IMG/VR virus record: IMGVR_UViG_3300026549_000067
Coordinates: 17,514-81,513 of that record
Length of the DNA stretch: 64,000 nucleotides
From: a virus
Taxonomy: Duplodnaviria > Caudoviricetes
Reading direction: 5' to 3' (one strand)
This document shows positions 1 to 64,000 of the stretch, in pieces; positions within the stretch are counted from its first letter, which is position 1, and each line of letters starts with the position of its first letter. Below the pieces are notes generated by a model that did not search any database, had not been told where the DNA came from, and worked only from the letters and a program-made list of their open reading frames with translations. The position numbers and the translations under genes are program-made.

Positions 1-629
1 TTAAGTTCCTTCTTTGCTTTGGTGTACTTCTTTTTGCAATCATCAATACTTGCAACCGCTATGTCTGCCGCAATCAGATCGAAGTTTTCAACGCTTTCAG
101 CAACCTCTTCTGGCGTAACGTCCGATACAAACCTCATAAGAAGTTCTCTCTGCTTTTTCCAATCCATTGCAGGAAACGCCATCGGGTTTGTGAGCAATTT
201 GAAGATATCCTCATCGATGATGGATGCAATGAATGCTTTGTATTCTTTGTCGGACTTCGGGAAACCATTGATTTCAAACAGATTCTGGTTTCCAGAGAAC
301 TCCTGCTGTTCCTGACCGCGCTTTTTTACCCATTTTTCCTTCTGCGTCTTTTTGACTTCGTATTCAACACCATCAACCGTCATGTTGAGGATGCCTACGA
401 TTGCGGTATGGTGGATCTTCTGACCAGATGCATCTAAGGTTCTGACCTCAAACTTGCTGTTGCCCTTGCTATCCTTATCGAAAATGATCCACGAGATAAG
501 ATCCAATATGGATGTCTTACCAGAACCGTTCATTCCTTTGATGATGGTAGATAATCCAAACGGAATATCCACCTCTCTAAGACCTTTGAAATGTTCTCCG
601 TGTACGGAGTCAAATGTAATGTTTCTCAA
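1..629 (-). CDS. SMC/Rad50-like AAA ATPase of phage recombination module (5' part; runs off window)
   Basis: Not in ORF track. Manual translation from TTG at 629 gives LRNITFDSVHGEHFKGLREVDIPFGLSTIIKGMNGSGKTSILD, with Walker A GxNGSGKT, and is open to position 1. Confidence 0.85.
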   Translation of the reverse strand, partial: MRNITFDSVHGEHFKGLREVDIPFGLSTIIKGMNGSGKTSILDLISWIIFDKDSKGNSKFEVRTLDASGQKIHHTAIVGILNMTVDGVEYEVKKTQKEKWVKKRGQEQQEFSGNQNLFEINGFPKSDKEYKAFIASIIDEDIFKLLTNPMAFPAMDWKKQRELLMRFVSDVTPEEVAESVENFDLIAADIAVASIDDCKKKYTKAKKEL

Positions 630-736
630 TTGAAAATCCTCTCTTTCTGTGCTAAGATGAGGAAGTACAAAATGATCGTAATGCATTTGTACTAACCTCT
701 TTTGGAGTCATCTGTGCTAGAAAGATGGCTCCATTT

Positions 737-916
737 TTAATCCAACCATTTTCTGTACTTCTGGTAGAATGTGATGATTGTGTATCCTGACCAGACAAAC
801 ACCACGGTTCCTACCAGACCCATGAGTCCTGTTTCGGCAATCGTTCCGATGTAAAAGAACAACCCGATGATTGCGACTATCAGCAGGATCGCATCATTGT
901 TTTTTATTTCCTTCAT
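737..916 (-). CDS. small membrane protein (59 aa)
   Basis: Manual translation MKEIKNNDAILLIVAIIGLFFYIG...; two hydrophobic stretches; overlaps the upstream stop. Confidence 0.6.
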   Translation of the reverse strand: MKEIKNNDAILLIVAIIGLFFYIGTIAETGLMGLVGTVVFVWSGYTIITFYQKYRKWLD

Positions 917-1137
917 AACAACTCCCTTATCTCTTTGTCTGTTAATCCACGCAACCTGATGATTTTTGACAAACGGTCAAGTGGTATTGTTGATGGATAC
1001 TTCTTGTATCTGTACAAGGTTGTCTTGCTAATCTTTAATACCCTTGCCATCTTTTCTAACTTCACAGGATCATCCGGATCTCCGAAAAGAAGTTTTCTTC
1101 GCTGTTCATCAGGATCGCGACAGTATCCTCTTGCCAT
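913..1137 (-). CDS. HTH DNA-binding protein
   Basis: KMARVLKISKTTLYRYKK helix-turn-helix pattern; likely start MARG at 1137. Confidence 0.7.
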   Translation of the reverse strand: MARGYCRDPDEQRRKLLFGDPDDPVKLEKMARVLKISKTTLYRYKKYPSTIPLDRLSKIIRLRGLTDKEIRELL

Positions 1138-1298
1138 CACTCCACCTGTATGTGCTTTGTTTCTGCCTGACAGACAGGACACCACATATGCTTGCAATGT
1201 CCGATTGCTGTCTTGCTACCAGACCGCTTTGTTGCGGGTCTGGATGATCCGCAGGACTCGCATTTGAAATGGCGAACGTAAAATGATTGACGTTTCAT
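1137..1298 (-). CDS. small zinc-ribbon protein, ribosomal L33-like Cys spacing
   Basis: FKCESC...HMWCPVCQAETKH, 53 aa. Confidence 0.5.
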   Translation of the reverse strand: MKRQSFYVRHFKCESCGSSRPATKRSGSKTAIGHCKHMWCPVCQAETKHIQVE

Positions 1299-1792
1299 GA
1301 TTTCAGCTCCTGTTTCGCTTCTATCTGCTTGTAACACCATTCCTTGAAATCATTTACATCTTCTGTCGGATACCATCCGTCTATAAATTCGTACAATTTA
1401 ATCGCGTCTTCTGACGGAACTTCCGTATACGATGAAACATCGAACTTGTCATGGATGTCCTTATAAAGCCGCGCTCTGAATCTTCCAAAACAAGCCTGAT
1501 AATCCTTGTGATCTTTGTCAGACCATTCATTTTTGTTTTCCGGAAGTTTTAAAACCGTATAGATACGAATGGCTGTTTTTGCTCTGGCTTTTTTCTGCTC
1601 TCCGCGTCTGAGCGTTATCTGTGTTGCAAGATGTGCGTTGATTTGTTCCTGCTTTACCATGAATTCCTTGACGGTATCCTGTTCCTTCTCGATTACGTCC
1701 ATCCGGACAATCACACCATCGACTGTTGCCATAAGCCGTTTTGTGCCAAGTGCTATCTCGTTGATAGCCTGTACGTTTAATTCATTACTCAT
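1295..1792 (-). CDS. ORF6C-like phage regulatory/antirepressor-type protein
   Basis: N-terminal coiled coil, then ARLYKDIHDKFDVSSYTEVP...LYEFIDGWYP; lies downstream of cro. Confidence 0.55.
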   Translation of the reverse strand: MSNELNVQAINEIALGTKRLMATVDGVIVRMDVIEKEQDTVKEFMVKQEQINAHLATQITLRRGEQKKARAKTAIRIYTVLKLPENKNEWSDKDHKDYQACFGRFRARLYKDIHDKFDVSSYTEVPSEDAIKLYEFIDGWYPTEDVNDFKEWCYKQIEAKQELKS

Positions 1793-2675
1793 TCAGTGTT
1801 CCCCCGATATTAATTAACATTTGCTGTGACCATGCATTAATATTTCTGATAGCCTTTATTACGTCCATGCGCTTTTCTTCTGGAAGTTTCTCAATCTGTT
1901 CAGTTACCCAAACATATCCACCTACGTTTCGGATGAATGAATTGATCTGAGTTCCAAGGTATTCAGATTCTCTTTCAAGTTTGATCTGTGCGTCATGGAT
2001 CCCTTCGCGCTCTTCTAGTTCTTTTATGCGTTTATTAGCGGCGTTTCTTTCGTCCAGATACTGTTTGCGTTCTTTTGACAGAAGATCATTTTCTGATCTG
2101 ATCGTGCTATTTTCACGTTTGATTTTTTCGTAGTCTTCCGGAACAACCTTGACCTCTTTTGGTTTCTGGTTGCGTAGCGTGTCAATCTCTTCCTGTTGTG
2201 CTTTGACTCTATCTTTGTAATGTTTAATCTCACGCATCACGGAAGCCTTGGTAACAACCTCACCGTTTGCCAGAGCGTCATCAATGACCTTTTGGACTAC
2301 TTCTGGATGCTTTGCCATCTGTTGGTAGTCTTTAGCTTCGGTTACTCCGTAACCCATATTGGCAATGGTTTCAGCCTTGGTCTTTACCTCTGTCGAACGT
2401 TCGACAGAGGTTTCCAGATCGGTTCTCATGCCACTTTGTTTCGGAATTGCCAAAAGCAGTTCTCCGATCCTCTGTTCTGCCGCAATCAGCGCGTTGCTGA
2501 CTTCCTGTGTCTCTTTCAGTGTCTGATCCCTGATTTCCTGTGCAACCGATAACTTGTTGACAGTCTGTAGCTTCAACATATAAGCCTGTAGCTTCGCCTT
2601 ACCAACCAGAACAAATTGTGTTAAATCCTCAAGTGTGTCTGGTAGCTGATTGTTTCTTTCTACAATCTCGTTCAT
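1785..2675 (-). CDS. hypothetical early protein with coiled coil
   Basis: 296-aa ORF in operon with overlapping neighbours. Confidence 0.6.
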   Translation of the reverse strand: MNEIVERNNQLPDTLEDLTQFVLVGKAKLQAYMLKLQTVNKLSVAQEIRDQTLKETQEVSNALIAAEQRIGELLLAIPKQSGMRTDLETSVERSTEVKTKAETIANMGYGVTEAKDYQQMAKHPEVVQKVIDDALANGEVVTKASVMREIKHYKDRVKAQQEEIDTLRNQKPKEVKVVPEDYEKIKRENSTIRSENDLLSKERKQYLDERNAANKRIKELEEREGIHDAQIKLERESEYLGTQINSFIRNVGGYVWVTEQIEKLPEEKRMDVIKAIRNINAWSQQMLINIGGTLNE

Positions 2676-2694
2676 GTCTTACTCCTTTGTCGGA

Positions 2695-3414
2695 TTATTT
2701 GAACAGGTAATTGAATGATCTGTCTATTTTTGCCTGTTCCTTACGATGCTTTTCGTTATTTCTTTTTATTTCCCTCACTTCCTCGTCTTCCGCTTTTTTA
2801 GCAAGTCTTCTAGCTGTTTTTTCGGCTTTTTTGTCAGCTTGTATCTTGGCTCTGTGACGTTCAAGAATCTCTATCTCGTCTTTAACCGTTTCCATGTGTT
2901 CTTTTACTTCTTCCGGATGATCCGCATTATATTTTTCGATTTCTTTGACCAAATACTCTGCAAGTGCTTGATTATCGTCCGTTCCAACTGCCGCTATATA
3001 ATCAACCGAAAAATCAATTAGTTTTTCAAAACCTACATTTTGAAAATATGGATAGTATTCTGTGAGCCTGATGTTTTCGGTTATGATTTTGAATACATGG
3101 TCTAAACGGTTTCTAAGTATGTTGATATTACGATCGAAGACCTTGTAATATTTCGGCTCGACTCCGTATTCTTTTAACGAAAGTTTTACAGCGACAACAA
3201 ACATCTTCTGTCTTTGTGCTGATAGAAAAATTTGCCTTAATCCATTCATTTCGAACCGCGTTATTAGCAAGTATGTAATTACAATTACTCTTGAAAATTC
3301 TTTGGTTATCTGGTTAAGTTCCCTGACATATTCGACATTTTTTGAATTAATAACCTTTGGTCTTTCGTTGTCGTTCAACCAATCGTTTATTGTTTTGCGA
3401 TCATAAATATCCAT
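2695..3414 (-). CDS. hypothetical early protein
   Basis: 239-aa ORF directly downstream of cro. Confidence 0.6.
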   Translation of the reverse strand: MDIYDRKTINDWLNDNERPKVINSKNVEYVRELNQITKEFSRVIVITYLLITRFEMNGLRQIFLSAQRQKMFVVAVKLSLKEYGVEPKYYKVFDRNINILRNRLDHVFKIITENIRLTEYYPYFQNVGFEKLIDFSVDYIAAVGTDDNQALAEYLVKEIEKYNADHPEEVKEHMETVKDEIEILERHRAKIQADKKAEKTARRLAKKAEDEEVREIKRNNEKHRKEQAKIDRSFNYLFK

Positions 3415-3445
3415 TTTGCCCTATTACCCTCAATTGCTTTTACGT

Positions 3446-3682
3446 TTATTCGTGTTCCGCTTTGTGAACTTCTTTGGTAAAAAAATAGATACCAATGTCC
3501 TCATCCTTGATACCTAACACGGTACAAGCATTAGCAATATCTGTCTGAGTGAAATAACTTTCACCGTTCAATACAGATGAAACGAAGTTATGACTTCGCC
3601 CGATTGCCTTTGCAAATGCACCTTCCGTCTTCAATTTTTCGCGGATCAGTCCACGTAATTTTGAAAAATCGTACTTTGCCAA
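3446..3682 (-). CDS. Cro-like repressor (DUF739-type HTH)
   Basis: YDFSKLRGLIREKLKTEGAFAKAIG...FTQTDI; divergent from cI. Confidence 0.85.
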   Translation of the reverse strand: MAKYDFSKLRGLIREKLKTEGAFAKAIGRSHNFVSSVLNGESYFTQTDIANACTVLGIKDEDIGIYFFTKEVHKAEHE

Positions 3683-3709
3683 TTTGTCTATCTCCTTTCT
3701 TGAATTTTC

Positions 3710-3835
3710 GTTCCGCTTTGTGAACTATATGCATCATATCACGTATGAATTAAGCTGTCAACACATTTTTTTCGCTTTGTGAACACTTTTTTCACTTGCC
3801 GATTGTAAATGTGAACTCATTATGGTAAAATTGCA
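3710..3835. promoter_or_regulatory. divergent cI/cro promoters with operator repeats GTTC-N8-GAAC
   Basis: Minus promoter TTGACA(3756-61)-17-TATGAT(3733-38). Plus promoter TTGCCG...TAAAAT. gttccgctttgtgaac occurs at 3710-3725 and 3454-3469, with a partial copy at 3769-3784. Confidence 0.75.
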
Positions 3836-3863
3836 TTACACAGGGGAGAGAAAGGAAAACAAT

Positions 3864-4259
3864 ATGAGTAGCGCAAAGAGACTTCAAGAATTGATGGATT
3901 ATCTTGGAGTGAACGCAACTGAGTTCGGCAAGATGACCGGAATACCAAAGAGTTCTGTCAGCATGTATCTGAGTGGTCAGAGACAAATGAGAGCAGACAG
4001 AATCGGAGACATCTCAGAAAAGTTTGGCATTGATCCTGCGTGGCTTATGGGAAGGGACGTACCCATGAGAAAACCTGTTGAGGTTGCGGATGTAGTAGAA
4101 GTGCCGATCTACGGAAGGGTTGCCGCAGGAAACGGAGTGTGTGCATACGAGGATGTTTCTGATTACGTCCCACCGCCGGCATATTTCGGGGATTCCTTTA
4201 TTTTCAAGGGATTCCCGATTTTTTTTGATTTTACGCGGTTTTTTAAGGTTCGCATCTGA
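3864..4259 (+). pseudogene. CI-like repressor: HTH intact, S24 autocleavage domain truncated
   Basis: XRE HTH, then VPIYGRVAAG (start of the S24 linker). After DYVPPPAY it becomes non-S24 Phe-rich sequence and stops. Confidence 0.75.
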
Positions 4260-4330
4260 TACTAATAGTACCATATTTGAGACGATTTTGCCATATATGA
4301 GCGAAAAAGTTGACACAAGAGTTGACCACT
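4167..4330 (+). other. att-like region: tRNA-3'-end-like core plus arm-type repeats
   Basis: gtcccaccgccggcat (4167-4182) resembles a T-arm/acceptor 3' end of a Clostridial tRNA-Leu. It is followed by an imperfect inverted repeat (4187-4216) and tandem agttgac repeats (~4308, ~4320). Confidence 0.5.
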
Positions 4331-4353
4331 GTTAAACAAATAACAAAGAGCCA

Positions 4354-4533
4354 TCACTCGGATGACTCTTCTGCGTCTTCTCTGGCTACTCTTTCAAGCA
4401 GCTTCAATAACCACTCTGGCGGCTGTCGTGTTCCTGCGTCCCAGTTCTCCAATGTCCTGATTGGGATACCGTATCTTCTGCTAAATTCCGCGCGACTGAT
4501 ACCAAGTATCGCCCTGATCTCAATCGTGTTCAT
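4354..4533 (-). CDS. small XRE HTH protein (59 aa)
   Basis: Manual translation MNTIEIRAILGISRAEFSRRYGIPIRTLENWDAGTRQPPEWLLKLL. Confidence 0.8.
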   Translation of the reverse strand: MNTIEIRAILGISRAEFSRRYGIPIRTLENWDAGTRQPPEWLLKLLERVAREDAEESSE

Positions 4534-5744
4534 GACACTACTCCGTCACAATACAGTCCACCGGACTCGTTGGCGCGTTTCATCAATCTCAAAAACAGTG
4601 CCATTATATCCTTAAAGTTTTTGTCTTCGATATAATAATCGAGATTTTCCATATCATCCGGAGTGATTTCTAGACTTCCATACTCGATATCTCCATCTGC
4701 AACTCCGACAGATAACCAATCATAGAAGATGTCTCCGTCATTCAAATTCCGGACAATATATTCCATTGCTTTTACCATCTTAACGCGTTCCGGTTTATTC
4801 ATGTCATTTCTCCTTTCTGCTCTGTTGACACCAAGATGCAACCGCATCGGCGTAATTGTCTGTGTTTGCGAGTGACAGGCAGTACATGCAGGTTGAGCAT
4901 GTCATGCCACAGGTGGAGCGAACAGTTTTTGTTCGCTGATAACGTGCATCCAGATCGTATGCTGTGCAGTTGTAAGCTGCACCGTTGTAGATTTTCATTT
5001 TGATCTCCTTTCATAGCACTCTTTACACCAATACTTTCCATCCTTAACAAGATAAGGAATGATCTTTTCCGTCCTGTTCATCCTTATTCCGTATAACGGC
5101 ATATCCGGTATGATACGGAAGATTTCTCTGCCACATACATTACATTGCCTTGTGCCTTTCATGTTAAAACCTCTTTCCTTCAAATGTGTTGAACCGGACA
5201 TAGCGTCCGTTGCCATATGTTACGCTGTATACCCATGCGCTGTATGGAACTTCCGGAAACAGTGCGTCCAGCGCGTTATCATACGCTTCTTCCTTATTGC
5301 TTGCCAGAACGCTAATGTTGTGCGGAGTATCCGCAAAAAACATCTTGTACTGAACTGTATATGCCTTGTTTGACTTTGCCATGTCGATTCTCCTTTCAAA
5401 GACGGTTTAACCTATACCACCGACAAGGTATTTGATTATCAGAACTCTGCTTCGTGGATTCTGATGCCAATCATCTTCCATGATCCGTTCTCACCTGTGA
5501 ATCTGCTTGAGAAGAAAGTTGTGAGATATGCAATCATTCTGTCAGACCGGAAGTCCGTGTCATATCGGATATCGTATGCCTGACCACCAAATGGTTCTGT
5601 TTCCATGCTGATGAACATCCAGTAACCATTTCCATAGTCTCCTTCTTTTTTACCAAATTCGGCTGTTCCTTTATAGGACACTGACTTGCCGTTTCCATCG
5701 TTGAGATAAAGAGTTACGTTAAATTGTTCCTTCATTTGTACCAC
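4530..5744 (-). CDS. cluster of 5 short hypothetical genes (4530-4802, 4804-4998, 4995-5216, 5164-5382, 5439-5744)
   Basis: Contiguous short ORFs, most with an AGGAG-type RBS, behind their own promoter. Confidence 0.55.
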
Positions 5745-5782
5745 CTTTCTTTCTATGATGTGCTAGTGTCTTTCGTTGATTA

Positions 5783-5812
5783 TATATTACCACTCATTGA
5801 GTGGTTTGTCAA
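5783..5812 (-). promoter_or_regulatory. sigmaA-type promoter with palindromic operator in spacer
   Basis: TTGACA...TAATAT on the minus strand; accactca-t-tgagtggt palindrome at 5789-5805. Confidence 0.7.
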
Positions 5813-5891
5813 TACCTTTTTTGCATTTTTAGACAAAAATAGAAGCACCTCAATTAAGAGATGCCCCTATTAAAGCTGCGCTTTGTGTTAT

Positions 5892-6287
5892 TTACATTGT
5901 CTCCATGACTCTGCGGATTGCTTCGCGTTCCTGTTCGGTCTGTGCTTCGTTCATCATCTGATGAAGTTTGTCCATTGTATCGCCAGTTCTGCTATAACCG
6001 CCAATTCCATTGTAGCTGTTTCGGTATGAGTTACCACGATACATTGTATTGTTGTTACGATAGGAATTGCCACCGCCCATGCCATATGAATTCATGGGAT
6101 ACTGCGGCATATAACGCTGTGAGTAACCGCTGTCGTTCATTTCGATTTCGCCCAGATCCTTGAGGATGTCAACCATCTTGTAAGTACAAGCAAGACTGTT
6201 CTCATCAAGTTCACCTCTGGCAGTAATCTGATCCATCTCAGAACCGATCATGTCACGGAGCTTATCGAAGGTTTTCTGCATTTCCAT
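5892..6287 (-). CDS. unknown-function cassette protein with Tyr/Ser/Gly/Asn-rich middle
   Basis: Helical N-terminus, repeated SY/YS-R motifs, helical C-terminus. Confidence 0.7.
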   Translation of the reverse strand: MEMQKTFDKLRDMIGSEMDQITARGELDENSLACTYKMVDILKDLGEIEMNDSGYSQRYMPQYPMNSYGMGGGNSYRNNNTMYRGNSYRNSYNGIGGYSRTGDTMDKLHQMMNEAQTEQEREAIRRVMETM

Positions 6288-6304
6288 TGCGTTTCTCTCC
6301 TTTC

Positions 6305-6766
6305 TCAGCGAGTAATAGCCAGATCTGGTCGCGTGATGATGATATTCGCATTCTGTACCAGAATTGGTTGGTCACTGGTATTTGTAATTGAGAGAGTTTC
6401 GCAACATCCGCGCCATACATCTGCGTTGATTGCTCTGGACACATTGAAATACTCATCAACTGCGGCAGGAGTCACAATCATTGTACTAGACGGAAGAACA
6501 CTTCCATCCAGTGAGATTGCAAGGCTAATTGCACCAACTGTACCTGTTGTCGGGATTGCAATGTTTGCTCCGAAGTCAACAAGGTAATTTGCGCTGTTGT
6601 TTCTGCATCCGCATGAATTGTACGGAACCCAACCACTCAGAAGAAAGTTTCCACTACCATCACGATGTCTTACGAATCCCCTGTTGCAAGGAACTGCAAC
6701 ATCCGTAAATACAACTGTCTGTCCAACATCGACAAGCTGAGAGTCATTAGCGAAGTATTCAGCCAT
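6305..6766 (-). CDS. beta-rich Cys-containing protein, possibly BclA-CTD/C1q-like
   Basis: Alternating beta-strand pattern (VDFGANIAIP, ISLAISLDG, NANIIITR) with PCNRG and GCCE motifs. Confidence 0.6.
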   Translation of the reverse strand: MAEYFANDSQLVDVGQTVVFTDVAVPCNRGFVRHRDGSGNFLLSGWVPYNSCGCRNNSANYLVDFGANIAIPTTGTVGAISLAISLDGSVLPSSTMIVTPAAVDEYFNVSRAINADVWRGCCETLSITNTSDQPILVQNANIIITRPDLAITR

Positions 6767-6781
6767 AATTGACCCCCTTCC

Positions 6782-7708
6782 TTACGCTACGCCGCATCCG
6801 CATCCACAACCACCGTTGTTACAAGTGAAGATCGGTGTACGTCCATATACTGGAGTAGTCGGAACTGGGCAAGTGTTCAGACGATTGTACAGAGCATCAA
6901 CCTCGTTGTTGAGTCCCTGTTGGAAGAGTGCTGTCTGGGCATTGTTGTTTGCCAGAATCTGTGCTGTCTGCTCAACCTGAGATGCCTGACCGCGAGAGTA
7001 CATAAGTTCCTGACGGAGATTTGCAATTGTTTCATTCTTCTGGTCATCGCGATACTCGCAAAGCTGATCCTTAATGGATTGAATGCCAGAATTGAATGCT
7101 GTCAGAAGTGCCTGAGTGTTCTGGGTATCAGTTGTTCTTGTTGCGCACGCTTCGGTTGCAAGTGCAAATTTAGCATCAGCGATACCAGATGCAATGCCAT
7201 TAAATCCTTGCATGTTAGCTGTCTGTTCTGCGAAGGAACGATTCAGATTTGCAATCTCGTTGCTATTAAGCTGTTGAGAAATTGCGTTCTGCGCTCCTGT
7301 TACTGCGGCAGTTGTTCCTGCAAAACCATTGCACAGGGATTGCTGAATACCTGCTGTGCTGTTTGCGAGTGCCATCTGCATATCGCCACAGCATCCACAA
7401 AGCTGAGTTGCAAGACCACTCACGCCATCTCTGACAGAAGTAACGCTGTCATGAAGCTGTGCATCACGGAATCCATCGTTGACATTGTTATTGATACCGT
7501 TCTGACCATTCAGAAGCCACGGAAAATCAATTCCAAGTCCACCTGCGAAACCGCCGCCGAAGCCGCCCATTCCCCAACCGTTGCCGCCGATCAGCAGAAG
7601 CAGAAGAATCCATGCCCAATCTGCACCGAATCCCATGCCACCACCATATCCACCGCCATACATCGGAGAGACCGGCATTACAAAATTTTCCTGATTAGAA
7701 GAAAGCAT
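6782..7708 (-). CDS. Gly-rich membrane-anchored coiled-coil Cys-rich protein
   Basis: GGGYGGG...WAWILLLLLIGG N-terminus, CGCC, long heptads, C-terminal GCGCGCG. Confidence 0.75.
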   Translation of the reverse strand: MLSSNQENFVMPVSPMYGGGYGGGMGFGADWAWILLLLLIGGNGWGMGGFGGGFAGGLGIDFPWLLNGQNGINNNVNDGFRDAQLHDSVTSVRDGVSGLATQLCGCCGDMQMALANSTAGIQQSLCNGFAGTTAAVTGAQNAISQQLNSNEIANLNRSFAEQTANMQGFNGIASGIADAKFALATEACATRTTDTQNTQALLTAFNSGIQSIKDQLCEYRDDQKNETIANLRQELMYSRGQASQVEQTAQILANNNAQTALFQQGLNNEVDALYNRLNTCPVPTTPVYGRTPIFTCNNGGCGCGCGVA

Positions 7709-7822
7709 TAGTTGCTCCTTTCTACCGCATAACTATTTGCGGTAAGCGGCTATCCTCTATTCGGATAGTCGGTTTAAAAGTGTTTATTCATAAGCCGCCG
7801 CGCGCTCGACTCTGAATCATAT

Positions 7823-8062
7823 TTATCTGCCACCACGCATTCTGTTGATGACCTGCATTGCCCATTGCATTCTTGGATTGCCAATCTGTCCTGATTGCAA
7901 AAGGCTGTTTATTATCGCGTTTGGATCGTTTGTATTTATACCTTCTGGCAAATTAAAACCTCTACTTGTGAGATATTCAGAAGGGTTGCTTTTAATCTGC
8001 TGAACAGGATCTGGCTGTTGCTGATTATTTCCATTTCCTAAAGAATTAAACATTCCGCTCAT
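7823..8062 (-). CDS. small Gln/Asn-rich cassette protein
   Basis: 79-aa ORF with RBS. Confidence 0.7.
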   Translation of the reverse strand: MSGMFNSLGNGNNQQQPDPVQQIKSNPSEYLTSRGFNLPEGINTNDPNAIINSLLQSGQIGNPRMQWAMQVINRMRGGR

Positions 8063-8495
8063 TTTCTTTCGGTTTCCTTTCTTGACGTTGCTGTTGTTTT
8101 TGCGGTTTTGCTAGTTCAGAAAGTCTTTGTTCAAATTCTTCTCGCGTCACATAGTCCTTTTGCGGAGTTTCTGGTTCTGGCATTTTTCTGTAATACTCGA
8201 CAAGGTTACTCTGACCGTTTGCAAATGCCGTTTTGATATAAATAGCAGAATCATCTTTCTCCATCATCATCTGTGCCTGACCTGCACCGACAGGGAAGTT
8301 CAATGCTTCTTGCCTGTTTGCAACTTGCACAATTTCTGCATGAATTGTTGGTGGAGTCATCATCTGCTGTTGTGTCTGCTGTTGAACCTGTGGTTGCTGA
8401 ACCTGCGGTTGCTGATACTGCAACTGTTGCTGATACTGCGGATACACAGGTTGGTATGTCGCAGGAAACGGATAGTTGTTATACGGATTTGCCAT
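8046..8495 (-). CDS. Pro/Tyr/Gln-rich cassette protein
   Basis: Low-complexity PYQQ N-terminus, globular middle, DYVTREEFEQRL C-terminus. Confidence 0.7.
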   Translation of the reverse strand: MANPYNNYPFPATYQPVYPQYQQQLQYQQPQVQQPQVQQQTQQQMMTPPTIHAEIVQVANRQEALNFPVGAGQAQMMMEKDDSAIYIKTAFANGQSNLVEYYRKMPEPETPQKDYVTREEFEQRLSELAKPQKQQQRQERKPKENERNV

Positions 8496-8905
8496 TACAA
8501 TTCACCTCGCTTATAGAAGTAATACTGCGGTATATCCTGAGAAGAATCGAAAGTATCCAGAATATTTCCGTCAATTATAGTGCATACATGATCTCCGAAT
8601 CCTAAAACATATATGCCATATGGATGATCGATACAGAAATCTTCTGCTGTGTAGCAATCAGCACATTCGTTTTCGATTGCCGCACGATTGAAACCGTTCT
8701 GACGTAAGATTGCCGACAAAACTGCGTTGCCGCTTGGCATATCACACATTCTGTTTGCAGAATATGCCGCCATCCAGAACGCAGTATCCCAATCTACATC
8801 TAGCGCGGCACATATTGCACGAACCACACAATCACCGACCTGCGTTCTGGCACAGGGATTCGGGTTGAACTTTATCCACATATCAATCACTCCAACTGTA
8901 CTCAA
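8495..8905 (-). CDS. putative Cys-His hydrolase/peptidase-like protein
   Basis: GDCVVRAI...DHVCTIIDG..DTFDS suggests a papain-like Cys/His/Asp arrangement (inference). Confidence 0.45.
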   Translation of the reverse strand: MSTVGVIDMWIKFNPNPCARTQVGDCVVRAICAALDVDWDTAFWMAAYSANRMCDMPSGNAVLSAILRQNGFNRAAIENECADCYTAEDFCIDHPYGIYVLGFGDHVCTIIDGNILDTFDSSQDIPQYYFYKRGEL

Positions 8906-9026
8906 GTGCCGTAATGTATTTATCTAATTCGTCCAGAGCATTATTCTTTCGAAAATCCGCGTAAACGTTATATGCTCTGCTCAGTGAAAAACCAAGTCTT
9001 GTCATGCGTAAAATATAAAGTTCCAT
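8883..9026 (-). CDS. small hypothetical protein (47 aa)
   Basis: MELYILRMTRLG start with gagaggtg RBS. Confidence 0.5.
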   Translation of the reverse strand: MELYILRMTRLGFSLSRAYNVYADFRKNNALDELDKYITALEYSWSD

Positions 9027-9168
9027 GACCGTCACCTCTCTTTCACCTATAATTTTGCAATAAAAAAGACCCTCTTGCGATGAAACCAGAGGGTATGTTA
9101 CGTGCAAGTTTTGGGCAATAAAAAAAGAGCATCCACACATAATGTGCAGATGCCCTGATTAAAAGCAA

Positions 9169-9402
9169 CTAAAAAGAGATATGGCTCAATACCCTATCTC
9201 CTTCCTTGTAAACTATATTCTTTATTTGTCTGACGGACATATCGACCTCTTCTGCGATCGCTTCAAAAGTCATGCCGTAAATAAATCTTAGTTTTAAAAT
9301 TTCTCGATATTTTTGATTGTGACACCACTCGTCAATGAGATGCTCTATTTGACTATTTGACAGATTATCTGCGATACGCTGTCCTTCTCTTACCTTGCGC
9401 AT
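9169..9402 (-). CDS. sigma-70 region 4-like HTH protein
   Basis: REILKLRFIYGMTFEAIAEEVDMSVRQIKNIVYK. Confidence 0.8.
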   Translation of the reverse strand: MRKVREGQRIADNLSNSQIEHLIDEWCHNQKYREILKLRFIYGMTFEAIAEEVDMSVRQIKNIVYKEGDRVLSHISF

Positions 9403-9413
9403 TTTTCCGTCTC

Positions 9414-9719
9414 CTAGTTCTCGTCCGAAGTGTCACTGTTCGTGCTCGTATCCTTGCCATTATTTATATCTCCTGTATTACCAATATAATTCGCAATACC
9501 ATCCTTGCCATCAACTTCGATGGTTTTGGTGGTTGTTGCAGAACTTGAATAATCATATTGCATCCACGCATAAATCCATGCGGCGTTATTAACTACAATT
9601 GCAATAATCAAAACAATAATTGCAATGATAAACCTTTTCGTTGTGCGCTCAAGTCTCGCACCCATGCTATCCATCACATAACGAATCTGATCGTTATTGT
9701 TTGTATTATTTTCCGACAT
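9414..9719 (-). CDS. single-pass membrane protein
   Basis: FIIAIIVLIIAIVVNNAAWIYAW transmembrane segment. Confidence 0.7.
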   Translation of the reverse strand: MSENNTNNNDQIRYVMDSMGARLERTTKRFIIAIIVLIIAIVVNNAAWIYAWMQYDYSSSATTTKTIEVDGKDGIANYIGNTGDINNGKDTSTNSDTSDEN

Positions 9720-9850
9720 ATAAAATCCTCGCTTTTGTTTTATTATACAATTAATTGTTGAAAGTTAGCAAACCATTTGACTCACCTCATTCCAAGCAAC
9801 TGGCTCCCGACTGAAGCCGAGAGCCATCAGTTACTGCATTAAATTCCTCT

Positions 9851-9958
9851 TTAAGTTAGTTGTTCCGCGATAAATCGCAGTTCGATTTCTTCGAGTAATC
9901 GCGTGATTAACTCGCGGATTTCTGTGATAGTCAGGCGTGAGATTTGTTCGTCACTCAT
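9851..9958 (-). CDS. 35-aa helical peptide
   Basis: Manual translation MSDEQISRLTITEIRELITRLLEEIELRFIAEQLT; overlaps the XkdX stop; followed by a hairpin at ~9799-9831. Confidence 0.4.
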   Translation of the reverse strand: MSDEQISRLTITEIRELITRLLEEIELRFIAEQLT

Positions 9959-10088
9959 AGATTTCGCCTGTGATTTCTTCAAACTGTTCCGGCGTGATTC
10001 GGCCCTTCCTGACGAAGTTTTTCATCATTTCCAGATTCCAGTTGTCAGGATAGTTCTTCTTAGCCATTTCGTAATAATTAACAGCCAT
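9951..10088 (-). CDS. XkdX-family protein (45 aa)
   Basis: Not in track. MAVNYYEMAKKNYPDNWNLEMMKNFVRKGRITPEQFEEITGEIYE has the W..EM...V.KG.IT.EQ..EITG signature. Confidence 0.85.
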   Translation of the reverse strand: MAVNYYEMAKKNYPDNWNLEMMKNFVRKGRITPEQFEEITGEIYE

Positions 10089-10240
10089 TACTCTTCCTCG
10101 CTTTCTTCTTCAAAAATCTCAGGGTAATCCATTGCGCCGATATACTCAACGATTCCCCTTAATTTCTGATTTTCGCTTCTCATCTTTTCGATTTCTGCCT
10201 CGCGCTGCTCGATTCGCTCTTTTCGATTTACAATAAGCAT
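10088..10240 (-). CDS. small coiled-coil protein (XkdW-like position), overlapping RT 3' end
   Basis: MLIVNRKERIEQREAEIEKMRSENQKLRGIVEYIGAMD. Confidence 0.55.
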   Translation of the reverse strand: MLIVNRKERIEQREAEIEKMRSENQKLRGIVEYIGAMDYPEIFEEESEEE

Positions 10241-11339
10241 TTTTCTTTCTCCGTTTGCTTTGTGGTGGAGCAATGCCAAATAAACCCTCATAAAACCTAT
10301 CGAGAGATTTTACTCTTATCTTCTCATCGCACCGCGCCAGACCTGCCCTGACAGATTGATAATGCCTAGAAATATCATCCATCGATATTTCGTTATTATC
10401 TAGTTTCTTTTTCATTTTTCGCAGTGTTCTGCGTTCTTTACGAAACTTTTCTGGCGAAGCCTTTACAATAACCTTTCCAGAATCCGTCAGTATTATCCTT
10501 CGTTTCAAGAATTTAATTCCTTGAGACAGCTTTGTGTTTTGCTGTTTGCGCGTAATCTCAAGACCGTATTTTTTATATTCCGCAATGATGAATTCTCTCA
10601 CTTCGCGCAATCGATCAGGATCATCCGAAATTAAAATCATGTCATCATTAAACCTGATATAATACTCAATCTTGAATTTTTCTTTGATCGCGTGGTCTAT
10701 GTGGTTTGGCATTGCCAGTTGTAAGAGTTGCGATATCTCAGAACCGAGAGCCGTCCCTCTTTCGCCAAAAGGATCAGCGGATATCTCATCTGGTTCTCTG
10801 GTGTCCTTGAAAGAATCAATGATATTGTAAATGTGCGCCCTCAACCGCGCATCCTTTACATATTCATCCACCGTCCGCTTAGTTTTGGAATGTGGAGTAT
10901 TCGGAAAGTAACCCTTAATGTCTAAGTGGTCATACCTTCCTTCGTTGCTTTTGTGTCTGCGATAATACCTTTGCAGAAAGCATATCGTTCTGTCCACGGC
11001 AAAGTCCACGCCTTTATTTTTCTGACATGCACCATTGTCGTATATTAATGATCCGAGTAATTGTTCTCGTACTCCGTTATTGCACATACTTTTCTGCCAT
11101 ACCCTATCGCGCATTCTTGTGGCACATATCTCTCTTCGTTTCGGTTCGGTAATAACGAAGTGCATATACTTGCTGATTTTGTATGTGCCGTGTAAAATTT
11201 CATTTCTTAAACGGTTGTTCTTGCATAAGCTGTCGATCAAATATCCTGATACGGACGATTTGTATGTCAGCCCTTTAGAACATTGGACAGCTGCCTTTTC
11301 TAGTTCGGACAACTGTATAGCTGATTCGTAATCTGTCAT
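10146..11339 (-). CDS. DGR reverse transcriptase
   Basis: EPKRREI, RDRVWQ, GACQKNKG, LDIKGYF, GTALGSEISQ (DGR SQ motif), YYIRFNDD; adjacent TR and avd. Confidence 0.95.
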   Translation of the reverse strand: MTDYESAIQLSELEKAAVQCSKGLTYKSSVSGYLIDSLCKNNRLRNEILHGTYKISKYMHFVITEPKRREICATRMRDRVWQKSMCNNGVREQLLGSLIYDNGACQKNKGVDFAVDRTICFLQRYYRRHKSNEGRYDHLDIKGYFPNTPHSKTKRTVDEYVKDARLRAHIYNIIDSFKDTREPDEISADPFGERGTALGSEISQLLQLAMPNHIDHAIKEKFKIEYYIRFNDDMILISDDPDRLREVREFIIAEYKKYGLEITRKQQNTKLSQGIKFLKRRIILTDSGKVIVKASPEKFRKERRTLRKMKKKLDNNEISMDDISRHYQSVRAGLARCDEKIRVKSLDRFYEGLFGIAPPQSKRRKKNAYCKSKRANRAARGRNRKDEKRKSEIKGNR

Positions 11340-11491
11340 AATGTCTCCTGTAGCTTGTAGGAATACCTACTTCTAAAAGTAGATTCCGTCAAACAGGCTT
11401 TCTGTTTTGGCTTATAAGCCGGGACAATAGCTCCCTATAAGTGAAGCGCACTGCTTTCGAACCTGTCTACTTGAACTCGCATCCTCACAGT

Positions 11492-11613
11492 CATCGACCG
11501 CCCCATAGGTGTTATTCGCGTTGTTGTTGTTGAGGGTGCCAGAAGAGGTACAATTGCGCACGTTGTTGCAATTCGAGGGATTAGGCGAACGCAAGAACCA
11601 ATTCCGAGCGGTA
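11492..11613 (-). ncRNA. DGR template repeat (TR)
   Basis: 122-bp match to 12099-12220 with 18 mismatches, all at sense-strand A; 12 AAY codons. Confidence 0.97.
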
Positions 11614-11630
11614 ATAGCTATTGACCCACG

Positions 11631-12041
11631 CTAGATACCTTCGTATCTCTTCTCGTCTGACCTTATCCATCCAGATAGCCATGATTGGATTTCTCCCTTC
11701 CTTGTAAGCCATCCAGATAGTATATTCACTTTCATTTCATAAATGCGTGCATTAAACGCCATCTTCTCGCCAAGTGTTGCTATCAAAGAATATGCGCTGA
11801 CCTGTGCCGCGTGTCTCATTTTCTTTTCTTCTGCATTGGTGACTTTAATGCTGTTTGCTCTATGCACTTCTGTATGAAATCGTTGTGTGATTTTTACAAT
11901 TTCCTCTGCCCCTAGCCATCGCACCGATTTCGGACATATATTCTCGTCTTTCAGCAACCTGATTGTATATACGCAGAAATCGTCTGCATTCTTGAGAAAT
12001 TTTTCGTGACTAGGCTCATGCTTTTCATATTTTGAATTCAT
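11631..12041 (-). CDS. avd: DGR accessory variability determinant (Avd-like four-helix protein)
   Basis: 136-aa basic helical ORF between the target gene and TR. Confidence 0.8.
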   Translation of the reverse strand: MNSKYEKHEPSHEKFLKNADDFCVYTIRLLKDENICPKSVRWLGAEEIVKITQRFHTEVHRANSIKVTNAEEKKMRHAAQVSAYSLIATLGEKMAFNARIYEMKVNILSGWLTRKGEIQSWLSGWIRSDEKRYEGI

Positions 12042-12052
12042 TTGTTTCTATG

Positions 12053-12070
12053 TCCGCGCCTTCGCGCGGA
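12053..12070. promoter_or_regulatory. DGR target-recognition hairpin downstream of VR
   Basis: TCCGCGC-GAAG-GCGCGGA (sense), a 7-bp all-paired stem 11 nt after the target stop codon. Confidence 0.85.
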
Positions 12071-12081
12071 ATGAGCGAATA

Positions 12082-13605
12082 TTAGACAATATTATAGGCA
12101 TCGACCGCCCCATAGGCGTCACCCGCGTGGAAGTAGCCGAGGGTGCCAGAAGAGGTACAAGAGCGCACGTAGCTGCAACACGAGGGATAAGGCGAACGCA
12201 AGAACCAATGCCGAGCGGTACCGTTCTGATATTTAATTCTCTCTGCCGCGGTCGTGCGTCTCTGCCAGTATGGATACGGTACAGTTTTTACATTGCCATC
12301 GTGATCCACGGCATTCTCGTATACGCCATCATTTGTCGTGCTGAGATTTGCTTCAAGCATCGAGAGTGCAAAGAACTTCTCATCGGTATCTACATATTTT
12401 ATAGCCTGATCCGATCTATCAGCAGGAGCGATAAATGTACGCTTGCGAACTTCTCCAATAACATCAAGCATCTGTGGATCAAAGCCATACAGATTGCCTG
12501 GAGCGTTGTATGTACCCGGAAGATCAAATTTGCCTAGCGCACCTGATTGCCAAAGTTGAATATCCTTTGCGTCTGTTCCTTTCTTAGCATCAGAATTCAT
12601 CCACTGACGCTCATCTGATTTTGTCCATTCATTCGATCCGTATGCGTTGCGCCGCGTAAAGTTGAGGTATTCAGCAGAGCGGTATGACGGCGTTTCAGCG
12701 GTTACTGTTCCGATCAGCGTTCCAGAGGATGTCTCCACAGTTGCCAGTCCTGTTTCAATCGCCGCCCGACCGTTTTCGACAGTATCGTATGTCGCGAACG
12801 TACCTGCAAGTACGCGCTCTTTAGTATATGCTGATGCAGAACTCATCCATACTCCAAGCGCTGTATGTCTCACAAGACCGCCCGCGGGTACGTTTTTGGT
12901 TGGCGTAAATCCATATGACCCATCTTCTTTTGTTGTGTTGTTATAACAGCAGTGATCTCCGATAATATAGTAGGTTGTTCCTGCGGCAAGGCCATTAGGG
13001 AAGGCTGTTGGGTCAACATAGATCAAACCCTGCGGTTTCTTATACGCGAGTCCGTTATATGCTTTGCAATCATGAGAACACAGCGTGATTGTGTGCATGA
13101 AATTCGGATCAGACGGAATGTCGTGATCGATACCAAGTACGTCGTATCTCACAGCTTCTGCTGTCTCATCCACAGTGATAGCATCATCCTTTACCGCGGT
13201 TCCGCCGGCAGTAATGCCATATGCGGAAAGCAGTACGGTCTCATCTCCCAGAAGCCACGCAGAACCATCATAAATAAACTCATATTCTTTTGTTTCTGCT
13301 GTTCCAACCTTATTAACAAACGCCACTTCATCAATCGTTGCACCTGTAATACCTGTCCCGTGAACGACTATGGTCATTTCGGTTTCTTTGTTGATGATAA
13401 TATATGAATAATCATCAAGGACTTTTGATGCAAGACCCATTCTATTGATTGTCTGGAGCGTTTTCGGATTTCTAAAATACAATCCACTGCCGTCAGCCGT
13501 TTCGCTAAAACCGTCAGCAATGGCGGCAAGCATGAGAGTGACGTTGTCGAGTTTCTCCTCAAAAGTCGCATTCTCGACTGTCGGAATGTTATATGTGTTT
13601 GACAT
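12082..13605 (-). CDS. DGR target protein (C-terminal CLec-like/DUF6273-type domain), probable adhesin/tail fibre
   Basis: C-terminal HWFLRSP...VR.C.SSG VR; YGSNEWTKSDERQWMN motif. Confidence 0.9.
   Translation of the reverse strand: MSNTYNIPTVENATFEEKLDNVTLMLAAIADGFSETADGSGLYFRNPKTLQTINRMGLASKVLDDYSYIIINKETEMTIVVHGTGITGATIDEVAFVNKVGTAETKEYEFIYDGSAWLLGDETVLLSAYGITAGGTAVKDDAITVDETAEAVRYDVLGIDHDIPSDPNFMHTITLCSHDCKAYNGLAYKKPQGLIYVDPTAFPNGLAAGTTYYIIGDHCCYNNTTKEDGSYGFTPTKNVPAGGLVRHTALGVWMSSASAYTKERVLAGTFATYDTVENGRAAIETGLATVETSSGTLIGTVTAETPSYRSAEYLNFTRRNAYGSNEWTKSDERQWMNSDAKKGTDAKDIQLWQSGALGKFDLPGTYNAPGNLYGFDPQMLDVIGEVRKRTFIAPADRSDQAIKYVDTDEKFFALSMLEANLSTTNDGVYENAVDHDGNVKTVPYPYWQRRTTAAERIKYQNGTARHWFLRSPYPSCCSYVRSCTSSGTLGYFHAGDAYGAVDAYNIV
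12099..12220 (-). repeat. DGR variable repeat (VR)
   Basis: Aligned by hand to the TR; all 12 AAY codons are changed, plus one ACC>GCC. Confidence 0.97.
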
Positions 13606-13617
13606 TTGCTACTCCTT

Positions 13618-14421
13618 TCATACCGTTTCCGGCAGTGTTACTATGATTTTTTTGTTCACGCTATCATAAGGCATACTCAACTCACTTAAATCTTCCTTTA
13701 ACTGCGTTATCTCACCGTTGATTGCATTGTCTGCATTGGTACGTGCAGTTGTTTCTGCTGTCAGTGCCGCTACAGTTGCTCTGGATGTATCTGACGGATG
13801 CACATGGTCTGCTCTGGCGTACTTTTTGCTTGTTCCGACTGCCGCAGTACCATCCATAAGCGGAGCAGTATCTGATGCAATTCGCTCAGTCGCTCCAATA
13901 AGTGTAAAGCGTCCACCATTAATCGAATTATATACAAAAAGATATGTGCCTTTTGTAAGCCAAGATGTATCAGTTGATGCTTCGTGGTTACTGTATATTG
14001 ATTTGGCCCCAGTCCCATTTACGTTGAAACGTGCATCGGTAACGGCGTTTGTCTGTGAAACTGTAATTGCAATTAATGCTCCATCAACAGCTTCAAAGTC
14101 TGCACAAGTAACAACCTTGTCTCTGGTTGAACCACCTGTTGATGACGTACCGAAAAGGATACTGCTTTTTTCTGCAAGTTCATTAATTGCATCTACAATA
14201 GATGTTTTATCGGTTGTCTCCAGATTACTAAGCGAACCGACAACAGCGTCAAGATCTTCAACGAGTGCAAGACGCTTTGCAGAGCCGTTCTGGAAACAGA
14301 TATACACAGACGTTCCATTGGTATTATTTGGATCACCACTCTGGACTATGGCAAACTCACCTGCAACCATCTTCGTAGCGTCAAAGTCGGTGTGTATGCC
14401 ACGCCTATTTTGTATAGCCAT
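13618..14421 (-). CDS. tail-fibre-like protein
   Basis: MAIQNRRG start, FNVNGTGAK domain, PLMDGTAAVGTSKKYARADHVHP repeat typical of fibre shafts. Confidence 0.7.
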   Translation of the reverse strand: MAIQNRRGIHTDFDATKMVAGEFAIVQSGDPNNTNGTSVYICFQNGSAKRLALVEDLDAVVGSLSNLETTDKTSIVDAINELAEKSSILFGTSSTGGSTRDKVVTCADFEAVDGALIAITVSQTNAVTDARFNVNGTGAKSIYSNHEASTDTSWLTKGTYLFVYNSINGGRFTLIGATERIASDTAPLMDGTAAVGTSKKYARADHVHPSDTSRATVAALTAETTARTNADNAINGEITQLKEDLSELSMPYDSVNKKIIVTLPETV

Positions 14422-14454
14422 AATAATTGTTCTCCTTATGTGTTAATCAAATAG

Positions 14455-15969
14455 TTACTTCGTATATTCTTTGGCGGCATTCAGTGTAGAGAGATTGAAG
14501 CATCCGTCCTGTTTTAGACCGACCTTCTTTTTAAATTTGTTTACTGCCGCTGTTGTTGCTTTGCCGTATTGACCATCAACTGCGAGTTTTGCATTGACCG
14601 CCCAATTCATGAGCATCTGTACTCGCTTAATCTGTGTCGGATAGTTTTTCAGAGTAATAATGCCATCACCGTTCTGGTAATAACCCCTTGGAGGCAGTGC
14701 AGGATACGTGCCAGCGTAATGCTTTTTGGATTTGGTTTTCTTGGAAGAACTCTTTGTTGTGGAAGTGGTTGTTTCCGTCTTTGGAGTCTCTGATCCATAT
14801 TTTGGAATAGCATAACCTCTGATGTTGCCATTCCCGACAGCAATTGTTCTGCGTCCGACAACACCGTTCATGTTACCCTCGATTACAGTGATCTTATTGC
14901 CACTAACTGACTCGACAATGCCTATGTGGTCTGCCCATCCGTCATTAGGCTGAGTCGAATCATCCCAGTTGTAGCAGATGATGTATCCCTTTTTCGGAGT
15001 GATTGTTCCATCTTCATTCCAGATACCATTCTTTTTGAAAACATCCTCAATGAATCGTTCAACGCTACACTCTGTACCACCAATCAAATTCACTGCATTT
15101 GCCTTGATGAAAGCGGCAGATACTGTTGTAGCACAATACTCGTCTGTATACGTGACCTTGTATCCTCTCGCCAAAGGTGTATATGCATTGTATGTGTCGA
15201 TGATCGGCTTGTGCGTTCCTTTTGCCTTGCTCAGACCGATCCAAGACTTCATGATTGCAATGATGTCATCCGCAGTAACGCCTGACACTTTTTCAACATT
15301 AATATTCTTCGTTTCTGACACCTTTTCGACTTTTGTTGGCATATGATACAGAATGCTTGCGTCACCTCTGCCATCGTTTCCTGTTGCTGGCATTTCAACA
15401 GATGATGTATATTGCCATGCGCAAATATTCTCTGGGAGTTGTGGTTTGTAATTGGCATTTGGTTCCTGATACAACTGCATAGCTGTGTATCCAAGATAAT
15501 ACCTAGCAATCCACCAGTTCCGACATTTGACCCCGTATCCGTGGATGTGTTCTTTGTAATACGACATTCCTGTGTATACTCCGAAGATATATCCTCTGGA
15601 CTCAACCACTTCCTGCGCGGCATTGATGATCGATGCAATGGTTGATCCTGACAAAACAGCTTGCACTTTATCTTCGATGTCAAACCACACGCCATACTTG
15701 AAATACGTCCTGTCGAGTTTATCCAACATATCGCAAACAAAATTCATGTCGGACTTGGCTTTAGAAACTGTAGTCGCATAGCTATAATTGTAAACACCCC
15801 ACGGCATTTTCAGCGCGTGGAGTGCTTCATAATTGTTATTGAATTGTTTGTCCTTGTTCAGATCCTTTCGGATAATCTTTGCAATGCCGCCTGTAACACC
15901 TTTCTTTTTCAGAGATGCCCAATCTACAACACCGTTATAACTCGATACGTCAATGATAATATCTGCCAT
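14455..15969 (-). CDS. endolysin: GH25 muramidase + CHAP + peptidoglycan-binding domain
   Basis: IDVSSYNG...WFDIED (GH25); YCATTVS...DHIGIVE..IEGN (CHAP); LAVDGQYGKATTAAVNKF (PG-binding). Confidence 0.92.
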   Translation of the reverse strand: MADIIIDVSSYNGVVDWASLKKKGVTGGIAKIIRKDLNKDKQFNNNYEALHALKMPWGVYNYSYATTVSKAKSDMNFVCDMLDKLDRTYFKYGVWFDIEDKVQAVLSGSTIASIINAAQEVVESRGYIFGVYTGMSYYKEHIHGYGVKCRNWWIARYYLGYTAMQLYQEPNANYKPQLPENICAWQYTSSVEMPATGNDGRGDASILYHMPTKVEKVSETKNINVEKVSGVTADDIIAIMKSWIGLSKAKGTHKPIIDTYNAYTPLARGYKVTYTDEYCATTVSAAFIKANAVNLIGGTECSVERFIEDVFKKNGIWNEDGTITPKKGYIICYNWDDSTQPNDGWADHIGIVESVSGNKITVIEGNMNGVVGRRTIAVGNGNIRGYAIPKYGSETPKTETTTSTTKSSSKKTKSKKHYAGTYPALPPRGYYQNGDGIITLKNYPTQIKRVQMLMNWAVNAKLAVDGQYGKATTAAVNKFKKKVGLKQDGCFNLSTLNAAKEYTK

Positions 15970-15973
15970 AGGC

Positions 15974-16246
15974 TCAACTCTCCTTCGATGCCTGTTTCAT
16001 GATCTGGTCAATGCCTGTTGCGGCAAATCCTGATACAATTCCGATTGCAATAGCCATCAAATAGTTGTCAGCAGGAACAACATTCGGAGCAGTGAAGTAT
16101 GCAACAACACCAAGGATTGCACCACAAACACCCATGATAACAGGAATCTTTCTGTCATCAAACTTGTCCCATGCTTTTAAAATCTCACCAATGAGATAGC
16201 AGATAATTGTAATTGCCGCTACACTTACGATACCTAATGCATCCAT
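15974..16246 (-). CDS. holin
   Basis: 90 aa, three TM segments, IPVIMGVCGAILG and AIGIVSGFAATG motifs; directly upstream of the endolysin. Confidence 0.88.
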   Translation of the reverse strand: MDALGIVSVAAITIICYLIGEILKAWDKFDDRKIPVIMGVCGAILGVVAYFTAPNVVPADNYLMAIAIGIVSGFAATGIDQIMKQASKES

Positions 16247-16264
16247 GATTTGTCCTCTCTTTCT

Positions 16265-16852
16265 TTAAGTGAAATCGTCTTCTTTTAAAACCTTTTCGTA
16301 ACATTCAAGAGTATATTTGATTGCCGCATCTGCCTTAGAGTTGGGATAGTCATCATTGGCTCTGCAAAAAGCAAGGTAAGTATCTATTTCAGACAACACT
16401 TGTTCAAAATACTCTTTGCTGTGTCTCATGTGCTGACGAAGTTCATCTGCGAATCTGAGTATTCGATTTCTCATCGCGTCAGCTTCTTTGATTTCTTCTC
16501 TTTCTTTGAGATCGTCAAGTTCTTTGTGTACACCATCTAGTTTTCCTTCCAGTTCTTCGTGTACACCATCTAACTTTTTCTCAAACTCATCCTGACGTTC
16601 ATCGAATTTCTTTTCCAATTCATCTTGACGCTTAATAACTTCGCTGTTTATTGCTCTTCCAAACCACTTTGCAAGCCATGTCCAAGGAGTGATTTTGATC
16701 GGAGCAATCTGCACAGCCGACAAAAAAAGGACGATAGCCAGTGCTATGTCCCCTGATGATACCGCTTTAAAAATTGCAATTAAGTCCATTGGCTTATTCT
16801 CCGTTCTGCCAATCCGTAAACTGCCCACCATCGATGTTTGCAACTTTCTCAT
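16265..16852 (-). CDS. membrane-anchored coiled-coil lysis-cassette protein
   Basis: TM segment, PWTWLAKWFG, RNRILRFADE; internal 11-aa tandem duplications. Confidence 0.65.
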   Translation of the reverse strand: MRKLQTSMVGSLRIGRTENKPMDLIAIFKAVSSGDIALAIVLFLSAVQIAPIKITPWTWLAKWFGRAINSEVIKRQDELEKKFDERQDEFEKKLDGVHEELEGKLDGVHKELDDLKEREEIKEADAMRNRILRFADELRQHMRHSKEYFEQVLSEIDTYLAFCRANDDYPNSKADAAIKYTLECYEKVLKEDDFT

Positions 16853-17286
16853 CTATGTATTCTCTGATTTCTGCGAAACTTGTTTCAATTTCATCAAGTT
16901 TGTCAAGAATCTGCTGGTAGACAGAAGGACTTGGCGGTGCGGCTGATTCCGCATTTTCATCGTATCCGCTTTGCTCAACAAACACTTTTTGCCCTGTTTG
17001 TGGTTATTAATGCACCTGCGAATACGCTTACATATATGTACCCACCGCCTTGCAGATTCAATGATTCCCACGGAACAAGACATTTGTTCTCATCGTCCAA
17101 AATATATTCATGTGTTTTGTCGGATTTATCGGATCTGAATTGTGCTGTTATTGTTTTTCCAGACCATTCTTCTGTCAGAAACGTGAATTGTGCGTATAAG
17201 TAATCAATGGATTCCGCAACAACTCTGAACTCATCAGTTCTTGTTATTGATTGATTACTCACGCTAAATTGTAATTGTGCGCTCAA
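16794..17286 (-). pseudogene. BppU-like baseplate protein split by +1 frameshift
   Basis: ORFs 16975-17286 and 16794-16985 join as TTNRAK|VFVEQSGY if one A is removed from the A5 tract at 16986-16990. Confidence 0.65.
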
Positions 17287-17310
17287 TGATTCGCTCCTTT
17301 CTTAATATAT

Positions 17311-17670
17311 TTATGAGTCTCCTGCTGTTGTAAATGTTATAGAAGCGCAAAGCTGTTTGTTGCTGGTTTCGTATGCCCATACAGTTAGTGTACCATTAAC
17401 ATTCAATCGAAATGGAATAAGTGCCTTCGATTGATCGTTGGTATTGTTATCGTACCCAACAAAATCGACTCGTTTCCATGGACGAAATCCATCTGGCAAA
17501 GTACAAATCGTTGTCCACAACCTATTGTTGATTGTTGTGGACAGACCTGTTATTGTTATTGTAACAGAATACAAACTTTTCGTTGCAAATATAACACCGT
17601 ATTCATTAGATAGATCAATTGTTTGTGGTGGTTGGATTATTTTTAATAGTGTTTTCTTTAAACTAAGCAT
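17311..17670 (-). CDS. small beta-rich tail-associated protein
   Basis: ICTLPDGFRP...LNVNGTL, typical of phage fibre C-terminal domains. Confidence 0.6.
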   Translation of the reverse strand: MLSLKKTLLKIIQPPQTIDLSNEYGVIFATKSLYSVTITITGLSTTINNRLWTTICTLPDGFRPWKRVDFVGYDNNTNDQSKALIPFRLNVNGTLTVWAYETSNKQLCASITFTTAGDS

Positions 17671-17706
17671 TTGTTGTCACCTCAAATCAACCATATAAGT
17701 GTATTA

Positions 17707-17973
17707 TCAACTTTTCTGTGCGACATCAAATCTTGCGAGATATTTTTGGTCTGGCGTATATTTATATTTGACCAATACGCCTATCATTCCAATGCCAACG
17801 GCTTCGATTTCTTCATCGCCCTTCTGAATCGAATATTCCAAGAAACCGCCATCCTCGAAATCTTCCCAAAAGGCTTGCATATCTTCGAAAGTTGAAAAAC
17901 GAATATAAATATGTTCCTTGTTTGAGTTCTGCTCTATTTCGATTTCTTTGTCTTTGTATTTAAGTATTGCCAT
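17707..17973 (-). CDS. hypothetical tail-module protein
   Basis: MAILKY start with gagggag RBS. Confidence 0.55.
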   Translation of the reverse strand: MAILKYKDKEIEIEQNSNKEHIYIRFSTFEDMQAFWEDFEDGGFLEYSIQKGDEEIEAVGIGMIGVLVKYKYTPDQKYLARFDVAQKS

Positions 17974-20785
17974 TGTTTGTCTCCCTCTGCGGCACAATGA
18001 CCGTATCGTCATTCTCTGCATCATCCCATCCAAGACTAGTTATTGCGTAATACAGATCATAATCGTCACCCGATGTGGCATCCGTATCTAACGCAAGCCA
18101 TATGTCTCCTTCTGGAGTAATAAGGAATATTTGCTGTGTGGAATCAACAGCAGGGAAAGAAAAATATGTATCCGTTCCATCGTAAAATTCCAAACGAAAA
18201 TCATATGCTTCAGTGCCGACATTTTCCAACGTGATATCTTGTACACCAGAATTCCCTTCTACCTCAACGACAAGTTCTGGTTCTGATGGAAATACAGGAA
18301 TATACGACAACCGTTTGTAGATTGTTATTGTTCGGTCTGCTGTTACCGCACTTGTAACCCATCTAACGTGGAATGTAACATCATTACCAGTTTCTTCTAA
18401 ATAACCACCTGCTGATCTGTTTGCAGTTGCATCAAACGCATTTACAACTGCTCTGTTCCACACACCTTCTTTGTCTAATGTTGTGAGATTCACAAAATCA
18501 ATGTCATCAATAACTGCTGTGGTTGTTCTTGAATTTGTTGCAGGAGCAAAGCCGAGCTGTTTTGATGCTGTTGTTGAAAGTGACTCTGTTGAAAAGTACG
18601 CTCCGAGTGTTACCGTTTCTAATCGCAATGTATCGCGAAACATATCTTCCATATCTGTTACATCGGGAGTTCTGAAGGATGTAAGATCTAGCGAGGTAAG
18701 ATTCGTGCATTTTTGGAACATTCCATTCAGCGATGTAGCGTTTAACGTCACAAAATTTGATAAACTTAACTGCGAAACACTTGTCTCTTCGAACATATGC
18801 GCAAATGAAGTTACGCGTGCCGTGTTAAAGTTATTTACACGAAGTGATGTAATTGCTTTGCATCTAAAAAACATGTACGACATGTTTTCGACTTTTTCTG
18901 TATTGAAACCACTTATGTCAATTCCGCTAAGTACGTAGTTTGATTCAAACATCGATTGCATAGTAGTTACTTTTGATGTATCAAAACCGCTCAAATCAAC
19001 ATATGCGAGTTTATAACAACGAGCAAACATAAATGCCATCGTTGTTGCGCTTGAAGTATCGAAATTTTGCGTTATGCCTGTTTGAGTCAGTTCTCTACAA
19101 TCTGAAAACATGCTTGCGAACGTTGTACAGTTTGTCGGTGTAAAATACCTCAAGTTTAATGATGTCAGTGATCTGCACTCTCTAAACATTTCGTTCATGA
19201 TAGTTACGCTTGAGCAATCAAAAGAACTTCCGAACGTAACGTTTGTCAAATTGGTGTCTTTATAAAACATCACTGCTGTTTGCAAAAGTGCCGCGCTTGA
19301 AAAATTAGAAAGATCCAACAATGTAAGTGCCGTACACTCCCTAAACATACTCGACATTCTAGTAACTTTTGATGTATCAAACGATGAGACATTTATTGTT
19401 GTTGCGGATGAACATCCCCAAAACATCCCAGCCATGTTTGTGACATTCCCTGTAGAGAAATTACTCAGGTTTATGCTTTGTAATGATGAACACCCTCTAA
19501 ACATACAATACATGTTGGTAACGTTCCTTGTTGACAAACTACCCATGCTTAAAGTTGTCATTGAAGAACAATTTTCAAACATTGACTCAGTTGTTGTGCA
19601 TTGTGGTGCGGTTACACTTCCCATTGATATTGATGTAACCGAACTACAATTTCTAAACATAAACGACATATCGGTTGCTTGAGCAAAGGTTGCCGTTCCA
19701 AGGTTTATGCTTGGAATTTTAGAGCAACCAGAAAACATTGAGTGCAATGTTGTTGCAGATGAGTTCCCTGTTCCAGAAAAACTAATTGCCGTAGTAAGAT
19801 TTGAGCAACCGTAAAACATATAACTCAAATTTGTTGCTGATGCAATTTGCATATACCCTATGCCAGATATAGTTTCCAACGAAGTACAGTTGCTAAACAT
19901 GTATAAAAAGTTTGTATTTCTGGCAAATGTACACGAACTTCCAAGAGTTATATTTTTTAATGCCGTGCATCCGCTAAACATATTGCGCGCACTTGTTACA
20001 TTCCCTGTGTTCATTGACGTAATCGACAGACTTGTTAATGATGTGCAATCACGGAACAAATACCCCATATCCGTGACGGATGATGTCACTAACGATCCCC
20101 AGTTGCCAATTCCGCTGAGTTTTGTGCATCCCCAAAACATACCATACATACTTGTACACGAAGAAAACGGTGTGTTTGATGTTGGAAACCACACGTTTGC
20201 TAAAGATGTACAATCACGAAACATATAATTTGCACTTGGCATTTGTGACAAATTAGCAATACTTAAATCTGCGCGAGTAAGTCCAGAACACCCATAACAC
20301 ATTTGATATGCGTCCGTTGGCGTGACTCCGGCTTTGATTGTTATAGAAGTTAATTTTGTTAATCCCTCAAAAGCACTGCGCATACTTATCATATAACAAG
20401 TTGATGGAAACGAAGACGAATCAATGGTCGTTAAGTTGGGAAAAAACGAATAATACAAACGCGTTTTATTTGCTTTTGTGAATGCGCTACTCATATTTAT
20501 TGTTTTTACCGCATTTTTTTGTGCTGTTGTTAATGCATTTTCGTAATGCTTCATTACGATTGCTCCACGAACGCCAGACAATTCCGCATCCTCTCCACTT
20601 CCCTCTATAATTGGACTAATGGTTAGGACGCCAGTGTCGCTGATTGTCCATGTCGTACCACCTCGCATATTACGCGGAATTGATGATCCGCTCAAAGATG
20701 TATAATATGTGGTTGATTCTGATGGATTCACAGTATAATCATTATAACGTTGATAAACAATCATTCCGCTATAAACAGTTGCCAT
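17960..20785 (-). CDS. BspA/DUF285-type leucine-rich-repeat protein, probable receptor-binding protein
   Basis: Over 20 ~26-aa repeats L..F.TS.VT.M..MF..C; located in the tail module. Confidence 0.9.
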   Translation of the reverse strand: MATVYSGMIVYQRYNDYTVNPSESTTYYTSLSGSSIPRNMRGGTTWTISDTGVLTISPIIEGSGEDAELSGVRGAIVMKHYENALTTAQKNAVKTINMSSAFTKANKTRLYYSFFPNLTTIDSSSFPSTCYMISMRSAFEGLTKLTSITIKAGVTPTDAYQMCYGCSGLTRADLSIANLSQMPSANYMFRDCTSLANVWFPTSNTPFSSCTSMYGMFWGCTKLSGIGNWGSLVTSSVTDMGYLFRDCTSLTSLSITSMNTGNVTSARNMFSGCTALKNITLGSSCTFARNTNFLYMFSNCTSLETISGIGYMQIASATNLSYMFYGCSNLTTAISFSGTGNSSATTLHSMFSGCSKIPSINLGTATFAQATDMSFMFRNCSSVTSISMGSVTAPQCTTTESMFENCSSMTTLSMGSLSTRNVTNMYCMFRGCSSLQSINLSNFSTGNVTNMAGMFWGCSSATTINVSSFDTSKVTRMSSMFRECTALTLLDLSNFSSAALLQTAVMFYKDTNLTNVTFGSSFDCSSVTIMNEMFRECRSLTSLNLRYFTPTNCTTFASMFSDCRELTQTGITQNFDTSSATTMAFMFARCYKLAYVDLSGFDTSKVTTMQSMFESNYVLSGIDISGFNTEKVENMSYMFFRCKAITSLRVNNFNTARVTSFAHMFEETSVSQLSLSNFVTLNATSLNGMFQKCTNLTSLDLTSFRTPDVTDMEDMFRDTLRLETVTLGAYFSTESLSTTASKQLGFAPATNSRTTTAVIDDIDFVNLTTLDKEGVWNRAVVNAFDATANRSAGGYLEETGNDVTFHVRWVTSAVTADRTITIYKRLSYIPVFPSEPELVVEVEGNSGVQDITLENVGTEAYDFRLEFYDGTDTYFSFPAVDSTQQIFLITPEGDIWLALDTDATSGDDYDLYYAITSLGWDDAENDDTVIVPQRETNNGNT

Positions 20786-20791
20786 TCATTT

Positions 20792-23344
20792 TTACCTCTT
20801 AGAAATAACTATGTTTTTGCTCCTGTCTTCTTTAACGGAATAGTCCGTAAAGAAAAACGATTGCGTAACCTCACCGTTGATAAAATAGAACTTATCCTCT
20901 GCTATATATGCAGTTCGTACAGTTCCTTCGTAAAACTCAATAACTGAATTGCTAATTTCCTGTCGTGAACCGCTATTTGGATTTCCGATAACAGCTTTTT
21001 CACCATAAGATGCAATTTGATTCCCTTCGTAATAAACTTTAAAACCATCTTTTGTAGTGCTTGTTCCAAGGTTTCCATCTGAATCATATACATCGACAGA
21101 TTGGTTGTTAATGTTTATGCGACTTAAACTTCCTTCTTTCGCCCTGATATCAAGTCCAGATTCCTCTGACCATTGAATCATGTTGTAGAGGTTGTCAGAT
21201 GATATAAACTTGTATGTACTGCCATCGTATGTAAATGATGCTGTTGTTCCGCTTGGGAATGTGAGTTTATTATTTATGTCATCGCTCCCATTTATAGTAA
21301 CAAGTTTTGCACCAGTTCCATTTACATCCATCATCATTCTGTTTGATATGTTTCCGTTGATAAATGTCACGGCAAACTCCGTGCCCTCATACAATACGAA
21401 GTTTTGGAGAGATACTATCTTTTCTTGCGCATCGGATGATGTTTCACAAATTCCATATCTCGATTCTCTGCGCAATCGCTCCATTTCCTCTGTCAAATCT
21501 TCTGGAGATGGTGAATAATATGTATTTATGCTACCTTCTTCTAACTCTACTCCTGCGATTGATAAAGAGGAAAGTCCTGCGACTCTAAATAATACCCATT
21601 TCGGAATATTAATATCCCCTTGGTCTGATATAGTCCACTTAACCCAATATCTTTGCCAATCGTTTGTAAGTGTAAATGGAATAAGACCATCTGTGTTTGT
21701 GTTTGTTGTTCCTTGAGAATTAACACCTTGCGCAACGGTTGGATAACCAGATTCTCCGTAGAAGTAAACATACAATGTCGGATCTTGAATAGCATCTGCT
21801 CTTGCCCAAAACGACAATGTGTATGTCTTGCCCAACTCAACAAAAATGTTGTGCCATGCCAATATATCATAAAGCTGAGATGACTCAGTATTATCAAATG
21901 ATGCAACGGCACATTCTTTGTATAATCCTGCAAGTGTGCAATTCTGAGTATATAAACATCCGTTTGCGCTTCGATCCTGAGAAACAAAAAAATCTTGCGT
22001 GCCACGCAACAGGTTTGTCCCACCAACCTCAAGGTTGTCTACCTGTTCTTGTAGTTCCGCGATTAATTGCTCTGCCTGATCTGCATTCTCTGCAATCATT
22101 CTGCGCAGTTCTACATAACTTTTTGTTCTCTCGCTGAATCTTTCTGCGCTGTTTCTCGCAGGTGTTTCGGCATCGCATGACGTATTTTGAGGTTCTCCGA
22201 CAGTGAAACTTGTTCGCGTAATTAGCATTCTGTATTGATTGCCTGTTGGATCAAAATAATATGCAACATCGCCTGCTTCTATTGTCGGATCACTTGGATG
22301 TGATAATTCTACAATTCTGAATCTCAGACCAACCAATTTGCTTGCAAGATAATTAGCGACATACTGAATGTTGTCCGTGGTTATAAATTCATTATTTTCA
22401 AGCCTTACCGCATACCCTTCGGAACCAACAGTCCGCTCAATTATTGATTCACTCCCTGATGAATCTGTTGTTTTGGCTGACACAGTTACGCACGTAATAA
22501 CTACATCGTCAGTTGATACTTCTCCAGAATATCGTTGCGTGATGTAGTGAACGTTATTCCCTTGCGTGAACAATCCACCATCATATTCATCTCCGACATT
22601 CCACGGATTAAACGTCCCACCATCAGCGACATCTCCAGTTGCATACGGTGTTGCACTGTCAAAAATTCCACCGTCCAGTTCATCAACACTTTCAAACGCG
22701 TCTGTGTTAAACCATTTAAGTTCAAGTTCTCCATCTGTGTTGCATCTTGCATAACACCCAGCAATACCTGCTATCCACGAAACTATTTCTCTGTGTGTTG
22801 CATTTGTTGGTCTTGTTGCCACAGGAAGTGTACTGTTTGGAAACGTTGTAGTGGCAAGTGTTACTCCACATTCAGTGCAAGAGTCCGCGAGAATATCGGA
22901 CAATCTCATTGGATAAGACAGACTCGTTGTGTATTCCTTATCGAACTTCGACATATAATCGTGCATCTCAATAGTAATTAAACTGCCGTTGTACTTTGTG
23001 GATTGCTCGATATATGTACCTTTTTTGAACAAAAGCGTTTCAGATAATTCCATTCCAACGCTAAGTTCTATTGTTGCACCTGTAAAATCGTATTGAGAAT
23101 AATCTCCGTATATATTATTAATGACAAGCGTTGCTTTGTTGATTATTGCGCTACCAACAGTAAAAACTGTATCACCAGATACTGCATCTTCAATTGAAAA
23201 ACCGCCACTCCAAACATTCGCTTCTGTAAGATTCAAAACAGTATTGTTTTTTAGCGTGATTGTAGCGCGTTCAATATAATTTCTTCTATCTTCGTACAAC
23301 GCTTGCCTGTATTCTTGTTTTAATTCGGTTGATACATCAATCAT
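20792..23344 (-). CDS. baseplate hub/tail-associated protein with CBM-like insert
   Basis: Follows the distal tail gene; GGTNLL...YTLSFWA...WQRY carbohydrate-binding-like domain. Confidence 0.75.
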   Translation of the reverse strand: MIDVSTELKQEYRQALYEDRRNYIERATITLKNNTVLNLTEANVWSGGFSIEDAVSGDTVFTVGSAIINKATLVINNIYGDYSQYDFTGATIELSVGMELSETLLFKKGTYIEQSTKYNGSLITIEMHDYMSKFDKEYTTSLSYPMRLSDILADSCTECGVTLATTTFPNSTLPVATRPTNATHREIVSWIAGIAGCYARCNTDGELELKWFNTDAFESVDELDGGIFDSATPYATGDVADGGTFNPWNVGDEYDGGLFTQGNNVHYITQRYSGEVSTDDVVITCVTVSAKTTDSSGSESIIERTVGSEGYAVRLENNEFITTDNIQYVANYLASKLVGLRFRIVELSHPSDPTIEAGDVAYYFDPTGNQYRMLITRTSFTVGEPQNTSCDAETPARNSAERFSERTKSYVELRRMIAENADQAEQLIAELQEQVDNLEVGGTNLLRGTQDFFVSQDRSANGCLYTQNCTLAGLYKECAVASFDNTESSQLYDILAWHNIFVELGKTYTLSFWARADAIQDPTLYVYFYGESGYPTVAQGVNSQGTTNTNTDGLIPFTLTNDWQRYWVKWTISDQGDINIPKWVLFRVAGLSSLSIAGVELEEGSINTYYSPSPEDLTEEMERLRRESRYGICETSSDAQEKIVSLQNFVLYEGTEFAVTFINGNISNRMMMDVNGTGAKLVTINGSDDINNKLTFPSGTTASFTYDGSTYKFISSDNLYNMIQWSEESGLDIRAKEGSLSRININNQSVDVYDSDGNLGTSTTKDGFKVYYEGNQIASYGEKAVIGNPNSGSRQEISNSVIEFYEGTVRTAYIAEDKFYFINGEVTQSFFFTDYSVKEDRSKNIVISKR

Positions 23345-23353
23345 CTTGACGGT

Positions 23354-24007
23354 TTACCTTTCGATGAAGTCAAAACTGATTTTTTCTATCAGTTTTCTAT
23401 TCGTGAACCAAAATTTAACAGGCACACTTCGATCCCCTATGTAAAATGTTCGGGTTTCATATGTTCCAGACATCATATCTGGATATTTGACACTCATATA
23501 TTCGTTGTTTACTGCTCTTATGATAGTTGCCGTTTCTTCCCAATTCTTACCAACCCATTCAACTTTAAGTTTTCGCTTCTGGGCAACTCTGTTTTTGTGC
23601 ATCAGGGCATCGTCTGTTCTCAATATGTTATCGCACGGCTTTTTGTCCATGCATCAATACCATTGCAGTATTGTTCGGCGTACCTGTTCATCCATTCCTA
23701 TCGGATGGCGCGGACTCTTGGAAGTGTTATATCTTTTCAACTTCTACGCTCTGCCCCTGACCATGCTTTGCATAGTCTTCGGTTCGGATTGTGGTTGCAA
23801 ACCATTTCTCCGCTTAATTCCGCGCTGATAATTCGTAGCCTACTTGATAGGTTCGCTACGAACGGCAGTATCAGCAACTTCGCATTGAATACGTTACTGA
23901 CGTTGTTTACCTGATTCCCCCGCACTAACATCCTGCAAGCTCCATTCATAAGCTGATGGGCATGGCAATTTCGTACCATTCACGGTAATCATTATTTCTC
24001 TTGCCAT
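23354..24007 (-). CDS. distal-tail-like protein, two exons (23909-24007 + 23354-23620), 121 aa spliced
   Basis: Spliced product MAREIMITVNGTKLPCPSAYEWSLQDVSAGESG|RTDDALMHKNRVAQKRKL restores a continuous SG-RT-D-MH motif. Confidence 0.88.
23621..23908 (-). ncRNA. group I intron (288 nt, no homing endonuclease)
   Basis: 5' exon ends in U and the intron ends in G. P3 GCGCGG/CCGCGC; P7 GAGCGUA/UACGCC; P4-like AAUUAAGCGG...AAUCCG; P8 CAUCC/GGAUG; P7.1 GAAGU/ACUUC. Confidence 0.9.
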
Positions 24008-24062
24008 GTATTTACCTCAATTAAAGAAGGACACCCCACATTGAGATGCCCTTCCTTCTATA

Positions 24063-27000
24063 TTAATATTGCGCAACAGGATTGTATCTACTATCCAATT
24101 TTTGCTTGCCACGTTCAACGTGACGAGCCAACACTTCATCGTTCTCCATTTTGAGAACTGCGTTGACAATAATTTCCTGACTCTGCGGATTCATTGCCAT
24201 AGCCATTACAACTGCATCTGTAATGTCATCCTTAGATATTCCGAAGTTATCTCCAGATGCTCTTGCTATTGCATTTCCGATTGTTGCCATTGCTCTGCTG
24301 TCTTCCAATGGGAGAACCGCTTCGTCTCGACCTGCTTCTGCGACACCAATCACTTGACCAGAACCGCCTTTGAACAATCCACCTTTCTTCCACCAACCAG
24401 CAAATCTATACGTAGGTATACTTGGTGGATCAAGGCTAAAGCTACCAGATTTTTCAAAGTGCGGAACAGGTATGTGCGGCTTAGTGTTGGAAATATCCAA
24501 AGACCACTTTGTTCCGAACGTACTTTTCAGACTTCCGAACGCTTTATCAACCGAATCTTTTATACTTCCGAACTTCTTTTCTACTTTTTCACTAATGCTT
24601 TCAAGAGTCGATTTGAAACGTTCTGCCGCACTGCTGAAGCTACTACTCATCTTCTGTGAAATATTTGTAATTGCAGAATCGACAGTTGTTTTTACATCGC
24701 CCCATACTCTTGCTGTTTTTGTACTGATTGCATCAAATGCTGTCGATGTGACAGTTTTGATGTTGTTCCAGTTTGTGCTTACCTTTTTGTACGCTTCAGA
24801 CACAACCGTTGCAGTTTTTGTAGATACCGCTTGCCAAGCTGTCTTTACATCTGACTCAACGCCACTAAATGCTTCAGATGTTTTTGTTTTTATACTGTTC
24901 CATGCACTTGCTACTTTTGTTTGTGCATTTGTTGTAACCGTTGTGATCTTGTTTTCGATGTTGCCCCACACGGTTGACGCTTTGGACTCAACTGTACCAA
25001 GCACAGATGATGTTGTGGTGGAAACAGTGTCCCATGCTGATTTGACTCCACCTTTAATATCATCCCACGTCTCTTTGGTCTTTGTCTTGATAGAGTCCCA
25101 CGCAGATTTTATTCCGTTCCACAACTTTCCTGCGGCTTCTTTTATTTCTCCCCAATGTTTTACAATTGCAACAGTTACTGCAACAGCACCTGCAATTGCC
25201 GCTATAATAATCCAACCTGTCGGTCCGATTGCCGCCAACGCTCCACCGATTGCTGTTACTGCACTTCCAATTCCAGAAACAATTGAACTTAATCCACCCG
25301 ACACAGCACTTAGTATTGTCGGGAATCCTGCCGTGACTTGTCCTGCAAACGATGACATCAGATTCGAAACACCGCCTGCAAGTAATGTTCCGACAGATTT
25401 TCCTGTAAATGCTTTAACAATGTTGTTTGCAAAAGGAAGAAGTGCTGACCCGATCTTAAAAGCAATGAGTGCTTTAATGAGTCCTGATGCAAGAGATCCA
25501 GCTGGCGTAGATGACAATCCAGAAAGAATGCCGCCGAGTCCTGTCATGATTGCTTCGCCAACAACCTTGAGGATCTTGCTCCAAGGAATCTGTTGAAGCA
25601 TTTCTGCAAGACCTTTTCCAAAGTCTTCCCAGTTTGTTTCTTCTATAATAGATATAAGCGTATCGCAAAGGTTTCCAATGAAGTCACCAAGTGCTTCACC
25701 GTTTTCTTTCCACTTAAAGTTTTTGATAAAAGTATTTATACCGTCAGTGATGTTTTTCGCTATATCATCCCAATGCACTGTTTTTGAGAAGTTACTTAGC
25801 GTTGTAAACAAACCGTTCAACGAAGTTGTCATTGCCTTGGCAACGGTTGTCCAACTGATAGCACCATTCAAACCGTTGATACCTGCCCCAAGCTTCTTGC
25901 CAAATTCATCCCACTTGAAATCCTTGGCAAACCCATATAACGTGTTCCAGAGGATCATAAATTTGTTTCCAAATAATTTTCCGATCTCTCCGAAATTGAC
26001 CTTGTTGACAAGTCCGTTTGCGAATTCTGCAAATGCGCTACCAATCTCTTCCCACTTTATATCTTTGAGAAGCCTGTTGACCGCATATACAATATCGTTT
26101 ATCCCTTCGCCTACAGTTTTTCCAAGCAGTTCCCAGTTAACGTTTTTGACAAGACTATTAAACGTACTTGTGAATCCAGTTATAAACGGATCAACTTTTT
26201 CTTTAAATTTATTGAAATCTAAGATTTTGTATAGTTTTTTTAAACCATCATTGATTCCGCTTGCGATTTCTGCTCCAAGTAAGTCCCAATCACCCTTCTC
26301 AAATGCCGCTTTACACCGCTCTGCCCAATCACTTATAGCATCAGGAAGTTTACCTGCTTCGCTATTATTCATCAGGTCGCTCCAATCAAGGAGATCTTTT
26401 CCGAGATCGCCAAGCGCACCTGCTCCACCGCCACTACCAGAGCCTTTACTTGATGATGTGGATTCTCTGTCTTTGTTAAGTTGATTCAGTTCATCAAACG
26501 GAAGAACCGACAAATCTTTTTTCAGCTTTTTGGCCGCTTCGTCAGCATCCTCAAGACCGCTTGCTGTTCCGTTTGCCGCATCTTCAAGTTCGGAAGTATC
26601 ATCTGTCATAGATGACGCATCAAAAGCCATGCCAGATGCACCGCCCTTATACTTCCCGAAGATGGTTTGCATAAATGTCGCAAATGCCGTTGCTCCCTTA
26701 ACGAGATATTTCATCATCGTATTAAGCCACACAACAACATGTCTGATTGCTGAAGCAAGTCCAACACCAATCTGTGTGCCAACTTCTGACAAGTATGCTT
26801 TTAATGTTCTAAGGCTGTTGGCTAAACTCTTATTCGTGCGCTCGAAGTCTCCCGATTGCAATTCCGTAGCGTGCATCAGGTAGTTGTATCTCAACATTAC
26901 CTTTTCCGCTTGCGTCATTGCATTGTACTTCGTGGTAATACCTTGTGCTTGTGCGTACTCTTGCAGTGTTGCCGCAGTAAGGTCAATACCTAAATCACGC

Positions 27001-29333
27001 AAAGGTCTGACCATGCCTGCCATGCCTGATTGAATTTTCTTAAAAGCTGTCTCAGTGTCTATATTATAGAAAGCGGATAAGTCACCAGCCAACTCCGTCA
27101 GCCTAACACCCATGATACCTGCGTCTTTTTGTGCAAGTCCTGATGCTTGGAACATCGCAGATAATGTACCTGCGTATTGTTTTGCAGATTGAGAAGCGAT
27201 ACCAAATTTTTCAATTGCTGTTTTTGACCACGTATCAACATACTGTGCCATGTCTCCGAACACAGATTCTACAATGTGGTCAATTTCAGTAAGATTGCCG
27301 CCTAATTCCATTACTTGCTTGCCAAGATTTACAAGTCCTGTAATGCCACGGAACCCTATCAATGCACCAATCATATTTTTGATACTGCTTGTTGCTCCGT
27401 TTAGGCTAAGTCCTGCACCTCTTATGGATGTGAGAGATGAAACAATTTTTGAAGCAGATGATTTGATCCACGATCCTGCTCGTTTGAACACATTGCCAAG
27501 ATCGTTTACGATATTACGCAACGCACCCAATCTGTTTGCCGCTGAATTAGATCCTCTTCCAACATTGCTTACTGCGTTATTTATGCTTCTTGCAGATGTT
27601 CCTGCTTTGCCACCTGCCTGTGCGAGATTGGCAATAGCTGTGGTCATTTGCAGTATGTTCTGGCTGACTTCCGGAGCCTGAGATATGTCTGTAATGAATG
27701 TCTTTAACGATTCTCCCAATTGGATAAGCTGTGCGGAAGTCTGTCCTGTTTTGTTTCCTGCATTCGCCAGTTGAGCAATAGAACCAACGAATGCGTTAAG
27801 TTCGGCAGGAAGTCCACCCATCGATGACAAACCACCCATGACGGACTTGATTGCCGTTCCGAGTTGTGGAAGAGTGTTTACCGCAATTGTGGATTTACTT
27901 CCTGCGTTAGCCAATCTTGCCAATGAAGATACAAACCTGTTAACGGATCCAGAAATATCTTCCATGCTTGCAAAATCTCTAATCGCTTCTCTTATATCTT
28001 TAAATATCTCAAGATTAAACTTAGACAAATCCGTGCTTGTAAGTCGGTTTATGGAATTAACAAATGCTGTGAGTCCAGAACTCTTTGGATCTGTTTGACC
28101 CATCTCTTTCATCGCGTCCGCTGTGGCTGAAAGTCCTGTGTTTAACTCTCCCAACTTATTTGCATCAAGTCCAGACAGCGTGGTCGAAACTGTTGACTTG
28201 AGGTTCGACTTTAAGTCTGCAAAACTAAACTCCAATGGAAGTTTAAATGGAGTTGCTGTTGCCTGTTTAATTGCCGCCCTGATTTGTGCTTCGATTCTAG
28301 ATGGTTCAATGCTAATATCCAATGGAATCTTACTAGCAGATTCCTTCATGGACTTTTGGACTTCCTGATCGAATATCTGTTTCAGTTCTTTTGGTGCTTC
28401 ACCAACAACCGAAATGAGATTTGCCCACGCATTGTCAGAATCTACGCCAGATATGTCTTTGATGTTTACGGTTTGAAGTGCCGCTCTAGCTTCTCTAATC
28501 TTCTCAAGAATTGCATAAACTTGATCTTCCTCATTTGCAACATTCTTTATCCCCGACATAATGGTTGGAAACAGATTTACAAGTTCTTCCCACCTTCCGT
28601 CTATCGCAGAACCACTCTGGCTGAAAAATGACATCTGCTCATTAGAAGTTGTGTTTTCTCTAAACGCTTTCTTATCAACAGCTCGTGTCAGCGAGATTTT
28701 ATTGTTTTGGAGATATTTGAGAAATTCTGCGTATTCAGTTCGCATCGAAGCAATATCAGAAGCAAAAGACGCTTTCGCAATCTTTAACCCATCTTTATCG
28801 ACTTTGCTTAACCAATCTACAAATGCACTGTTTCCTGTGCCGCCACTTGCCATATCTCTTACGGCGGCTTGATACACGCGTTTGATATTTGTAGCGTCCA
28901 CACCTTTTAAGCCAAACAAGTCATTAAACTTCTTTACAAGCGGAGATACATCAACATGCTTTACGGCATCCTGCATCGCGTATATTTCACGTTCCGCTTT
29001 ATCCGCTCCACTAATTTTCACATCGAGATTCAGCCTTTTGCCATCGATGTTTTTGAAGTTGATATTGCTGATTCTTTCAAGCTGACCAATTACCGTGTTC
29101 AACTTCGATGTATTGATATTTCCGATCTTATTAAATGAAGTTGTCAACCTAGCAAGACCTGACGTTGCTGACGATACACTTCCTAAGTCTTTCGCAAGGT
29201 GTCTTAACTGCGTTTGCATCCGACTCAGGTTCTTTATGGCGGCATTGGCATTGGCATCTATCTGTAACGATAACTCATCAATTACATTGTCGTTCGCCAT
29301 GTGTGTTACCTCGTTAAATAAAAATAGGGGCAA
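24063..29333 (-). CDS. tape measure protein
   Basis: 1756 aa, helical and Ala-rich, W-spaced 11/22-aa repeats; follows the tail chaperones. Confidence 0.95.
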   Translation of the reverse strand: MPLFLFNEVTHMANDNVIDELSLQIDANANAAIKNLSRMQTQLRHLAKDLGSVSSATSGLARLTTSFNKIGNINTSKLNTVIGQLERISNINFKNIDGKRLNLDVKISGADKAEREIYAMQDAVKHVDVSPLVKKFNDLFGLKGVDATNIKRVYQAAVRDMASGGTGNSAFVDWLSKVDKDGLKIAKASFASDIASMRTEYAEFLKYLQNNKISLTRAVDKKAFRENTTSNEQMSFFSQSGSAIDGRWEELVNLFPTIMSGIKNVANEEDQVYAILEKIREARAALQTVNIKDISGVDSDNAWANLISVVGEAPKELKQIFDQEVQKSMKESASKIPLDISIEPSRIEAQIRAAIKQATATPFKLPLEFSFADLKSNLKSTVSTTLSGLDANKLGELNTGLSATADAMKEMGQTDPKSSGLTAFVNSINRLTSTDLSKFNLEIFKDIREAIRDFASMEDISGSVNRFVSSLARLANAGSKSTIAVNTLPQLGTAIKSVMGGLSSMGGLPAELNAFVGSIAQLANAGNKTGQTSAQLIQLGESLKTFITDISQAPEVSQNILQMTTAIANLAQAGGKAGTSARSINNAVSNVGRGSNSAANRLGALRNIVNDLGNVFKRAGSWIKSSASKIVSSLTSIRGAGLSLNGATSSIKNMIGALIGFRGITGLVNLGKQVMELGGNLTEIDHIVESVFGDMAQYVDTWSKTAIEKFGIASQSAKQYAGTLSAMFQASGLAQKDAGIMGVRLTELAGDLSAFYNIDTETAFKKIQSGMAGMVRPLRDLGIDLTAATLQEYAQAQGITTKYNAMTQAEKVMLRYNYLMHATELQSGDFERTNKSLANSLRTLKAYLSEVGTQIGVGLASAIRHVVVWLNTMMKYLVKGATAFATFMQTIFGKYKGGASGMAFDASSMTDDTSELEDAANGTASGLEDADEAAKKLKKDLSVLPFDELNQLNKDRESTSSSKGSGSGGGAGALGDLGKDLLDWSDLMNNSEAGKLPDAISDWAERCKAAFEKGDWDLLGAEIASGINDGLKKLYKILDFNKFKEKVDPFITGFTSTFNSLVKNVNWELLGKTVGEGINDIVYAVNRLLKDIKWEEIGSAFAEFANGLVNKVNFGEIGKLFGNKFMILWNTLYGFAKDFKWDEFGKKLGAGINGLNGAISWTTVAKAMTTSLNGLFTTLSNFSKTVHWDDIAKNITDGINTFIKNFKWKENGEALGDFIGNLCDTLISIIEETNWEDFGKGLAEMLQQIPWSKILKVVGEAIMTGLGGILSGLSSTPAGSLASGLIKALIAFKIGSALLPFANNIVKAFTGKSVGTLLAGGVSNLMSSFAGQVTAGFPTILSAVSGGLSSIVSGIGSAVTAIGGALAAIGPTGWIIIAAIAGAVAVTVAIVKHWGEIKEAAGKLWNGIKSAWDSIKTKTKETWDDIKGGVKSAWDTVSTTTSSVLGTVESKASTVWGNIENKITTVTTNAQTKVASAWNSIKTKTSEAFSGVESDVKTAWQAVSTKTATVVSEAYKKVSTNWNNIKTVTSTAFDAISTKTARVWGDVKTTVDSAITNISQKMSSSFSSAAERFKSTLESISEKVEKKFGSIKDSVDKAFGSLKSTFGTKWSLDISNTKPHIPVPHFEKSGSFSLDPPSIPTYRFAGWWKKGGLFKGGSGQVIGVAEAGRDEAVLPLEDSRAMATIGNAIARASGDNFGISKDDITDAVVMAMAMNPQSQEIIVNAVLKMENDEVLARHVERGKQKLDSRYNPVAQY

Positions 29334-29339
29334 GACAGA

Positions 29340-30181
29340 TTATTCATCCACCTTGCCCTTGTTAAGTTCGAAATTCGCTTGCGACACCTGTAATGCCAAA
29401 AGCAATCTCTGTCTCTCCTGTTCTATTTGCTCTTCTGTCAATTCTTCGTCTGGAACGGTTTGCGCTTGTTCTAAGAGCGGTTTGTCTATGTATTTCGCTT
29501 TGGACTTTCTTCCGCTCAATGCCGTAGACAATGCCACACTAAACGCATTGAGATTGTACATGCCCATGTGCCATCGCTCTCTGTCGGAACGCTTCTCACG
29601 CAGTATTTCCGCTTCGTGATAGCATTCAATGTCAACAGGACACGAGTCCAAAAACTCTTCCTTGCTGACACCTATTGACAGGAAATATGGCAGTGTGTGC
29701 TTCTTTACGCTTTCGCTCCATTTTTCTTCTTTGACGATTTTTGATGATCCATTGGAACCACTGTCGCGTTCTGCTCTTCCAGATTCTCCTGACCACTTCT
29801 TCCGATCCTTGATAAAAAACCGTTGTTCTCCAATTCACCTTGAAGATCAATAAACAGGGTCGCGGAATCCTTTCTGGAATCCTCTGGTTCATCTCTGTGT
29901 TCATCTTCGTAATCGTCAATCATATCATAGACAATGAAAAGTTTTTCTTTCTTTTCGCTGTCTGTGTCATATCCGAATTCATCTCTATGGTATTTCTGAA
30001 GTCCTGCCAGAAGGAGTTCTGCTGTCAGTTTAAGCAAGTCTTTAAACTGCGTTGCTCCGTCTTTGTCATCATCTCCAGATGCCATAGTGTCAATTACTCT
30101 GTCGATCAGATCTGTTTCGCACAGCACCCGATAACTGTATTTGACCTTATATTCATCGTTGCTTACTTTAAATACGTACAT
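29340..30181 (-). CDS. tail assembly chaperones G/GT with -1 programmed frameshift
   Basis: ORF 29705-30181. Slippery T TTT TTA at 29813-29819; the -1 frame is open from there into ORF 29340-29651. Confidence 0.8.
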
Positions 30182-30262
30182 TGTAAGTCCCCCTGTATTT
30201 AAACTTTTGTAAAAAACGAGGACGCTCCAATTAAGGAACGCCCTCTATCGCTGTGATTCTAA

Positions 30263-30748
30263 TCAGGTTGTACTGCCTGAGTTCGCCCAAGCAACCTTCG
30301 GCAGAAGTCCTTTGTACTCTGAAATAACCAGAGAAATGGACATGGTAGCCGCCTCGTTCTGTCCGATCTCAGGAAGCGGAATCTCGTTACCGCACTCAGC
30401 AACAACGAAAAATGCATCACTCATGGAAGGGAACTGAACTTGGAACCATACTCCCTTGCCACCTTCTTTCGCTGTTTTTGCCGCCGCATAAAGTGCTTTG
30501 ATCTGAGTAACAGAAACATCGGGGTCGACAATAAATTCCACTTCCCACGTTCCCCCAGTATCCTGTCTTCCTGCCACATAGTGTGTGATATAATCTTCCA
30601 GTGCGGAAACATCAATCTGCTCTGTGTCAAGGGAAATGCCGCCGATACTGGATGCAAGTTCAAGCTGAGTGAATGTTGTAGGTTTGGTTCCTGCGGTTGC
30701 CTCAATGCCGTATCCAAAGGTTACGCCCAGTGTAGAAAGACGCGCCAT
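30263..30748 (-). CDS. major tail (tube) protein
   Basis: LDTEQIDVSALED...GRQDTGG motif; position in the tail module. Confidence 0.85.
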   Translation of the reverse strand: MARLSTLGVTFGYGIEATAGTKPTTFTQLELASSIGGISLDTEQIDVSALEDYITHYVAGRQDTGGTWEVEFIVDPDVSVTQIKALYAAAKTAKEGGKGVWFQVQFPSMSDAFFVVAECGNEIPLPEIGQNEAATMSISLVISEYKGLLPKVAWANSGSTT

Positions 30749-30806
30749 ACTCGACCTTCCTTTCTGCTCTTATGAGCAATAAAAAAGCACTCATGAAGAG
30801 TGCCGT

Positions 30807-31229
30807 TTATACGTTGATATCCTTTAAGAACCTTCCTGCGAAGTTTCTCATAGTGAATCTTGATGTGATTCGTTTGACGTTTGAGTTGTCCACTACACTT
30901 AATGCGGAATCACCCATCCGTCTGAATCCAAGTTCGTTGAAAAATCCCCAACACGCATCGTCCATCACATACAGGTCGCTGATCTTTGATGTGTCGATGT
31001 AGCAGTCCGTCTGCAATGTTAAATCGACCGTGACTTCATAGTTGGTTAAGTCCGTAACGTTTGTCGGCTTGCCAACAAGTGTCAGTGCGCAATATGGAAA
31101 CTCGGCAACGGATTTATCGTTAAACATACCGAAGTGTTTGGCAACGGAATGATTCGTGAGAAACCCACGCCATGCTTTGTATATTTGATTGATGTCCACC
31201 GTTACTGTATTGTTGTCCATATCATCCAC
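30807..31229 (-). CDS. tail terminator/completion protein
   Basis: Size, position and FPYCAL motif. Confidence 0.65.
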   Translation of the reverse strand: MDDMDNNTVTVDINQIYKAWRGFLTNHSVAKHFGMFNDKSVAEFPYCALTLVGKPTNVTDLTNYEVTVDLTLQTDCYIDTSKISDLYVMDDACWGFFNELGFRRMGDSALSVVDNSNVKRITSRFTMRNFAGRFLKDINV

Positions 31230-31743
31230 CGAATACTTTCTTTGCTACGCTTTTGATTGCTTTGCAAATCTCAACCTCTGCGTTGTACATCGGCATAGCC
31301 GCTTTAGTACCTTGCGAAGTCTCAAATCGACCGTGTTCTTCATTGAAGTACACCCAAGAATCATTTGCACCTTGTCCTTTTCCATAGGAACCTATGGTGT
31401 AACCCATCTGTTGTCCTTTTGGGTGAGGACTTGAACCTGTCGCACCGTTGTAATGAACACCCGATCCAAATTCTATAAAAAGAACGTCCCGACCTTGAAG
31501 AATGATCGTTGCCCTTGTGAACGAACCATATGAATTCATTTTCACAAATGCATAATGGTTCGGGTCAGAATCACCCTGTATGCTTGACATTTTCTGGTCG
31601 ATAGTTCGAATGCCTATCTTTCCGAGTTCGTCAAGCAACTGTGATGTTTTTAAGACCAACGATCTTTTGTATTCCTCTATCTGCTTTATGGCGTTCTCCA
31701 CGGAACTGACAGACAAATTCATTTTGATTTTCTTCTTAGCCAT
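31222..31743 (-). CDS. neck protein (HK97 gp10-like)
   Basis: LFIEFGSG...W...G..A.MPMYNA pattern. Confidence 0.7.
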   Translation of the reverse strand: MAKKKIKMNLSVSSVENAIKQIEEYKRSLVLKTSQLLDELGKIGIRTIDQKMSSIQGDSDPNHYAFVKMNSYGSFTRATIILQGRDVLFIEFGSGVHYNGATGSSPHPKGQQMGYTIGSYGKGQGANDSWVYFNEEHGRFETSQGTKAAMPMYNAEVEICKAIKSVAKKVFGG

Positions 31744-32132
31744 TAGTCTTTATCACTGACCTTCTTGATTCCATATCTGGCAAGAATGCCTTTCTTTGTA
31801 TCGTAGATTCGGTCAAGAATGTAATCGGGTTTTACGGTCGGTTCGTTGGATTCGTTTAAAACCAAATCTCCGTTCTCGTCCAACTCTGGAGTCTTGTCTA
31901 TGTATAAGTACATCCCCTCTACAGGTTGAAATTTCCGATCATAGGAAACCATATACCTGTCATAATTCGGCAAGATACCAAAGTTCATCTCAGCAGGACT
32001 ACCACTGGTGGACGATACAGAAAGCCGATGTTTTTCTGGTTTGTCGTATGTATATGCAGGATCGATATTGCTATCATCTTTGGTTCGATTTACAAACCAT
32101 ATGTCCTGCTTTCTGCGCGTTGAATTTCTCAT
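31743..32132 (-). CDS. head-closure protein
   Basis: Likely start MRNSTRR with RBS agagggac; position in the head-tail module. Confidence 0.65.
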   Translation of the reverse strand: MRNSTRRKQDIWFVNRTKDDSNIDPAYTYDKPEKHRLSVSSTSGSPAEMNFGILPNYDRYMVSYDRKFQPVEGMYLYIDKTPELDENGDLVLNESNEPTVKPDYILDRIYDTKKGILARYGIKKVSDKD

Positions 32133-32249
32133 AAGTCCCTCTTTTCTGATTATGTTTCCGTTCCCTACCTCGATCAAACGATGGAAACACCCTACGTCAC
32201 AAACGTGGGGACTTTCAATGTCACGCTCATGACATGCGCTCACCGTCTT

Positions 32250-32600
32250 TTATACGATCTTAGCGATAGGAACTATGCCACTCAGATATTGTTTCGGAGT
32301 GCCGCCTGACTCATAGGATTGCGTCTGACCTGATTCATAGAATGTGGTCACACCGCCCTTGCCCTGTTTGTCGTAATGGAATTGTGCAATTCGTTTGATT
32401 GCCCACGAATATCTTTTCAGTGCAATTTCCTGATACTTTTCGTAGTCATCATCCGACAATCCCCACGGACACATCTCGTTCATTACTTCCTGTATGGCTC
32501 CGTCAACACAATCTTCAAGAAAAGTTTGTTGGTCATCTGTGTAATCATCTGCCGCATATACGACAAGACCATGAATTAACTCTTCTCTTGTGATTGCCAT
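32250..32600 (-). CDS. head-tail connector protein
   Basis: Position; YDKQGKGG...ESGQTQSY motif. Confidence 0.7.
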   Translation of the reverse strand: MAITREELIHGLVVYAADDYTDDQQTFLEDCVDGAIQEVMNEMCPWGLSDDDYEKYQEIALKRYSWAIKRIAQFHYDKQGKGGVTTFYESGQTQSYESGGTPKQYLSGIVPIAKIV

Positions 32601-32773
32601 TACTGCTCCTTCTTAGCAGGTCTGCCACGTCTTTTTGTTTCTTCTTTCTGCACATCATCGGTTTTGGAAGAAACAAATGGAGCAGAAGTTTTTTTCGTCT
32701 CCTGCTCCATCGGTACATCTTCGCCAGCCGCATAGTATGTGCCATTGTATTTAACAATGTGGTCAAATACCAT
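32600..32773 (-). CDS. small capsid-adjacent protein (57 aa)
   Basis: Manual translation MVFDHIVKYNGTYYAAGEDVP...KRRGRPAKKEQ. Confidence 0.6.
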   Translation of the reverse strand: MVFDHIVKYNGTYYAAGEDVPMEQETKKTSAPFVSSKTDDVQKEETKRRGRPAKKEQ

Positions 32774-32792
32774 TGCTTATACCTCGCTGAAT

Positions 32793-33872
32793 TTATTTAA
32801 CTTTGAGTACGTAAACAGCATCCATTCCTTCGAAGGACGGAAGTGCGATCTGAGATACGGTTGTCTCATGACGTACAGGTGGCCCATAGATGTTCTGGAT
32901 TGCTACTGCGATGCCAGAATCAAGAACAGATACGTCAACCTTCGGATCACCAATCAGTGAACGCTCTTCCGGAGTTGTACCCATCCAGAGATTACCGACC
33001 TGATCTTCGCCAACAATTGTTACATAATTGTCCGGATAGTATTTCTTGGATGTACCGTCATAGTCTTTGTACTTCTTGTCGTAGATGAGCGGTGTAAGAC
33101 CAGTCTTGCGTTGGAATACTTCTTTAGCAGTTGCTCTGTCAAGGAAGTCAACAGGATTGCCAGTGATGGTAATCAGCGCATTTTTCATCTGATCGGTTGC
33201 AATCAGAAGGTTCAGAGTGGTTGTGTTCATGATTGCATACTTAGCCGCATAACCTTTGTCAGCAAGTGCATCGACACCTGTCTGCATATCATCGAGCGGA
33301 GCCGCACTGGATGCCTGATCCCATGTGTTATTAGACAGAGAAGCGTAGTTCGTTGCTTTCCAGATACCGTTTGCATCATAGTCGTAGTTGTAAATAGTGT
33401 TGTCTGCCAGACCGATGGAAATCTTAACATCGCCGTTAACCGGAGCAAGCAGAGACATGCGCATACGCTCAGAAGCGATATTTGCACCCTCAACAAGATT
33501 TGCAACATCATCAAATACGTGATTGATAACATCGTTCAGATACGGATCGTTGGAGTCAGCCGCACGCTGAATCTCCATCATGTCCTGCTCGGAAACCTTC
33601 ATAGCTTCACGGAACAGCGGCATTTCCTCGGTGAGAACTTGGAAACCTTCACGCGGACGGATGGTTGCAAGTGCATCGTATGTAGACGGTTTCAGTGCAA
33701 CACCAAGTCCTTTGTGTGCTTTGATCCATTTCAGATCAATTCCCATTTTCTTTTTACGCGGAAAGAACGCTTCGCCAAGATACGGAATAGCATTGCTCCG
33801 ATCGTTGGTCAGCTGAAATGCGATAGACCGCGCTGTAAATACATCATTAAATCTCATTATTTTTTCCTCCAA
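32793..33872 (-). CDS. major capsid protein (major capsid E-like)
   Basis: 359 aa; follows the scaffold and decoration genes; conserved-looking P..E..D C-terminus. Confidence 0.88.
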   Translation of the reverse strand: MEEKIMRFNDVFTARSIAFQLTNDRSNAIPYLGEAFFPRKKKMGIDLKWIKAHKGLGVALKPSTYDALATIRPREGFQVLTEEMPLFREAMKVSEQDMMEIQRAADSNDPYLNDVINHVFDDVANLVEGANIASERMRMSLLAPVNGDVKISIGLADNTIYNYDYDANGIWKATNYASLSNNTWDQASSAAPLDDMQTGVDALADKGYAAKYAIMNTTTLNLLIATDQMKNALITITGNPVDFLDRATAKEVFQRKTGLTPLIYDKKYKDYDGTSKKYYPDNYVTIVGEDQVGNLWMGTTPEERSLIGDPKVDVSVLDSGIAVAIQNIYGPPVRHETTVSQIALPSFEGMDAVYVLKVK

Positions 33873-33915
33873 ATGTATTTGAAGTTGTTGTCATTAAGTT
33901 TCGTTTCGCTTGCTA

Positions 33916-34308
33916 TCAAGCGGTTGCGATGATCGGTTCCTCAAACGCAATTCTGCATCCCGCCGCATTAAGGGCGGTTGTAAGTGCCGCATCATATGTC
34001 AGACCAGAATTCTGCTGTGCGCGAGTGGTGTGTACATAACCAACCTTCAGCACTGCAACCTGCGGATGAGATTCGTATGCATCATGCAGAAGCAGACCAA
34101 CTGCACCTGTCCACGGAGTCGCGCCAACAACCTTTCCATCTTTGTCAACCGGAGTACCAGCCCTGACAACTTTCTCTCCGTTGTCTGCCGTAGTATTGAC
34201 ACCTGTGTAATCAACTGTCATTGCAACGGCTTCATTTTCTTTGCGGTTAAGAATTTCGATCTCACGGCTGACCGCCAGAGTATCAACTTTCATGTCACCT
34301 CTTGCCAT
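33916..34308 (-). CDS. head decoration protein
   Basis: KVVRAGTP...AVGLLLHD motif; position. Confidence 0.75.
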   Translation of the reverse strand: MARGDMKVDTLAVSREIEILNRKENEAVAMTVDYTGVNTTADNGEKVVRAGTPVDKDGKVVGATPWTGAVGLLLHDAYESHPQVAVLKVGYVHTTRAQQNSGLTYDAALTTALNAAGCRIAFEEPIIATA

Positions 34309-34323
34309 TTTGTTTGTCCCCCT

Positions 34324-35043
34324 TTAAAGGAAATTGTTAATAATGTCACTATTGCTACCTGATGTTTTGGACTTGTTCTGCTCAACAAAACGTTTTGCAA
34401 AAACCATTGCAGGATCATCCTTTTGGGAATCACCCTGTCCTGCGGATACATCAATCTTGTTGTCCGCAATAAATTTCTGAAGTCTATCTTCACCTGCGGT
34501 CTTTTTGACAGACTCAACAAACTTGTTCAGCGCATCAAAAAAGGCATCAGCATCTTCCAGTTCCGGAATAGCCTTTGCCATCTCTTCTGCGTCTGTTTCT
34601 GGCATACCTACACCCATCAGACGCTTACTGTATTTGATTGTGCGGAGTTCGCTTCGAACCTGTTCAAGTTCCTCTGCTTTCTCTTTCTGCGCTTCTGCTT
34701 CTTTTTCAGCGTCCGTCATCTTTGCTCTGAGATTTGCGTTCGCCTGATTTAACTGCGCTTTAAGGTTTTTCGCTTCTTTTGTGTTTTTGTCGATTGCGTT
34801 CTTAAAGCGTTCCGCATCAGCTTTCGCCTTGGCAAGTTCTGCTTTAAGACTTTCAAGCGATTCCTCGCCATCTCCATCCGTATCATCGGAACCGTCTGCA
34901 CCATCAGTGCCAGAGCCGCCGCCAGACCCTTCTCCACCTTCTGCAAATCCATCTCCACCAAGTACATCAGCACCATCTGGAGCAACTCTGCGTGCGTGTT
35001 TAAAGATCCGACTTTGACCATAGTGGTTGTTCATAAACTTCAT
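34324..35043 (-). CDS. capsid scaffolding protein
   Basis: Acidic Gly-rich N-terminus and coiled coil; position. Confidence 0.8.
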   Translation of the reverse strand: MKFMNNHYGQSRIFKHARRVAPDGADVLGGDGFAEGGEGSGGGSGTDGADGSDDTDGDGEESLESLKAELAKAKADAERFKNAIDKNTKEAKNLKAQLNQANANLRAKMTDAEKEAEAQKEKAEELEQVRSELRTIKYSKRLMGVGMPETDAEEMAKAIPELEDADAFFDALNKFVESVKKTAGEDRLQKFIADNKIDVSAGQGDSQKDDPAMVFAKRFVEQNKSKTSGSNSDIINNFL

Positions 35044-35098
35044 AAATTTGACCTCTTTCTGCTTTTATCGTCTGTGCTGACCTTGCGTTATTTTTATC

Positions 35099-35145
35099 CA
35101 ACCTTTCTCTAGGTTGCCTGTGGGATTAGCGTCCTTCTCTGGACG
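35099..35145 (-). promoter_or_regulatory. two tandem hairpins with AGAGAA hexaloops in scaffold leader
   Basis: CGTCC-AGAGAA-GGACG (35130-45) and CAACCT-AGAGAA-AGGTTG (35099-116). Confidence 0.6.
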
Positions 35146-35184
35146 ATTTGTATATAAATAAAACCGCCATAAGCGGTAATATCT

Positions 35185-35943
35185 TTAAAAGAATCGAATG
35201 CCGCACCGACACCCAATAATTTCTTCGTCACTCGGTGAAAATTGTTCATCCCTTGGGAATTGCATCATTCCACCTTGCAAAATAAACGGCTCATTTATTG
35301 GTTTTGTAATGCCATTTACCTCTGCATGGCTTTCTCTTTCATGACCATCAATGATAGTCAGCCATTGTTTGAATGATTTCTTCCTGACAACTTCTGAATA
35401 TTCCGTATGCGACCAAACCGTATTAGATTCGTTCTCGGCAATAACTCTTGCCCTGTCCTTGGAATAGTAATACGGATCATCTTTGTGCCTGTCTGTTGCC
35501 GCCACAATGTCCGCTGTTGCCTGATTCACCCTGTTGATGATATAGAGGTCTATCTCGCTAGGAAAATCAGGATTTGCCTGTTGTTGTGGTCTGTTTTGCG
35601 GTTGATATCTCGCAGAATCATATGTCCGTGTGATACCAACGTTATTTCCGTAATACGCATCGCTAATATAGTACCGTTGTTCGACAGATAACTCCTGACG
35701 AGCCAATTCCATGTAGCGTTCACGGATTTCCTGCAATGCTACGGTGTACTTCGGATTATCTCGCGTATAAAACAAGAAAGACATCAGCCAGACCATCTCA
35801 TCTTCTAAGCGGTTGGCAAATGCCTTTCGTAATCGTTTTTGTTCAGTGGTTATCGGCATCTCATCAAAAAACTGATCTATCGGAAGGCTCCGATCATAAC
35901 CGACAAGTTGATTCAAGTCATCGAAGGTAGTAACGTCAATCAT
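35185..35943 (-). CDS. minor head/morphogenesis protein (Mu gpF/SPP1 gp7-like)
   Basis: KQWLTIIDGHERESH...CRC C-terminus. Confidence 0.85.
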   Translation of the reverse strand: MIDVTTFDDLNQLVGYDRSLPIDQFFDEMPITTEQKRLRKAFANRLEDEMVWLMSFLFYTRDNPKYTVALQEIRERYMELARQELSVEQRYYISDAYYGNNVGITRTYDSARYQPQNRPQQQANPDFPSEIDLYIINRVNQATADIVAATDRHKDDPYYYSKDRARVIAENESNTVWSHTEYSEVVRKKSFKQWLTIIDGHERESHAEVNGITKPINEPFILQGGMMQFPRDEQFSPSDEEIIGCRCGIRFF

Positions 35944-35955
35944 ATTGCTACCTCA

Positions 35956-37560
35956 TCAGTTTTGGTTTGTGCTGATTGACCCGATAAACGGTGAGTTCGA
36001 ACTCTGATCCGAAATATCTTGAAGCGTTCTATCCTCGTTTGTCGTATCGGCTTTCAGTGTGGTATCACTTGAACCTGTCGTTGTTGATGTCGGATCGTCA
36101 GCAAACATCTTGTGCTGTTTTGCTTCTATAATCGGGCGGCTATCATTCCATACTGTCTCGGCATCAGGCGAAATCTCCGACAACTTGATAGCATGTCTGC
36201 CATGCATTCCTGCGTTAATCAGGGTTGCCATTGTGTTTGCTTTGATCGACAAATCATAGTTCTTGTTACGGTTGAAATGGAAATCCACATCAGATGCACG
36301 TACCGATCTAAGCGGAGAATCTTCCTCAAGGACTCTGCTTGGAACAAGTTTGATTGCTCTCAGGATCAGCCGCAGTTCCTCTTTGAAACCTCTGCTGACT
36401 ACACCTTCTTCGCGCGATGCATCGACCTCTGCCATGTTCCATCCAGATGCCATTGACGTTGCCTGACCTGTAGATCCACCGCCAAGAGATTCCTGCTGAA
36501 TCGGAACTTTGCATTTCTGCAACAGACGATTCCATTCAAACGAAATCGCGCTAAGTGTTGCCGCAGTATCAAGACCACTTGACAGTGGTTGAATCTTCGG
36601 ATTCTTTTCGGTTCCAGAATATGTCAGTAACCAATCTCCAGACTCAGGTTTTTTCTCTGTTCCATCTGGCTGAGTAAATGACACATCGTTTGCCCACCAT
36701 ATCTGTTGGACAGTTTGTGCAGTATCATTTGCCAGATCCGAAACAAGAATATTCAAACCATCCATATATGAAATATGACGTTCAAACACACCTGTGCGGT
36801 CGATTGCTCTGTTGTATTCAATGACAGGAATCATGCCAAGTACATTGACAGACTCTTTGATCTCGATATCATTGACAATGCTACTTGCAAGTCCTGTGAG
36901 TTCATATATCTTCTTGTCCGTATAACAAGTGAAATGATATTTATCATCCTCATCTTTGACATACGTGACTCCAAGAACCTTTTTCTGACCGACCCCTTGG
37001 TTATAGACGCAGAATGCATATCTGGAATCCAACGTATAGAGATTTACAAGTGCATACTTGCTTTCCTCTTCATCGAATTCCGTCTTGACCTCGATAAGTC
37101 TGTGACCGATACCACATTTCTCAACGAAATCTCCAAGAATCTGGTTCTCATATGAGATATCCAATGCGTTCAGCAACATCTCATTCAGAGCCGAAATGCC
37201 AAGATCATCAGACTTCGGATCGTTCTCAGTGCGTCCTTCTTTATCCGCGTGCTGAATTAAAACAGGTGGAGTCCCCCAGAAGTATCCCTTCTTAAACTCC
37301 ACCACGTAATTTGCCGCGTTTTCCGAAATGGTACAATTGATTTCGGGGCGAACTATCTTTTCTCTCTGCAACGGCTGTTCACCAAGTTCGTAGTCAAACA
37401 GAAACTGGATCTCTGCCTGATTTAAATTGTGAGTTCCAATAGCATTGCTGAGAACTTCCAGAAGATTGTCTCTATTCACTTCTTTGGCTGTCGTATAGAT
37501 CCGTCTCCTGCCGCGAAGCTGATCCCTTACGTTCAGACTTTCGATTGTTCTGTTTGACAT
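35956..37560 (-). CDS. portal protein (SPP1 gp6-like)
   Basis: Y..GEQP, N.A.YVV.FK.GYFWG.P motifs; likely start MSNRT at 37560. Confidence 0.9.
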   Translation of the reverse strand: MSNRTIESLNVRDQLRGRRRIYTTAKEVNRDNLLEVLSNAIGTHNLNQAEIQFLFDYELGEQPLQREKIVRPEINCTISENAANYVVEFKKGYFWGTPPVLIQHADKEGRTENDPKSDDLGISALNEMLLNALDISYENQILGDFVEKCGIGHRLIEVKTEFDEEESKYALVNLYTLDSRYAFCVYNQGVGQKKVLGVTYVKDEDDKYHFTCYTDKKIYELTGLASSIVNDIEIKESVNVLGMIPVIEYNRAIDRTGVFERHISYMDGLNILVSDLANDTAQTVQQIWWANDVSFTQPDGTEKKPESGDWLLTYSGTEKNPKIQPLSSGLDTAATLSAISFEWNRLLQKCKVPIQQESLGGGSTGQATSMASGWNMAEVDASREEGVVSRGFKEELRLILRAIKLVPSRVLEEDSPLRSVRASDVDFHFNRNKNYDLSIKANTMATLINAGMHGRHAIKLSEISPDAETVWNDSRPIIEAKQHKMFADDPTSTTTGSSDTTLKADTTNEDRTLQDISDQSSNSPFIGSISTNQN

Positions 37561-37744
37561 ATATACCACCAAAAGTAACGCCACTACCAGTAGTACGCTT
37601 ATCGAAAGTCGCTGGAACCCTGACAAACACTTTTCCGTGGCGGCGTAATTTTCGTAGCGCGTCTTTGCGCTTGCTGTTTTCAGATTTTTCCATATATCAT
37701 ATTAATCCTTATTATGTTCCGTGTCTTGCGAAAAGTTGTGAACT

Positions 37745-38173
37745 TCAATCTTTAAGATATTTTTCTTCGAATTCCTGTAATGCTTCACCGTGAAGATGGC
37801 AAGTGTGATAATATGTATATCCCATTGCAACAGAAATATTCTCAAACCTACGTTCTTCCCTGTCCGGATTGATATATCTTCTGGTAAGGATCTCTATATA
37901 TTCAGCCTTACTGAGTCCGCTTATTTTATTTACGCAATCATTGAAAATGAAATTGTATTCTTTAAGAGATTGTAATACTTCGTTTTCTGCATCGACCAAT
38001 TCCGATACCGTTTCCGATAACGCATCGTGCGGAGATGTCTGCACTCTGTCCTTGTCATATCGCAAACCCTCAAGATAAGTTATGGATTCCCTGATGCGCT
38101 CATACTGTTTCTGCTTGTTTTCTGCGTTTAACTGGCTTTTCCGAAGTCTTTGTAAATATTCTTTCGCTGTCAT
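37745..38173 (-). CDS. ArpU/RinA-like late transcription activator
   Basis: MTAKEYLQ...EILTRRY...FENISVAMGYTY......HGEALQEF. Confidence 0.8.
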   Translation of the reverse strand: MTAKEYLQRLRKSQLNAENKQKQYERIRESITYLEGLRYDKDRVQTSPHDALSETVSELVDAENEVLQSLKEYNFIFNDCVNKISGLSKAEYIEILTRRYINPDREERRFENISVAMGYTYYHTCHLHGEALQEFEEKYLKD

Positions 38174-38790
38174 GATGCACCTGCCGTTGATGGTTCTTTA
38201 TAAGTTTCCTGATTTGATCCGAGTCCTTTTGATGGTGTATTTAAAGCATCATCCAAACTCCACCCAAGTTTTCCAATCCTGTCATAAACAACTTGTGGTT
38301 TCAAGCCGTTTTTTCTACATTTATTGGCAATCGAATCTTTTGCGTGTTTTACTGGGTTTTCCAATGCTTCTGTTGGATTCATGCCTTTTTTGATTCTCTT
38401 CTGGATTGTGTAATACGGTAAATTAAGTTCCTCACACCAATCTATCAGAGCTTTCGTTTCACCCCGATACTCAACCATTACGCAGGTACGCTTGTTCCTG
38501 TTTTGAGCCTTGACCGTTGCCCATCGACAGTTCTCCGGTGTGTAATCGCCATCATTGTCTATTCTGTCTATCGTAAGGGAAGAGTTGTAACCGTTCGCTT
38601 TTGCCCATTCAACAAAATTATCAAAGTTCTCCCATTCTTTGCAGATTTCGATTCCTCTACCACCATAATCCTTATACCTTGCACACTTTGGATTAAGACA
38701 CCTCTTTCTCATTCCGTTCCAAATATCGTATAAACGTCTGTTTTCTGCGCTATCGTGCGGAGAATATTTATAAAGTCTATTGAAATGCAT
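38170..38790 (-). CDS. free-standing HNH homing endonuclease
   Basis: LYDIWNGMRKRC.NP...YGGRGI...LTIDRIDNDGDYTPENCRWAT plus C-terminal HTH repeats. Confidence 0.9.
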   Translation of the reverse strand: MHFNRLYKYSPHDSAENRRLYDIWNGMRKRCLNPKCARYKDYGGRGIEICKEWENFDNFVEWAKANGYNSSLTIDRIDNDGDYTPENCRWATVKAQNRNKRTCVMVEYRGETKALIDWCEELNLPYYTIQKRIKKGMNPTEALENPVKHAKDSIANKCRKNGLKPQVVYDRIGKLGWSLDDALNTPSKGLGSNQETYKEPSTAGAS

Positions 38791-38803
38791 GTACGCTCCT
38801 TTC

Positions 38804-40477
38804 TCAGAATGGACTACTGATAACTCTGCTGGGCGGTGTCGGCGGCGTTCCTACTCTCTTGGCAAACGATGCCAAAACATCGCAAGCGTCATCATGCGCT
38901 GTTTTACCTGCCACCGTGTAACTAAGCAACTGCGACATCATCTTTCCATAATCACTCTTGGATGTATAAAGCGATTTATCTTTGAAGTAGATATGTTCCT
39001 TTACCCACGGAGCATAGATGATGATTTTCGTTTCCTTGTTCGCTGTTGTAAATTCCTGTGTGATATTGCAGTAATAACCTGCTTCTTTCAGACGTTTATC
39101 CACCTCAAACGAAACTCTGTCTCCACCATTGTTCGATTCAAAATGGCACGCTTCTACATGATTTCTCATAATAATGCTCTTGGAACTTGCGTACTGGATC
39201 TCATAATCAGATTCATCGTTGAACACGCAATCGTCCAGATAGTACATGTCTCCGTATTTCAGCAACACAGGCTGTGCAAAGAAGTCGGTTCCTTTGTTCT
39301 TGGTGTCAACTATTGACAAAACCGCATCAGGTTTCTGCATTGGCAACGTCAAGTATCGTTTCAATTCGTCATCATGATACAAGAGTCCTTCACGTTCAAT
39401 CGGCTGATTCATATACAGGCACTTGAATGAGATTTCATCCATTGACTTTTCCATATCATGGAAATACTCTGTAGAAAAACCAACTCCGTACTTGTAGTTG
39501 AAATTGGACTCTCCATTCTCGTCATATGCAGGTATTGCTATGAATCTTGCCCTTGGATCGTCAGCGTGTTCCTGTTGAAGCCGACCCACTACATCAGATA
39601 CCGACCAACGCGTCTGAATGTGTATCTCTTTGCAGAAGTTTTTCTTTCTCGTCTTTAAGTCCGTGTTATATGTCTGCCACAGTTTATCCATACGCTCTTT
39701 GGACAGTGCTTCTTCTATACCACTGCACAAATCGTCCGCATAGAGTATATTTTCACATCGCGTAGCACCTGTAAGGGACGCATTGATCGCACGACATGTA
39801 AGAGACTTAAACCTGTTTGGTTTGCCAACATTAATAGTTTGCTCTTTTGAGTTCATGTCACCACGCGGATTGAACTTCACATGAGGAAATATCTCATGCC
39901 ATGTATATTCAACCGGATCATTCAAAATTTGACCAACTCCGTCATAAAAACTTCGCGTAAGTATTCCTGAGTGCGCTGATGCAAGGTTTGGCATTTCTGG
40001 CTCCCATCCCATGCACCCTGATAAGAAGAAAATTCCTGCCGTACTTTTACCAGAGCCGGGACACATCGACACCGTAAGCAGGTCGATCTCATCATCAATT
40101 AACGCTTGCATTCCCTGTGTTACGCCAAATTGCAGGAATTTATCTCTGCGCGGTTCATAGAATCTCTTGTCAGGATCTCGATTCTTTTCCAGATACAGGA
40201 AATAACTGTCTACGTTCCTGTTCTGCGCTTCGACTTTAAGAAACCGCCAATACAATTCCTCATACGCAATATCCCCTGTCTGTCCTGCCATATACTGACA
40301 CATCTCATGAGCAAACTTGCTATAGCGCATAGCGAATTTTCGCTGTTCAACATCCAAAAGAAGACCTTCATCGCTCATGCCAACAAGAAGATCATGTACG
40401 TCTTGCAGGTTTTCTCTGTTCTCAAGACCTTTGTCTGTAATTGTCTTTATCAGGGATTGATATTGTTCGAATTGCAT
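38804..40477 (-). CDS. terL: terminase large subunit
   Basis: Walker A PGSGKS, ILYADD, nuclease VDT...TDF, HDDACD. Confidence 0.93.
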   Translation of the reverse strand: MQFEQYQSLIKTITDKGLENRENLQDVHDLLVGMSDEGLLLDVEQRKFAMRYSKFAHEMCQYMAGQTGDIAYEELYWRFLKVEAQNRNVDSYFLYLEKNRDPDKRFYEPRRDKFLQFGVTQGMQALIDDEIDLLTVSMCPGSGKSTAGIFFLSGCMGWEPEMPNLASAHSGILTRSFYDGVGQILNDPVEYTWHEIFPHVKFNPRGDMNSKEQTINVGKPNRFKSLTCRAINASLTGATRCENILYADDLCSGIEEALSKERMDKLWQTYNTDLKTRKKNFCKEIHIQTRWSVSDVVGRLQQEHADDPRARFIAIPAYDENGESNFNYKYGVGFSTEYFHDMEKSMDEISFKCLYMNQPIEREGLLYHDDELKRYLTLPMQKPDAVLSIVDTKNKGTDFFAQPVLLKYGDMYYLDDCVFNDESDYEIQYASSKSIIMRNHVEACHFESNNGGDRVSFEVDKRLKEAGYYCNITQEFTTANKETKIIIYAPWVKEHIYFKDKSLYTSKSDYGKMMSQLLSYTVAGKTAHDDACDVLASFAKRVGTPPTPPSRVISSPF

Positions 40478-40533
40478 AAAAAAAGTGAGACTCCTTCCAC
40501 GGATACGCAGAATGGAGACTCACCGGACTTGCA

Positions 40534-40728
40534 TTACACCATTACATGCATATTGAATTTACACTTGGTGCTTTTACATTGTAACTCTAAATTTCGTATG
40601 ATCGTGTTGTCTTGGATTTTGAATTGAGGTTTGTCACAATGCGGACAGCATACCCATTTATCTTTTCCTCTTATGCCGATATACGCTACATCGGTAAGCG
40701 GCAACGGTTTGTTTATGTATTTATCCAT
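40534..40728 (-). CDS. small zinc-ribbon protein
   Basis: WVCCPHC...QCKSTKCK. Confidence 0.65.
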   Translation of the reverse strand: MDKYINKPLPLTDVAYIGIRGKDKWVCCPHCDKPQFKIQDNTIIRNLELQCKSTKCKFNMHVMV

Positions 40729-41341
40729 TCCACCTCTTTCGTTTCAATGGCATACCATGTAGCTTTCTGTAATTGTTAAGCGTTTCGGGAAAGAACCGCT
40801 GTTTGAATTGAATTATTTCACGTTCCGTCAGGTCAACCGTCATTGTCATATCGACAGAGAAGCAATTGATTTTTGTAATACCGTACAGTTCTGCGTCTTG
40901 TGATTCGGAAATCTCTGCAACTCCTTTGATTTCGGTCATCTCACCTGTCTCTACATTTTGCATGTAATACTTGAGATTGTTGTATTCGCCACTACCCATG
41001 CGCTATTCCTCTGGCAGATAATATACATTCGTATTACGGTATTCCGAATGGAACACAAGGTCGTTTTGATTCAACACTATCTCAGGAAACGCATTGCCCA
41101 GAAGTTCAGAAAACACTTCTGCGGCGCGTTCATCATTGTCGTACATTCCAATGATTTTCTTTGTACCGTCCAGATAATGTGCTTCGATGAATCTGTCGTT
41201 CAGTTGGACTGTCTTTACCGCATCAACATTTGTAAATCCGACTCTGGATGAATGAATGATAGTCAATACTCTTCGCTCCTTAATTCGTTCTTGGACTTCT
41301 TGCGGAATATCTTCCTGTTGCGTCTTTTCCAGAACATCCAC
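40721..41341 (-). CDS. two hypothetical genes (40721-40999, 41003-41341)
   Basis: ORF track; in operon. Confidence 0.5.
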
Positions 41342-41460
41342 GTTGACCGATTGTTCTTTGTGGTGTTCGTATACTTCCGAAGAAACTTATCTTCAAACGT
41401 CATCTTCTTGTGCAGATTGTTCTTCATAGGTCTTTTTTAATTTTTGAAAATTTTTTGAAA

Positions 41461-41533
41461 CAGGGGCAGAGCGATTTGAACGCTCGTTGTTGGTGTCAAA
41501 GACCAATGTTTTAACCGATTAAACTATACCCCG
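41461..41533 (-). tRNA. tRNA-Gln(TTG)
   Basis: Cloverleaf; anticodon arm ttggt-ctTTGac-accaa; TTCAAAT T-loop. Confidence 0.88.
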
Positions 41534-41538
41534 ATATT

Positions 41539-41664
41539 TGGATATGACAGGATTCGAACCTGCATGTGATGATTGATCGGATCATCCTGAGTAGTGCGCG
41601 CCCAGTGCATTACCACGGCAGTTATGTTGCACGCTAATTGCAACCGCCTTTATGCTACACATCC
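41539..41664 (-). ncRNA. tRNA-like RNA (126 nt) with ~50-nt insertion before an Ile(GAT)-like anticodon hairpin
   Basis: Acceptor GGATGTG/CATATCC-A; T-arm GCAGG-TTCGAAT-CCTGT; gatgat-ccGATca-atcatc. Confidence 0.6.
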
Positions 41665-41668
41665 ATAA

Positions 41669-41758
41669 TGGATACGGTGGGATTCGAACCCACATTACAA
41701 GTAGGTGGCGAACCCCTTGTTCTTTACCGCCAAAACTCTACCATTGAGTTACGTATCC
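41669..41758 (-). ncRNA. tRNA-like RNA (90 nt) lacking a canonical anticodon loop
   Basis: Acceptor GGATACG/CGTATCC-A; D-arm ACTC-AATGGTA-GAGT; T-arm GTGGG-TTCGAAT-CCCAC; anticodon domain irregular (GG-TTCG-CC). Confidence 0.6.
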
Positions 41759-41771
41759 ATATCCCATTATG

Positions 41772-42622
41772 TTATTTGTTTCGTTTTGCTAACTTTTCTT
41801 CTAACTCCGCAACTGCCTTGTCCAGATCTTCAGAACGCCAGTATGCCTGTCGCTTGCCCTTGCGCTGTTTGTTTATCACGGTTCCACCCATCAGGTAATC
41901 TATGTGGTCAACAATACACGGAAAGATGTTTGTCGCAGTTAGATTCGGCATTTTTCTTGTGACATATTCTCTGAACAGCGAATCATCACATTTGCCAGAA
42001 TTTAAATAGTCTGGAAACTGCTCTTTTGCTTCTCCGCTCTCCATCCACTTGACAAAACCGTCCATGAGCCTGTTCGGTATTAAAATGCACTGGAATGAAA
42101 ACCACATTCCGTTACATGACACCTCTCCGATGTAATTTGTTCTTTCGCCATCGAATTGGTTATTGCAGAACGCATTGGCAAATCCAGTATACTTTTTCTC
42201 AGCAATATCTCTAAAATTTGATCCAATTACAACATCGTCCTGTAAGTGCCATGTCGAATTGTACGGTTCAAGATTCTCCGCTATCCATTTGCAACTTGCT
42301 ACCCATGACGCAAGATTTCCGATGCTGTCATAGTCGTGCCAAACAATAATGTTATCTTCCTCGATGCCCTGTTCTAACAAGCTGGGTAACAGGAAGTCTT
42401 TCACGTACCATTCACGGTCATTGCAGACATGAATCATGTACTTCTGCGCAGTATCAAGATATTTGTCCATGTACTCTCTGCGGTAAATGTTCCGATTCTC
42501 ATACCAATCTTTGATTCCACAGTAATGCACGATTGCTGGATTATCCGTGTATCCTGTCGATTGGTTTTCATTGAATCTCAGCGGTACGACAGCGACTTTG
42601 TTTTGCTCTATGCCATATTTAT
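41772..42622 (-). pseudogene. glycosyltransferase, 3' remnant after IscB insertion
   Basis: RFNE..TG.TDNPAIVHYCG (GT8-like C-terminus) fused to an HLQDD GT-A-like domain; the 5' end MNIVYAMTRNV lies at 44404-44437. Confidence 0.65.
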
Positions 42623-42684
42623 CCAAAAGTAGGAAAGAATACCACCACCTCTAAGCGAAGCATAGGTGGCGGGATGAATTTCCC

Positions 42685-44181
42685 TCACAAATAGACAAGC
42701 CCTGTGTTTTGTGATGTGATTCGACAGTCTCGTCTCGGGTAGTTTGTCTTCTTGTCCCCCACAACACGTAAGTACAGTCCGCCAGAAATCTGCCCACTCA
42801 TCACGTGCCGTTCACCGTTATGAACAAACACAGTTCCGGGCATTAATCTCTTATCGCTATTGTAGTATCGCGTGCTTTTCTTCACGCTTACACGACTCAA
42901 CATATGCATAGCTCTTTGCTCACCATACAATTCAACCTGTTTGTCAAACCAGTCAGATAAGGCATCTCCCTTTTGTTCGAATCGTGGTTTTCTATTCTTT
43001 GCGATCATTTTTCCGTCGTAAAAATATGTACGTTCTCTTTGCGATTTAACGATTGCTCTGTTATGCCTTCTGAACTGCATGATATGGTACATCTCTCCAA
43101 TCGCATCAGGTTCCGGCAGCTCTTTAAAGAAGGAAAGCGCAATACAGTAAGCATCCATGAAATGCCTCTTGGGAAGCTGCAGTTTCTCCCGAATGCTTTT
43201 GGTCTCGTATCCGGTTGTTACATATGTCGGCAGTATTTCAGAAAGCTCCTTAAGAAGCATTTCCATGATCTGGTTGATTAGACTCAGCGCATGATACTTC
43301 TTTAAAATGCCTTCCTTCTTTTCTTTCAGCTTGCCTGCTGCCCGGTCGTTTTTGTGGACCTGCTCATGACAGGATGTACACAATCCGGCGATGTTGTCGA
43401 TACTTTCGCTTCCACCTCTGCTCTTCGGAACGATGTGATGAAACTGCTCGATGTCTGCTTCGCCACAAAGCAGACACTTATGTTTTTGCTGCTCTGCGAC
43501 AGCTTCGTCCCTGCTGTCATATCCAAACAGCCGGCCTTTTTGGTACTCCCAGTTCCTGATGTTCGGATTTTGCATTCTTGCGAAATCAAAAACATTGATT
43601 TCAACAACAACGCAGGTAACCGGAAGAATCTTCTGAATGAGCTTAATACAGTTAATATGCGTCTCCTTTAGCTGTCTTGCTGACGGTGTCAGCCATTCTG
43701 CTGCTCTGGTTCTGTTGTTGAATCTGGCTTCCGTGTTTCTGATATGCTTACAGCAGATCGGCTCCTTACAGCCCGGAAGCATACGCCAGAACTCGGTATG
43801 TTTTGCCATGCCGGTTTTGTCAGATGCTATAGCCCTTCTCTGGCGCTTTTTGCGTTCGCCTCTTCTGGAGGATTGCCGCATCTGCTTTCTATGAAGCATA
43901 AGTTTTGCAATTTCCTTGTTCCTTGTAACTGCTTCCGCGGCATAAAGAACATTGCCTCTTGAATCCACTGCTGTAAGCCCGATATTCGTTCTTCCCGGAT
44001 CGACGCCAAGAATTACATCATCCGTAAACGGATTCTCGATATCGTATGTGAGCTGAATGGTGAAAGGCTTATAGCATGCAATATGGGCCTTTCCCGACTT
44101 TAACAAGCGCCTTGCGCGCCCGTATTTGTGGATTGGCATCAGCGGCTTGCCACTTTTTGCCAGTACGTAGATATTTGGCAT
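42685..44181 (-). CDS. iscB: RNA-guided endonuclease IscB
   Basis: PLMP N-terminus, RuvC-I GVDPG, Arg-rich bridge helix, RuvC-II VVE, HNH HHIVPKSRGG..NIAGLC..CH, RuvC-III HFMDA. Confidence 0.95.
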   Translation of the reverse strand: MPNIYVLAKSGKPLMPIHKYGRARRLLKSGKAHIACYKPFTIQLTYDIENPFTDDVILGVDPGRTNIGLTAVDSRGNVLYAAEAVTRNKEIAKLMLHRKQMRQSSRRGERKKRQRRAIASDKTGMAKHTEFWRMLPGCKEPICCKHIRNTEARFNNRTRAAEWLTPSARQLKETHINCIKLIQKILPVTCVVVEINVFDFARMQNPNIRNWEYQKGRLFGYDSRDEAVAEQQKHKCLLCGEADIEQFHHIVPKSRGGSESIDNIAGLCTSCHEQVHKNDRAAGKLKEKKEGILKKYHALSLINQIMEMLLKELSEILPTYVTTGYETKSIREKLQLPKRHFMDAYCIALSFFKELPEPDAIGEMYHIMQFRRHNRAIVKSQRERTYFYDGKMIAKNRKPRFEQKGDALSDWFDKQVELYGEQRAMHMLSRVSVKKSTRYYNSDKRLMPGTVFVHNGERHVMSGQISGGLYLRVVGDKKTNYPRRDCRITSQNTGLVYL

Positions 44182-44403
44182 AATGCCTCTCCTTTCGTTA
44201 GTTTTGCAGCGATAATGACTGCAAGTCCAGCCGCTGCCACTGTTAAGTTTCCCGAGGCTTGGCGCAGCCTTTGCATTGCACGGAGCTGGGAAAACCCCGC
44301 GGTGTATGCTGCGTCACGCCTCTGCTCAACTACTCGTTGGACTTTATGCAAGCCCCCACTTCAAACAGATGCGCCAGCGTCTGTTAAGTGGTGGGTAGTT
44401 GAC
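44182..44403 (-). ncRNA. omegaRNA scaffold of IscB
   Basis: Starts gtcaactacccaccactt...aagtgggggcttg, then gttgagcag; sits directly upstream of iscB. Confidence 0.85.
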
Positions 44404-44492
44404 ACACGTTTCGTGTCATTGCGTATACGATATTCATGCCAGTTGCCCTTTGCCCCTAAAAATTCTTCCATGAACACAATCATAATCACAAA

Positions 44493-44565
44493 CGGAAACG
44501 GTAGGACTTGAACCTACGACCCCCTGATTAACAGTCAGATGCTCTACCGACTAAGCTACGCTTCC
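44493..44565 (-). tRNA. tRNA-Asn(GTT)
   Basis: Cloverleaf; ctga-ctGTTaa-tcag anticodon arm; GTTCAAGTC T-loop. Confidence 0.92.
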
Positions 44566-44801
44566 ATGTCGCTCCGTCCACCCTTCGGAGCATTGCGTCT
44601 GTTTTCATCGGTTCGTGGTAGTGAACTGCTGACAGGTGGAAAGCACTTAGTAGCTTGCACTGTGTAGATTAGTTTAATGTCTCTCTGCACTAAGACGAGT
44701 ATCCATATAACAGAATGTTGTGGGAGAGCCATAACTGACAGCCATCACCCACAACCTCTGTGAAAGGAAACAGATATTGGAAAGAAAAATAACAACGGAT
44801 C

Positions 44802-45421
44802 CCCATGAACACAATCATAATCATAAATGGATCTTCACCCTACACAACAACATCGTCACAATATTCAGCCACCGTTCCGACAAGTCTGAGCCATAAGGAG
44901 CGACCCTATAACTTCTTGCCAGTTCCCATAAGGGACAGTAACGAGTCCGAGTGGTCACGGAACAAATTTCACGCAGGTCATTCAGATTTTCTTGACCTAA
45001 TAACGGTACATGGATTTCAAGTCCATTCCGTTCTCTTCCATTTCAGAAGTCAATGCCAATTTGCGCTACTCTTTCACCGAACAGGTCTTATTGTCGGATT
45101 TCTCCGACTCAATGGCACAAGCTGTTTATGGACATTTCCGAGCGTTTCCGTATGTTGTCCAGACATACAGGCGTATCGGATTAAGCGATGCAGTGCATCT
45201 CTCTATTGCACAGCCGACCTGACAGCAACCTTTTGCGGCAACATTATTATGCGCATACGCTTGTCGTTGACGGTTTCCGTCTTCCAGAGAAACATCACTG
45301 CACCTCTGAAGCATACATACGGAAGTATCCCACCGCATATATACTTGACATACGCGCATCCCAAGCACGCTGACTAAGCGATCTTCACTTGGGTATTTAT
45401 GACCATGATTGTGTTCATGGG
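44802..45421. repeat. 27-bp inverted repeat enclosing the large RNA (44802-44828 / 45395-45421); third arm copy 44468-44492
   Basis: cccatgaacacaatcat(aa/gg)tcataaat; the third copy is 24/25 identical to the first arm. Confidence 0.9.
44829..45393 (-). ncRNA. ROOL-like (ROOL/GOLLD class) giant ornate RNA, ~565 nt
   Basis: No convincing sense ORF; next to tRNAs. Motifs recognised from memory: GUGAAGAUC at both ends, CUGUGCAAUAGAGAGAUGCAC, AAUAAGACC..GGUGAAAG, AAUCUGAAUG, GGUGGCUGAAUA..GUAGGGUGAAG. Confidence 0.75.
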
Positions 45422-45423
45422 AA

Positions 45424-45487
45424 AGGATTCTGTGCGGAATCGAACCGCAGTAACGAGTTATGCGTTACGCACTCCAGTGCCGATCCT
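45424..45487 (-). ncRNA. compact tRNA-like structure (64 nt)
   Basis: GCAC-TGGA-GTGC, GTAACG-CATAACT-CGTTAC, TGCGG-TTCGATT-CCGCA, closed by AGGAT/ATCCT. Confidence 0.5.
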
Positions 45488-45725
45488 AAATGATGAGATC
45501 ATCTATTATTCGCTTTTTTGGTGGGGACGCTTGTCTCTTCGGTGTTCCCCAAACCTGCACGCCTTATAAATGATTCAGCAAATGAAGGTAATTGATTATG
45601 AGTAGGTGAAGTAGTAGGCAATTCTGGTGTCGGCGTTGCACCGTTTGTCACGAAAAGCGCACCGGAGTTTTTGACGCTCCTTTAATCACAGCCATCTGCC
45701 GTAGTGCGCAAGGAGTATAAAGTAT

Positions 45726-46132
45726 GTCAACTACCCACCCACTAAAGTGAGTGGGCTTGTAACTATCCGGTAGTCCGAACGACCTGTGGTCTCCTGCCTT
45801 TGTTACAAGCGAGCTTGCTGATGTTACATCACGGGACGGTTGACAACGCCCCTTGCAAAGGAGATGTACTCCGATGCAACTGCAACGGTACTTGATTCCC
45901 ATGCTTGCAGTTAAGATGGTTATTTCAACACTTAAGATTTTACATTCCAAGTGATTAGTTGGAAAAACCTCATATCTTAACTTGTCAATGTTCAAAGAGT
46001 GCCTTCAGTAACAATGGTTACCCAACGGTTTTCTCTATGGGAATATTATAACACAAAATCTCACTTTTAGAAAGGAAAAACGGCTCCTCCCACCTGCTAA
46101 AGCAAGTGGGTTTCCGCCGCTGAATCAGTTTT
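45726..46132. mobile_element. ORF-less IS200/IS605-derived element (407 bp)
   Basis: gtcaactaccc terminus like the IscB element, with hairpin cccact-aaagtg-agtggg; second hairpin cccac..gtggg at 46089-46110. Confidence 0.7.
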
Positions 46133-46276
46133 ATGAAAAAAGCAAAACTGAAACAGTTTTCTTAATTCCAAACTAATCCAAGATTCATTGCAAATATTGC
46201 GATCCAGAACAGCGATAAAACACTTACAGCTTCACTTTCCTTCTTCATCAGCATGATTGCCATAATCATGATCGCA

Positions 46277-46732
46277 TCAAGAATCGTAACGATGATTTTG
46301 TATGCTAACATCTGTTCCTAATACTCTGTCGAGTATCCTTTCTGCCAGTTTGTCGTTGTTTTCGTAATTTCCTGCTTCATCCAGAGCCGACCTGATGGAT
46401 GCCAGAAAACCATTTCGCAGGTCTTCGTCCATCTGTAAAGCGAAGTCCAATCCTCTGATGCACTCCACTGTCGATTCTGGTGAAATGTTTATTCCGATGT
46501 CAGCAAGTCCGTCAAATTCGAACCCAGATACAAGTTCCAGATCAACATGCGGTACCTCGTATGGTTCTGCATGGAAATCAATTGCCACAACATAGTTCAC
46601 AGATGATCCGTTTATCTCTACGCTATATCCATTTCCGACATCATTCAGTTGTTTTATCTTGACATTACCTACCATCGTCATATTCGAACCCATCTCGCAT
46701 ATCGTCAGCAGTGATTGCGTTGTTTGGATCAT
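46277..46732 (-). CDS. hypothetical protein
   Basis: ORF track; acidic composition. Confidence 0.5.
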   Translation of the reverse strand: MIQTTQSLLTICEMGSNMTMVGNVKIKQLNDVGNGYSVEINGSSVNYVVAIDFHAEPYEVPHVDLELVSGFEFDGLADIGINISPESTVECIRGLDFALQMDEDLRNGFLASIRSALDEAGNYENNDKLAERILDRVLGTDVSIQNHRYDS

Positions 46733-46997
46733 TTGTCATCAGAATCCCACGCCGCTGTGTTGCACTTTGTGGCATTGGTGGCTCCGAATCTTTCTCTAAG
46801 AACTCGATTTCAAAGTCCAAATACTGTCGTGCTTTCCGCAGATCATCAAGAATTGTGTTTCCGTCCTTCCGACCTGCTCTGACAATGTATTTCACGACAT
46901 TGCCAAGATTGAAATTCAAATTCCAACCACGAATCGCATCCTTCGGCTCGATATCGGCATATGTGTAATGCTTCGGAGCATGAATCTTATCACTCAT
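46665..46997 (-). CDS. DUF3310-like protein
   Basis: IHAPKHY...FNLGNVVKYIVRAGRK...DDLRKARQYL; start approximate. Confidence 0.85.
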   Translation of the reverse strand: MSDKIHAPKHYTYADIEPKDAIRGWNLNFNLGNVVKYIVRAGRKDGNTILDDLRKARQYLDFEIEFLEKDSEPPMPQSATQRRGILMTNDPNNAITADDMRDGFEYDDGR

Positions 46998-47400
46998 CGA
47001 GAACCTCACTGACAAACCTTTTGCCAAACTTCTTCTCTGCTTTGCTTCTGGACATCGACAGAATCTTGCAGACGTTTTCATCGACCATCGAGACGATCAA
47101 TTCACACATGTTGCTTTCAACATGCTCATGCAGTTCTGACAAAACTTCCTGAGCGATTTCGCATTTCAGCTTGTCCATAACAGATGCATCTTCATCTACG
47201 ATGTAATCACATTCGACAGCTTCAATGTCATCAAGTACCGCTTGGATGTCAAGCACCATTGCATACTGCTTCTTCGTCAGATCATCTGTCGAATATTCCG
47301 ACATGCCATATTCAATTACCATGTAGACCTCTTTTTTGTTTTTTAAAAATTTTTGGAATTGGTATTTTAGATCTCCGTATACCATTTCGGTATCGGGCAT
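46990..47400 (-). CDS. hypothetical acidic protein
   Basis: ORF track. Confidence 0.5.
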   Translation of the reverse strand: MPDTEMVYGDLKYQFQKFLKNKKEVYMVIEYGMSEYSTDDLTKKQYAMVLDIQAVLDDIEAVECDYIVDEDASVMDKLKCEIAQEVLSELHEHVESNMCELIVSMVDENVCKILSMSRSKAEKKFGKRFVSEVLDE

Positions 47401-47487
47401 ATAGAGTATATATATCTCACTAAGTCATTTGACCTGTGGCTTTGAGTAGATTTTATTACAAAAATGTTTAACAAGCAAACACAGTAA

Positions 47488-48144
47488 TTAAATTGCGACT
47501 TTTTCGGAAGTTCCGTCTCGCCATATAAATGCATAACGTCTTCCGTCTTCATAGTCTAGGAATCCCACCTGCTTTCCGTTTCTTACGCCACCGTTACAGT
47601 TTGCATTCAACAGGTCAATGTTGTTTCGGTATCGCTTAATACCGTGTTCTTTCTTGAATTCATCAAACCATACTGTCTCTGCGAAGTTTCCGCGAACACC
47701 AAGTTTGTCTTTGCATTCCGATTTTGATATCTTGCAGTTGAAGAAGTCAAACAACAACTCTTTGTAATTCTCTGAGTGAACTCTTTTTCGACCGCTGACT
47801 ATCTTTAGCTTTTCGCTTCGTTTTGCTTTCGCAAAATTCGACATGTGTATTTTCATGTGACACGTTAGACAAACCGGAGCGATGTTCGTGAACCTGTTTG
47901 TTCCACCGACCTCAAGCGGCACAATGTGGTGATATTCGATTTCCTTGTCATCTCCGCAGTTTACGCACTCTGTCCCACATTTCTCTGGTAACTGCTTATG
48001 AAACTTGGCTGACGAAAACTCTTTGCGCAATCTTTCGTATTCTGTCATAGATGCACCCTCACTTTCTGTGTGTGATTCGGTGTATGCATCTTTCAGAATG
48101 ACTTCTGATGCGCTCCTGCCGATATTCCGTTTTGGTCTTAACAT
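47488..48144 (-). CDS. HNH endonuclease
   Basis: CVNCG....EYHHIVPLEVGGTNRFTNIAPVCLTCH. Confidence 0.88.
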   Translation of the reverse strand: MLRPKRNIGRSASEVILKDAYTESHTESEGASMTEYERLRKEFSSAKFHKQLPEKCGTECVNCGDDKEIEYHHIVPLEVGGTNRFTNIAPVCLTCHMKIHMSNFAKAKRSEKLKIVSGRKRVHSENYKELLFDFFNCKISKSECKDKLGVRGNFAETVWFDEFKKEHGIKRYRNNIDLLNANCNGGVRNGKQVGFLDYEDGRRYAFIWRDGTSEKVAI

Positions 48145-48698
48145 TCTGCGTCCCTGATAATGCGATCCAGTGTGGGTCTGGAAACGCCAAGCTGTCTAGC
48201 AACTTCAACCTTCTTCATCGTTCCTTCTGCGAGTGCGGTGAGAAATTCATCGATTCCGTCAATAACCACGGACTTGCGACCGCAGTTTTTGTATGCACCA
48301 TTGCGCTTTGCGATCTCGATACCTTCCTTCTGACGTTCAAGCATGTTTGTGCGCTCAAATTCAGCAATCGCACCGATCATCGTCAGCATCAGCTTTCCTG
48401 TCGGTGTGGATGTATCGACAAACTCTTTGTTGCTTACCAGATGGATGTCTCTCTCGTTCAGTTTCTCGACAATTTCCAGAAGATCCTTTGTGCTTCTTGC
48501 GAGTCTGGAAAAATCATGAACGTAGATCGTATCTCCGCTCTCCGCTTCTTCCATCATCCTCTGCAACTCTGGACGATGTGTGTTCTTGCCAGATACCTTC
48601 TCGATGTACCAGATGTCGATGCCGTGTTTCTTGAGTCCTTCGATCTGCCGCGCTTCATTCTGCTCGACAGTGGAAACCCTGACATATGCTCTCTTCAT
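48138..48698 (-). CDS. small serine recombinase (resolvase/invertase)
   Basis: AYVRVSTVEQ catalytic Ser motif, SRLARS, AEFER, C-terminal HTH; 186 aa. Confidence 0.93.
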   Translation of the reverse strand: MKRAYVRVSTVEQNEARQIEGLKKHGIDIWYIEKVSGKNTHRPELQRMMEEAESGDTIYVHDFSRLARSTKDLLEIVEKLNERDIHLVSNKEFVDTSTPTGKLMLTMIGAIAEFERTNMLERQKEGIEIAKRNGAYKNCGRKSVVIDGIDEFLTALAEGTMKKVEVARQLGVSRPTLDRIIRDAEC

Positions 48699-48732
48699 GT
48701 TGTTACCGCCCTTTCTATAACTTTATAGTGTA

Positions 48733-48803
48733 ATTGTAGCATGGATCGGTAATGTTTTCAACACTAAATATAACTTTACAGTGTATTTTTTCTGTGTTAA
48801 AAT
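48733..48803. promoter_or_regulatory. back-to-back sigmaA promoters
   Basis: Minus TTGAAA-17-TACAAT (48733-61); plus TTTACA-17-TAAAAT (48775-803). Confidence 0.65.
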
Positions 48804-48832
48804 GTAAACATTAAATCAGGGGGTACAAACAC

Positions 48833-49069
48833 ATGAACAATACGATTATCTCTCCGACAGGTAACTTGACCATAGATCTCAAAACCGTATTCAGTTCTTC
48901 GGGAATGAAACTTAAAGATATCAATGCTGAATTCAATAAGCGTAGAGGTGTCGATCTTGGATACCAGAACTTTAGTAACCGTCTATCGAGAGGTACATTC
49001 AAATACCAAGAGGTTGTAACTCTTCTCGATATCGTTGGATATGATATTCAGTGGATCAAGAGATCATAA
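48833..49069 (+). CDS. small HTH regulator divergent from recombinase
   Basis: MKLKDINAEF...YQNFSNRLSRGTFKYQEVVTLLDIVGY. Confidence 0.7.
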   Translation: MNNTIISPTGNLTIDLKTVFSSSGMKLKDINAEFNKRRGVDLGYQNFSNRLSRGTFKYQEVVTLLDIVGYDIQWIKRS

Positions 49070-49399
49070 GTGTATATGGACTCTGTGTAGTGTTTATCTA
49101 CATGGAGTCTTTTTTTATTTTAAAAAAAATTTTAAATATACACTACTGGTCTTTTTTGTTAAAAAAATATTTAATATACTAACTGCCGTTCGATGACCGC
49201 GATTCACTGACCCCGAGCCGGTATCCTGTGCCGCTTTCCTGCGTCTGGTTTTCGTGCCGTTTTCGTCTCGTCAATTTGCACAAAAAACAGTTTGCAAAAC
49301 ACTTGTAAAAAAATATCGTGCTTTTTCTTTACGTTTTGCGCAGATTTTCGCGGTTTTGCTGATCGTTTCGCGGATCTTTTGCGGATCTTCTGAAGCTGG

Positions 49400-50023
49400 T
49401 CAGCTTGTTTCCGCGTCGATCAATCGCGGTTTTGCAATATCTGCATACTTTTCAGCTATCTGTTCCGGTGTGGCTTGCTGTTCTTGTGTGCTGATCACTT
49501 CGACTTGCTGAACGTTATCACGGTATTGATAATTTGCTTTGAGGTTGAATATATCGCCGATGGATCCGCGGGTAGCTTCTCCCAGTGAAACGGATTCGCA
49601 ATAGTCAAACCATTTTTGAACCGTGCGTCTAGTTTCAGGATTTGCCTTGTAACCACCTTGCCTGTAAGATCCTCGTTTTACGTCTCCAACTATGTTACGG
49701 TCTATATCAACGAATACACAAAACTGTTGTATAGTTGGGGTTATAGAATACCTAGAACATAAGACAGAATAAATATTATCAAAGATCTCATCCAGAAGAT
49801 TATAGTTATTATTATAATTATTATTTCTATGTTGTTTATCTGTATCAATGATATATTTAACTTTGTATTTATATATATACTTTAGCATTCCAGAGAAAAC
49901 AGATGGTTTTGTAATGCTTATATTTTCTGGCAATGTGTTTATATATTCTTCGCAGAGAACGTCTATTTCACTCTGGTATACTTCAATGTTTCCAGTGCTT
50001 AAAATAACATTGTCGATTGCCAA
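49400..50023 (-). CDS. probable terminase small subunit / DNA-packaging protein
   Basis: PTIQQFCVFVDI (HTH-like), IFNLKANYQYRD C-terminal motif; first gene of the late region. Confidence 0.6.
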   Translation of the reverse strand: MAIDNVILSTGNIEVYQSEIDVLCEEYINTLPENISITKPSVFSGMLKYIYKYKVKYIIDTDKQHRNNNYNNNYNLLDEIFDNIYSVLCSRYSITPTIQQFCVFVDIDRNIVGDVKRGSYRQGGYKANPETRRTVQKWFDYCESVSLGEATRGSIGDIFNLKANYQYRDNVQQVEVISTQEQQATPEQIAEKYADIAKPRLIDAETS

Positions 50024-50521
50024 AATATATAAATTCTCCTTGTCTTTTCAGCTGGTGTTTACTTGTTCCGGATCTGCTTAGTTTACCTGTGTTTCGTGTC
50101 GCTGATATACCAGAAAAACAGACTTTTCCCTGTTTGCTTTGCTTTTTTCACTTGTCAAGGTTCAATCAAACTTTCGATCTTTTCCGCGGTTCCCTTTATC
50201 GGCGGTGTTTCCCGTTTGACAATCTGACCATAACATATAAATCTTGCTATTGTCAAGCAAAAACATTAAAATCTTGTCATTACATAATAATTCGCTCCGC
50301 GGATTGCACTGCGTGCATGTTGCCGCGCGTTTGATCGGTTCCGGATCTTGTGAAGCTGGGCGGCGTGTCGGATCCTTTGCCAGCTTTTGAAAATACGCGC
50401 GTTCTAGCGTGTTTTGTTTTCCAGTGATCGTTTCCGCGTCCGTGATCGTTTGGGCATCTTCTGCGGCGTTTCCTTGCGTTCTAGGCACAAAAAAAGAGAC
50501 GCGGCGCGGCGTCTCTGTGTG

Positions 50522-50734
50522 TCAATCTGGTATGTGTTTAATGATATAGTTCGGCTGTTTTCCTAGCATATCACATATTGCGTCCAGGCTTTTTATTCCT
50601 ATGATTTCATTGTTTCGGATCTTCTGAAGTGTTGCTTCTGATAGTCGTTTCTCTTGTCTAATTCTGAAGGTGCTATATCCAGCTTTTTTTATATTGCCCA
50701 AACCAGTTGTCCCTTTCTTTCTCCACTTCTTCAT
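50522..50734 (-). CDS. Cro/C1-type HTH protein
   Basis: LSEATLQKIRNNE.I.IKSLDAICDML. Confidence 0.75.
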   Translation of the reverse strand: MKKWRKKGTTGLGNIKKAGYSTFRIRQEKRLSEATLQKIRNNEIIGIKSLDAICDMLGKQPNYIIKHIPD

Positions 50735-50845
50735 CGATCAAACAGATTGTATGCAATTTAATTTGCCAGTGTCCATCTGAGTCCCTGTATATGCGTCCTG
50801 TCCGATAGCAGTAATGAGTCCTGTTGCATACATCGCAGTTCGTTT

Positions 50846-51247
50846 TCATACCAGTTTGACCTCGATGCCCAACTGCTCTTTAATGCCCTGTTTGTATTCG
50901 TCCATGTAGGCATATCCCTTGTTGATGTAGTCCACACCTGTCATGTACAGGTCACGGAATTTCTTTGCACGTTTCTCTCCGAAACCAAACTCATCATGCA
51001 GTGTCGCAAGCGCAAGTACCAAACTGAATTCCAGTACGGCACTCTGATGCTTCTGCAATTCCTTCTGGATCTGTTTGTTGTCCAACGGCAGTGTCATGCC
51101 TGATTGATTCCTGTTGTGAAGTTCCTTCTTGAATTCGTCCATGCCTATCGCTTCAATTCTGCGCACTGCATAGTCCATACCGTCAAGTCTTGCCATTGCT
51201 TCTCTATCTATTTTAGCCATATCTTTTCTCCACAAATGCCAGTTCAA
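50846..51247 (-). CDS. conserved phage hypothetical protein
   Basis: LHDEFGFGEKRAKKF motif. Confidence 0.6.
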   Translation of the reverse strand: MNWHLWRKDMAKIDREAMARLDGMDYAVRRIEAIGMDEFKKELHNRNQSGMTLPLDNKQIQKELQKHQSAVLEFSLVLALATLHDEFGFGEKRAKKFRDLYMTGVDYINKGYAYMDEYKQGIKEQLGIEVKLV

Positions 51248-51509
51248 CTCCGAGTGTTTCGCATATCAGTTCAAGCGTATCCGCACGCGGAACTATCTTC
51301 CCCTTCTCGATTTTGCACAACTCACCGTTGTCAATCTTGGCTCTTCTGGCGCATTCGATTTGTGAGATGCCCTTCTGTGTTCTGCACTTCCGTATCATCT
51401 CGCCAATGTTAGTGTTCTTTCTCATAAAAGTCCTCGTCATATATACAGACGTTGCGCTTGCAGTGTAGGCAATCTTCTGCTGACTTTGGATCGCAAGTCT
51501 CTTTGGCAA
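51213..51509 (-). CDS. XRE HTH protein
   Basis: IGEMIRKCRTQKGISQIECARRAKIDNGELCKIEKG. Confidence 0.8.
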   Translation of the reverse strand: MPKRLAIQSQQKIAYTASATSVYMTRTFMRKNTNIGEMIRKCRTQKGISQIECARRAKIDNGELCKIEKGKIVPRADTLELICETLGVELAFVEKRYG

Positions 51510-52810
51510 TTCGTCTTGTGCGATTCAACTGCCTTACAGGTGTATTGATAATCTTGTCAACATCCCAACCATATTTGAGACGCTGATCCACAAGATACCA
51601 CGGAAGATTGCCCATCTTTGCAATGTCTGACTTCGTTATGAATTTTCCTTTGTATTCGATCCTTGTTGTAGCGTTCATTTTAACAGCCAGAACTTCAACC
51701 ACATCGGAAGGTCACTGTTCACGATTACCCTTGTCAGTAACATTGACAGTATTATCACTACCACCACTATCAGTGTTGCCACCCATGCTTTCATATCGTC
51801 TTGCTCCATATGCATTCAATAGTCTGTTTGCGTCATATGCTGACATCTCAGCTTGGCACAGGTCACATGTCATGCATACCTGCGTCATGTAGTCCTTGCA
51901 CTTGCGTCCCTTGTACTTGGCATACAGAGACTTGCAAATGTAGTTTACAGAGATGCCATACTTAGCTGTTGCCATTATTAGTTTGCCCATTTGTAGGTAC
52001 TCCCCCACTCCTGTACATTGCCATGTATTGCTCCATATCATTCGGATTTATGACATTGCACAGGAACTCATAAAAATTAATAATTTCGATGGCGCGTATC
52101 ATAGCGTCATGCTCCCATGTATCATGACATTTCGGAAGGATTTTACTTGCTATGATATCGGTTGCGGCAGATAGTTTGATTTGTGGTGTCATGAGTATGC
52201 TCCTTTCCGAACATCAATCACATACCTGTCCTCATGCACATAAGTGATACCCTGTGATGCTTCATGTGCTGTCCATTTGCTCATATCGTTAGTTTCTATG
52301 AAATTGATTTGCGCTTCAGCTTCATCTGGCATAACAAATGTGATGATAGTTTTATTGGTCAAGTACATTGTCTGCCCCTTTCCGCTTGCCCTGATTGCAA
52401 GCAAATCCGTCAGGTATAATGAATCCAAGCACACCTCAAGTATGATATATTGCGCCCGTATCAACATCTTTAATGTCTGCGCGCCATTGACAATCTTTGC
52501 ACCGCACTACAGGCTGAACGTCTGCGGATGGCAACCACTTTTTCAGTATCCATTCAAATTTGTCGAGTGCCGCCATAAATCCTTCTGCATAATCGCTATC
52601 TACTGGAAACCTTTCTTCCTCTACTGCATCGATCGCATCCTGTCTGTATATGGTATCTGAACTGTTCGGAATTTCCGAACTGTTGAGTGCTTCGATTGCC
52701 ATGCGAAACGCAGTTTTTCCTTCTTCGTTTAATTCACAATAGGAATCCAGTGCATCCTCAAGATTTCTTAGCAGTGCAATTGCTTCTCGATTACTCATCC
52801 TGTTCACCAA
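51409..52810 (-). CDS. cluster of short hypothetical genes
   Basis: Overlapping ORFs 51409-51702, 51712-52041, 51962-52192, 52189-52467, 52436-52810. Confidence 0.5.
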
Positions 52811-52938
52811 CTTCCTCGTAAATCCACCCTAACAACAATTTTGCCATGAGCCGATGAAATTTGTTTGGTAGCTTGCAATCATACAGTATTAAACTAATAC
52901 CTTCGTTGATTTTTAATATGCCCGTTTGCCTTGGTAAT

Positions 52939-53235
52939 CTAATGTTCATCCTGTTCACCTCTTGTTTGATCCAATGTTGCTTTAAGGTGACTTATTTTTA
53001 AATTCATGATGCACCATCCATCCTGTAAACCACCTTTCCAATCATACAGGATGTAATTAACATATCTCGTCACCTCTCGCCCTGTGTATTTTTCACCATC
53101 CCATTCTTTTAAATGCAGATAATCTCCGACCTTAAATCCCCTGTCATTCTTTCGCAATTCAAATGTTTTTTCTCTTAAACATACTGCATCGAAATATTCT
53201 GGAAGTATTTTAAGTTCATGAATCATCCTGTTCAC
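52939..53235 (-). CDS. ASCH/DUF3850 domain protein
   Basis: HELKILPEYFDAV...KTFELRKNDRGFKVGDYLHLKEWDG. Confidence 0.88.
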   Translation of the reverse strand: MNRMIHELKILPEYFDAVCLREKTFELRKNDRGFKVGDYLHLKEWDGEKYTGREVTRYVNYILYDWKGGLQDGWCIMNLKISHLKATLDQTRGEQDEH

Positions 53236-54568
53236 CTCTCATAAATTCCATTCTTCTCCAGTTTCTTGGTTCACAACATAAGCCTCGCCGTCAACATCAT
53301 ATGGACACGACAACTGCACCATTTCTGCGGCTTCTTCTGGAGACTCGGCTTCGACCGTATCTGAATATACCACCATGTATGAAACGCTATATTCACTCAT
53401 CCTGCTCCCTTCTCCAATCTTCTAGCATCCATAGAATTGGATTGTCATAGGCATAACTCATATCTTCCCAATCATCTGCATATTTTTGAATCCAATCCAA
53501 TGGGATTGTGTTTGGCTGTGCGGATGCAAATTTCGCATCTGGTAATGCTACCTGTGTTATCTGTCCAGATATAGCTAGGTGGATTGTACCCACCGTCACT
53601 GTTCTGTTCAATCAGATACTTATCTATCAATTCGATGTATTTAGCCATCACATCTCCTTTTCTGTTCTGCCAGAAGATCCTCTTTCCATCTGAGCCAATC
53701 TGGTTTATCAATTGTCGGATCGCCGTACAGATTTGCGTCCTCTTGAAACTTGCAATCATCCAACATCACCTGTATGTCTCTGTCGGAGAACTCTGAGAAA
53801 TGCTCTCGACAAATGCCCTGTACCAATGATGGCATATATGTCTGTCTGCCCTGACAGTACCGTATAGCGCAAATGCATAACGTCCCGAAGTCATCCTGAG
53901 AAATGTTAATTTTCATATCTTTTCTCCGTAAATGTGATAATACTGAATATCGCAATATGTATTGCATTTTGGGCAATAAACAAATTCACCTTCAAAGTTT
54001 ATAAACATTGTTTTTTTGTTTTCTAGTTTGATTGGCGATTTGCAATAGAGACATTTAACCGTATCTCCAATGTTTATTGTCGGGAGATTAAACCTCATCT
54101 TGCATTTCCTTCCTTGCCGCTCCATATCCTTCCGCGACACCTTTCATGTATGTTTTTTTCATGTTGTCGGAAATGGTTTCCAGAACGTCCATCATGCCCT
54201 GTGCCTGATCGTTAGACACGTCATAGACACGCCTTATCATGTCTCTAAGCTGTCCGCTAGTCATGTTCATACCTCTCTTGCGCATTTGTACCTGACAAAT
54301 GTTTTATACCCACCTTCTTGGCGATGTACCGTATCTTTTATAGCTGTCCAAAACGGACATTCATCTTCAATGCAATCGGCAAACTCAGTGATGTGCTGTT
54401 CGTGTCTTGCCATCTCAGGTGGATGGTATATTGCAGGAATGATTGTCGTTTTAGTTTGCCACGGACACTTCATTTCGCAATTCCTCTCTGCGCATCCTTC
54501 CCGTCTTCTGCATATGCCACAGCGTCAATCGCATCTGTACGGCTGATTAAATCATTCATTCCTTATCC

Positions 54569-55519
54569 TCACTTTCTGCCTGCTGTGTGTCTGCTGGTGC
54601 TTTCGGCAATTCGTTTCTTTGCGATCTCAAAATAGTTTCCGTCAAGCTCAATGCCGATAAAGTTTCTGTTTGTGTTCACGCAAGCAACACCCGTTGACCC
54701 GCTACCCATTGTGAAGTCAAGTACAATATCCCATTCGTTGGAATAAGTCTGTATTAAATCTTCTAAAAGCGCAACGGGCTTCTGCGTTGGGTGATATCCG
54801 TCATTGTCCTTTTTGTACTCAAGAACATTTGACTTTGATTTGCCACCTTGCCAAAGGTTGAATGTTGCGGTGTATTTTTCGTTCAGCCGTGCAAGTGTTG
54901 CATAAGGCAAAAAGCCGTCCATCTTATCAATGCCAAAAACAGAAACAATCTCGTTGTATGTATGTTCGGTGCATAGTGAAAACTGCGTACTGCCTTTTCC
55001 TTTTCCCGTCACATAAAAACAATGTTCGGCTTTTCTGTGCCCCAATCGTGCATTTATTTCTTTGCAAGATTTAGCACCGATAAACTCCAAAACTCGCTTA
55101 AAATAATCTCTTAATTCGTTGGTACATTCGGCATCGTGTGGTTTGGTGAAAATGCAAATATCCTCATATCTGCTAACCATTGCAGATTTCGCCAAAAGTG
55201 CATTTGCGTGTACGTTTTTATACCAAATCGCGCGGTAGCAAAAAGGCAAAGACGGAATAGCCGATGTGATAAGCCGTGATGTATAAGGCTCTTGCGAAAA
55301 TAGCACAACTTTTCCGTTCTGCCGTAAAATTCGTGTCAGTTCGGTAAATAATGCGGTGGGATCAATTTCATTGTCCCATTCGGTTGTTTTATTGTTCCAC
55401 CCGTCAAGTGCCGCATTTTTCATTGTCCCATACGGAGGGTCTGTCAGCACCAAATCCACCGAACCATCAGGAATATTCTTCATCAATTCAAGACAATCGC
55501 CTTGTTGCAACCAAATCAT
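54569..55519 (-). CDS. N6/N4 DNA methyltransferase (beta class)
   Basis: GDCLELM, DPPYG, HPTQKP, VLDFTMGSGSTG. Confidence 0.93.
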   Translation of the reverse strand: MIWLQQGDCLELMKNIPDGSVDLVLTDPPYGTMKNAALDGWNNKTTEWDNEIDPTALFTELTRILRQNGKVVLFSQEPYTSRLITSAIPSLPFCYRAIWYKNVHANALLAKSAMVSRYEDICIFTKPHDAECTNELRDYFKRVLEFIGAKSCKEINARLGHRKAEHCFYVTGKGKGSTQFSLCTEHTYNEIVSVFGIDKMDGFLPYATLARLNEKYTATFNLWQGGKSKSNVLEYKKDNDGYHPTQKPVALLEDLIQTYSNEWDIVLDFTMGSGSTGVACVNTNRNFIGIELDGNYFEIAKKRIAESTSRHTAGRK

Positions 55520-55573
55520 CTGTTACACCTCACATCAATCGCCGCCTGTCTGCTGATTAAATCATCCATCCTG

Positions 55574-56212
55574 TCACCCCCATTGTTCTGCCATTGCTTT
55601 TGCGATGCCCGGAAATGTCTTTGCTCTATTTTTCTGCCTGTCCTTCCCACCATGATTAAACCAGTTGCCAGCTATTTTACTGCTTTGCCGTTCTTCGCAA
55701 ATATCGGTTGGCACAAGATTTGGCAGCCCTTTCAACCACAAACAGGTTTTTTTCTGCACTGGATGACCAAACATCCACGGTTGAATAATCTGCGTATATT
55801 TCGGCAGACAATACACTGTTGACGGAATCGGATTTTCAACGGCAATTCTTTCACAATCTGCATACAAAAAACGAAGGAAAAAATGCGTTGCTTCAATTCC
55901 CTTTTTTAGTCTCTCCTCGTTCAGAACACCCTTGCCCCCCGGATAAAGGAACCGAACTCCTGCGTTGCTAATGTAAGTGCATGGCGGATGAGCAATCAAT
56001 AAATCCCACTTGCCATCAATTCGATGTCTCTGACCATCAGCAGTTTCAAACTCGCAATTACCGTTGATAATCGGCAGCGCATCTCCCTGTATATGCCACT
56101 CCGGGTGTCCGCCGGAACACTCTAGAATGTCACAGCTATATGCTTCATGTCCACGCTCACGGAATGCAATGCAGACACGCTGCGATTCTTCACAAGCAAT
56201 TAAAACTTTCAT
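55574..56212 (-). CDS. C5 cytosine methyltransferase-like protein
   Basis: VLIACEESQ, AHPPCT, ENP, KTFPGIAKAMAEQW. Confidence 0.8.
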   Translation of the reverse strand: MKVLIACEESQRVCIAFRERGHEAYSCDILECSGGHPEWHIQGDALPIINGNCEFETADGQRHRIDGKWDLLIAHPPCTYISNAGVRFLYPGGKGVLNEERLKKGIEATHFFLRFLYADCERIAVENPIPSTVYCLPKYTQIIQPWMFGHPVQKKTCLWLKGLPNLVPTDICEERQSSKIAGNWFNHGGKDRQKNRAKTFPGIAKAMAEQWG

Positions 56213-57976
56213 CTTGCCACCTCTTTTGTATTTTCAAGCGCATCAATCGCCGCCTGTCTGCTGATTAAATCATCCATCCTGTTCATCTCTCCTTTCTGCC
56301 TTACTGCAAAAGTCTCTATCTGGAACAATCGTATCAATGTGTTTCTGCAAACAATCCATGCCCCTATAGAATCTTCGTTTGTCTACTCTCCCATACCACT
56401 TGCAATCCTTACACCGTATGATCTCTACCCACTCCGCTTCAGGATCATTCCTCAAGCGATTCACGATCTGTTCAACCCAGTCATCCGGCAGATTGACTTG
56501 TATCGGGACTTTAATCTCTGCCATCGGTTCTCCTTTCTGGATAATCGTCATCCGTAACGTTCCGTTTCTCCCACAAATGACAGAATCCATCTTTCGGCAA
56601 CGCATAATGTTCTTCTATCGGGCATCTGGTTCTCCCGTCTGCATACCATCCACCGTTGTTTGCTGTCCTGCCACAATTTACGCATGTGCGTTCAGGCTGT
56701 GCGGATGGCAGATTGCTAACAACATTTTGCATTTTTCCGATAATTACCCTTCTGTCAAAATACTGTTCCTTTGCCTGTTCCATCGCATCAATCGCCGCCT
56801 GTCTGCTGATTAAGTCACTCATCACGCCAGTTCTTCCTCCTTTTCTGCAAGCCAGTCTTTCCACTCAAGCATACAAGCGTATGCCCTTTCCCCAATGGTT
56901 TGACTGCTGTAATACGGGTCTTTTCTATGCTCTGCCGCATACACCAAACCATCAAGTATCCAGTTACCTATGTCGATAAGCGTTTTCAAATTTTCGTTTA
57001 CAACATCATCAATCGCAGTATCAGCTACTGGCTCCGTGCCTCCAACTATGATTTCCAACAGCTTGCAGATTTCTCTGCTTGTCATTTTTTCAGCCATCCT
57101 GTCTCCTCTCTGCCAATACGCATCCAAAATCATAGTCTGTTGCAACAACCCATGATGCGGTATTTTTGCACATCAATCCGTCAGCATCCTCACACCATTT
57201 GCAGTCCTTGCACCGTATGATTTCTGGCTGTGCGGGCGGCAATTCTAGCAACGCCCCTTCCATCACATCACTGTAAACAGCTTCGGCACTCCACGCCACA
57301 TGGCCCTCGCAATTCTGTTCTTCAGCAACTGTCAGCCTGAAAGTGTTTTTCTTAATTGCATCAACTGCATCCTGTCTATAAATCAGATCGCTCATCTGCT
57401 TTTCTCCTCTCCATCTCGTGCTTATTCAGCTTGTCCATAATGCGGTTATATTCACCATCAGTTAACACATTATCCATCCACATTTTCATCATGGCATTGG
57501 CGCAATCCTGATAATCTATCGGCTTAATTTCCGGCTGTGCGGATGGCAATTGCTCAAATCTTTTAATGATTGTCTTTGCCAGTCCTTCCCATTCTCCGCA
57601 TTCAAAGCGAACAATATCTATCGCCGCCCGTCTGCTGATGGTATCGTTGACTAAATCTTTAACTAAACTCTGACTATCTTTGACTATTTTTTCAGCCATC
57701 TCGGCCCCTCCTCTCCGTATATCTCGCGCCATATCTCAGCGATGTAGTATTTGATAGCCGCTACTCCCTCAGCTGAAGTACTGGTTCCCTTGTTCCGATA
57801 GATATTGTACAGTGCATCTGATATCTTTTCCTCGTCCGGCTGTGCGGATAGCAAGTTCTCGATACTGTAAATCGCTTCTTTCTGTAAGTCACACGCAACA
57901 GAACTAATTCCGACTCCATCACTAACATCCAATTTATTCAGCGCATTAATCGCTTCCTGTCTGTAAATCATGTCTT

Positions 57977-58189
57977 TCATTTAACATCGTCCTCCCATCT
58001 TGTATCCTGCCTCATATTCCACAACTCAGCGGCCTTATCCGCCGACCGGGAGTAAAATGTCAACCGATTAAAAGCGCACTCCCGGCCCCCGGTCATGTGC
58101 TCAATTGTCGGGCATCCGTAGTATGCATGATCATAGAGCCTCACCTGCCGCCCGCAGAATGGACAATTACGCAATTTGTATTCGATCAT
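57977..58189 (-). CDS. Lar-like restriction alleviation protein
   Basis: LRNCPFCG...AAELWNMR. Confidence 0.7.
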   Translation of the reverse strand: MIEYKLRNCPFCGRQVRLYDHAYYGCPTIEHMTGGRECAFNRLTFYSRSADKAAELWNMRQDTRWEDDVK

Positions 58190-58297
58190 TTAAGCCACCT
58201 CTCGCCCCGCAGAACAGTTTTTGTTTTTCGGGCGCATATTTTACCGCCCGTTACGGCAAAAACGGTTCTAGGGGCCTTCTCGTGCGTTAAAACAGCA

Positions 58298-58864
58298 TTA
58301 CCGCTTGCCCGTGCTCCCGAAACCTCCACGGTCTGCATTTCCAAGCGTCTTTACTTCCTCAAACCGAATCTCCGGCTGATGCTTCACGATGCGGAATTGG
58401 CATATCCTGTCATTCACCTCAATCACCGTGTCCCGCGTAGCATAGGCCGGGAACATCCACTGATCATTGTCGCCGCAGTAGCTCTCGTCAATGATGCCGA
58501 CGCTGTTTACAAGCAGGATTCCCCAAGTCTTGAAAGTGGACGACCGGGGCACAACGTGCGCCTCATACCCTTCGGGAAGTTGCATCGCAACTCCCAAAGG
58601 AATCATCCTGAACTCGCCCTTCCGCATCGGAACCCGGGCCGCTGACCGAAGGTCAATCCAGTCACCGTTACTGTGCCATACAGGCGGCAGTAAAGCCGCC
58701 GAAAGCATCTTGATTTTAATCGTCTTCACGCGTGAATCCATCGCCTGAAAAGCCGCCGCATTACGCCAATCAAAAATCTCGCCCATAAGCCTCTCCCCCT
58801 TCTTAATCAGCCACCCAACGGAAGACCCCGGCGCGCTGAACGCCCTTCTGCAAACAAGCCGCAT
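58298..58864 (-). CDS. dut: dUTPase
   Basis: [32 protein letters not shown]. Confidence 0.93.
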
Positions 58865-59264
58865 GACTGTTCATATAAATGTCGATATGCTTCCCGGATA
58901 CTCCCCGGTCTTCCACGATGTACTCCCCCTGTCCCGCTATGAGAATCCGTGTTCCAAGCGGCAGGGAGCCGCAAGCCACGGTGCGGCCTTCAGCGGGCAT
59001 CTTGCCATTTGCGCAGGGGCCTCCGGCCCATCTTCCGCAACAGCGGCGGCAATTACAATAAAAAGTCAGCTTATACTCACCTAACGGAACCCAATGTCCT
59101 TCCGGCTGTCTTACGGTCTCAACCTGCGGGGCCTCAGTTTCCACAACCTGCGCCGGGTCATCCGCCAAGCACACAATCGGTGCTCCCGCCATCGCAATAC
59201 AACATCCAACTACAAAGCCCGCCACCCGGGCAATATACGGCCTAATCATTCCATGTCTCCTCAA
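58803..59264 (-). CDS. 3D-domain protein
   Basis: LTFYC...RTVAC..LPLGT...VEDRG...HIDIY. Confidence 0.8.
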
Positions 59265-60596
59265 TCATGTCATCGTGTTCAAAGTCTGCCCGCTCAAACG
59301 GGTCATCTTCAGGCTCTTCCTCAAACTGCTCCTCAAATGGGTCATGCATCCGCCCGTCCCGCGTTAAGTAGGGCATAGTATTAATTCGGTTCTCAATCGT
59401 TCCCGTTACGAAATCCACCGCTCCATTCTCTCCGGGCGAAAACTCATCCGCAAGCCACTCAAGGAAATCCTCAGCATTGATGTATCTGTCCTGTTTCGGC
59501 ATCAGTTCGCCCTCCTCGCCAACGCTATCTCAACAGCTTGTTTCTTCCCGCTCCTGTAGTACATCACCATATCTGACCACCGCACCGAATCTCCGGAATT
59601 AAAAATGCACAGCCGGGGAGTTTTACGGGATACAATCAGCTCCCTTTTAATATGCCGCACCTGTTTATTTCCCTCACGCGGCTGATGATAGTCAACCGTT
59701 ACGCGGTCGCCGATGTCGGTATTGCTCATGGCCTTCAGGAGCTCATCCTTTACAATCGGTTCCGGCTTTGGCTTTTCAACGATATGTGCATCCTCGGAAA
59801 GCGAAAACAGGAATTTGTTATTTGCAACCTTGATCTCATGCACCCCGTCACATCTGCCATATCGCAGGTAATACCGCACAGTGTTTTCATTCAGCCCGGA
59901 TGCTCGGGCGATGTCAATAAGCGGCGCAGGGTTCCCGGTCTTGGATATGAGCTCTCTTAGCGCAGTTATAATCTTTACCTCAAGCCGTTCCGGCAGGTGC
60001 GGGTCAATATCGGGTGTCCACCATAAATTCCGGTTCGCAACTTCGTAGTTCTTCAGAGCCCCTTCAGCTCTGAGCTCCCGGAGACCACGAAGCAGGGTCT
60101 CCTTGCTGATTCTGTGTTCAGCCTTTATGGCGGCGAATATATCATTGGTACTTATTGCGCGTCCCGCCGTCCTGCACTCCCGGGCCGCTATCTCGTATAT
60201 CGCCTTCTTGTTTACCTTCAACATCTCTCCTCCATCTCTTATCCGAGCAAAGGCTTGTGTAGCAGTATGCGGGATGCTTGGCGGAGTATGTGTTGGCATC
60301 GCGCCCGTTCTCCTCCGCATATACTCTTCTGACATAGTTGGCGTGGAGCATATCACGCCGCCGTTGCTCAGGTGTTCTTTTCTCGCTCATAATGATCTCC
60401 GCTCCAGTTCCTCGAGGTAATTAATAGCCCTGTCCATAATCACCGAAGGATTGTCAACCATGTCGGGCGTTATAATTTCCCGGAGCTCAAGCACAATGTC
60501 ATCCCATGCTTTTTGGTCGTTCTTGCTGACCTTTTTGGATTTCCATTTCAGGTACCAAACCCGGATCTCATGCAGTTTTTCTGATGTCTTTTCCAT
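59242..60596 (-). CDS. hypothetical genes incl. winged-helix-like protein 59502-60356
   Basis: ORF track; HTH-like segments. Confidence 0.5.
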
Positions 60597-60600
60597 AAAA

Positions 60601-60840
60601 GTTACCTCGAGTTACAATCTGAAATGATTTTATGTAAATTTGTGTAACCACCTCAAACCCGCATAAAACCTAGCTTTTTTTAGTAAAGTTACATAGTTAC
60701 ACAGGTTACACTAACTTTTGCCCTATATAGGGGAATTTTTCTGTGTGTGTAAAAAATAGTAAAAAGACACACACAGAAAATTTTTTCAGTGCTATATATA
60801 TGCAAACCTGCAAAAAATCATGTAACCGTGTAACCGCACC
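60601..60840. repeat. putative replication origin with GTTAC(A) iterons
   Basis: About 8 GTTAC/GTAAC copies in both orientations; AT-rich; inverted ttttctgtgtgtgt/acacacacagaaaa; directly after the primase/helicase. Confidence 0.65.
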
Positions 60841-60844
60841 CTTT

Positions 60845-62758
60845 TTACGGGAAGGACAATGCAGTCCCGTCATCGGCCTCAACCTCGATAAACTCGGGGT
60901 TTTCGGGCATTTTGAGCCAATACATTCTCGCGGCCCGCCGCCCGATTTTTTTGTTACGTTGCGGTCTTCCTTCCTTGTCCGGTAACATCAGCCCCTCTTT
61001 TAAGCAGTACGAAATGAATGATGACTTGCTGAAGTGTCCGTTTTCGCACAAGTTCTGAAGGGCCGCCGGGAAGAGGTATGCAATTCCCTTGTCGGTATCA
61101 AGGATTCCCCACTGCTCAGTATTTACATCGGGGTCAAACCTGCTTTGATTCATGAAGATTTCATCAACAATGTACTGATAACAACGCTTGTTCCCGTTTA
61201 CATCATCCGGGTTGCTCAGCATACAGAGTGATTCCTTCGGCGTGACATACACCCCGTCAAAGAAAATGTAGTCTGTAGCAATGCGGTCGGCGAGAAGGAT
61301 GGTTGCAAGGCTTAGGGCCTGCTTCTGCATCGCTTCCCCGGCAACCTCTGTAATCTCATCAATGATGCCGTTGTAGTCCTTCAGGAGCTCCTCCGGGTCA
61401 ATGGTTGTTATTACCTGTGTAAACAGCCTCCCCGCGAAACCGTAGTTTTCCCGTACGAGATCCGCCGTTTTTCGTGGGTCTTTGAACAGCTTGTCGTCAA
61501 CGTGGAGCTCAAGAATTCTGTTGATGGCCCCGCCCTGCTGAACAAAGCCATTGATCGGGGTTTCGCCCGTGGTTATAGTTACCAACTGCCATGTCTTTTC
61601 CTGCTGAAGCCCGAGGGAACGGTCAGAACGGCTCTTGCCTTTGCCGCTCGTGATGTCGTAGACAAAGCCCTCAAAGTTATCCTTGATTCTTTTGGATGTC
61701 TTTGCCGTATCATCAAGGATGAGCGGCAGGTTATTCAGGGCATCTGCCCGGGCCTCAAGTGCTGTTTCCGTGCTTTTGAAATCGCCGATGTACTTGTTTG
61801 CCCCCGGGTCTGCCCAAATGCTACAAGCCACCAACTCCGCAACAGACTTTCCGGCTTCAGTGCCGCCCCACAAGTCTATGATGTATGGCAGGGCCCCCAA
61901 CTTCTTCAGAAGCACTGATGCAAATGAAGCCGCCATCATGACCCGTACATGAAACGAACCCTGCTCCCGTAAATCAAGGATGTGATTCAGCCATGTCCTA
62001 TAGCTTCCATTCTCAGTTATTGCCGATGCAAGCTGTGGGAAGTCTGTGTCCGCATCGAACTCAATGCCGCCGCTGTCGTACGGCAGGAACCGTCCATTAA
62101 TCCATCCAAACTTGCTCGATGATTCCCGGAGCTCAATATCTTCCATATTCCGGGCTTCCACATCCGAAAGGTACTTGACCAATGCCCTTGCATTTTCGGA
62201 TGTAACAAGAATCCCATAGTTACTAAGCTCAACAATCTTGTTCGCTGAACTTATCAGGTCTTTGCGGAAGGTCTGTTCTGTCCACTGCCTGTCGCGTTTG
62301 AAGGCAAGTACAATTTTTTCCTTCCCGGTCTGAATGTTCCTTAACCGCTCAACCGGGAGAATCGGGTGAGGGCATGCAGTGATTGAGCTCCTTTGTTGGT
62401 CGAAGATGCTCACGCCGCCGTCATTGGCAAGCCATGGGCCGCAGTTAAGGTTCCCCCGACCGATTTCTGTCAGCCCGGTGAAGCAGGTCACGTTCGACGC
62501 TTCCTCAAGCCGTTTCCTTTGTGCTTCCCGGGCCTGTGCTTTTTCTTCCTTTGCCTTGTCCCGTTCCGCTTTTAATTGTTCCCGGAGGGCGGCGGAATAT
62601 GCCGCCTGTTTCGCATCAAACTCCCTGACGCGCTTTTCGGCTTTTGCTTTCGCTCGCAGTTCGTTCAACAGGTTCGCCCGCTTAATTACATCGGGTTCTT
62701 CAAATATCCTGTCGAATACCTCGTCAGCAAGAATGTCCTGCACAGGTTCCGCGCTCAT
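60845..62758 (-). CDS. DUF927 primase-associated SF3-like helicase
   Basis: WLANDGGV, HPILP, GGTEAGKS Walker A, LILDD, GKGKSR. Confidence 0.88.
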   Translation of the reverse strand: MSAEPVQDILADEVFDRIFEEPDVIKRANLLNELRAKAKAEKRVREFDAKQAAYSAALREQLKAERDKAKEEKAQAREAQRKRLEEASNVTCFTGLTEIGRGNLNCGPWLANDGGVSIFDQQRSSITACPHPILPVERLRNIQTGKEKIVLAFKRDRQWTEQTFRKDLISSANKIVELSNYGILVTSENARALVKYLSDVEARNMEDIELRESSSKFGWINGRFLPYDSGGIEFDADTDFPQLASAITENGSYRTWLNHILDLREQGSFHVRVMMAASFASVLLKKLGALPYIIDLWGGTEAGKSVAELVACSIWADPGANKYIGDFKSTETALEARADALNNLPLILDDTAKTSKRIKDNFEGFVYDITSGKGKSRSDRSLGLQQEKTWQLVTITTGETPINGFVQQGGAINRILELHVDDKLFKDPRKTADLVRENYGFAGRLFTQVITTIDPEELLKDYNGIIDEITEVAGEAMQKQALSLATILLADRIATDYIFFDGVYVTPKESLCMLSNPDDVNGNKRCYQYIVDEIFMNQSRFDPDVNTEQWGILDTDKGIAYLFPAALQNLCENGHFSKSSFISYCLKEGLMLPDKEGRPQRNKKIGRRAARMYWLKMPENPEFIEVEADDGTALSFP

Positions 62759-63264
62759 CCGCCGCCACCCCCTTTCTTGAATTTGTCATAATCGTCCTCT
62801 GCGGATTCTGCCCGCATCCGGGCCGCTTCATACTGCGCCAACGCCGCCGCATACAACGGGGATTTCTCCCCAAGTACATCAAGCGCGTGTCTGTACGCTT
62901 CAAGTTCCGCACTAGAAGCGTTTAAAGCCGTTTTAAGCCTGTTTTCCTGTTTCTCTGATAATTCCCTCGCCTTTTGTGCCCGGTACAGTTTAAGGCGGCT
63001 TAAATCGCTTTTGGGGGCATAACCGCCGCCGAGCTCTTTAAATGCTGTTTTGAAATCGCAATTCTCCATCATGGATACGAAATCAATAACATCGCCACCC
63101 GCGCCGCACCCGAAGCACTTAAACTTCTTCGGGTATATCTTCATGCTTGCGGTCTTTTCGTTGTGAAATGGGCACCTGATAAAACCTGCCCGATTCGGAT
63201 CAAGCCCGTAACGCCGCAGGATGTCCCGCATCGTGTACTCGTTTTTTACCTCATCAACCGTCAT
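62755..63264 (-). CDS. CHC2 zinc-finger (primase N-terminal) protein
   Basis: FIRCPFHNEKTASMKIY...FKCFGCGAGGDVIDF; start MTVDEVK approximate. Confidence 0.9.
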   Translation of the reverse strand: MTVDEVKNEYTMRDILRRYGLDPNRAGFIRCPFHNEKTASMKIYPKKFKCFGCGAGGDVIDFVSMMENCDFKTAFKELGGGYAPKSDLSRLKLYRAQKARELSEKQENRLKTALNASSAELEAYRHALDVLGEKSPLYAAALAQYEAARMRAESAEDDYDKFKKGGGGG

Positions 63265-63754
63265 TCCGGCCTCCAAGTAACTCAACAATCTTCTGCCCGG
63301 TTTCTTCTTTGTCACAGAAAAGGAACTGAACCCCGTACTTCCTTTGCATTGTGCAGAGTATCCGGTAAAGGACATCGCCCTGCATCACCTTCTGATGCAC
63401 TATCGTCCAGTGTCCGTTGATGCGCTTCCGTACAATCTCTCGCGGATTCCTCCAAAAAAGCACATCCTCAAGGCAGTGAATTCCGTGCCCGTGTTCACAT
63501 AGAATTACAAGGTGTATCCCTGCTTCCTGCGCCCGTATAAGCTCCCGCCGGAACCGTTCATGTTGCTGACCAACATTGCTCGCCAACTCGTGCAGATCCT
63601 TCTTCGTGTCAACACATACGCTCTGATTCGTTGGCAGTGTGTAATCTCCCACAAATAGACGACAGCGTTCAACCTTGATGCCATGCCTTGCAAACCATTG
63701 GTTCTTCAGGCTGTGCTTGCTTACTTGCTGTCGGGTATCCTCAAGAATGATCAA
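63254..63754 (-). CDS. ERCC4-domain nuclease (Holliday resolvase-like)
   Basis: EDTRQQ...LFVGDY...VDTKK...ERFRREL. Confidence 0.88.
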   Translation of the reverse strand: MIILEDTRQQVSKHSLKNQWFARHGIKVERCRLFVGDYTLPTNQSVCVDTKKDLHELASNVGQQHERFRRELIRAQEAGIHLVILCEHGHGIHCLEDVLFWRNPREIVRKRINGHWTIVHQKVMQGDVLYRILCTMQRKYGVQFLFCDKEETGQKIVELLGGRNDG

Positions 63755-64000
63755 TTGAACGGGAGACCGCCATCATCCACGTTATCCGGGATGTTCACAA
63801 ACCCGTTGGAATCCGGCTGTCCCTGCTGAGCGTTCCCGTCGCTCTTGCTGTCCAAGAATTCAACCTGCTCCGCGATAACATCTGTTGTATAGACCTTCTT
63901 GCCTTCCTTGTTGGTATAGCTTCCGGTCTGAATTCTGCCGTTCAGGCCGATCCGCATTCCCTTATGGAAGAACTTTTCAAGGAGCTCTGCCGTTTTTCCG
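63751..64000 (-). CDS. ssb: single-stranded DNA-binding protein (3' part)
   Basis: GRIQTGSYTNKEGKKVYTTDVIAEQVEF; acidic tail DDGGLPFN. Confidence 0.93.
   Translation of the reverse strand, partial: GKTAELLEKFFHKGMRIGLNGRIQTGSYTNKEGKKVYTTDVIAEQVEFLDSKSDGNAQQGQPDSNGFVNIPDNVDDGGLPFN

Follow-up and report, generated by a model that had tools for sequence, protein, structure and literature searches.

A probable ORF-less group I intron splits a DUF6711 tail gene in a virus of the Caudoviricetes

Introduction

The group I introns in the td, nrdB and nrdD genes of phage T4, which we take to be classical members of subgroup IA2, presumably share the helix order described below for the present locus, carry a P7.1 hairpin between P7 and P3', and follow the rule that a U precedes the intron and a G ends it (U^...G^, the caret marking a splice junction). 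A P7.1 hairpin in this position is a trait of subgroup IA, as seen in the structure of the td intron. Three small group I introns with IA-type peripheral helices interrupt orf142, a tail gene of Staphylococcus phage Twort, and a ribozyme structure has been solved for this system. Later work identified the orf142 product as the tail tube protein (PMC11878797). Mycobacteriophages BAKA and Optimus carry an ORF-less 265-bp intron in a minor tail protein gene, which was found by way of an intronless relative and confirmed to splice by RT-PCR, with an exon ending in U and an intron ending in G (PMC3706429). Phage Tuc2009 has a spliced intron in a capsid gene (PMC3706429). Tail genes are documented hosts of phage introns (PMC11878797, PMC3706429).

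Here we analyse an interrupted tail gene in the window, a 64,000-nt stretch of DNA (positions 17,514 to 81,513 of IMG/VR record IMGVR_UViG_3300026549_000067) from a virus of the Caudoviricetes; all positions below are those of the window unless another sequence is named. A preliminary description of this locus had treated tail genes as unusual hosts for introns, a premise that is overstated given Twort orf142 (PMC11878797), BAKA (PMC3706429) and relatives of the present RNA in capsid genes. The evidence presented here makes it very probable that the 288-nt insert is an ORF-less IA-type group I intron, located between codons 33 and 34 of a single 121-aa DUF6711 gene and splicing by the chemistry we infer for it.

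Results

The interrupted gene and its boundaries

Exon 1 lies on the minus strand (24007..23909), encodes 33 aa and ends in the codons GAA TCA GGT (protein ...GESG). Read without splicing, this frame (24007..23894, minus strand) ends ...GESGKQRQ at a stop that is the fifth codon past GGT (23911..23909); as translation of the unspliced RNA would end four codons into the intron, the full protein would be made from spliced mRNA only. A second minus-strand ORF (23650..23354) starts within the insert and from 23620 on reads RTDDALMHKNR..., corresponding to exon 2 (23354..23620, minus strand), which begins AGA ACA GAC and comprises 88 codons plus the stop. The insert between the exons (23908..23621, minus strand) is 288 nt long, is preceded by U and has G as its last base, and its excision joins 33 and 88 codons into a 121-aa protein. 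This protein matches PF20458 (DUF6711, E = 9e-9) in its second part and phrog_1194 (E = 3e-26), exon 2 giving matches to both. Exon 1 aligns to positions 4-35 of phrog_1194 and the second ORF to positions 35-125, so that one family profile spans the break.

Searching proteins with exon 2 gave 168 relatives, the best of which, P0001 (121 aa), consists of exon 1 and exon 2 with nothing between them: its residues 1-33 are identical to exon 1, and its residues 34-121 are 98% identical to exon 2. Its DNA, the metagenomic allele L001, is 97% identical to the window, encodes GESG^RTDD and lacks exactly the 288 nt. The two sequences align at 95-97% identity on both sides and break exactly at GGT^AGAACA, with an ambiguity of a single base, an A that can be placed on either side. 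A second pair of alleles with and without the insert, L006 and L155, have exons that are 93% identical. The reading frames, the stop codon and the 288-nt excision restoring 121 residues thus stand as first described, and the coordinates 23621-23908 proved right to the base, the ambiguous A aside; alignment of intronless homologues over the junction, the lack of which the preliminary description had named as a refutation, was found for L001 on both sides.

The 121-aa gene comes directly after a 1756-aa tape-measure-like ORF and before a gene for an 850-aa tail protein (phrog_6616, E = 9e-104). An AlphaFold (AF2) model of its product, built from 50 homologues, has a mean pLDDT of 86. Foldseek gave weak matches only (best E = 1.5e-3), all of them to tail, neck or baseplate ring proteins, with none in the PDB at E<=0.001, and the fold assignment therefore rests on VIA-align, in which baseplate hub and Dit chains, a 109-residue lambda tail tip chain and the Dit proteins of SPP1, T5, p2 and TP901-1 scored Z 7-9. 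These comparisons of a predicted model indicate that the DUF6711 protein has a tail-tube/Dit-like fold, and we read it as a putative minimal distal-tail ring protein with a role like that of Dit. Gene and intron each occur once in the 81.5-kb record, rated 100% complete by CheckV, and no intact copy is present; since this single copy is split, the full-length protein requires splicing. The earlier claim that tail assembly depends on splicing is upheld to the extent that the only copy of a tail gene is interrupted.

Alleles sharing the insertion site

Among the best 120 protein clusters from the exon 2 search, 11 are truncated gene calls of 98 or 89 aa, and in their contigs a homologous insert occupies the same codon boundary. 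Comparison covered nine distinct full-length inserts (284-299 nt), that of the window and those of eight further alleles, two of which came from IMG/VR. The exon-2 proteins of these nine alleles range down to 53% identity with that of the window. The insertion point falls in the most conserved motif of the protein, ESG^RTDDALMHKNR, and the junction is GGT^AGA in 9/9. Four intronless alleles have GGT, GGC, GGC and GGA before the junction and AGA, AGA, CGT and CGT after it. In this small sample of related sequences, the constancy of GGT^AGA is consistent with a 5' splice site that requires U, or with co-conversion as the element spread. At the other end, the last base of the insert (23621, the putative omega-G at the 3' splice site, with the junction fixed by L001) is G in 9/9 alleles, while the four bases before it vary.

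The in-frame stop after exon 1, and the fact that gene callers report only ORFs of 37 and 98 aa, could also be explained by an inert insertion, that is, a decayed mobile element that broke the gene and left the phage either defective or using the two fragments separately. We consider this very improbable, since nine distinct alleles carry the insert at the same base with both exons open, in frame and conserved, since compensatory changes maintain pairing within the insert (see below), and since the AUG of the spurious 98-aa ORF sits inside the stem of P9.1.

Structure of the intron RNA

The insert has a minimum-free-energy fold of -82.6 kcal/mol (z = -3.79 against shuffles), which none of 200 shuffles reached. 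RNAalifold, applied to seven of the sequences, returned hairpins in which 36 of 69 pairs were compensated. We set out a full group I structure and counted its pairs on the nine sequences, with pairing partners slid by 1-3 columns as a control. All nine inserts have the helix order P1-P2-P3-P4-P5-P6-P7-P7.1-P3'-P8-P7'-P9-P9.1, with 97.8% of cells paired compared to at most 46% when slid, and 41 of 77 pairs are compensatory. P3 and P7 cross, forming the group I pseudoknot. The extra helices between P7 and P3' amount to a single hairpin, P7.1, with no P7.2, and it is this placement of P7.1 that we mean by IA-type.

For the core, we also drew on the wider RNA family. Exact copies of the strand AUCCGAACCGAAG...UCAGGGGCA were present in at least 110 IMG/VR contigs, and 70 distinct cores were aligned (alignment A2) and their pairing tested. 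Conserved single-stranded and P4/P6 motifs served to pick these cores, which makes the invariance of those motifs a consequence of the selection; the helices that covary played no part in it. Across the 70 cores, 95.4% of cells are paired compared to at most 41% when slid, and 26 of 37 pairs changed on both sides.

The 5' strand of P1 (23908..23911, minus strand, as are all elements of the intron) consists of exon GGU and the first intron base, A, with the 5' splice site after U 23909. It can pair with the internal guide sequence UGCC (23864..23867) in 9/9 alleles, which would place a U·G wobble at the splice site. The guide is invariant in alignment A4, and TGCC precedes P2/P3 in many members of the wider family as well. 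P1 has only 4 pairs in the window allele and 6-7 in alleles with an AGU or AGC serine codon; it lacks covariation because the helix is invariant. An alternative P1 formed from exon AUCAG and intron CUGAU was rejected, as relatives alter CUGAU to match an internal GUCAG rather than the exon. By eye, P10 would comprise at most 1-2 pairs (A-U, G-C), with no conservation.

Between the two strands of P1 lies an extension hairpin, GUCAGUAAC...GUUGCUGAU (23870..23901), in which 6 of 9 pairs are compensatory, for example AUAAGCAAU/GUUGCUUAU in L009. Because GUCAGUAAC pairs perfectly with GUUGCUGAU in the window allele, this hairpin could also be read as a P1-like helix containing a U·G pair, which would move the 5' splice site to after GUCAGU at 23896, shift the 3' site and yield a protein with an 8-residue insertion. 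Such displaced sites are extremely improbable: the junction is set at GGT^AGA by the intronless allele, no insertion is seen here in homologues, and in L009, L011, L014 and L022 both hairpin strands have changed irrespective of the exon, which places the hairpin inside the intron. With the boundaries of the group I intron kept at GGT^AGA, the next element is the P2 hairpin (23831..23863), with compensatory changes in 7 of 9 pairs.

The 5' strand of P3, GCGCGGA (23819..23825), pairs with UCCGCGC (23708..23714), the strand that completes the pseudoknot with P7, and 7/7 pairs change on both sides among the 70 relatives. P4-P5 (23785..23812) includes an A-rich J4/5 (GAAA) and J5/4 (CAA); P4 is 100% paired and almost invariant, and P5 covaries. 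The P6/P6a hairpin (23754..23782) lies within the invariant signature AUCCGAACCGAAG...UCAGGGGCA and has 4 compensatory pairs. P7 is formed by GAGCGUA (23745..23751), with A 23750 bulged, and a partner at 23677-23682, and 3 of 6 pairs are compensatory. It is 100% paired in the 70 sequences, 70/70 of which retain a G-C pair (including G 23749 here) with an unpaired A or C immediately 5' of it. By analogy with studied group I introns, this invariant pair is a candidate guanosine-binding site. The family contains four complementary versions of P7, GCGUA/UACGC, GCAUA/UAUGC, GAGUA/UACUC and the canonical GACUA/UAGUC; GAGCGUA/UACGCC, noted initially as a compensatory variant, represents one of them. 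P6, P7.1 and P8 likewise covary among the cores, and the four helices P3, P7, P7.1 and P8 that had been recognised from the window alone all pair and all covary in relatives.

P7.1 (23721..23744) has a stem in which 5/5 pairs covary and a nearly invariant 14-nt loop, UGAAAAGAUAUAAC. The family form of this loop, UGAAAAGAUAUAAY, resembles J8/7. The P8 hairpin (23689..23707) has 4/4 counted pairs compensatory, and is followed by J8/7 (AACAGG) and the 3' strand of P7, UACGCC (together 23677..23688; family consensus AAAAGAUAUGC(C/U)). We take this J8/7 to be close to the classical AAGAUA motif. P9 and P9.1 (23633..23673) have 6 of 7 and 4 of 6 compensatory pairs, respectively.

Together, these elements suggest how the intron would be removed. 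The transcript would fold into the P3-P9 and P4-P6 core, and exon GGU with intron A would pair with the UGCC guide to form P1, which would put the U·G wobble where cleavage takes place. Bound at the invariant P7 G-C pair, a free guanosine would attack after U 23909, the terminal G 23621 would then take the same site, and ligation of the exons would give ...GGU^AGA.... We infer by analogy this chemistry, the part played by the P7 pair and an ability to self-splice unaided by protein.

Detection by covariance models and sequence searches

At gathering thresholds, Rfam found no intron family in the whole window. With the cutoff relaxed to E<=10, Rfam, with the group I model RF00028 included, gave no intron family in 23300-24100, and RF00028 had no match in the whole 81.5-kb record; at E<=1 it found nothing on 17 family loci or on the loci of phages phiR1-37, BpSp and LIS04 described below. 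As positive controls, RF00028 recovered the introns of T4, Twort and SPO1, and it matched 19 places in phage AR9. The Infernal group I check suggested in the preliminary description was therefore negative. A match to RF00028 is a detection aid and not a defining property of group I introns, and the Rfam group I model is reported to be incomplete and may miss phage variants (PMC11878797). The proposal of an ORF-less group I intron is upheld in its architecture, its U^...G^ boundaries and the absence of an ORF, though not in an RF00028 match, so that membership in group I rests on architecture and genetics.

A model built from the 70 cores, R1, scores the intron at 148.8 bits. Neither the window nor the record as a whole holds another copy of the family. 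R1 has no match to the T4 and Twort introns, so that no sequence-level link to an experimentally studied ribozyme emerged. The exact family signature is absent from T4, Twort and SPO1. One R1 match in SPO1 (E = 0.03), at the start of gene 31, was taken as noise because the annotated intron and endonuclease lie elsewhere. With the 801-nt region as query, blastn found nothing at E 1e-5 among 50,697 phage records; a more typical family member matched 12 records at E<=1.

These results bear on whether the insert, as a real intervening RNA of a conserved family, might not be an autonomous group I ribozyme at all, depending instead on a protein of the phage or host or on other chemistry, with a convergent or strongly derived fold. 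RF00028 is blank on every family member we tested, R1 finds neither the T4 nor the Twort intron, P1 is short, P10 is weak, and the conserved 14-nt P7.1 loop lacks an explanation, all of which would agree with such an RNA. However, the helix order, the P3/P7 pseudoknot, the bulged P7 with its invariant G-C pair, the A-rich J4/5, a J8/7 near AAGAUA and the boundary U and G fit group I, and the Rfam group I model is published as incomplete for phage introns (PMC11878797). We therefore regard a non-autonomous RNA as unlikely and retain the group I reading.

The wider RNA family

Genes downstream of the family cores encode gyrA, DNA polymerase III alpha, RNR, an SNF2 helicase, a ClpB-like ATPase and two capsid protein families. 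Some members contain ORFs, either in the P8 loop with promoter-like sequences or before the guide sequence, and these may be homing endonuclease genes. R1 matches at E about 1e-22 also fall in unannotated gaps of three cultured phages. In Yersinia phage phiR1-37 (AJ972879, about 244.66-244.82 kb; L144 2472-2637) the gap separates a 71-aa gyrase fragment from the gyrase A CDS; in Bacillus phage BpSp (L145 2472-2676) the match precedes the gyrase A CDS; and in Listeria phage LIS04 (L146 2473-2621) it follows a CDS annotated as "endonuclease", upstream of the terminase gene. These matches probably mark introns of the family that escaped annotation.

In P5, many members of the family contain CCUAAG...UAUGG, which we take to be the 11-nt receptor motif, and their P9 carries a GAAA loop. 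The sub-lineage of the window has L5 UUUGCAA and L9 UG(C/U)AAU instead, and mutual pairing of the two loops is conceivable. An intron of the same sub-lineage, with these P5 and P9 loops and the canonical GACUA/UAGUC P7, occurs in L104 (about 6760-7060, plus strand) within a small ORF beginning MAAAGEW; its presence in a different gene suggests movement between genes. Two contigs, L033 (2370-2623, minus strand) and L053 (1327-1580, plus strand), have a canonical RF00028 intron (98.5 bits) some 100 nt downstream of a core of the family type, so introns of two lineages can occur close together.

Mobility and neighbouring elements

The preliminary description had also proposed that the intron, which encodes no endonuclease, relies on free-standing HNH genes for mobility. 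Both genes are real, the ORFs 38170..38790 and 47488..48144 being HNH-type endonucleases that lie 14 to 24 kb from the intron; reliance on them is pure conjecture, and nothing found here links them, or a third gene with an HNH domain at 42685-44181, to the intron site. The ORF at 38170-38790 directly adjoins the gene for the terminase large subunit; this is a common location, often linked to packaging.

Several other elements of the window were recorded. A 498-aa ORF (42685-44181, minus strand) has Pfam RRXRR (E = 7e-48) and HNH domains in an IscB-like architecture, and sits between the tRNA cluster and a full-length ROOL RNA (44810-45416, minus strand; RF03087, 340.7 bits, E = 7e-78) that itself adjoins tRNA genes. 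Ordinary tRNAs occur at 41461-41533 and 44493-44565. Two tRNA-like genes (41539-41664 and 41669-41758, minus strand) score above the Rfam tRNA threshold (33 and 49 bits) and have long insertions in the D/anticodon region, of 35+23 nt and 30 nt, respectively.

Discussion

In conclusion, the intron of the DUF6711 gene is real and was missed by standard RNA annotation, yet it is an ordinary kind of element for phages. Its host gene family had no previously noted intron, and its RNA lineage is missed by the standard model; knowledge of group I introns in general is unchanged. The practical consequence is for annotation. Gene callers split an essential-looking tail gene into 37-aa and 98-aa ORFs, and truncated calls of this kind make up about one in ten of the closest DUF6711 protein clusters in public data. 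In the gyrA and terminase regions of cultured phages, members of this RNA family show up as gaps in the annotation. Scanning with a model specific to the family, as R1 is, would put these annotations right. With this work, a distal-tail/baseplate ring gene also joins the late structural genes that need splicing to be expressed, and the two closely related intron-plus/intron-minus pairs provide material for studying gain and loss of an intron without an endonuclease.

A more far-reaching reading, which we put forward tentatively, is that the window intron represents a large lineage of group I-type phage introns that has never been modelled or described; we found no paper describing this RNA family by sequence. 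The lineage's own traits would be a fixed GGU^A target read by the UGCC guide and the nearly invariant 14-nt P7.1 loop. For the sub-lineage of the window, a possible further trait is an L5-L9 loop-loop contact replacing the GAAA tetraloop/11-nt receptor of other members. Were this reading true, annotations of many split phage genes would be wrong, and a new branch would have to be added to the subgroup scheme.

Compared with described introns, those of T4 differ from the window intron in that they carry or carried homing endonuclease ORFs and reside in genes of nucleotide metabolism; they are detected by RF00028 and not by R1, the reverse of what is seen here. The Twort introns score 64-101 bits with RF00028, to which the window intron gives no match, and are missed by R1, so the relation to Twort is one of shared class and not of close family. 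The BAKA and Optimus intron is, like that of the window, ORF-less, located in a tail gene and bounded by U^...G, while its hosts differ, being high-GC actinobacteriophages. The closest comparison is with the gyrA gene (g044) of Bacillus phage AR9 (KU878088), which has two introns of the same RNA family (R1 82 and 78 bits). Like the window intron, these begin after GGT, have TGCC upstream of P2, end in G and are missed by RF00028; unlike it, they interrupt DNA gyrase rather than a tail gene and differ in the details of P5, P7.1 and P9. The AR9 gyrA CDS was deposited as a join of 3 pieces, that is, as spliced by annotation, and members of the RNA family found in the DUF6711 gene have thus already been treated as introns in a cultured phage.

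Follow-up and report, generated by a model that had tools for sequence, protein, structure and literature searches.

An IscB–omegaRNA element in a rumen phage glycosyltransferase gene, with a predicted guide and TAM matching the intact alleles of sibling phages

Introduction

IscB nucleases take their guide from the 5′ flank of the element that encodes them, read a TAM 3′ of the target and cut both DNA strands. When such an element lies in a gene of a phage, what would its guide be aimed at, and could the nuclease act on other phages? This question is raised by a rumen phage known from an 81.5-kb IMG/VR virus record that is rated complete and comes from a bovine gut metagenome. We analysed 64,000 nt of this record (bases 17514-81513, hereafter the window). 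An initial annotation, made from the letters of the window, had proposed an IscB element at 42623-44437 with a guide and TAM targeting a phage glycosyltransferase (GT) allele.

The flank-derived guide, the 3′ TAM and the double-strand cut are established IscB behaviour (bioRxiv 10.1101/2023.03.14.532601; PMC13565253). In bacterial chromosomes, IscB and TnpB retain their transposons by cleaving the site that an excised copy has vacated; spread between competing genomes has so far been argued mainly from plasmid experiments and theory (PMC13565253). The same review lists co-infecting phages as a theoretical target of non-restorative homing, and the sole experimental case of non-restorative spread that it cites concerns plasmids. 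The papers that we searched contained no description of IscB-mediated homing between phages.

Results

Boundaries of the IscB element

The stretch 42623-44403 of the window is a non-autonomous IS200/IS605-type IscB-omegaRNA (OMEGA) element of 1,781 bp, and all features of its neighbourhood are encoded on the minus strand (Table 1). Its boundaries were set by four lines of evidence, namely a second copy of the element, the start of the Rfam HEARO model, gut contigs from other animals and intact alleles of the interrupted gene.

The closest protein relative (P0001, 95% identical) is encoded on a 3.1-kb ENA contig, L010. At the DNA level the window and L010 are 94.8% identical across 44403-42632 and unrelated outside that span. 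On the guide side both elements start with GTCAAC directly after unrelated flanks, and this omegaRNA 5′ motif and start are kept in L010, L015, L016/17 and L018. The far side shares a common layout in the two elements (hairpin, T-rich stretch, ~14 nt, NTAAA), and clear homology ends nine bases short of the NTAAA motif, at 42632.

Contigs from four other animals' gut samples (runs X2, X3, X5 and X8, the source run being X1) were used for comparison. Contigs from other metagenomes that are 98% identical to the GT part stop matching exactly at 42622, and past this point an X5 contig encodes the upstream residues of the intact GT gene. On the other side, an X3 contig matches 44404-44462 and diverges from the window before 44404. 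The annotated flanks therefore stand at both ends: L010 homology and the HEARO start at 44403 place the end of the guide flank at 44404, where foreign contigs and intact alleles diverge, and the far flank opens with the proposed ATAAA. Of the span first proposed, the element proper is exactly 42623-44403, and 44437 is the A of the GT start codon.

Table 1. Features of the IscB locus and its upstream neighbours (window coordinates)
Feature	Position	Strand	Remarks
ROOL RNA	45416-44810	minus	341 bits (340.7), Rfam RF03087, full-length, model 1-574
tRNA-Asn	44566-44492	minus	between ROOL RNA and the interrupted gene
GT8 gene 5′ stub (start codon + 31 nt)	44404..44437	minus	34/34 nt identical to L020, L021, L264, L265
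Presumed omegaRNA guide	44419..44404	minus	final ~16 nt of the GT8 gene stub
omegaRNA scaffold, HEARO-type, 222 nt	44182..44403	minus	starts GTCAAC; also the guide-side transposon end with hairpin
iscB, 498 aa	42685..44181	minus	RuvC and HNH catalytic residues intact
Far (TAM-side) end, 62 nt	42623..42684	minus	imperfect hairpin, then T-rich linker; layout conserved up to NTAAA
ATAAAT abutting the element, TAM-type motif	42617..42622	minus	second of the GT gene's only two ATAAAT sites (nt 527)
3′ part of GT gene, codons 176-460 of intact form	41772..42622	minus	96% nt identity to L020, L264

Both ends form single-stranded DNA hairpins with similar stems (z -4.6 at the omegaRNA end, z -2.2 at the far end), as expected of IS200/IS605 ends. 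The element thus combines defined ends, subterminal hairpins and a short adjoining target motif, and there is no target duplication beyond that motif.

Such a structure could be mimicked by an IscB element wrongly joined to a phage contig during metagenome assembly, since the junctions are supported by one sample only: an ENA contig 100% identical to the window over 7.7 kb (L022) probably stems from the same data and is not independent support. However, the same sequence was obtained with two assemblers, and the two junctions fall exactly at the true ends defined by L010 and at the two ATAAAT sites of a single gene, unlike in a chimera. We regard the chance of such an artefact as negligible.

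Some features of the L010 sister element deserve mention. Its final nine bases (L010:2724-2732) differ from those of the window (42623-42631) at five of nine positions, despite 95% overall identity and only three differences in the 222 nt of omegaRNA; cleavage sites may shift at this transposon end. The sister element is flanked by a transposase C-terminal fragment (phrog_2199, L010:2-274) and an HNH-endonuclease fragment (phrog_119, L010:2818-3102), and hence lies within a nest of mobile elements. Its guide flank, too, spans the opening few codons of an ORF, one that has a good ribosome-binding site.

The IscB protein and its closest characterised relatives

The predicted IscB matches Pfam RRXRR (7e-48) and HNH (5.8e-10, residues 236-277), and it aligns end to end with IscBs of solved structure, best with the OrufIscB chimera 9nvu (2.6e-141) and also with OgeuIscB (7xht/7utn, 2.5e-118). 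The RuvC domain is split, with D61, E194, H340 and D343 lying in blocks aligned with the solved IscBs. The HNH domain is inserted into it, and HH248-249 and the downstream Cys/His blocks are conserved relative to OrufIscB. An N-terminal PLMP motif (residues 12-15 of the translation) aligns with OrufIscB as well. The annotation of intact RuvC and HNH motifs is accordingly borne out by the Pfam matches and the structural alignments.

Compared with the L010 protein, dS is 0.20 and dN 0.026 (dN/dS 0.13) and, judged by this pair of sequences, the IscB is under purifying selection. A more distant IscB element, 59% identical, immediately precedes type I CRISPR-Cas genes (Cas_CT1975, Cas5d) on a metagenome contig (L018:2888-4262).

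OrufIscB, the parent of NovaIscB from a human gut metagenome (9nvu; PMC13180657), is the best match among solved structures. The two enzymes share a compact architecture (492 aa in OrufIscB, 498 aa here) and a well-conserved C-terminal TAM-reading region. They differ in sequence and habitat (human gut versus rumen phage), and the TAM, guide length and activity of the phage enzyme are predicted from sequence. OgeuIscB-omegaRNA (7xht, 7utn) resembles the phage system in its full-length alignment, in the layout of RuvC, HNH and PLMP, and in an omegaRNA with a 5′ guide just upstream of the gene. It differs in its TAM, which is given as NWRRNA (PMC12660989), and in that the phage omegaRNA reaches only a low score with the Rfam HEARO model.

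The omegaRNA

The 222 nt directly upstream of iscB are non-coding, structured and conserved. The HEARO match (44403..44242) scores 23.8 bits (E 0.098) against a gathering threshold of 83, and it begins with model position 1 on 44403, in the correct place and on the correct strand. A consensus fold from a five-sequence alignment contains 56 pairs, 24 of them with compensatory changes, among them those of the long-range stem in which the first bases past the guide are paired. The three differences to L010 in the omegaRNA amount to 1.4%, against an ORF dS of 0.20.

We found no promoter of the sigma-70 type near the omegaRNA on the minus strand, which means that its transcription must begin further upstream. 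When viral and JGI metagenome contigs were scanned for exact matches to the omegaRNA 5′ end, nothing was returned. With a degenerate omegaRNA-start motif we retrieved more than 200 loci, but nearly all have IscB/IsrB proteins that are only ~30% identical; hence the TAM panel described below gains only L235 and L046.

A second, orphan omegaRNA-like fragment lies on the opposite strand at 45726-45800 (+). It resembles the first ~75 nt of the omegaRNA, with the same GTCAACTACCCACC start and a hairpin, has no IscB gene behind it and matches HEARO weakly (21.3 bits, E 0.39). Contig depth in X2 is raised over the bin that holds it. This fragment is probably the stump of an older element.

Transposases

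The IscB element contains no Y1 (HUH) TnpA and is therefore non-autonomous. The initial annotation was thus right in noting no tnpA as far as the element is concerned, whereas the phage genome does carry an IS605 with tnpA and tnpB ~54 kb away (G000:C1:~5530-7200, outside the window; L019 ~200-2000, minus strand). Its tnpA (132 aa; Y1_Tnp 3.5e-47, 159 bits) is the only Y1_Tnp gene of the phage and is followed by a 377-aa TnpB-like gene with Cas12f1-like TNB (1.7e-25) and OrfB_IS605 domains. This IS605 is complete, has matching hairpins on both sides and adjoins a DnaB-like helicase gene. Since the phage has both IS605 tnpB and IscB, it carries both kinds of OMEGA nuclease. We do not favour mobilisation of the IscB element by the phage's own TnpA, as the IS605 hairpins are unrelated to those of the IscB element.

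Genomic neighbourhood

Past the IscB locus follow, in order, a tRNA-Leu, a tRNA-like gene, a tRNA-Gln, small ORFs and the terminase. The ROOL RNA precedes the element by two genes and belongs to a stretch rich in tRNAs. Between them, the tRNA-Asn lies in a cassette (44465-44825) flanked by direct repeats of ~25 nt (44468-44492 and 44802-44828). This cassette is missing in relatives: X3 and X5 contigs skip ~335 nt, and in L264 the GT gene directly follows the ROOL RNA. X2 and X3 contigs also show a skip of ~1,040 nt by which ROOL is lost as well. A megablast of the locus against deposited phage genomes gave nothing beyond tRNA-sized matches, and an IMG/VR search with the IscB protein found no relative.

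Intact alleles in sibling phages

The gene broken by the element exists in uninterrupted form, as a 460-aa GT8 glycosyltransferase, in sibling phages (L020, L021, L264, L265). The first of these proteins, P0121 (encoded in L020 and L021), was found with the 3′ GT part of the window; it is 96% identical, has 460 aa and matches Pfam GT8 at 2.5e-20. Another member of the cluster, P0247 (L264, L265), occurs on 20 contigs, the longest of them recorded at 75 kb. We left L266 (P0241) out of the junction evidence because its contig starts inside the gene.

In the intact alleles, the 34 nt from the start codon equal window 44437-44404 with no mismatch and are followed by ATAAAT. This motif occurs at only two sites of the intact gene, nt 35 and nt 527, and the far flank of the window starts at the second. 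In the window allele, the element therefore stands in place of nt 35-526 of the intact gene, an in-frame loss of 492 bp or 164 codons; here an OMEGA element replaces part of a gene, beyond merely interrupting it. The replacement removes the GT8 catalytic core including the DxD region and leaves the C-terminal domain as the only part that can be made. The open frame left downstream holds a GT8 remnant and this domain, and the version of the gene caller (P0122, 232 aa) starts at an internal Met. The proposal that the guide and ATAAA target a GT allele thus proves right in that such an allele exists, in several samples and with no mismatch, but the intact allele is not simply the guide flank joined to the far flank, as 492 bp between the two ATAAAT sites are missing from the window.

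More distant relatives (L004-L007, ~70% aa identity) encode a 457-aa protein whose first ten residues are the same. They carry the target with mismatches, followed by TATTAT and no NTAAA. Based on these relatives, the missing 164 codons seemed to argue against reconstructing a guide plus ATAAA, an objection overturned by the 96%-identical alleles.

In L008 and L009 the C-terminal ~220 residues form a separate gene. This domain (41772-42450, minus strand, in the window; P0144-P0240) lacks a match in Pfam and PHROG. As a gene of its own it is widespread in phages, and fusions to GT8 or NTP_transf_3 (PF12804) occur.

Predicted TAM and target

The measured TAM of OrufIscB is NTAAA, with ATAAA most optimal (PMC13180657), which agrees with the initial view that ATAAA-like TAMs are known. 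ATAAA is also the motif at the far flank of our element and after the target in the intact alleles. Among six independent elements of the clade, the far flank is ATAAA in five (window, L015, L235, L018, L046) and GTAAA in one (L010); the near-identical elements L015 and L235 diverge only past ATAAA. Flanks, intact alleles and OrufIscB together support NTAAA in two roles, as insertion motif and as TAM, and the carrier's IscB probably shares the TAM of OrufIscB.

A perfect target, that is a guide match followed by ATAAA, is present in L020, L021, L264 and L265. In the carrier locus the guide match is followed by GTCAA of the scaffold in place of the motif, and we found no guide match with NTAAA elsewhere in the carrier phage genome; by this account the carrier's own allele is immune. 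As with homing elements, related genomes hold the target and the carrier lacks it.

Origin of the 492-bp deletion

The deletion would most likely have arisen in two steps, with insertion at the first ATAAAT (nt 35) and subsequent slippage or recombination between the two ATAAAT repeats. Recombination between alleles with insertions at site 1 and site 2 would give the same product. A one-step replacement spanning the two ATAAAT sites, with the two transposon ends joined at different target motifs, is a possibility as well.

Alternatively, the element might have inserted first at the second ATAAAT (nt 527), where the far junction now lies, and a later guide-side deletion might have reset the guide, making its match to a sequence with ATAAA secondary. 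Guide-side flanks can indeed change without harm to the element. Nevertheless, such a deletion must begin exactly at the first base of the omegaRNA and end exactly before the gene's only other ATAAAT with no repeat to guide it, a coincidence that site-1 insertion followed by loss between direct ATAAAT repeats does not need. Entry at the second site is consequently very improbable, and we retain the first ATAAAT as the likely insertion site.

Distribution of the two alleles

Of five runs examined, one, the source sample (with its reassembly), contained the IscB allele, and the four others showed only the intact allele. No contigs of X2, X3, X5 or X8 fell on the IscB body, which means only that it was not assembled there. 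The protein clusters are uneven in size, with 80 sequences for the intact GT protein and two for IscB. Based on these assemblies, we see no sign of the IscB allele spreading beyond one sample.

This rarity would suit a passive passenger that hopped in through a host-supplied TnpA, perhaps during lysogeny, is kept only by ordinary restorative homing or is simply young, and plays no role in contests between phages, the broken gene being collateral damage to be purged. That the element has no transposase of its own fits such an origin, and the measured purifying selection could date mainly from bacterial hosts before arrival. Against it stands the perfect match of guide and TAM to common sibling alleles; given expression of the nuclease, cutting during co-infection would be automatic with such a match. 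Within a neighbourhood of 72-84% identity, the GT segment moreover reaches 96% identity to L264, which hints at recent exchange at the locus, although ordinary phage mosaicism could also explain it. On balance we consider a mere passenger unlikely.

Discussion

Taken together, the probable explanation of the locus is an IscB element inserted at ATAAAT in a GT8 gene, with a guide and TAM aimed at the intact alleles of sibling phages, from which we infer homing. Taken by itself, the element is an ordinary IscB insertion sequence of a known kind; what makes it interesting is that it lies in a phage and that carrier and target alleles occur naturally as a pair.

By analogy with the family mechanism, the omegaRNA transcript would include, as a guide, ~16 nt from the gene stub, and the loaded IscB would recognise the stub sequence wherever it precedes NTAAA and make a double-strand cut a few bases away from this motif. 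The RNP is predicted to target the allele that is common in siblings as well as the site left by precise excision. A cut in a sibling, or in a copy from which the element has been excised, would then be repaired from an IscB-bearing genome. Such repair would copy the element plus the 492-bp deletion into the rival, and failed repair would destroy it. Cleavage, homing and phage competition are thus predictions of this model.

Two kinds of homing system offer parallels. IS200/IS605 TnpB and IscB, in restorative homing (Meers et al., bioRxiv 10.1101/2023.03.14.532601) and non-restorative homing (PMC13565253), likewise have a flank-derived guide and a TAM that equals the target motif, and cutting of the element-free site lets recombination restore or spread the element. 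The phage element differs in having no TnpA of its own, in residing in a virus and in that the 492-bp deletion of the donor would be co-converted. Free-standing and intron-encoded phage homing endonucleases (T4 Seg/Mob; an intron endonuclease, PMC11620839, cited in PMC13565253) also target the matching site of a co-infecting relative, their own allele being protected by the insertion. They read DNA through protein, whereas IscB would use a predicted RNA guide plus a 5-nt motif, and the gene it occupies is broken and not spliced back.

A more far-reaching reading is that of a natural RNA-guided gene drive among rumen phages, in which a sibling GT gene is cut at codon 11 during co-infection and repair installs the element together with the 492-bp loss of the GT8 core. 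We put this forward tentatively, as a scenario that is less probable than its opposite but deserves consideration. If true, 'transposon non-restorative homing' between viruses would here be seen in nature for the first time, and the allele so driven would be one with loss of function.

The locus adds a rumen-phage relative of the genome-editing enzyme OrufIscB. It also presents a natural allele pair: guide and motif can be read from the carrier, and in common siblings the same gene holds a perfect target. As the sequence supplies the guide, TAM and target as well as the donor arms, the locus is a defined test system.

Follow-up and report, generated by a model that had tools for sequence, protein, structure and literature searches.

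The long stem closing a giant RNA in a rumen phage is ROOL helix P1, and the second copy of its 3' strand is probably a recombination scar

The DNA analysed here, referred to below as the window, is the whole 64,000-nucleotide stretch of a Caudoviricetes genome, and it belongs to a complete 81.5-kb phage record in which the ROOL RNA is present as a single copy. A terminase gene and HNH endonuclease genes lie near ROOL, which has a tRNA-like element upstream and a tRNA-Asn gene downstream. The features of the locus, in the order in which the minus strand reads them, are as follows.

45425-45486, minus strand: degenerate tRNA-like cloverleaf (RNAfold) whose T-arm is canonical and whose acceptor stem is short, ending 3 nt before arm A
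45395-45421, minus strand: arm A, the 5' strand of the ROOL terminal helix P1, identical in the related contig L199
44810-45416, minus strand: ROOL RNA, as matched by Rfam RF03087; 44802-45421 with the full stem included
44802-44828, minus strand: arm B, the P1 3' strand contiguous with the ROOL core
44567-44801, minus strand: spacer of 235 nt, present in alleles F1 and F2 only (see below)
44492-44566, minus strand: tRNA-Asn (GTT) without an encoded CCA (ARAGORN; Rfam, 71.9 bits)
44468-44492, minus strand: B', a second copy of the P1 3' strand, with the downstream context found in alleles that lack the tRNA
44404-44467, minus strand: leader of a GT8 glycosyltransferase gene together with its first 11 codons (ATG at 44437), the rest of the gene being at 41772-42626, beyond the IscB element
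42685-44403, minus strand: IscB-type element, consisting of an omega-RNA-like leader (44242-44403) and a 498-aa open reading frame (ORF; 42685-44181)

The ROOL match scored 340.7 bits, compared with a gathering score of 99.1, and covered model positions 1-574 of 574. The outermost helix of the Rfam consensus, between model positions 7-22 and 555-571, coincides with the 16-17 innermost pairs of A/B, and the arms are therefore part of ROOL and not external flanks. The ROOL stems P1 to P19 were proposed from covariation first and later confirmed by cryo-EM, and P1 is involved in tertiary contacts (PMC12286853). Both ROOL and GOLLD have been found in phages or prophages near tRNA genes, and co-transcription with tRNAs has been suggested (PMC5737381, PMC12286853). 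The RNA enclosed by the stem is a full-length ROOL, and A/B is its known terminal helix P1. An initial annotation of this DNA had placed the arms outside the RNA and considered the architecture undescribed. Most of A and B is already held by the Rfam match, and the helix they form is P1, which is included in the RF03087 consensus, in the published covariation and cryo-EM structures (PMC12286853) and in all ROOL loci measured here. On the other hand, the annotated geometry, that is, a 27-bp stem A/B together with a near-identical B', proved accurate by direct reading, repeat search and pair count.

On the minus-strand RNA, arms A and B form 27 contiguous pairs without mismatches, of which 25 are Watson-Crick and two, adjacent to each other, are G-U (pair count). 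As DNA, the two 27-nt arms are 93% complementary in a repeat search, and both non-complementary positions have G opposite T on the minus strand. Position 44824 in arm B is polymorphic (A or G on the minus strand) and gives either a U-A or a U-G pair with position 45399. B' is identical to B at 24 of 25 positions; when the flanking bases are included, the repeat search reports a direct repeat of 29 nt at 93% (44468-44496 versus 44803-44831). The 3' end of tRNA-Asn adjoins B'. A 21-nt core of the arm occurs three times in the window with no more than two mismatches, against 0.01 copies expected from shuffles.

To place this stem within the family, about 95 ROOL loci were collected from viral contigs by means of a conserved ROOL word, the RNA was positioned in them with nhmmer and the end-to-end helix was measured. 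All 37 distinct ROOL loci, the window included, had a cognate end stem of 12-32 pairs. The length of P1 was bimodal across these phage ROOLs (12-19 or 25-32 pairs among the 37 distinct loci), whereas the Rfam consensus has only 16-17. Arm A of the window pairs at 29 positions with the 3' region of its own locus (the 27-bp stem and adjoining pairs, two mismatches at most being allowed), whereas no other ROOL locus has a 3' region that offers it more than 13 pairs, so the complementarity is lineage specific and amounts to covariation at the level of the family. Most of the surveyed loci belonged to arrays of tRNA genes on the same strand, and often a tRNA ended 0-11 nt ahead of the 5' strand, a place taken in the window by the tRNA-like cloverleaf at 45425-45486. 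When the fetched flanks of 29 other distinct ROOL loci were searched by shared 12-mers, none contained a further 3' arm on the same strand, in a test that recovered B' of the window; the single stray match was an opposite-strand 12-mer located kilobases away in contig L081.

Close relatives of the window were gathered through intact GT8 homologues of 458-460 aa (96% identity), which gave contigs L187-L199, and through the terminase (97% identical), which gave L114. Other searches were less productive. A 20-nt arm core had only one match in viral contigs (L002), which was a chance match in a coding region without ROOL, and its ten matches in metagenome contigs were each only 20-22 nt long and all due to chance. 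A 25-nt ROOL-specific word matched nothing in viral or metagenome contigs, and a kinship search with the IscB protein found no related loci. Four alleles could be distinguished at the site.

F0 (L187, L188): tRNA-like element, 19-nt palindromic remnant and GT8 leader, without ROOL
F3 (L189-L198): tRNA-like element, arm A, ROOL, one 3' arm and GT8 leader, without spacer and tRNA-Asn
F2 (L114, a contig that does not include arm A): ROOL, arm B, spacer and a different long tRNA-like gene, without tRNA-Asn and second arm
F1 (window, L199 and a contig from the Sequence Read Archive, SRA): as F3, with arm B, the 235-nt spacer and tRNA-Asn before the arm that adjoins the leader

The contigs with F3 stand for proteins on at least 30 contigs, and F3 is the commonest allele in the close relatives. 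Its single arm aligns to both B and B', is identical to B' of the window at 25 of 25 positions, and is joined directly to the GT8 leader and GT8 start of the window with nothing between. B and B' are thus direct repeats that bound an insertion/deletion difference of 335 nt, and the extra segment consists of an arm copy, the 235-nt spacer and tRNA-Asn. The two-arm arrangement was also observed outside the window: L199 is 91.8% identical to it over 1326 nt, with two arms, spacer and tRNA-Asn in both, and the SRA contig (run X6, from another study) covers 44423-45552 with the same arrangement. The locus is contained in public rumen and gut runs as contigs only, and one RNA library contains exactly this ROOL allele: RNA run X3 yielded one 584-nt contig identical to 44839-45399, an assembled contig from which RNA ends are not readable. 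The spacer and the greater part of each arm have no contig in that run; missing coverage and contig ends from one study carry no weight for or against processing.

The ROOL-less contigs L187 and L188 showed a further feature. In both of them (positions 300-345), the 19-nt palindrome links the tRNA-like element to the GT8 leader and matches the outer ends of the P1 arms. The presence or absence of the whole ROOL gene is therefore itself an insertion/deletion difference, whose limits coincide with the base of the stem that closes the RNA. A hairpin-mediated deletion is one possible cause of the ROOL-less allele.

With regard to the elements around ROOL, the tRNA-like element at 45425-45486 was not called by ARAGORN or by Rfam at standard thresholds, and a homologous element precedes ROOL in L189-L199 and is also found in the ROOL-less L187. 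The spacer shares 99% identity with that of L199 and about 81% with that of L114, and L189-L198 lack it. An Rfam search with E values up to 1 gave no partial ROOL match in the spacer, and the idea that it is a second, degraded ROOL copy was rejected on this ground. The tRNA-Asn gene is shared with L199, where 8 of 74 positions differ, and is missing in L114 and in L189-L198. Paired changes in the T stem are among these eight, while spacer and leader differ by only about 1%; given such flanks, the sequences suggest that tRNA-Asn itself was exchanged by recombination. Long tRNA-like genes that ARAGORN did not call, in which the acceptor and T arms are canonical but large inserts are present, were noted at positions 740-1110 of L114 and at 41539-41759 of the window; those of L114 follow the spacer and correspond to 41540-41670 of the window.

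Downstream of B', the leader sequence 44404-44467 is the same one that follows the single arm in L189-L198, where it precedes intact GT8 genes of 458-460 aa. In the window, the GT8 gene is interrupted at 44404 by the IscB-type element, and its remainder is a 284-aa ORF (41772-42626). The split gene also lacks about 164 codons, as the 284-aa ORF aligns to residues 176-453 of the 460-aa protein P0001. The 498-aa ORF of the element contains RRXRR (PF14239, 163 bits) and HNH (PF01844) domains, and its leader has a weak HEARO match. Homology with the relatives ends exactly at 44404, and the intact GT8 alleles of L187-L199 represent the empty site. A contig from a rumen RNA library is identical over 44230-44448. 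The possibility that B and B' are a target duplication of the IscB element was rejected, since the element starts 64 nt further downstream and its family (IS200/IS605-type) is not known to make target duplications.

An orphan omega-RNA-like mini-element was observed on the plus strand at 45726-45945, with a weak HEARO match at 45726-45869. It shares a terminus of about 17 nt with the IscB element in inverted orientation (repeat 44390-44410/45719-45739), and homology with the relatives ends at about 45725. RNA-library contigs with about 95% identity to 45827-45925 reached a depth of about 20,000, so an RNA related to the mini-element is highly abundant in rumen metatranscriptomes.

Comparison of the close relatives provided information on how the extended P1 has evolved. 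L189, L190 and L194 have a compensatory double change from C-G to A-U at pair 9:19, which lies outside the Rfam consensus helix. In addition, pair 23:5 alternates between U-A and U-G among relatives, the window and L199 have C-G (formed with B) at the outermost position of P1 where L191, L192 and L193 have U-A, and the stem of L191 has one A-C mismatch. By way of the one compensatory change, the aligned sequences confirm that the extended P1 is under RNA-level selection in the close relatives. The minus strand and the selection on the stem at the RNA level, both of which had been suggested in the initial annotation, are borne out by this change and by the G-U wobbles.

A different picture was obtained for B'. 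Between the window and L199, B' has 0 differences at 25 positions, compared with 2 of 235 in the spacer and 1 of 64 in the leader, and it is therefore no better conserved than its neighbours. It also carries no substitutions between these two genomes that could reveal covariation with arm A. As would be expected of a direct-repeat scar, relatives have one repeat and no segment, and the repeat is not conserved beyond its neutral neighbours. Divergence between the window and L199 is concentrated in the variable linker of ROOL (41%), the upstream region (10.8%) and tRNA-Asn (8 of 74 positions), which points to piecemeal recombination. It should be noted that the linker (44925-45079, minus strand), compared with 0-3% divergence in the rest of ROOL, agrees with the disordered, non-conserved linker of the cryo-EM paper.

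With P1 identity, the allelic series and the compensatory change observed directly, our preferred explanation is that A/B is the P1 helix of ROOL and that B' is a scar of recombination or duplication at the DNA level, with no selected function as a second partner. We regard this explanation as probable. B' is read as a scar because the relatives carry a single arm and lack the segment bounded by B and B'. P1 has an extended length of 26-27 pairs in the phage lineage of the window, where it closes a ROOL that ends a block of genes on one strand as its last non-coding member, 3 nt after the tRNA-like element and, in the commonest allele, 30 nt before the glycosyltransferase start codon. B' represents the copy with the native downstream context, and B the copy kept contiguous with the ROOL core. 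The simplest account of the two-arm form would be an unequal or illegitimate recombination event that joined two phage genomes within this highly mosaic tRNA region, one parent having ROOL, spacer and tRNA and the other having ROOL directly before the glycosyltransferase gene; the join would be at the tRNA 3' end, which shares a microhomology of three to four bases with the base of the last ROOL hairpin. The change between F1 and F3 could equally have occurred in either direction, as an insertion that turned the single-arm form into the two-arm form or as the reverse change by deletion between B and B'. We infer both the recombination mechanism and its direction from the alleles. The extended P1 would probably protect and delimit the stable RNA, with the tRNA-like element on one side of it and the message that follows on the other.

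An alternative would be that A pairs with either B or B', and that a nuclease of the RNase III or Mini-III type frees ROOL alone or ROOL together with the spacer and tRNA-Asn. The A:B duplex (-43.4 kcal/mol) and the A:B' duplex (-38.8 kcal/mol) are each long and stable, and the predicted minimum-free-energy fold of the whole 1-kb precursor picks A:B', without recovering the tRNA cloverleaf. In the window, the two positions at which B and B' differ are changes from A to G, so that pairing with U in arm A is kept as G-U, and the two-arm form has been kept in L199, at about 8% divergence and with B' intact, as well as in the SRA contig from another study. These points are statistically uninformative, because there are two changes only, the local divergence is about 1% and energy minimisation of long RNAs is unreliable, as would apply to the predicted fold of a 1-kb pseudoknotted precursor. 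Meanwhile, a selected partner should be conserved and should covary with A across loci, and B' did not behave in this way: the second arm is missing in L189-L198, in L114 and in 29 other ROOL lineages, and where it exists it is no more conserved than the surrounding spacer and leader. The selected alternative partner claimed in the initial annotation thus finds no support in these lineages or in the commonest allele of the close relatives, which is single-armed and has neither spacer nor tRNA-Asn. The same annotation had held that a lack of such arms at other loci would speak for a duplication scar at the DNA level; other loci do lack a counterpart of B', whereas stems of the A/B type are present in all 37. 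Moreover, in both two-arm genomes the outermost base of A, a C, pairs with a G in B but faces an A in B', a mismatch, and A:B' as a whole consists of 22 Watson-Crick pairs, 4 G-U pairs and 1 mismatch. B is also transcribed 335 nt ahead of B', the ROOL-only transcript folds with A:B, and cleavage at the ends of tRNA-Asn would be expected to cut B' off the molecule that bears A. We consider such alternative processing quite improbable, and it is very improbable indeed that A:B' provides a functional second P1 3' strand in the two-arm phages.

It could also be proposed that spacer and tRNA-Asn are a mobile cassette, which either generated a target duplication of about 26 bp or integrated site-specifically with the arm as attachment core. 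The direct repeats of 25-29 nt around a 306-nt segment missing from the single-arm allele would fit this idea, as would the IscB element, the orphan mini-element and the HNH endonuclease genes in the surrounding region. However, no recombinase or transposase is associated with the segment, and it is established that IS200/IS605-type elements do not produce target duplications. The spacer occurs in L114 without tRNA-Asn or a second arm, so the segment does not act as a unit, and the difference between tRNA-Asn of L199 (8 of 74) and its flanks (about 1%) indicates piecemeal recombination. A cassette therefore appears unlikely. The notion that repeats and stem are mere chance similarities has only the short length of the arms in its favour and can practically be dismissed, considering the three copies against 0.01 expected, the position of the stem within a 340-bit ROOL match and its conservation with a compensatory change in relatives.

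The preferred explanation, P1 with a scar-like second 3' strand, may be compared with known systems. The window matches the full-length model of ROOL (RF03087; Weinberg et al. 2017, PMC5737381; cryo-EM nanocages, PMC12286853), with P1 pairing its ends, and as for known ROOLs it is of rumen source and its RNA lies in a phage genome among same-strand tRNA genes. It differs from the consensus in that P1 has 26-27 pairs in the lineage of the window, compared with 16-17 in Rfam and with lengths that reach 30 or more in other phage lineages, and from known ROOLs in that its sub-lineage has a second copy of the P1 3' strand 335 nt downstream, after tRNA-Asn. The large ornate phage RNA in a tRNA array resembles GOLLD with embedded or adjacent tRNAs (PMC12286853, PMC12990946). 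Only if A:B' formed would the likeness go further, with the tRNA inserted inside ROOL as it is in some GOLLD members; unlike the situation in GOLLD, the tRNA is missing from most close relatives and the tRNA-containing fold is hypothetical in the window.

A further comparison is offered by ribosomal RNA. Long-range helices flank 16S and 23S rRNA and are cut by RNase III, and spacer tRNAs are present in the operon. Similarly, a long, near-perfect helix flanks a large stable RNA in the window, which is probably co-transcribed with tRNAs, and with 27 pairs this long-range helix has at least about two turns. In contrast with rRNA processing stems, the inner part of the A/B stem is included in the mature folded RNA, where the cryo-EM models show it as P1, the second partner in the window is a variable duplication and no conserved element, and cleavage of the helix is putative.

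If A:B' did form, its exchange with A:B would make arm B, the spacer and tRNA-Asn internal to ROOL and create a tRNA-carrying isoform of a cage-forming RNA; alternatively, it would act as a switch linking the maturation of ROOL with the processing of the tRNA. Above all, the analysis clarifies what the stem is: the striking stem of this giant RNA is the known closing helix of ROOL, and its extra partner is, on the preferred explanation, probably a side effect of the mosaic nature of these genomes. Many phage ROOLs have a P1 (25-32 pairs) far longer than that of the Rfam consensus. In the lineage of the window, the extension is real, as the compensatory change supports it, and it could define the ends or the stability of the transcript. 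Finally, related rumen phages provide a natural series, with no ROOL, ROOL alone, ROOL with spacer, and ROOL with spacer, tRNA-Asn and a duplicated arm, which could be used for asking what ROOL and its flanks contribute.

Follow-up and report, generated by a model that had tools for sequence, protein, structure and literature searches.

A full-length ROOL RNA gene within the tRNA array of a rumen/gut-type tailed phage

The 620-nt segment at positions 44802-45421 of the DNA analysed here (referred to as the window, a 64,000-nt stretch of a tailed-phage genome) is an ordinary, genuine full-length ROOL RNA, a further member of a known family. The RNA is homologous to the family along its whole model, its fold is under selection, its context is that of a phage genome, and it is embedded among tRNAs on its own strand. 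The explanation that best accounts for the whole locus, to which we assign a probability of about 85%, is a functional minus-strand ROOL gene in a tRNA array, the transcript of which would be processed by tRNA enzymes and would form a cage.

Identity, extent and closing stem

The initial annotation had placed a ROOL/GOLLD-class RNA at 44829-45393, with no strand given, and had proposed a covariance-model search. This search (cmscan, Rfam release 15) returned a match to ROOL (RF03087) at 44810-45416 on the minus strand (607 nt) with 340.7 bits (E 7e-78), far above the Rfam gathering score of 99.1 bits. The whole model was covered (positions 1-574 of 574) with a mean posterior of 0.91, and the interval annotated initially corresponds to the inner 565 nt of this match. 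With the outer extension of the closing stem, defined by inverted repeat I1, the full unit measures 620 nt (44802-45421, minus). The strand is that of nearly all genes in this phage.

The source is an IMG/VR virus record of 81,513 bp, rated 100% complete, and its genome carries a single ROOL. Downstream of ROOL lie the large terminase gene (TerL, 38804-40477) and then the portal gene, with a resolvase and IscB also nearby; ROOL is located between the early/accessory genes and the packaging module of a rumen/gut-type tailed phage. A Clostridia host is weakly suggested by TerL relatives at 43-48% identity in MAGs of Blautia, Pseudobutyrivibrio and Oscillospiraceae. When deposited phage genomes (INPHARED) were searched for close relatives, tRNA-Asn alone matched. 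Exact 21- and 30-mers of this ROOL variant detected only the sibling (L008, 97% identical in TerL) in IMG/VR, and a metagenome scan for the variant yielded L218 and L220, the hit in L219 being an unrelated 22-nt match.

The closing stem P1 consists of the two 27-nt arms of I1 (93% complementary), with the 5' strand at 45395-45421 and the 3' strand, termed copy A, at 44802-44828, both read on the minus strand; the 5' strand shows compensatory changes relative to L218. In most ROOL clusters the closing duplex outruns the Rfam ends and takes up the short interval that separates them from the tRNA. A CCTTGA(A/T)AA-like motif was observed 10-20 nt 5' of the Rfam ROOL start in L182, L183, L194, L201, L204, L208, L209 and L211, and its position in the outer closing duplex indicates that Rfam under-calls the ROOL ends by ~10-18 nt per side in many members. 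The extra-long closing stem was also considered as a lineage-specific processing device, and this was rejected on finding comparable stems elsewhere (L211, -47.2 vs -48.7 kcal/mol here).

A second ROOL 3' closing strand, termed copy B (44468-44496, minus), lies just after tRNA-Asn. Copies A and B constitute direct repeat D6, two 29-nt units with 93% identity that lie 335 nt apart, and the P1 5' strand forms a duplex of -43.4 kcal/mol with copy A and of -38.8 kcal/mol with copy B. This near equality would fit a functional switch or a longer processing stem, in which some transcripts enclose ROOL, the spacer and tRNA-Asn, as would the derived GTGTTCATGG in copy B, which matches its own 5' strand where L218 and the sibling have GTGGTTATGG. 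We nevertheless consider such a switch unlikely. The shared GTGTTCATGG state could equally result from intragenomic duplication or from conversion between the repeats, and copy A has the advantages of earlier transcription, a shorter distance and stronger pairing. Moreover, copy B is unique to this genome among loci spanning 13 clusters (20 of 24 matches, compared with at most 16 of 24 in the other loci examined, from 12 other clusters) and is absent from both close relatives; it was accordingly rejected as a family feature. In L218, copy B and the sequence 3' of it have their aligned counterpart at the junction between the ROOL 3' end and the glycosyltransferase gene, which duplication or recombination explains. 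Judged from these alignments, copy B is best read as a recombination or duplication scar bracketing a 335-nt block. A further variant, by analogy with the tRNAs in some GOLLD linkers, is that alternative closure around tRNA-Asn would yield a cage subunit with a covalently tethered tRNA. We regard this as very unlikely; if true, a tRNA-tethered cage subunit would link the cage directly to tRNA handling.

Around the RNA, no Rfam ribozyme family matched at E<=10 in 44420-44840, 44700-45520 or 45400-46280. Theta ribozymes, for comparison, are minimal HDV-like ribozymes (Kienbeck et al. 2024, PMC10879173). The gap between the upstream tRNA-like element and the closing stem is 2 nt, leaving no room for a 5' ribozyme. 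No tRNA abuts the ROOL 3' end in this lineage; given this and the lack of a ribozyme match in the three intervals, the 3' end is probably generated by trimming to the stem or by a double-strand-specific nuclease.

Fold, divergence and alternative readings of the locus

The initial annotation had described a large, hairpin-rich non-coding RNA, and the thermodynamic analysis agreed with the full-length ROOL match in bearing this out. The minimum free energy (MFE) was -220 kcal/mol compared with -173 +/- 6 kcal/mol for shuffles (z = -7.7), and 0 of 20 shuffles were as stable. The 620-mer reached -237 kcal/mol with its ends paired. Comparison with the sibling L008 (92% identical) revealed that 14 of the 18 pairs touched by substitutions were kept, 6 of them via double changes; against L218 (89% identical), 23 of 33 touched pairs were kept, 11 via double changes, and sliding the partner by 1-3 nt as a control reduced the double changes in the L218 comparison to 0-2. 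In both comparisons, the substitution rate at paired positions was no higher than at unpaired positions. Across 13 ROOL clusters including the window (one representative each, at most 90% identical), RNAalifold predicted 102 pairs, 78 with compensatory changes, a count that, like the cmscan structure line, ignores pseudoknots (three in the ROOL consensus; P10 and P13 in env-120). The three diverged copies in the window, L008 and L218 show a selected ROOL fold.

A variable linker, a hairpin-loop region poorly conserved family-wide, was located at 44977-45060 (minus), where the cmscan alignment contains a 26-nt insertion. Two small hairpins are predicted there in the MFE structure, and one linker hairpin pair (373/387) changes from C-G to G-C in the sibling.

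We then weighed how far this RNA departs from the rest of the family. The signature blocks GGGATAC, GGTCGCTCC and GCTCAGAC are all present; the original ROOL paper names 10 highly conserved nucleotides (PMC5737381). The other 12 clusters share 116 invariant columns; this RNA retains 92 of them (79%) and misses 24, some of which may reflect MAFFT misalignment. No blastn match longer than 300 nt was found between this ROOL and the 12 other clusters. Its score of 340 bits compares with 350-406 bits in the 30 best-scoring loci and 287-348 bits in the remaining loci, which fits a divergent member. These sequence comparisons indicate a divergent yet intact ROOL, one among the more divergent ROOLs, and its score together with the 24 missed columns means that cage formation is not to be assumed.

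The same score and the same loss of otherwise invariant columns would be expected of a ROOL that has lost its function and is decaying as a relic within a mosaic tRNA region, and two features of the setting point the same way: ROOL has a patchy distribution in this lineage (2 of 50 TerL relatives carry it), and mobile elements riddle the neighbourhood. Decay is, however, very improbable here. The ROOL is not truncated, the 6 and 11 double compensatory changes that keep the fold lie well above the slid-partner controls, and the pairing positions accumulate substitutions no faster than the unpaired ones.

An ATG-initiated ORF of 190 aa lies antisense to ROOL (44805-45377, plus), and one might suppose that the locus encodes this protein and that the RNA features are secondary. 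A run of this length was reached in 0 of 2000 mononucleotide shuffles, and the ORF remains open in the sibling L008. Against this stand a pN/pS of 1.03 relative to the sibling, with the 41 differences distributed 12/16/13 by codon position, and the nature of these substitutions, which are compensatory changes within the RNA fold. The ORF had no Pfam match at E<=1, and it opposes the transcription direction of the neighbouring minus-strand genes. Open antisense runs in the 12 other ROOL clusters span 69-134 aa, and the ORF is not conserved. Its pattern of substitution shows neutral evolution, and it tests as non-coding; its openness may be a by-product of ROOL base composition. As a gene it was rejected on the grounds of neutral evolution, lack of a family match at that threshold and lack of conservation, and a coding origin of the locus is extremely unlikely. 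On the RNA strand, the longest stop-free run is 96 aa, in accordance with the initial annotation, which had seen no credible sense ORF.

The reading of this RNA as a relative of GOLLD, or as a hybrid of ROOL and GOLLD whose 3' domain is GOLLD-like, can for practical purposes be set aside: it was suggested by the statement in the initial annotation that the 3' part resembles GOLLD and by a genomic context common to both families (phages and nearby tRNAs; PMC5737381), but the GOLLD model, with its universally conserved 3' region, gave no match at permissive thresholds (E<=1 across the 10 kb of window positions 40000-50000; E<=10 across the 821-nt locus, 44700-45520), the ROOL model spans the entire RNA including its 3' part, and the sequences and secondary structures of GOLLD differ from ROOL's (PMC12286853). 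GOLLD, which assembles into a D7 14-mer cage made of RNA only (PMC12286853), resembles the present RNA as a large ornate phage or prophage RNA near tRNAs. It differs in having no sequence or structure match at this locus and in a linker that can carry tRNAs; those of the present locus are located outside the closing stem.

The tRNA neighbourhood and mosaic history

As the initial annotation had stated, the RNA lies among tRNAs. tRNA-Asn (GUU; 44492-44566, minus; called by ARAGORN, Rfam tRNA 71.9 bits) is located 235 nt downstream of ROOL, and a tRNA-like cloverleaf is located 2 nt upstream, both on the ROOL strand. tRNA-Leu, tRNA-Gln and an odd 126-nt tRNA match, likewise on the minus strand, follow ~3 kb downstream. 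To place this arrangement in the family, we used a conserved ROOL motif, which identified 80 viral loci; a full ROOL was present in 45 of the 46 records searched. The tRNA context was counted in 31 other loci with 1.5-kb flanks, representing 12 clusters besides the window. Every tRNA near ROOL was on the ROOL strand (31 loci, 12 clusters). In 26 of the 31 loci (8 of 12 clusters) the end of a tRNA fell between -10 and +25 nt relative to the model start. In 4 of 12 clusters a tRNA began between -5 and +20 nt relative to the ROOL 3' end; loci of the L081 type have ROOL as the exact spacer between tRNA-Met and tRNA-Ser. This tight abutment suggests that tRNA-processing enzymes probably make the ROOL ends. 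Co-transcription of ROOL with tRNAs has already been suggested by Weinberg et al. 2017 (PMC5737381).

A promoter consensus scan revealed no convincing minus-strand promoter just upstream of ROOL. The extended -10 element TGTTATAAT (46045-46053, minus) lies inside an orphan mini-element that is absent in L218 and therefore cannot be the ancestral ROOL promoter. A second candidate, TTACCT-17-TATAAG (45563-45591), was rejected as it is not conserved in L218. Elsewhere in the family, L208 (1390-1500) carries its own near-perfect sigma-70 promoter, TTGACA-17-TATAAT with an upstream TG, ~35 nt before ROOL; not all ROOLs need read-through from tRNA arrays. A block of ~50 nt at 45655-45706 (minus; CACTACGGCAGATGGCTGTGATTAAAGGAG.GTCAAAAACTCCGGTG) lies upstream of the tRNA/ROOL array in the window, L218 and L002; the L218 copy is nearly identical, the L002 copy 86% identical. 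The sequence between this block and the tRNA-like element is poorly conserved. The block might serve as a leader or regulatory site, or as a target for insertions.

The upstream element (45424-45487, minus; 64 nt) ends 2 nt before the closing stem and folds, at minimum free energy, into a four-arm cloverleaf with a canonical T-loop, UUCGAUU. Its acceptor stem has 5-6 bp, it lacks a variable loop, and folding gave a weak z-score (-1.7). Neither the Rfam tRNA model (E<=10) nor ARAGORN (thresholds down to 80%) recognised it. The L218 homologue adopts the same fold; its acceptor stem measures 7 bp, a T-stem pair has changed on both sides from G-C to A-U, and its 'anticodon' arm is unrelated, the loop having 4 nt where the element here has 7. 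This conservation is measured against one relative, L218, the sibling contig being cut inside ROOL, and the two elements were compared by independent folds, because their stems differ in length and a column-wise alignment falls out of structural register. In 8 of the 12 other ROOL clusters the slot that this element fills is occupied by a real tRNA. The element is a conserved tRNA-shaped signal, tRNA-like in shape only and not a decoding tRNA. Its conservation in L218 with a different 'anticodon' arm suggests, on the predicted folds, that it is probably an RNase P/Z processing handle setting the ROOL 5' end.

The tRNA-punctuated processing of long transcripts is familiar from rRNA operons, which have embedded tRNAs and long processing stems, and the 3' end of MALAT1 is formed by RNase P via the tRNA-like mascRNA element. 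Like these systems, the present locus has a non-decoding tRNA-shaped element at the boundary of a long structured RNA, and a long terminal duplex that joins the 5' and 3' ends. It differs in that the element stands 5' of the large RNA and in that the enzymes here are inferred.

Downstream, the 235-nt spacer between ROOL and tRNA-Asn (44567-44801, minus) contains a long hairpin at ~44700-44752 and another hairpin directly 5' of the tRNA. The spacer is ~81% identical in the sibling L008, where the hairpins are kept, and is absent from L218; no Rfam family, ribozymes included, matched it at E<=10. The second hairpin, GCUCCG-loop-CGGAGC, was observed both directly 5' of tRNA-Asn (44567-44590) and directly 5' of the sibling's 126-nt tRNA-like element (L008:735-763). 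It is conserved despite the different downstream tRNA and could be a processing signal or the boundary of a recombination event. In the window, the 126-nt Rfam tRNA match (41539-41664, minus; 33.3 bits) was not called by ARAGORN; it has good acceptor and T arms with a large internal insertion. It is 93% conserved in the sibling, where it stands directly after the ROOL spacer, and ~89% conserved in L218.

The order of modules around ROOL differs between relatives. In the window, ROOL is followed by the spacer, tRNA-Asn, copy B and a glycosyltransferase gene interrupted by IscB; in L218, the tRNA-like element and ROOL are followed directly by an intact glycosyltransferase gene of 458 aa; in L008, ROOL is followed by the spacer and the 126-nt tRNA-like element; and in L002, the upstream anchor is followed by tRNA-Met and tRNA-Asn, with no ROOL. 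The uninterrupted glycosyltransferase gene of L218 (L218:1087-2463) includes ~490 nt missing from the window, and the sibling L008 lacks the entire block of tRNA-Asn, glycosyltransferase gene and tRNA-Leu.

The initial annotation had proposed a functional RNA operon from the co-location of ROOL with tRNA mimics and RNA-guided elements. Co-location with same-strand tRNAs was confirmed family-wide, as described above, and the RNA-guided element, IscB, proved incidental. This element (RRXRR and HNH; 42685-44181, minus; 498 aa) interrupts the glycosyltransferase gene (42623-44437), and a weak HEARO/omega-RNA match lies beside it at 44242-44403. IscB is absent from both L008 and L218, each of which carries ROOL, and none was found in 129 other ROOL loci (938 kb in total), which indicates an incidental mobile insertion. 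IscB/omega-RNA was rejected on the same grounds as a functional partner of ROOL.

A second trace of such elements was observed upstream. An orphan omega-RNA-like mini-element with no nuclease gene occupies 45726-46150, with a HEARO-like match of 21 bits on the plus strand (45726-45869). The start of the IscB omega RNA recurs, inverted, in the first ~35 nt of the mini-element (inverted repeat 44390-44410 / 45719-45739). At the corresponding empty site in L218, the end of the upstream gene runs straight into ...CCATTCAAT|ATACTCC..., which corresponds to the window just below 45726, and this identifies the orphan element as an insertion.

Proposed maturation, cage assembly and role

ROOL RNAs are encoded in phages near tRNA islands (PMC12286853). 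The solved member used for comparison with the present RNA is env-120, a ROOL of 659 nt from cow rumen; it assembles into an octamer of 280 A with D4 symmetry, inside which the linker is disordered (Kretsch et al. 2025, PMC12286853). The RNA described here agrees with the family and with env-120 in length (607-620 nt vs a family mean of 581 nt; RF03087, PMC5737381), in its multi-stem architecture with a long terminal helix and a variable internal linker, and in its phage genome, same-strand tRNA neighbourhood and rumen/gut-type source. It differs in that its 5' neighbour is a non-decoding tRNA-like element rather than a real tRNA, in that no tRNA abuts its 3' end, and in that it is known from sequence, whereas the env-120 cage comes from a solved structure.

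We propose the following course for the functional ROOL gene. ROOL would be co-transcribed with the tRNAs, and host RNase Z and/or RNase P would free its 5' end at the tRNA-like element. The closing stem of ~27 bp would protect both ends. For the 3' end, an exonuclease would most likely trim back to the stem after an RNase P cut at tRNA-Asn, or a double-strand-specific nuclease would act on the closing stem. By homology with env-120, the flat monomer would then self-assemble into a hollow D4 cage of eight copies with the linker directed inward, and, on this analogy, assembly into an env-120-type cage is the most likely fate of this RNA. Copy B and the neighbouring IscB would be by-products of recombination and transposition that stand outside the device.

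For the function of ROOL, the literature suggests that it may encapsulate tRNAs, ribosomes or other cargo. Its most likely role is as an accessory encoded by the phage and related to translation, which would enclose or sequester something and travel with tRNA genes. For the family, the present locus adds one rather divergent ROOL to well over a thousand known members. The arrangements in the window, L008 and L218 indicate that ROOL moves as a module bounded by tRNA genes. In this lineage the tRNA slot is kept by a non-decoding element that conserves the acceptor and T arms, which points to tRNA-processing enzymes as the makers of ROOL ends. Together, the tRNA-like element and ROOL offer a precursor design that is simple and can be tested in work on expression and cage assembly.
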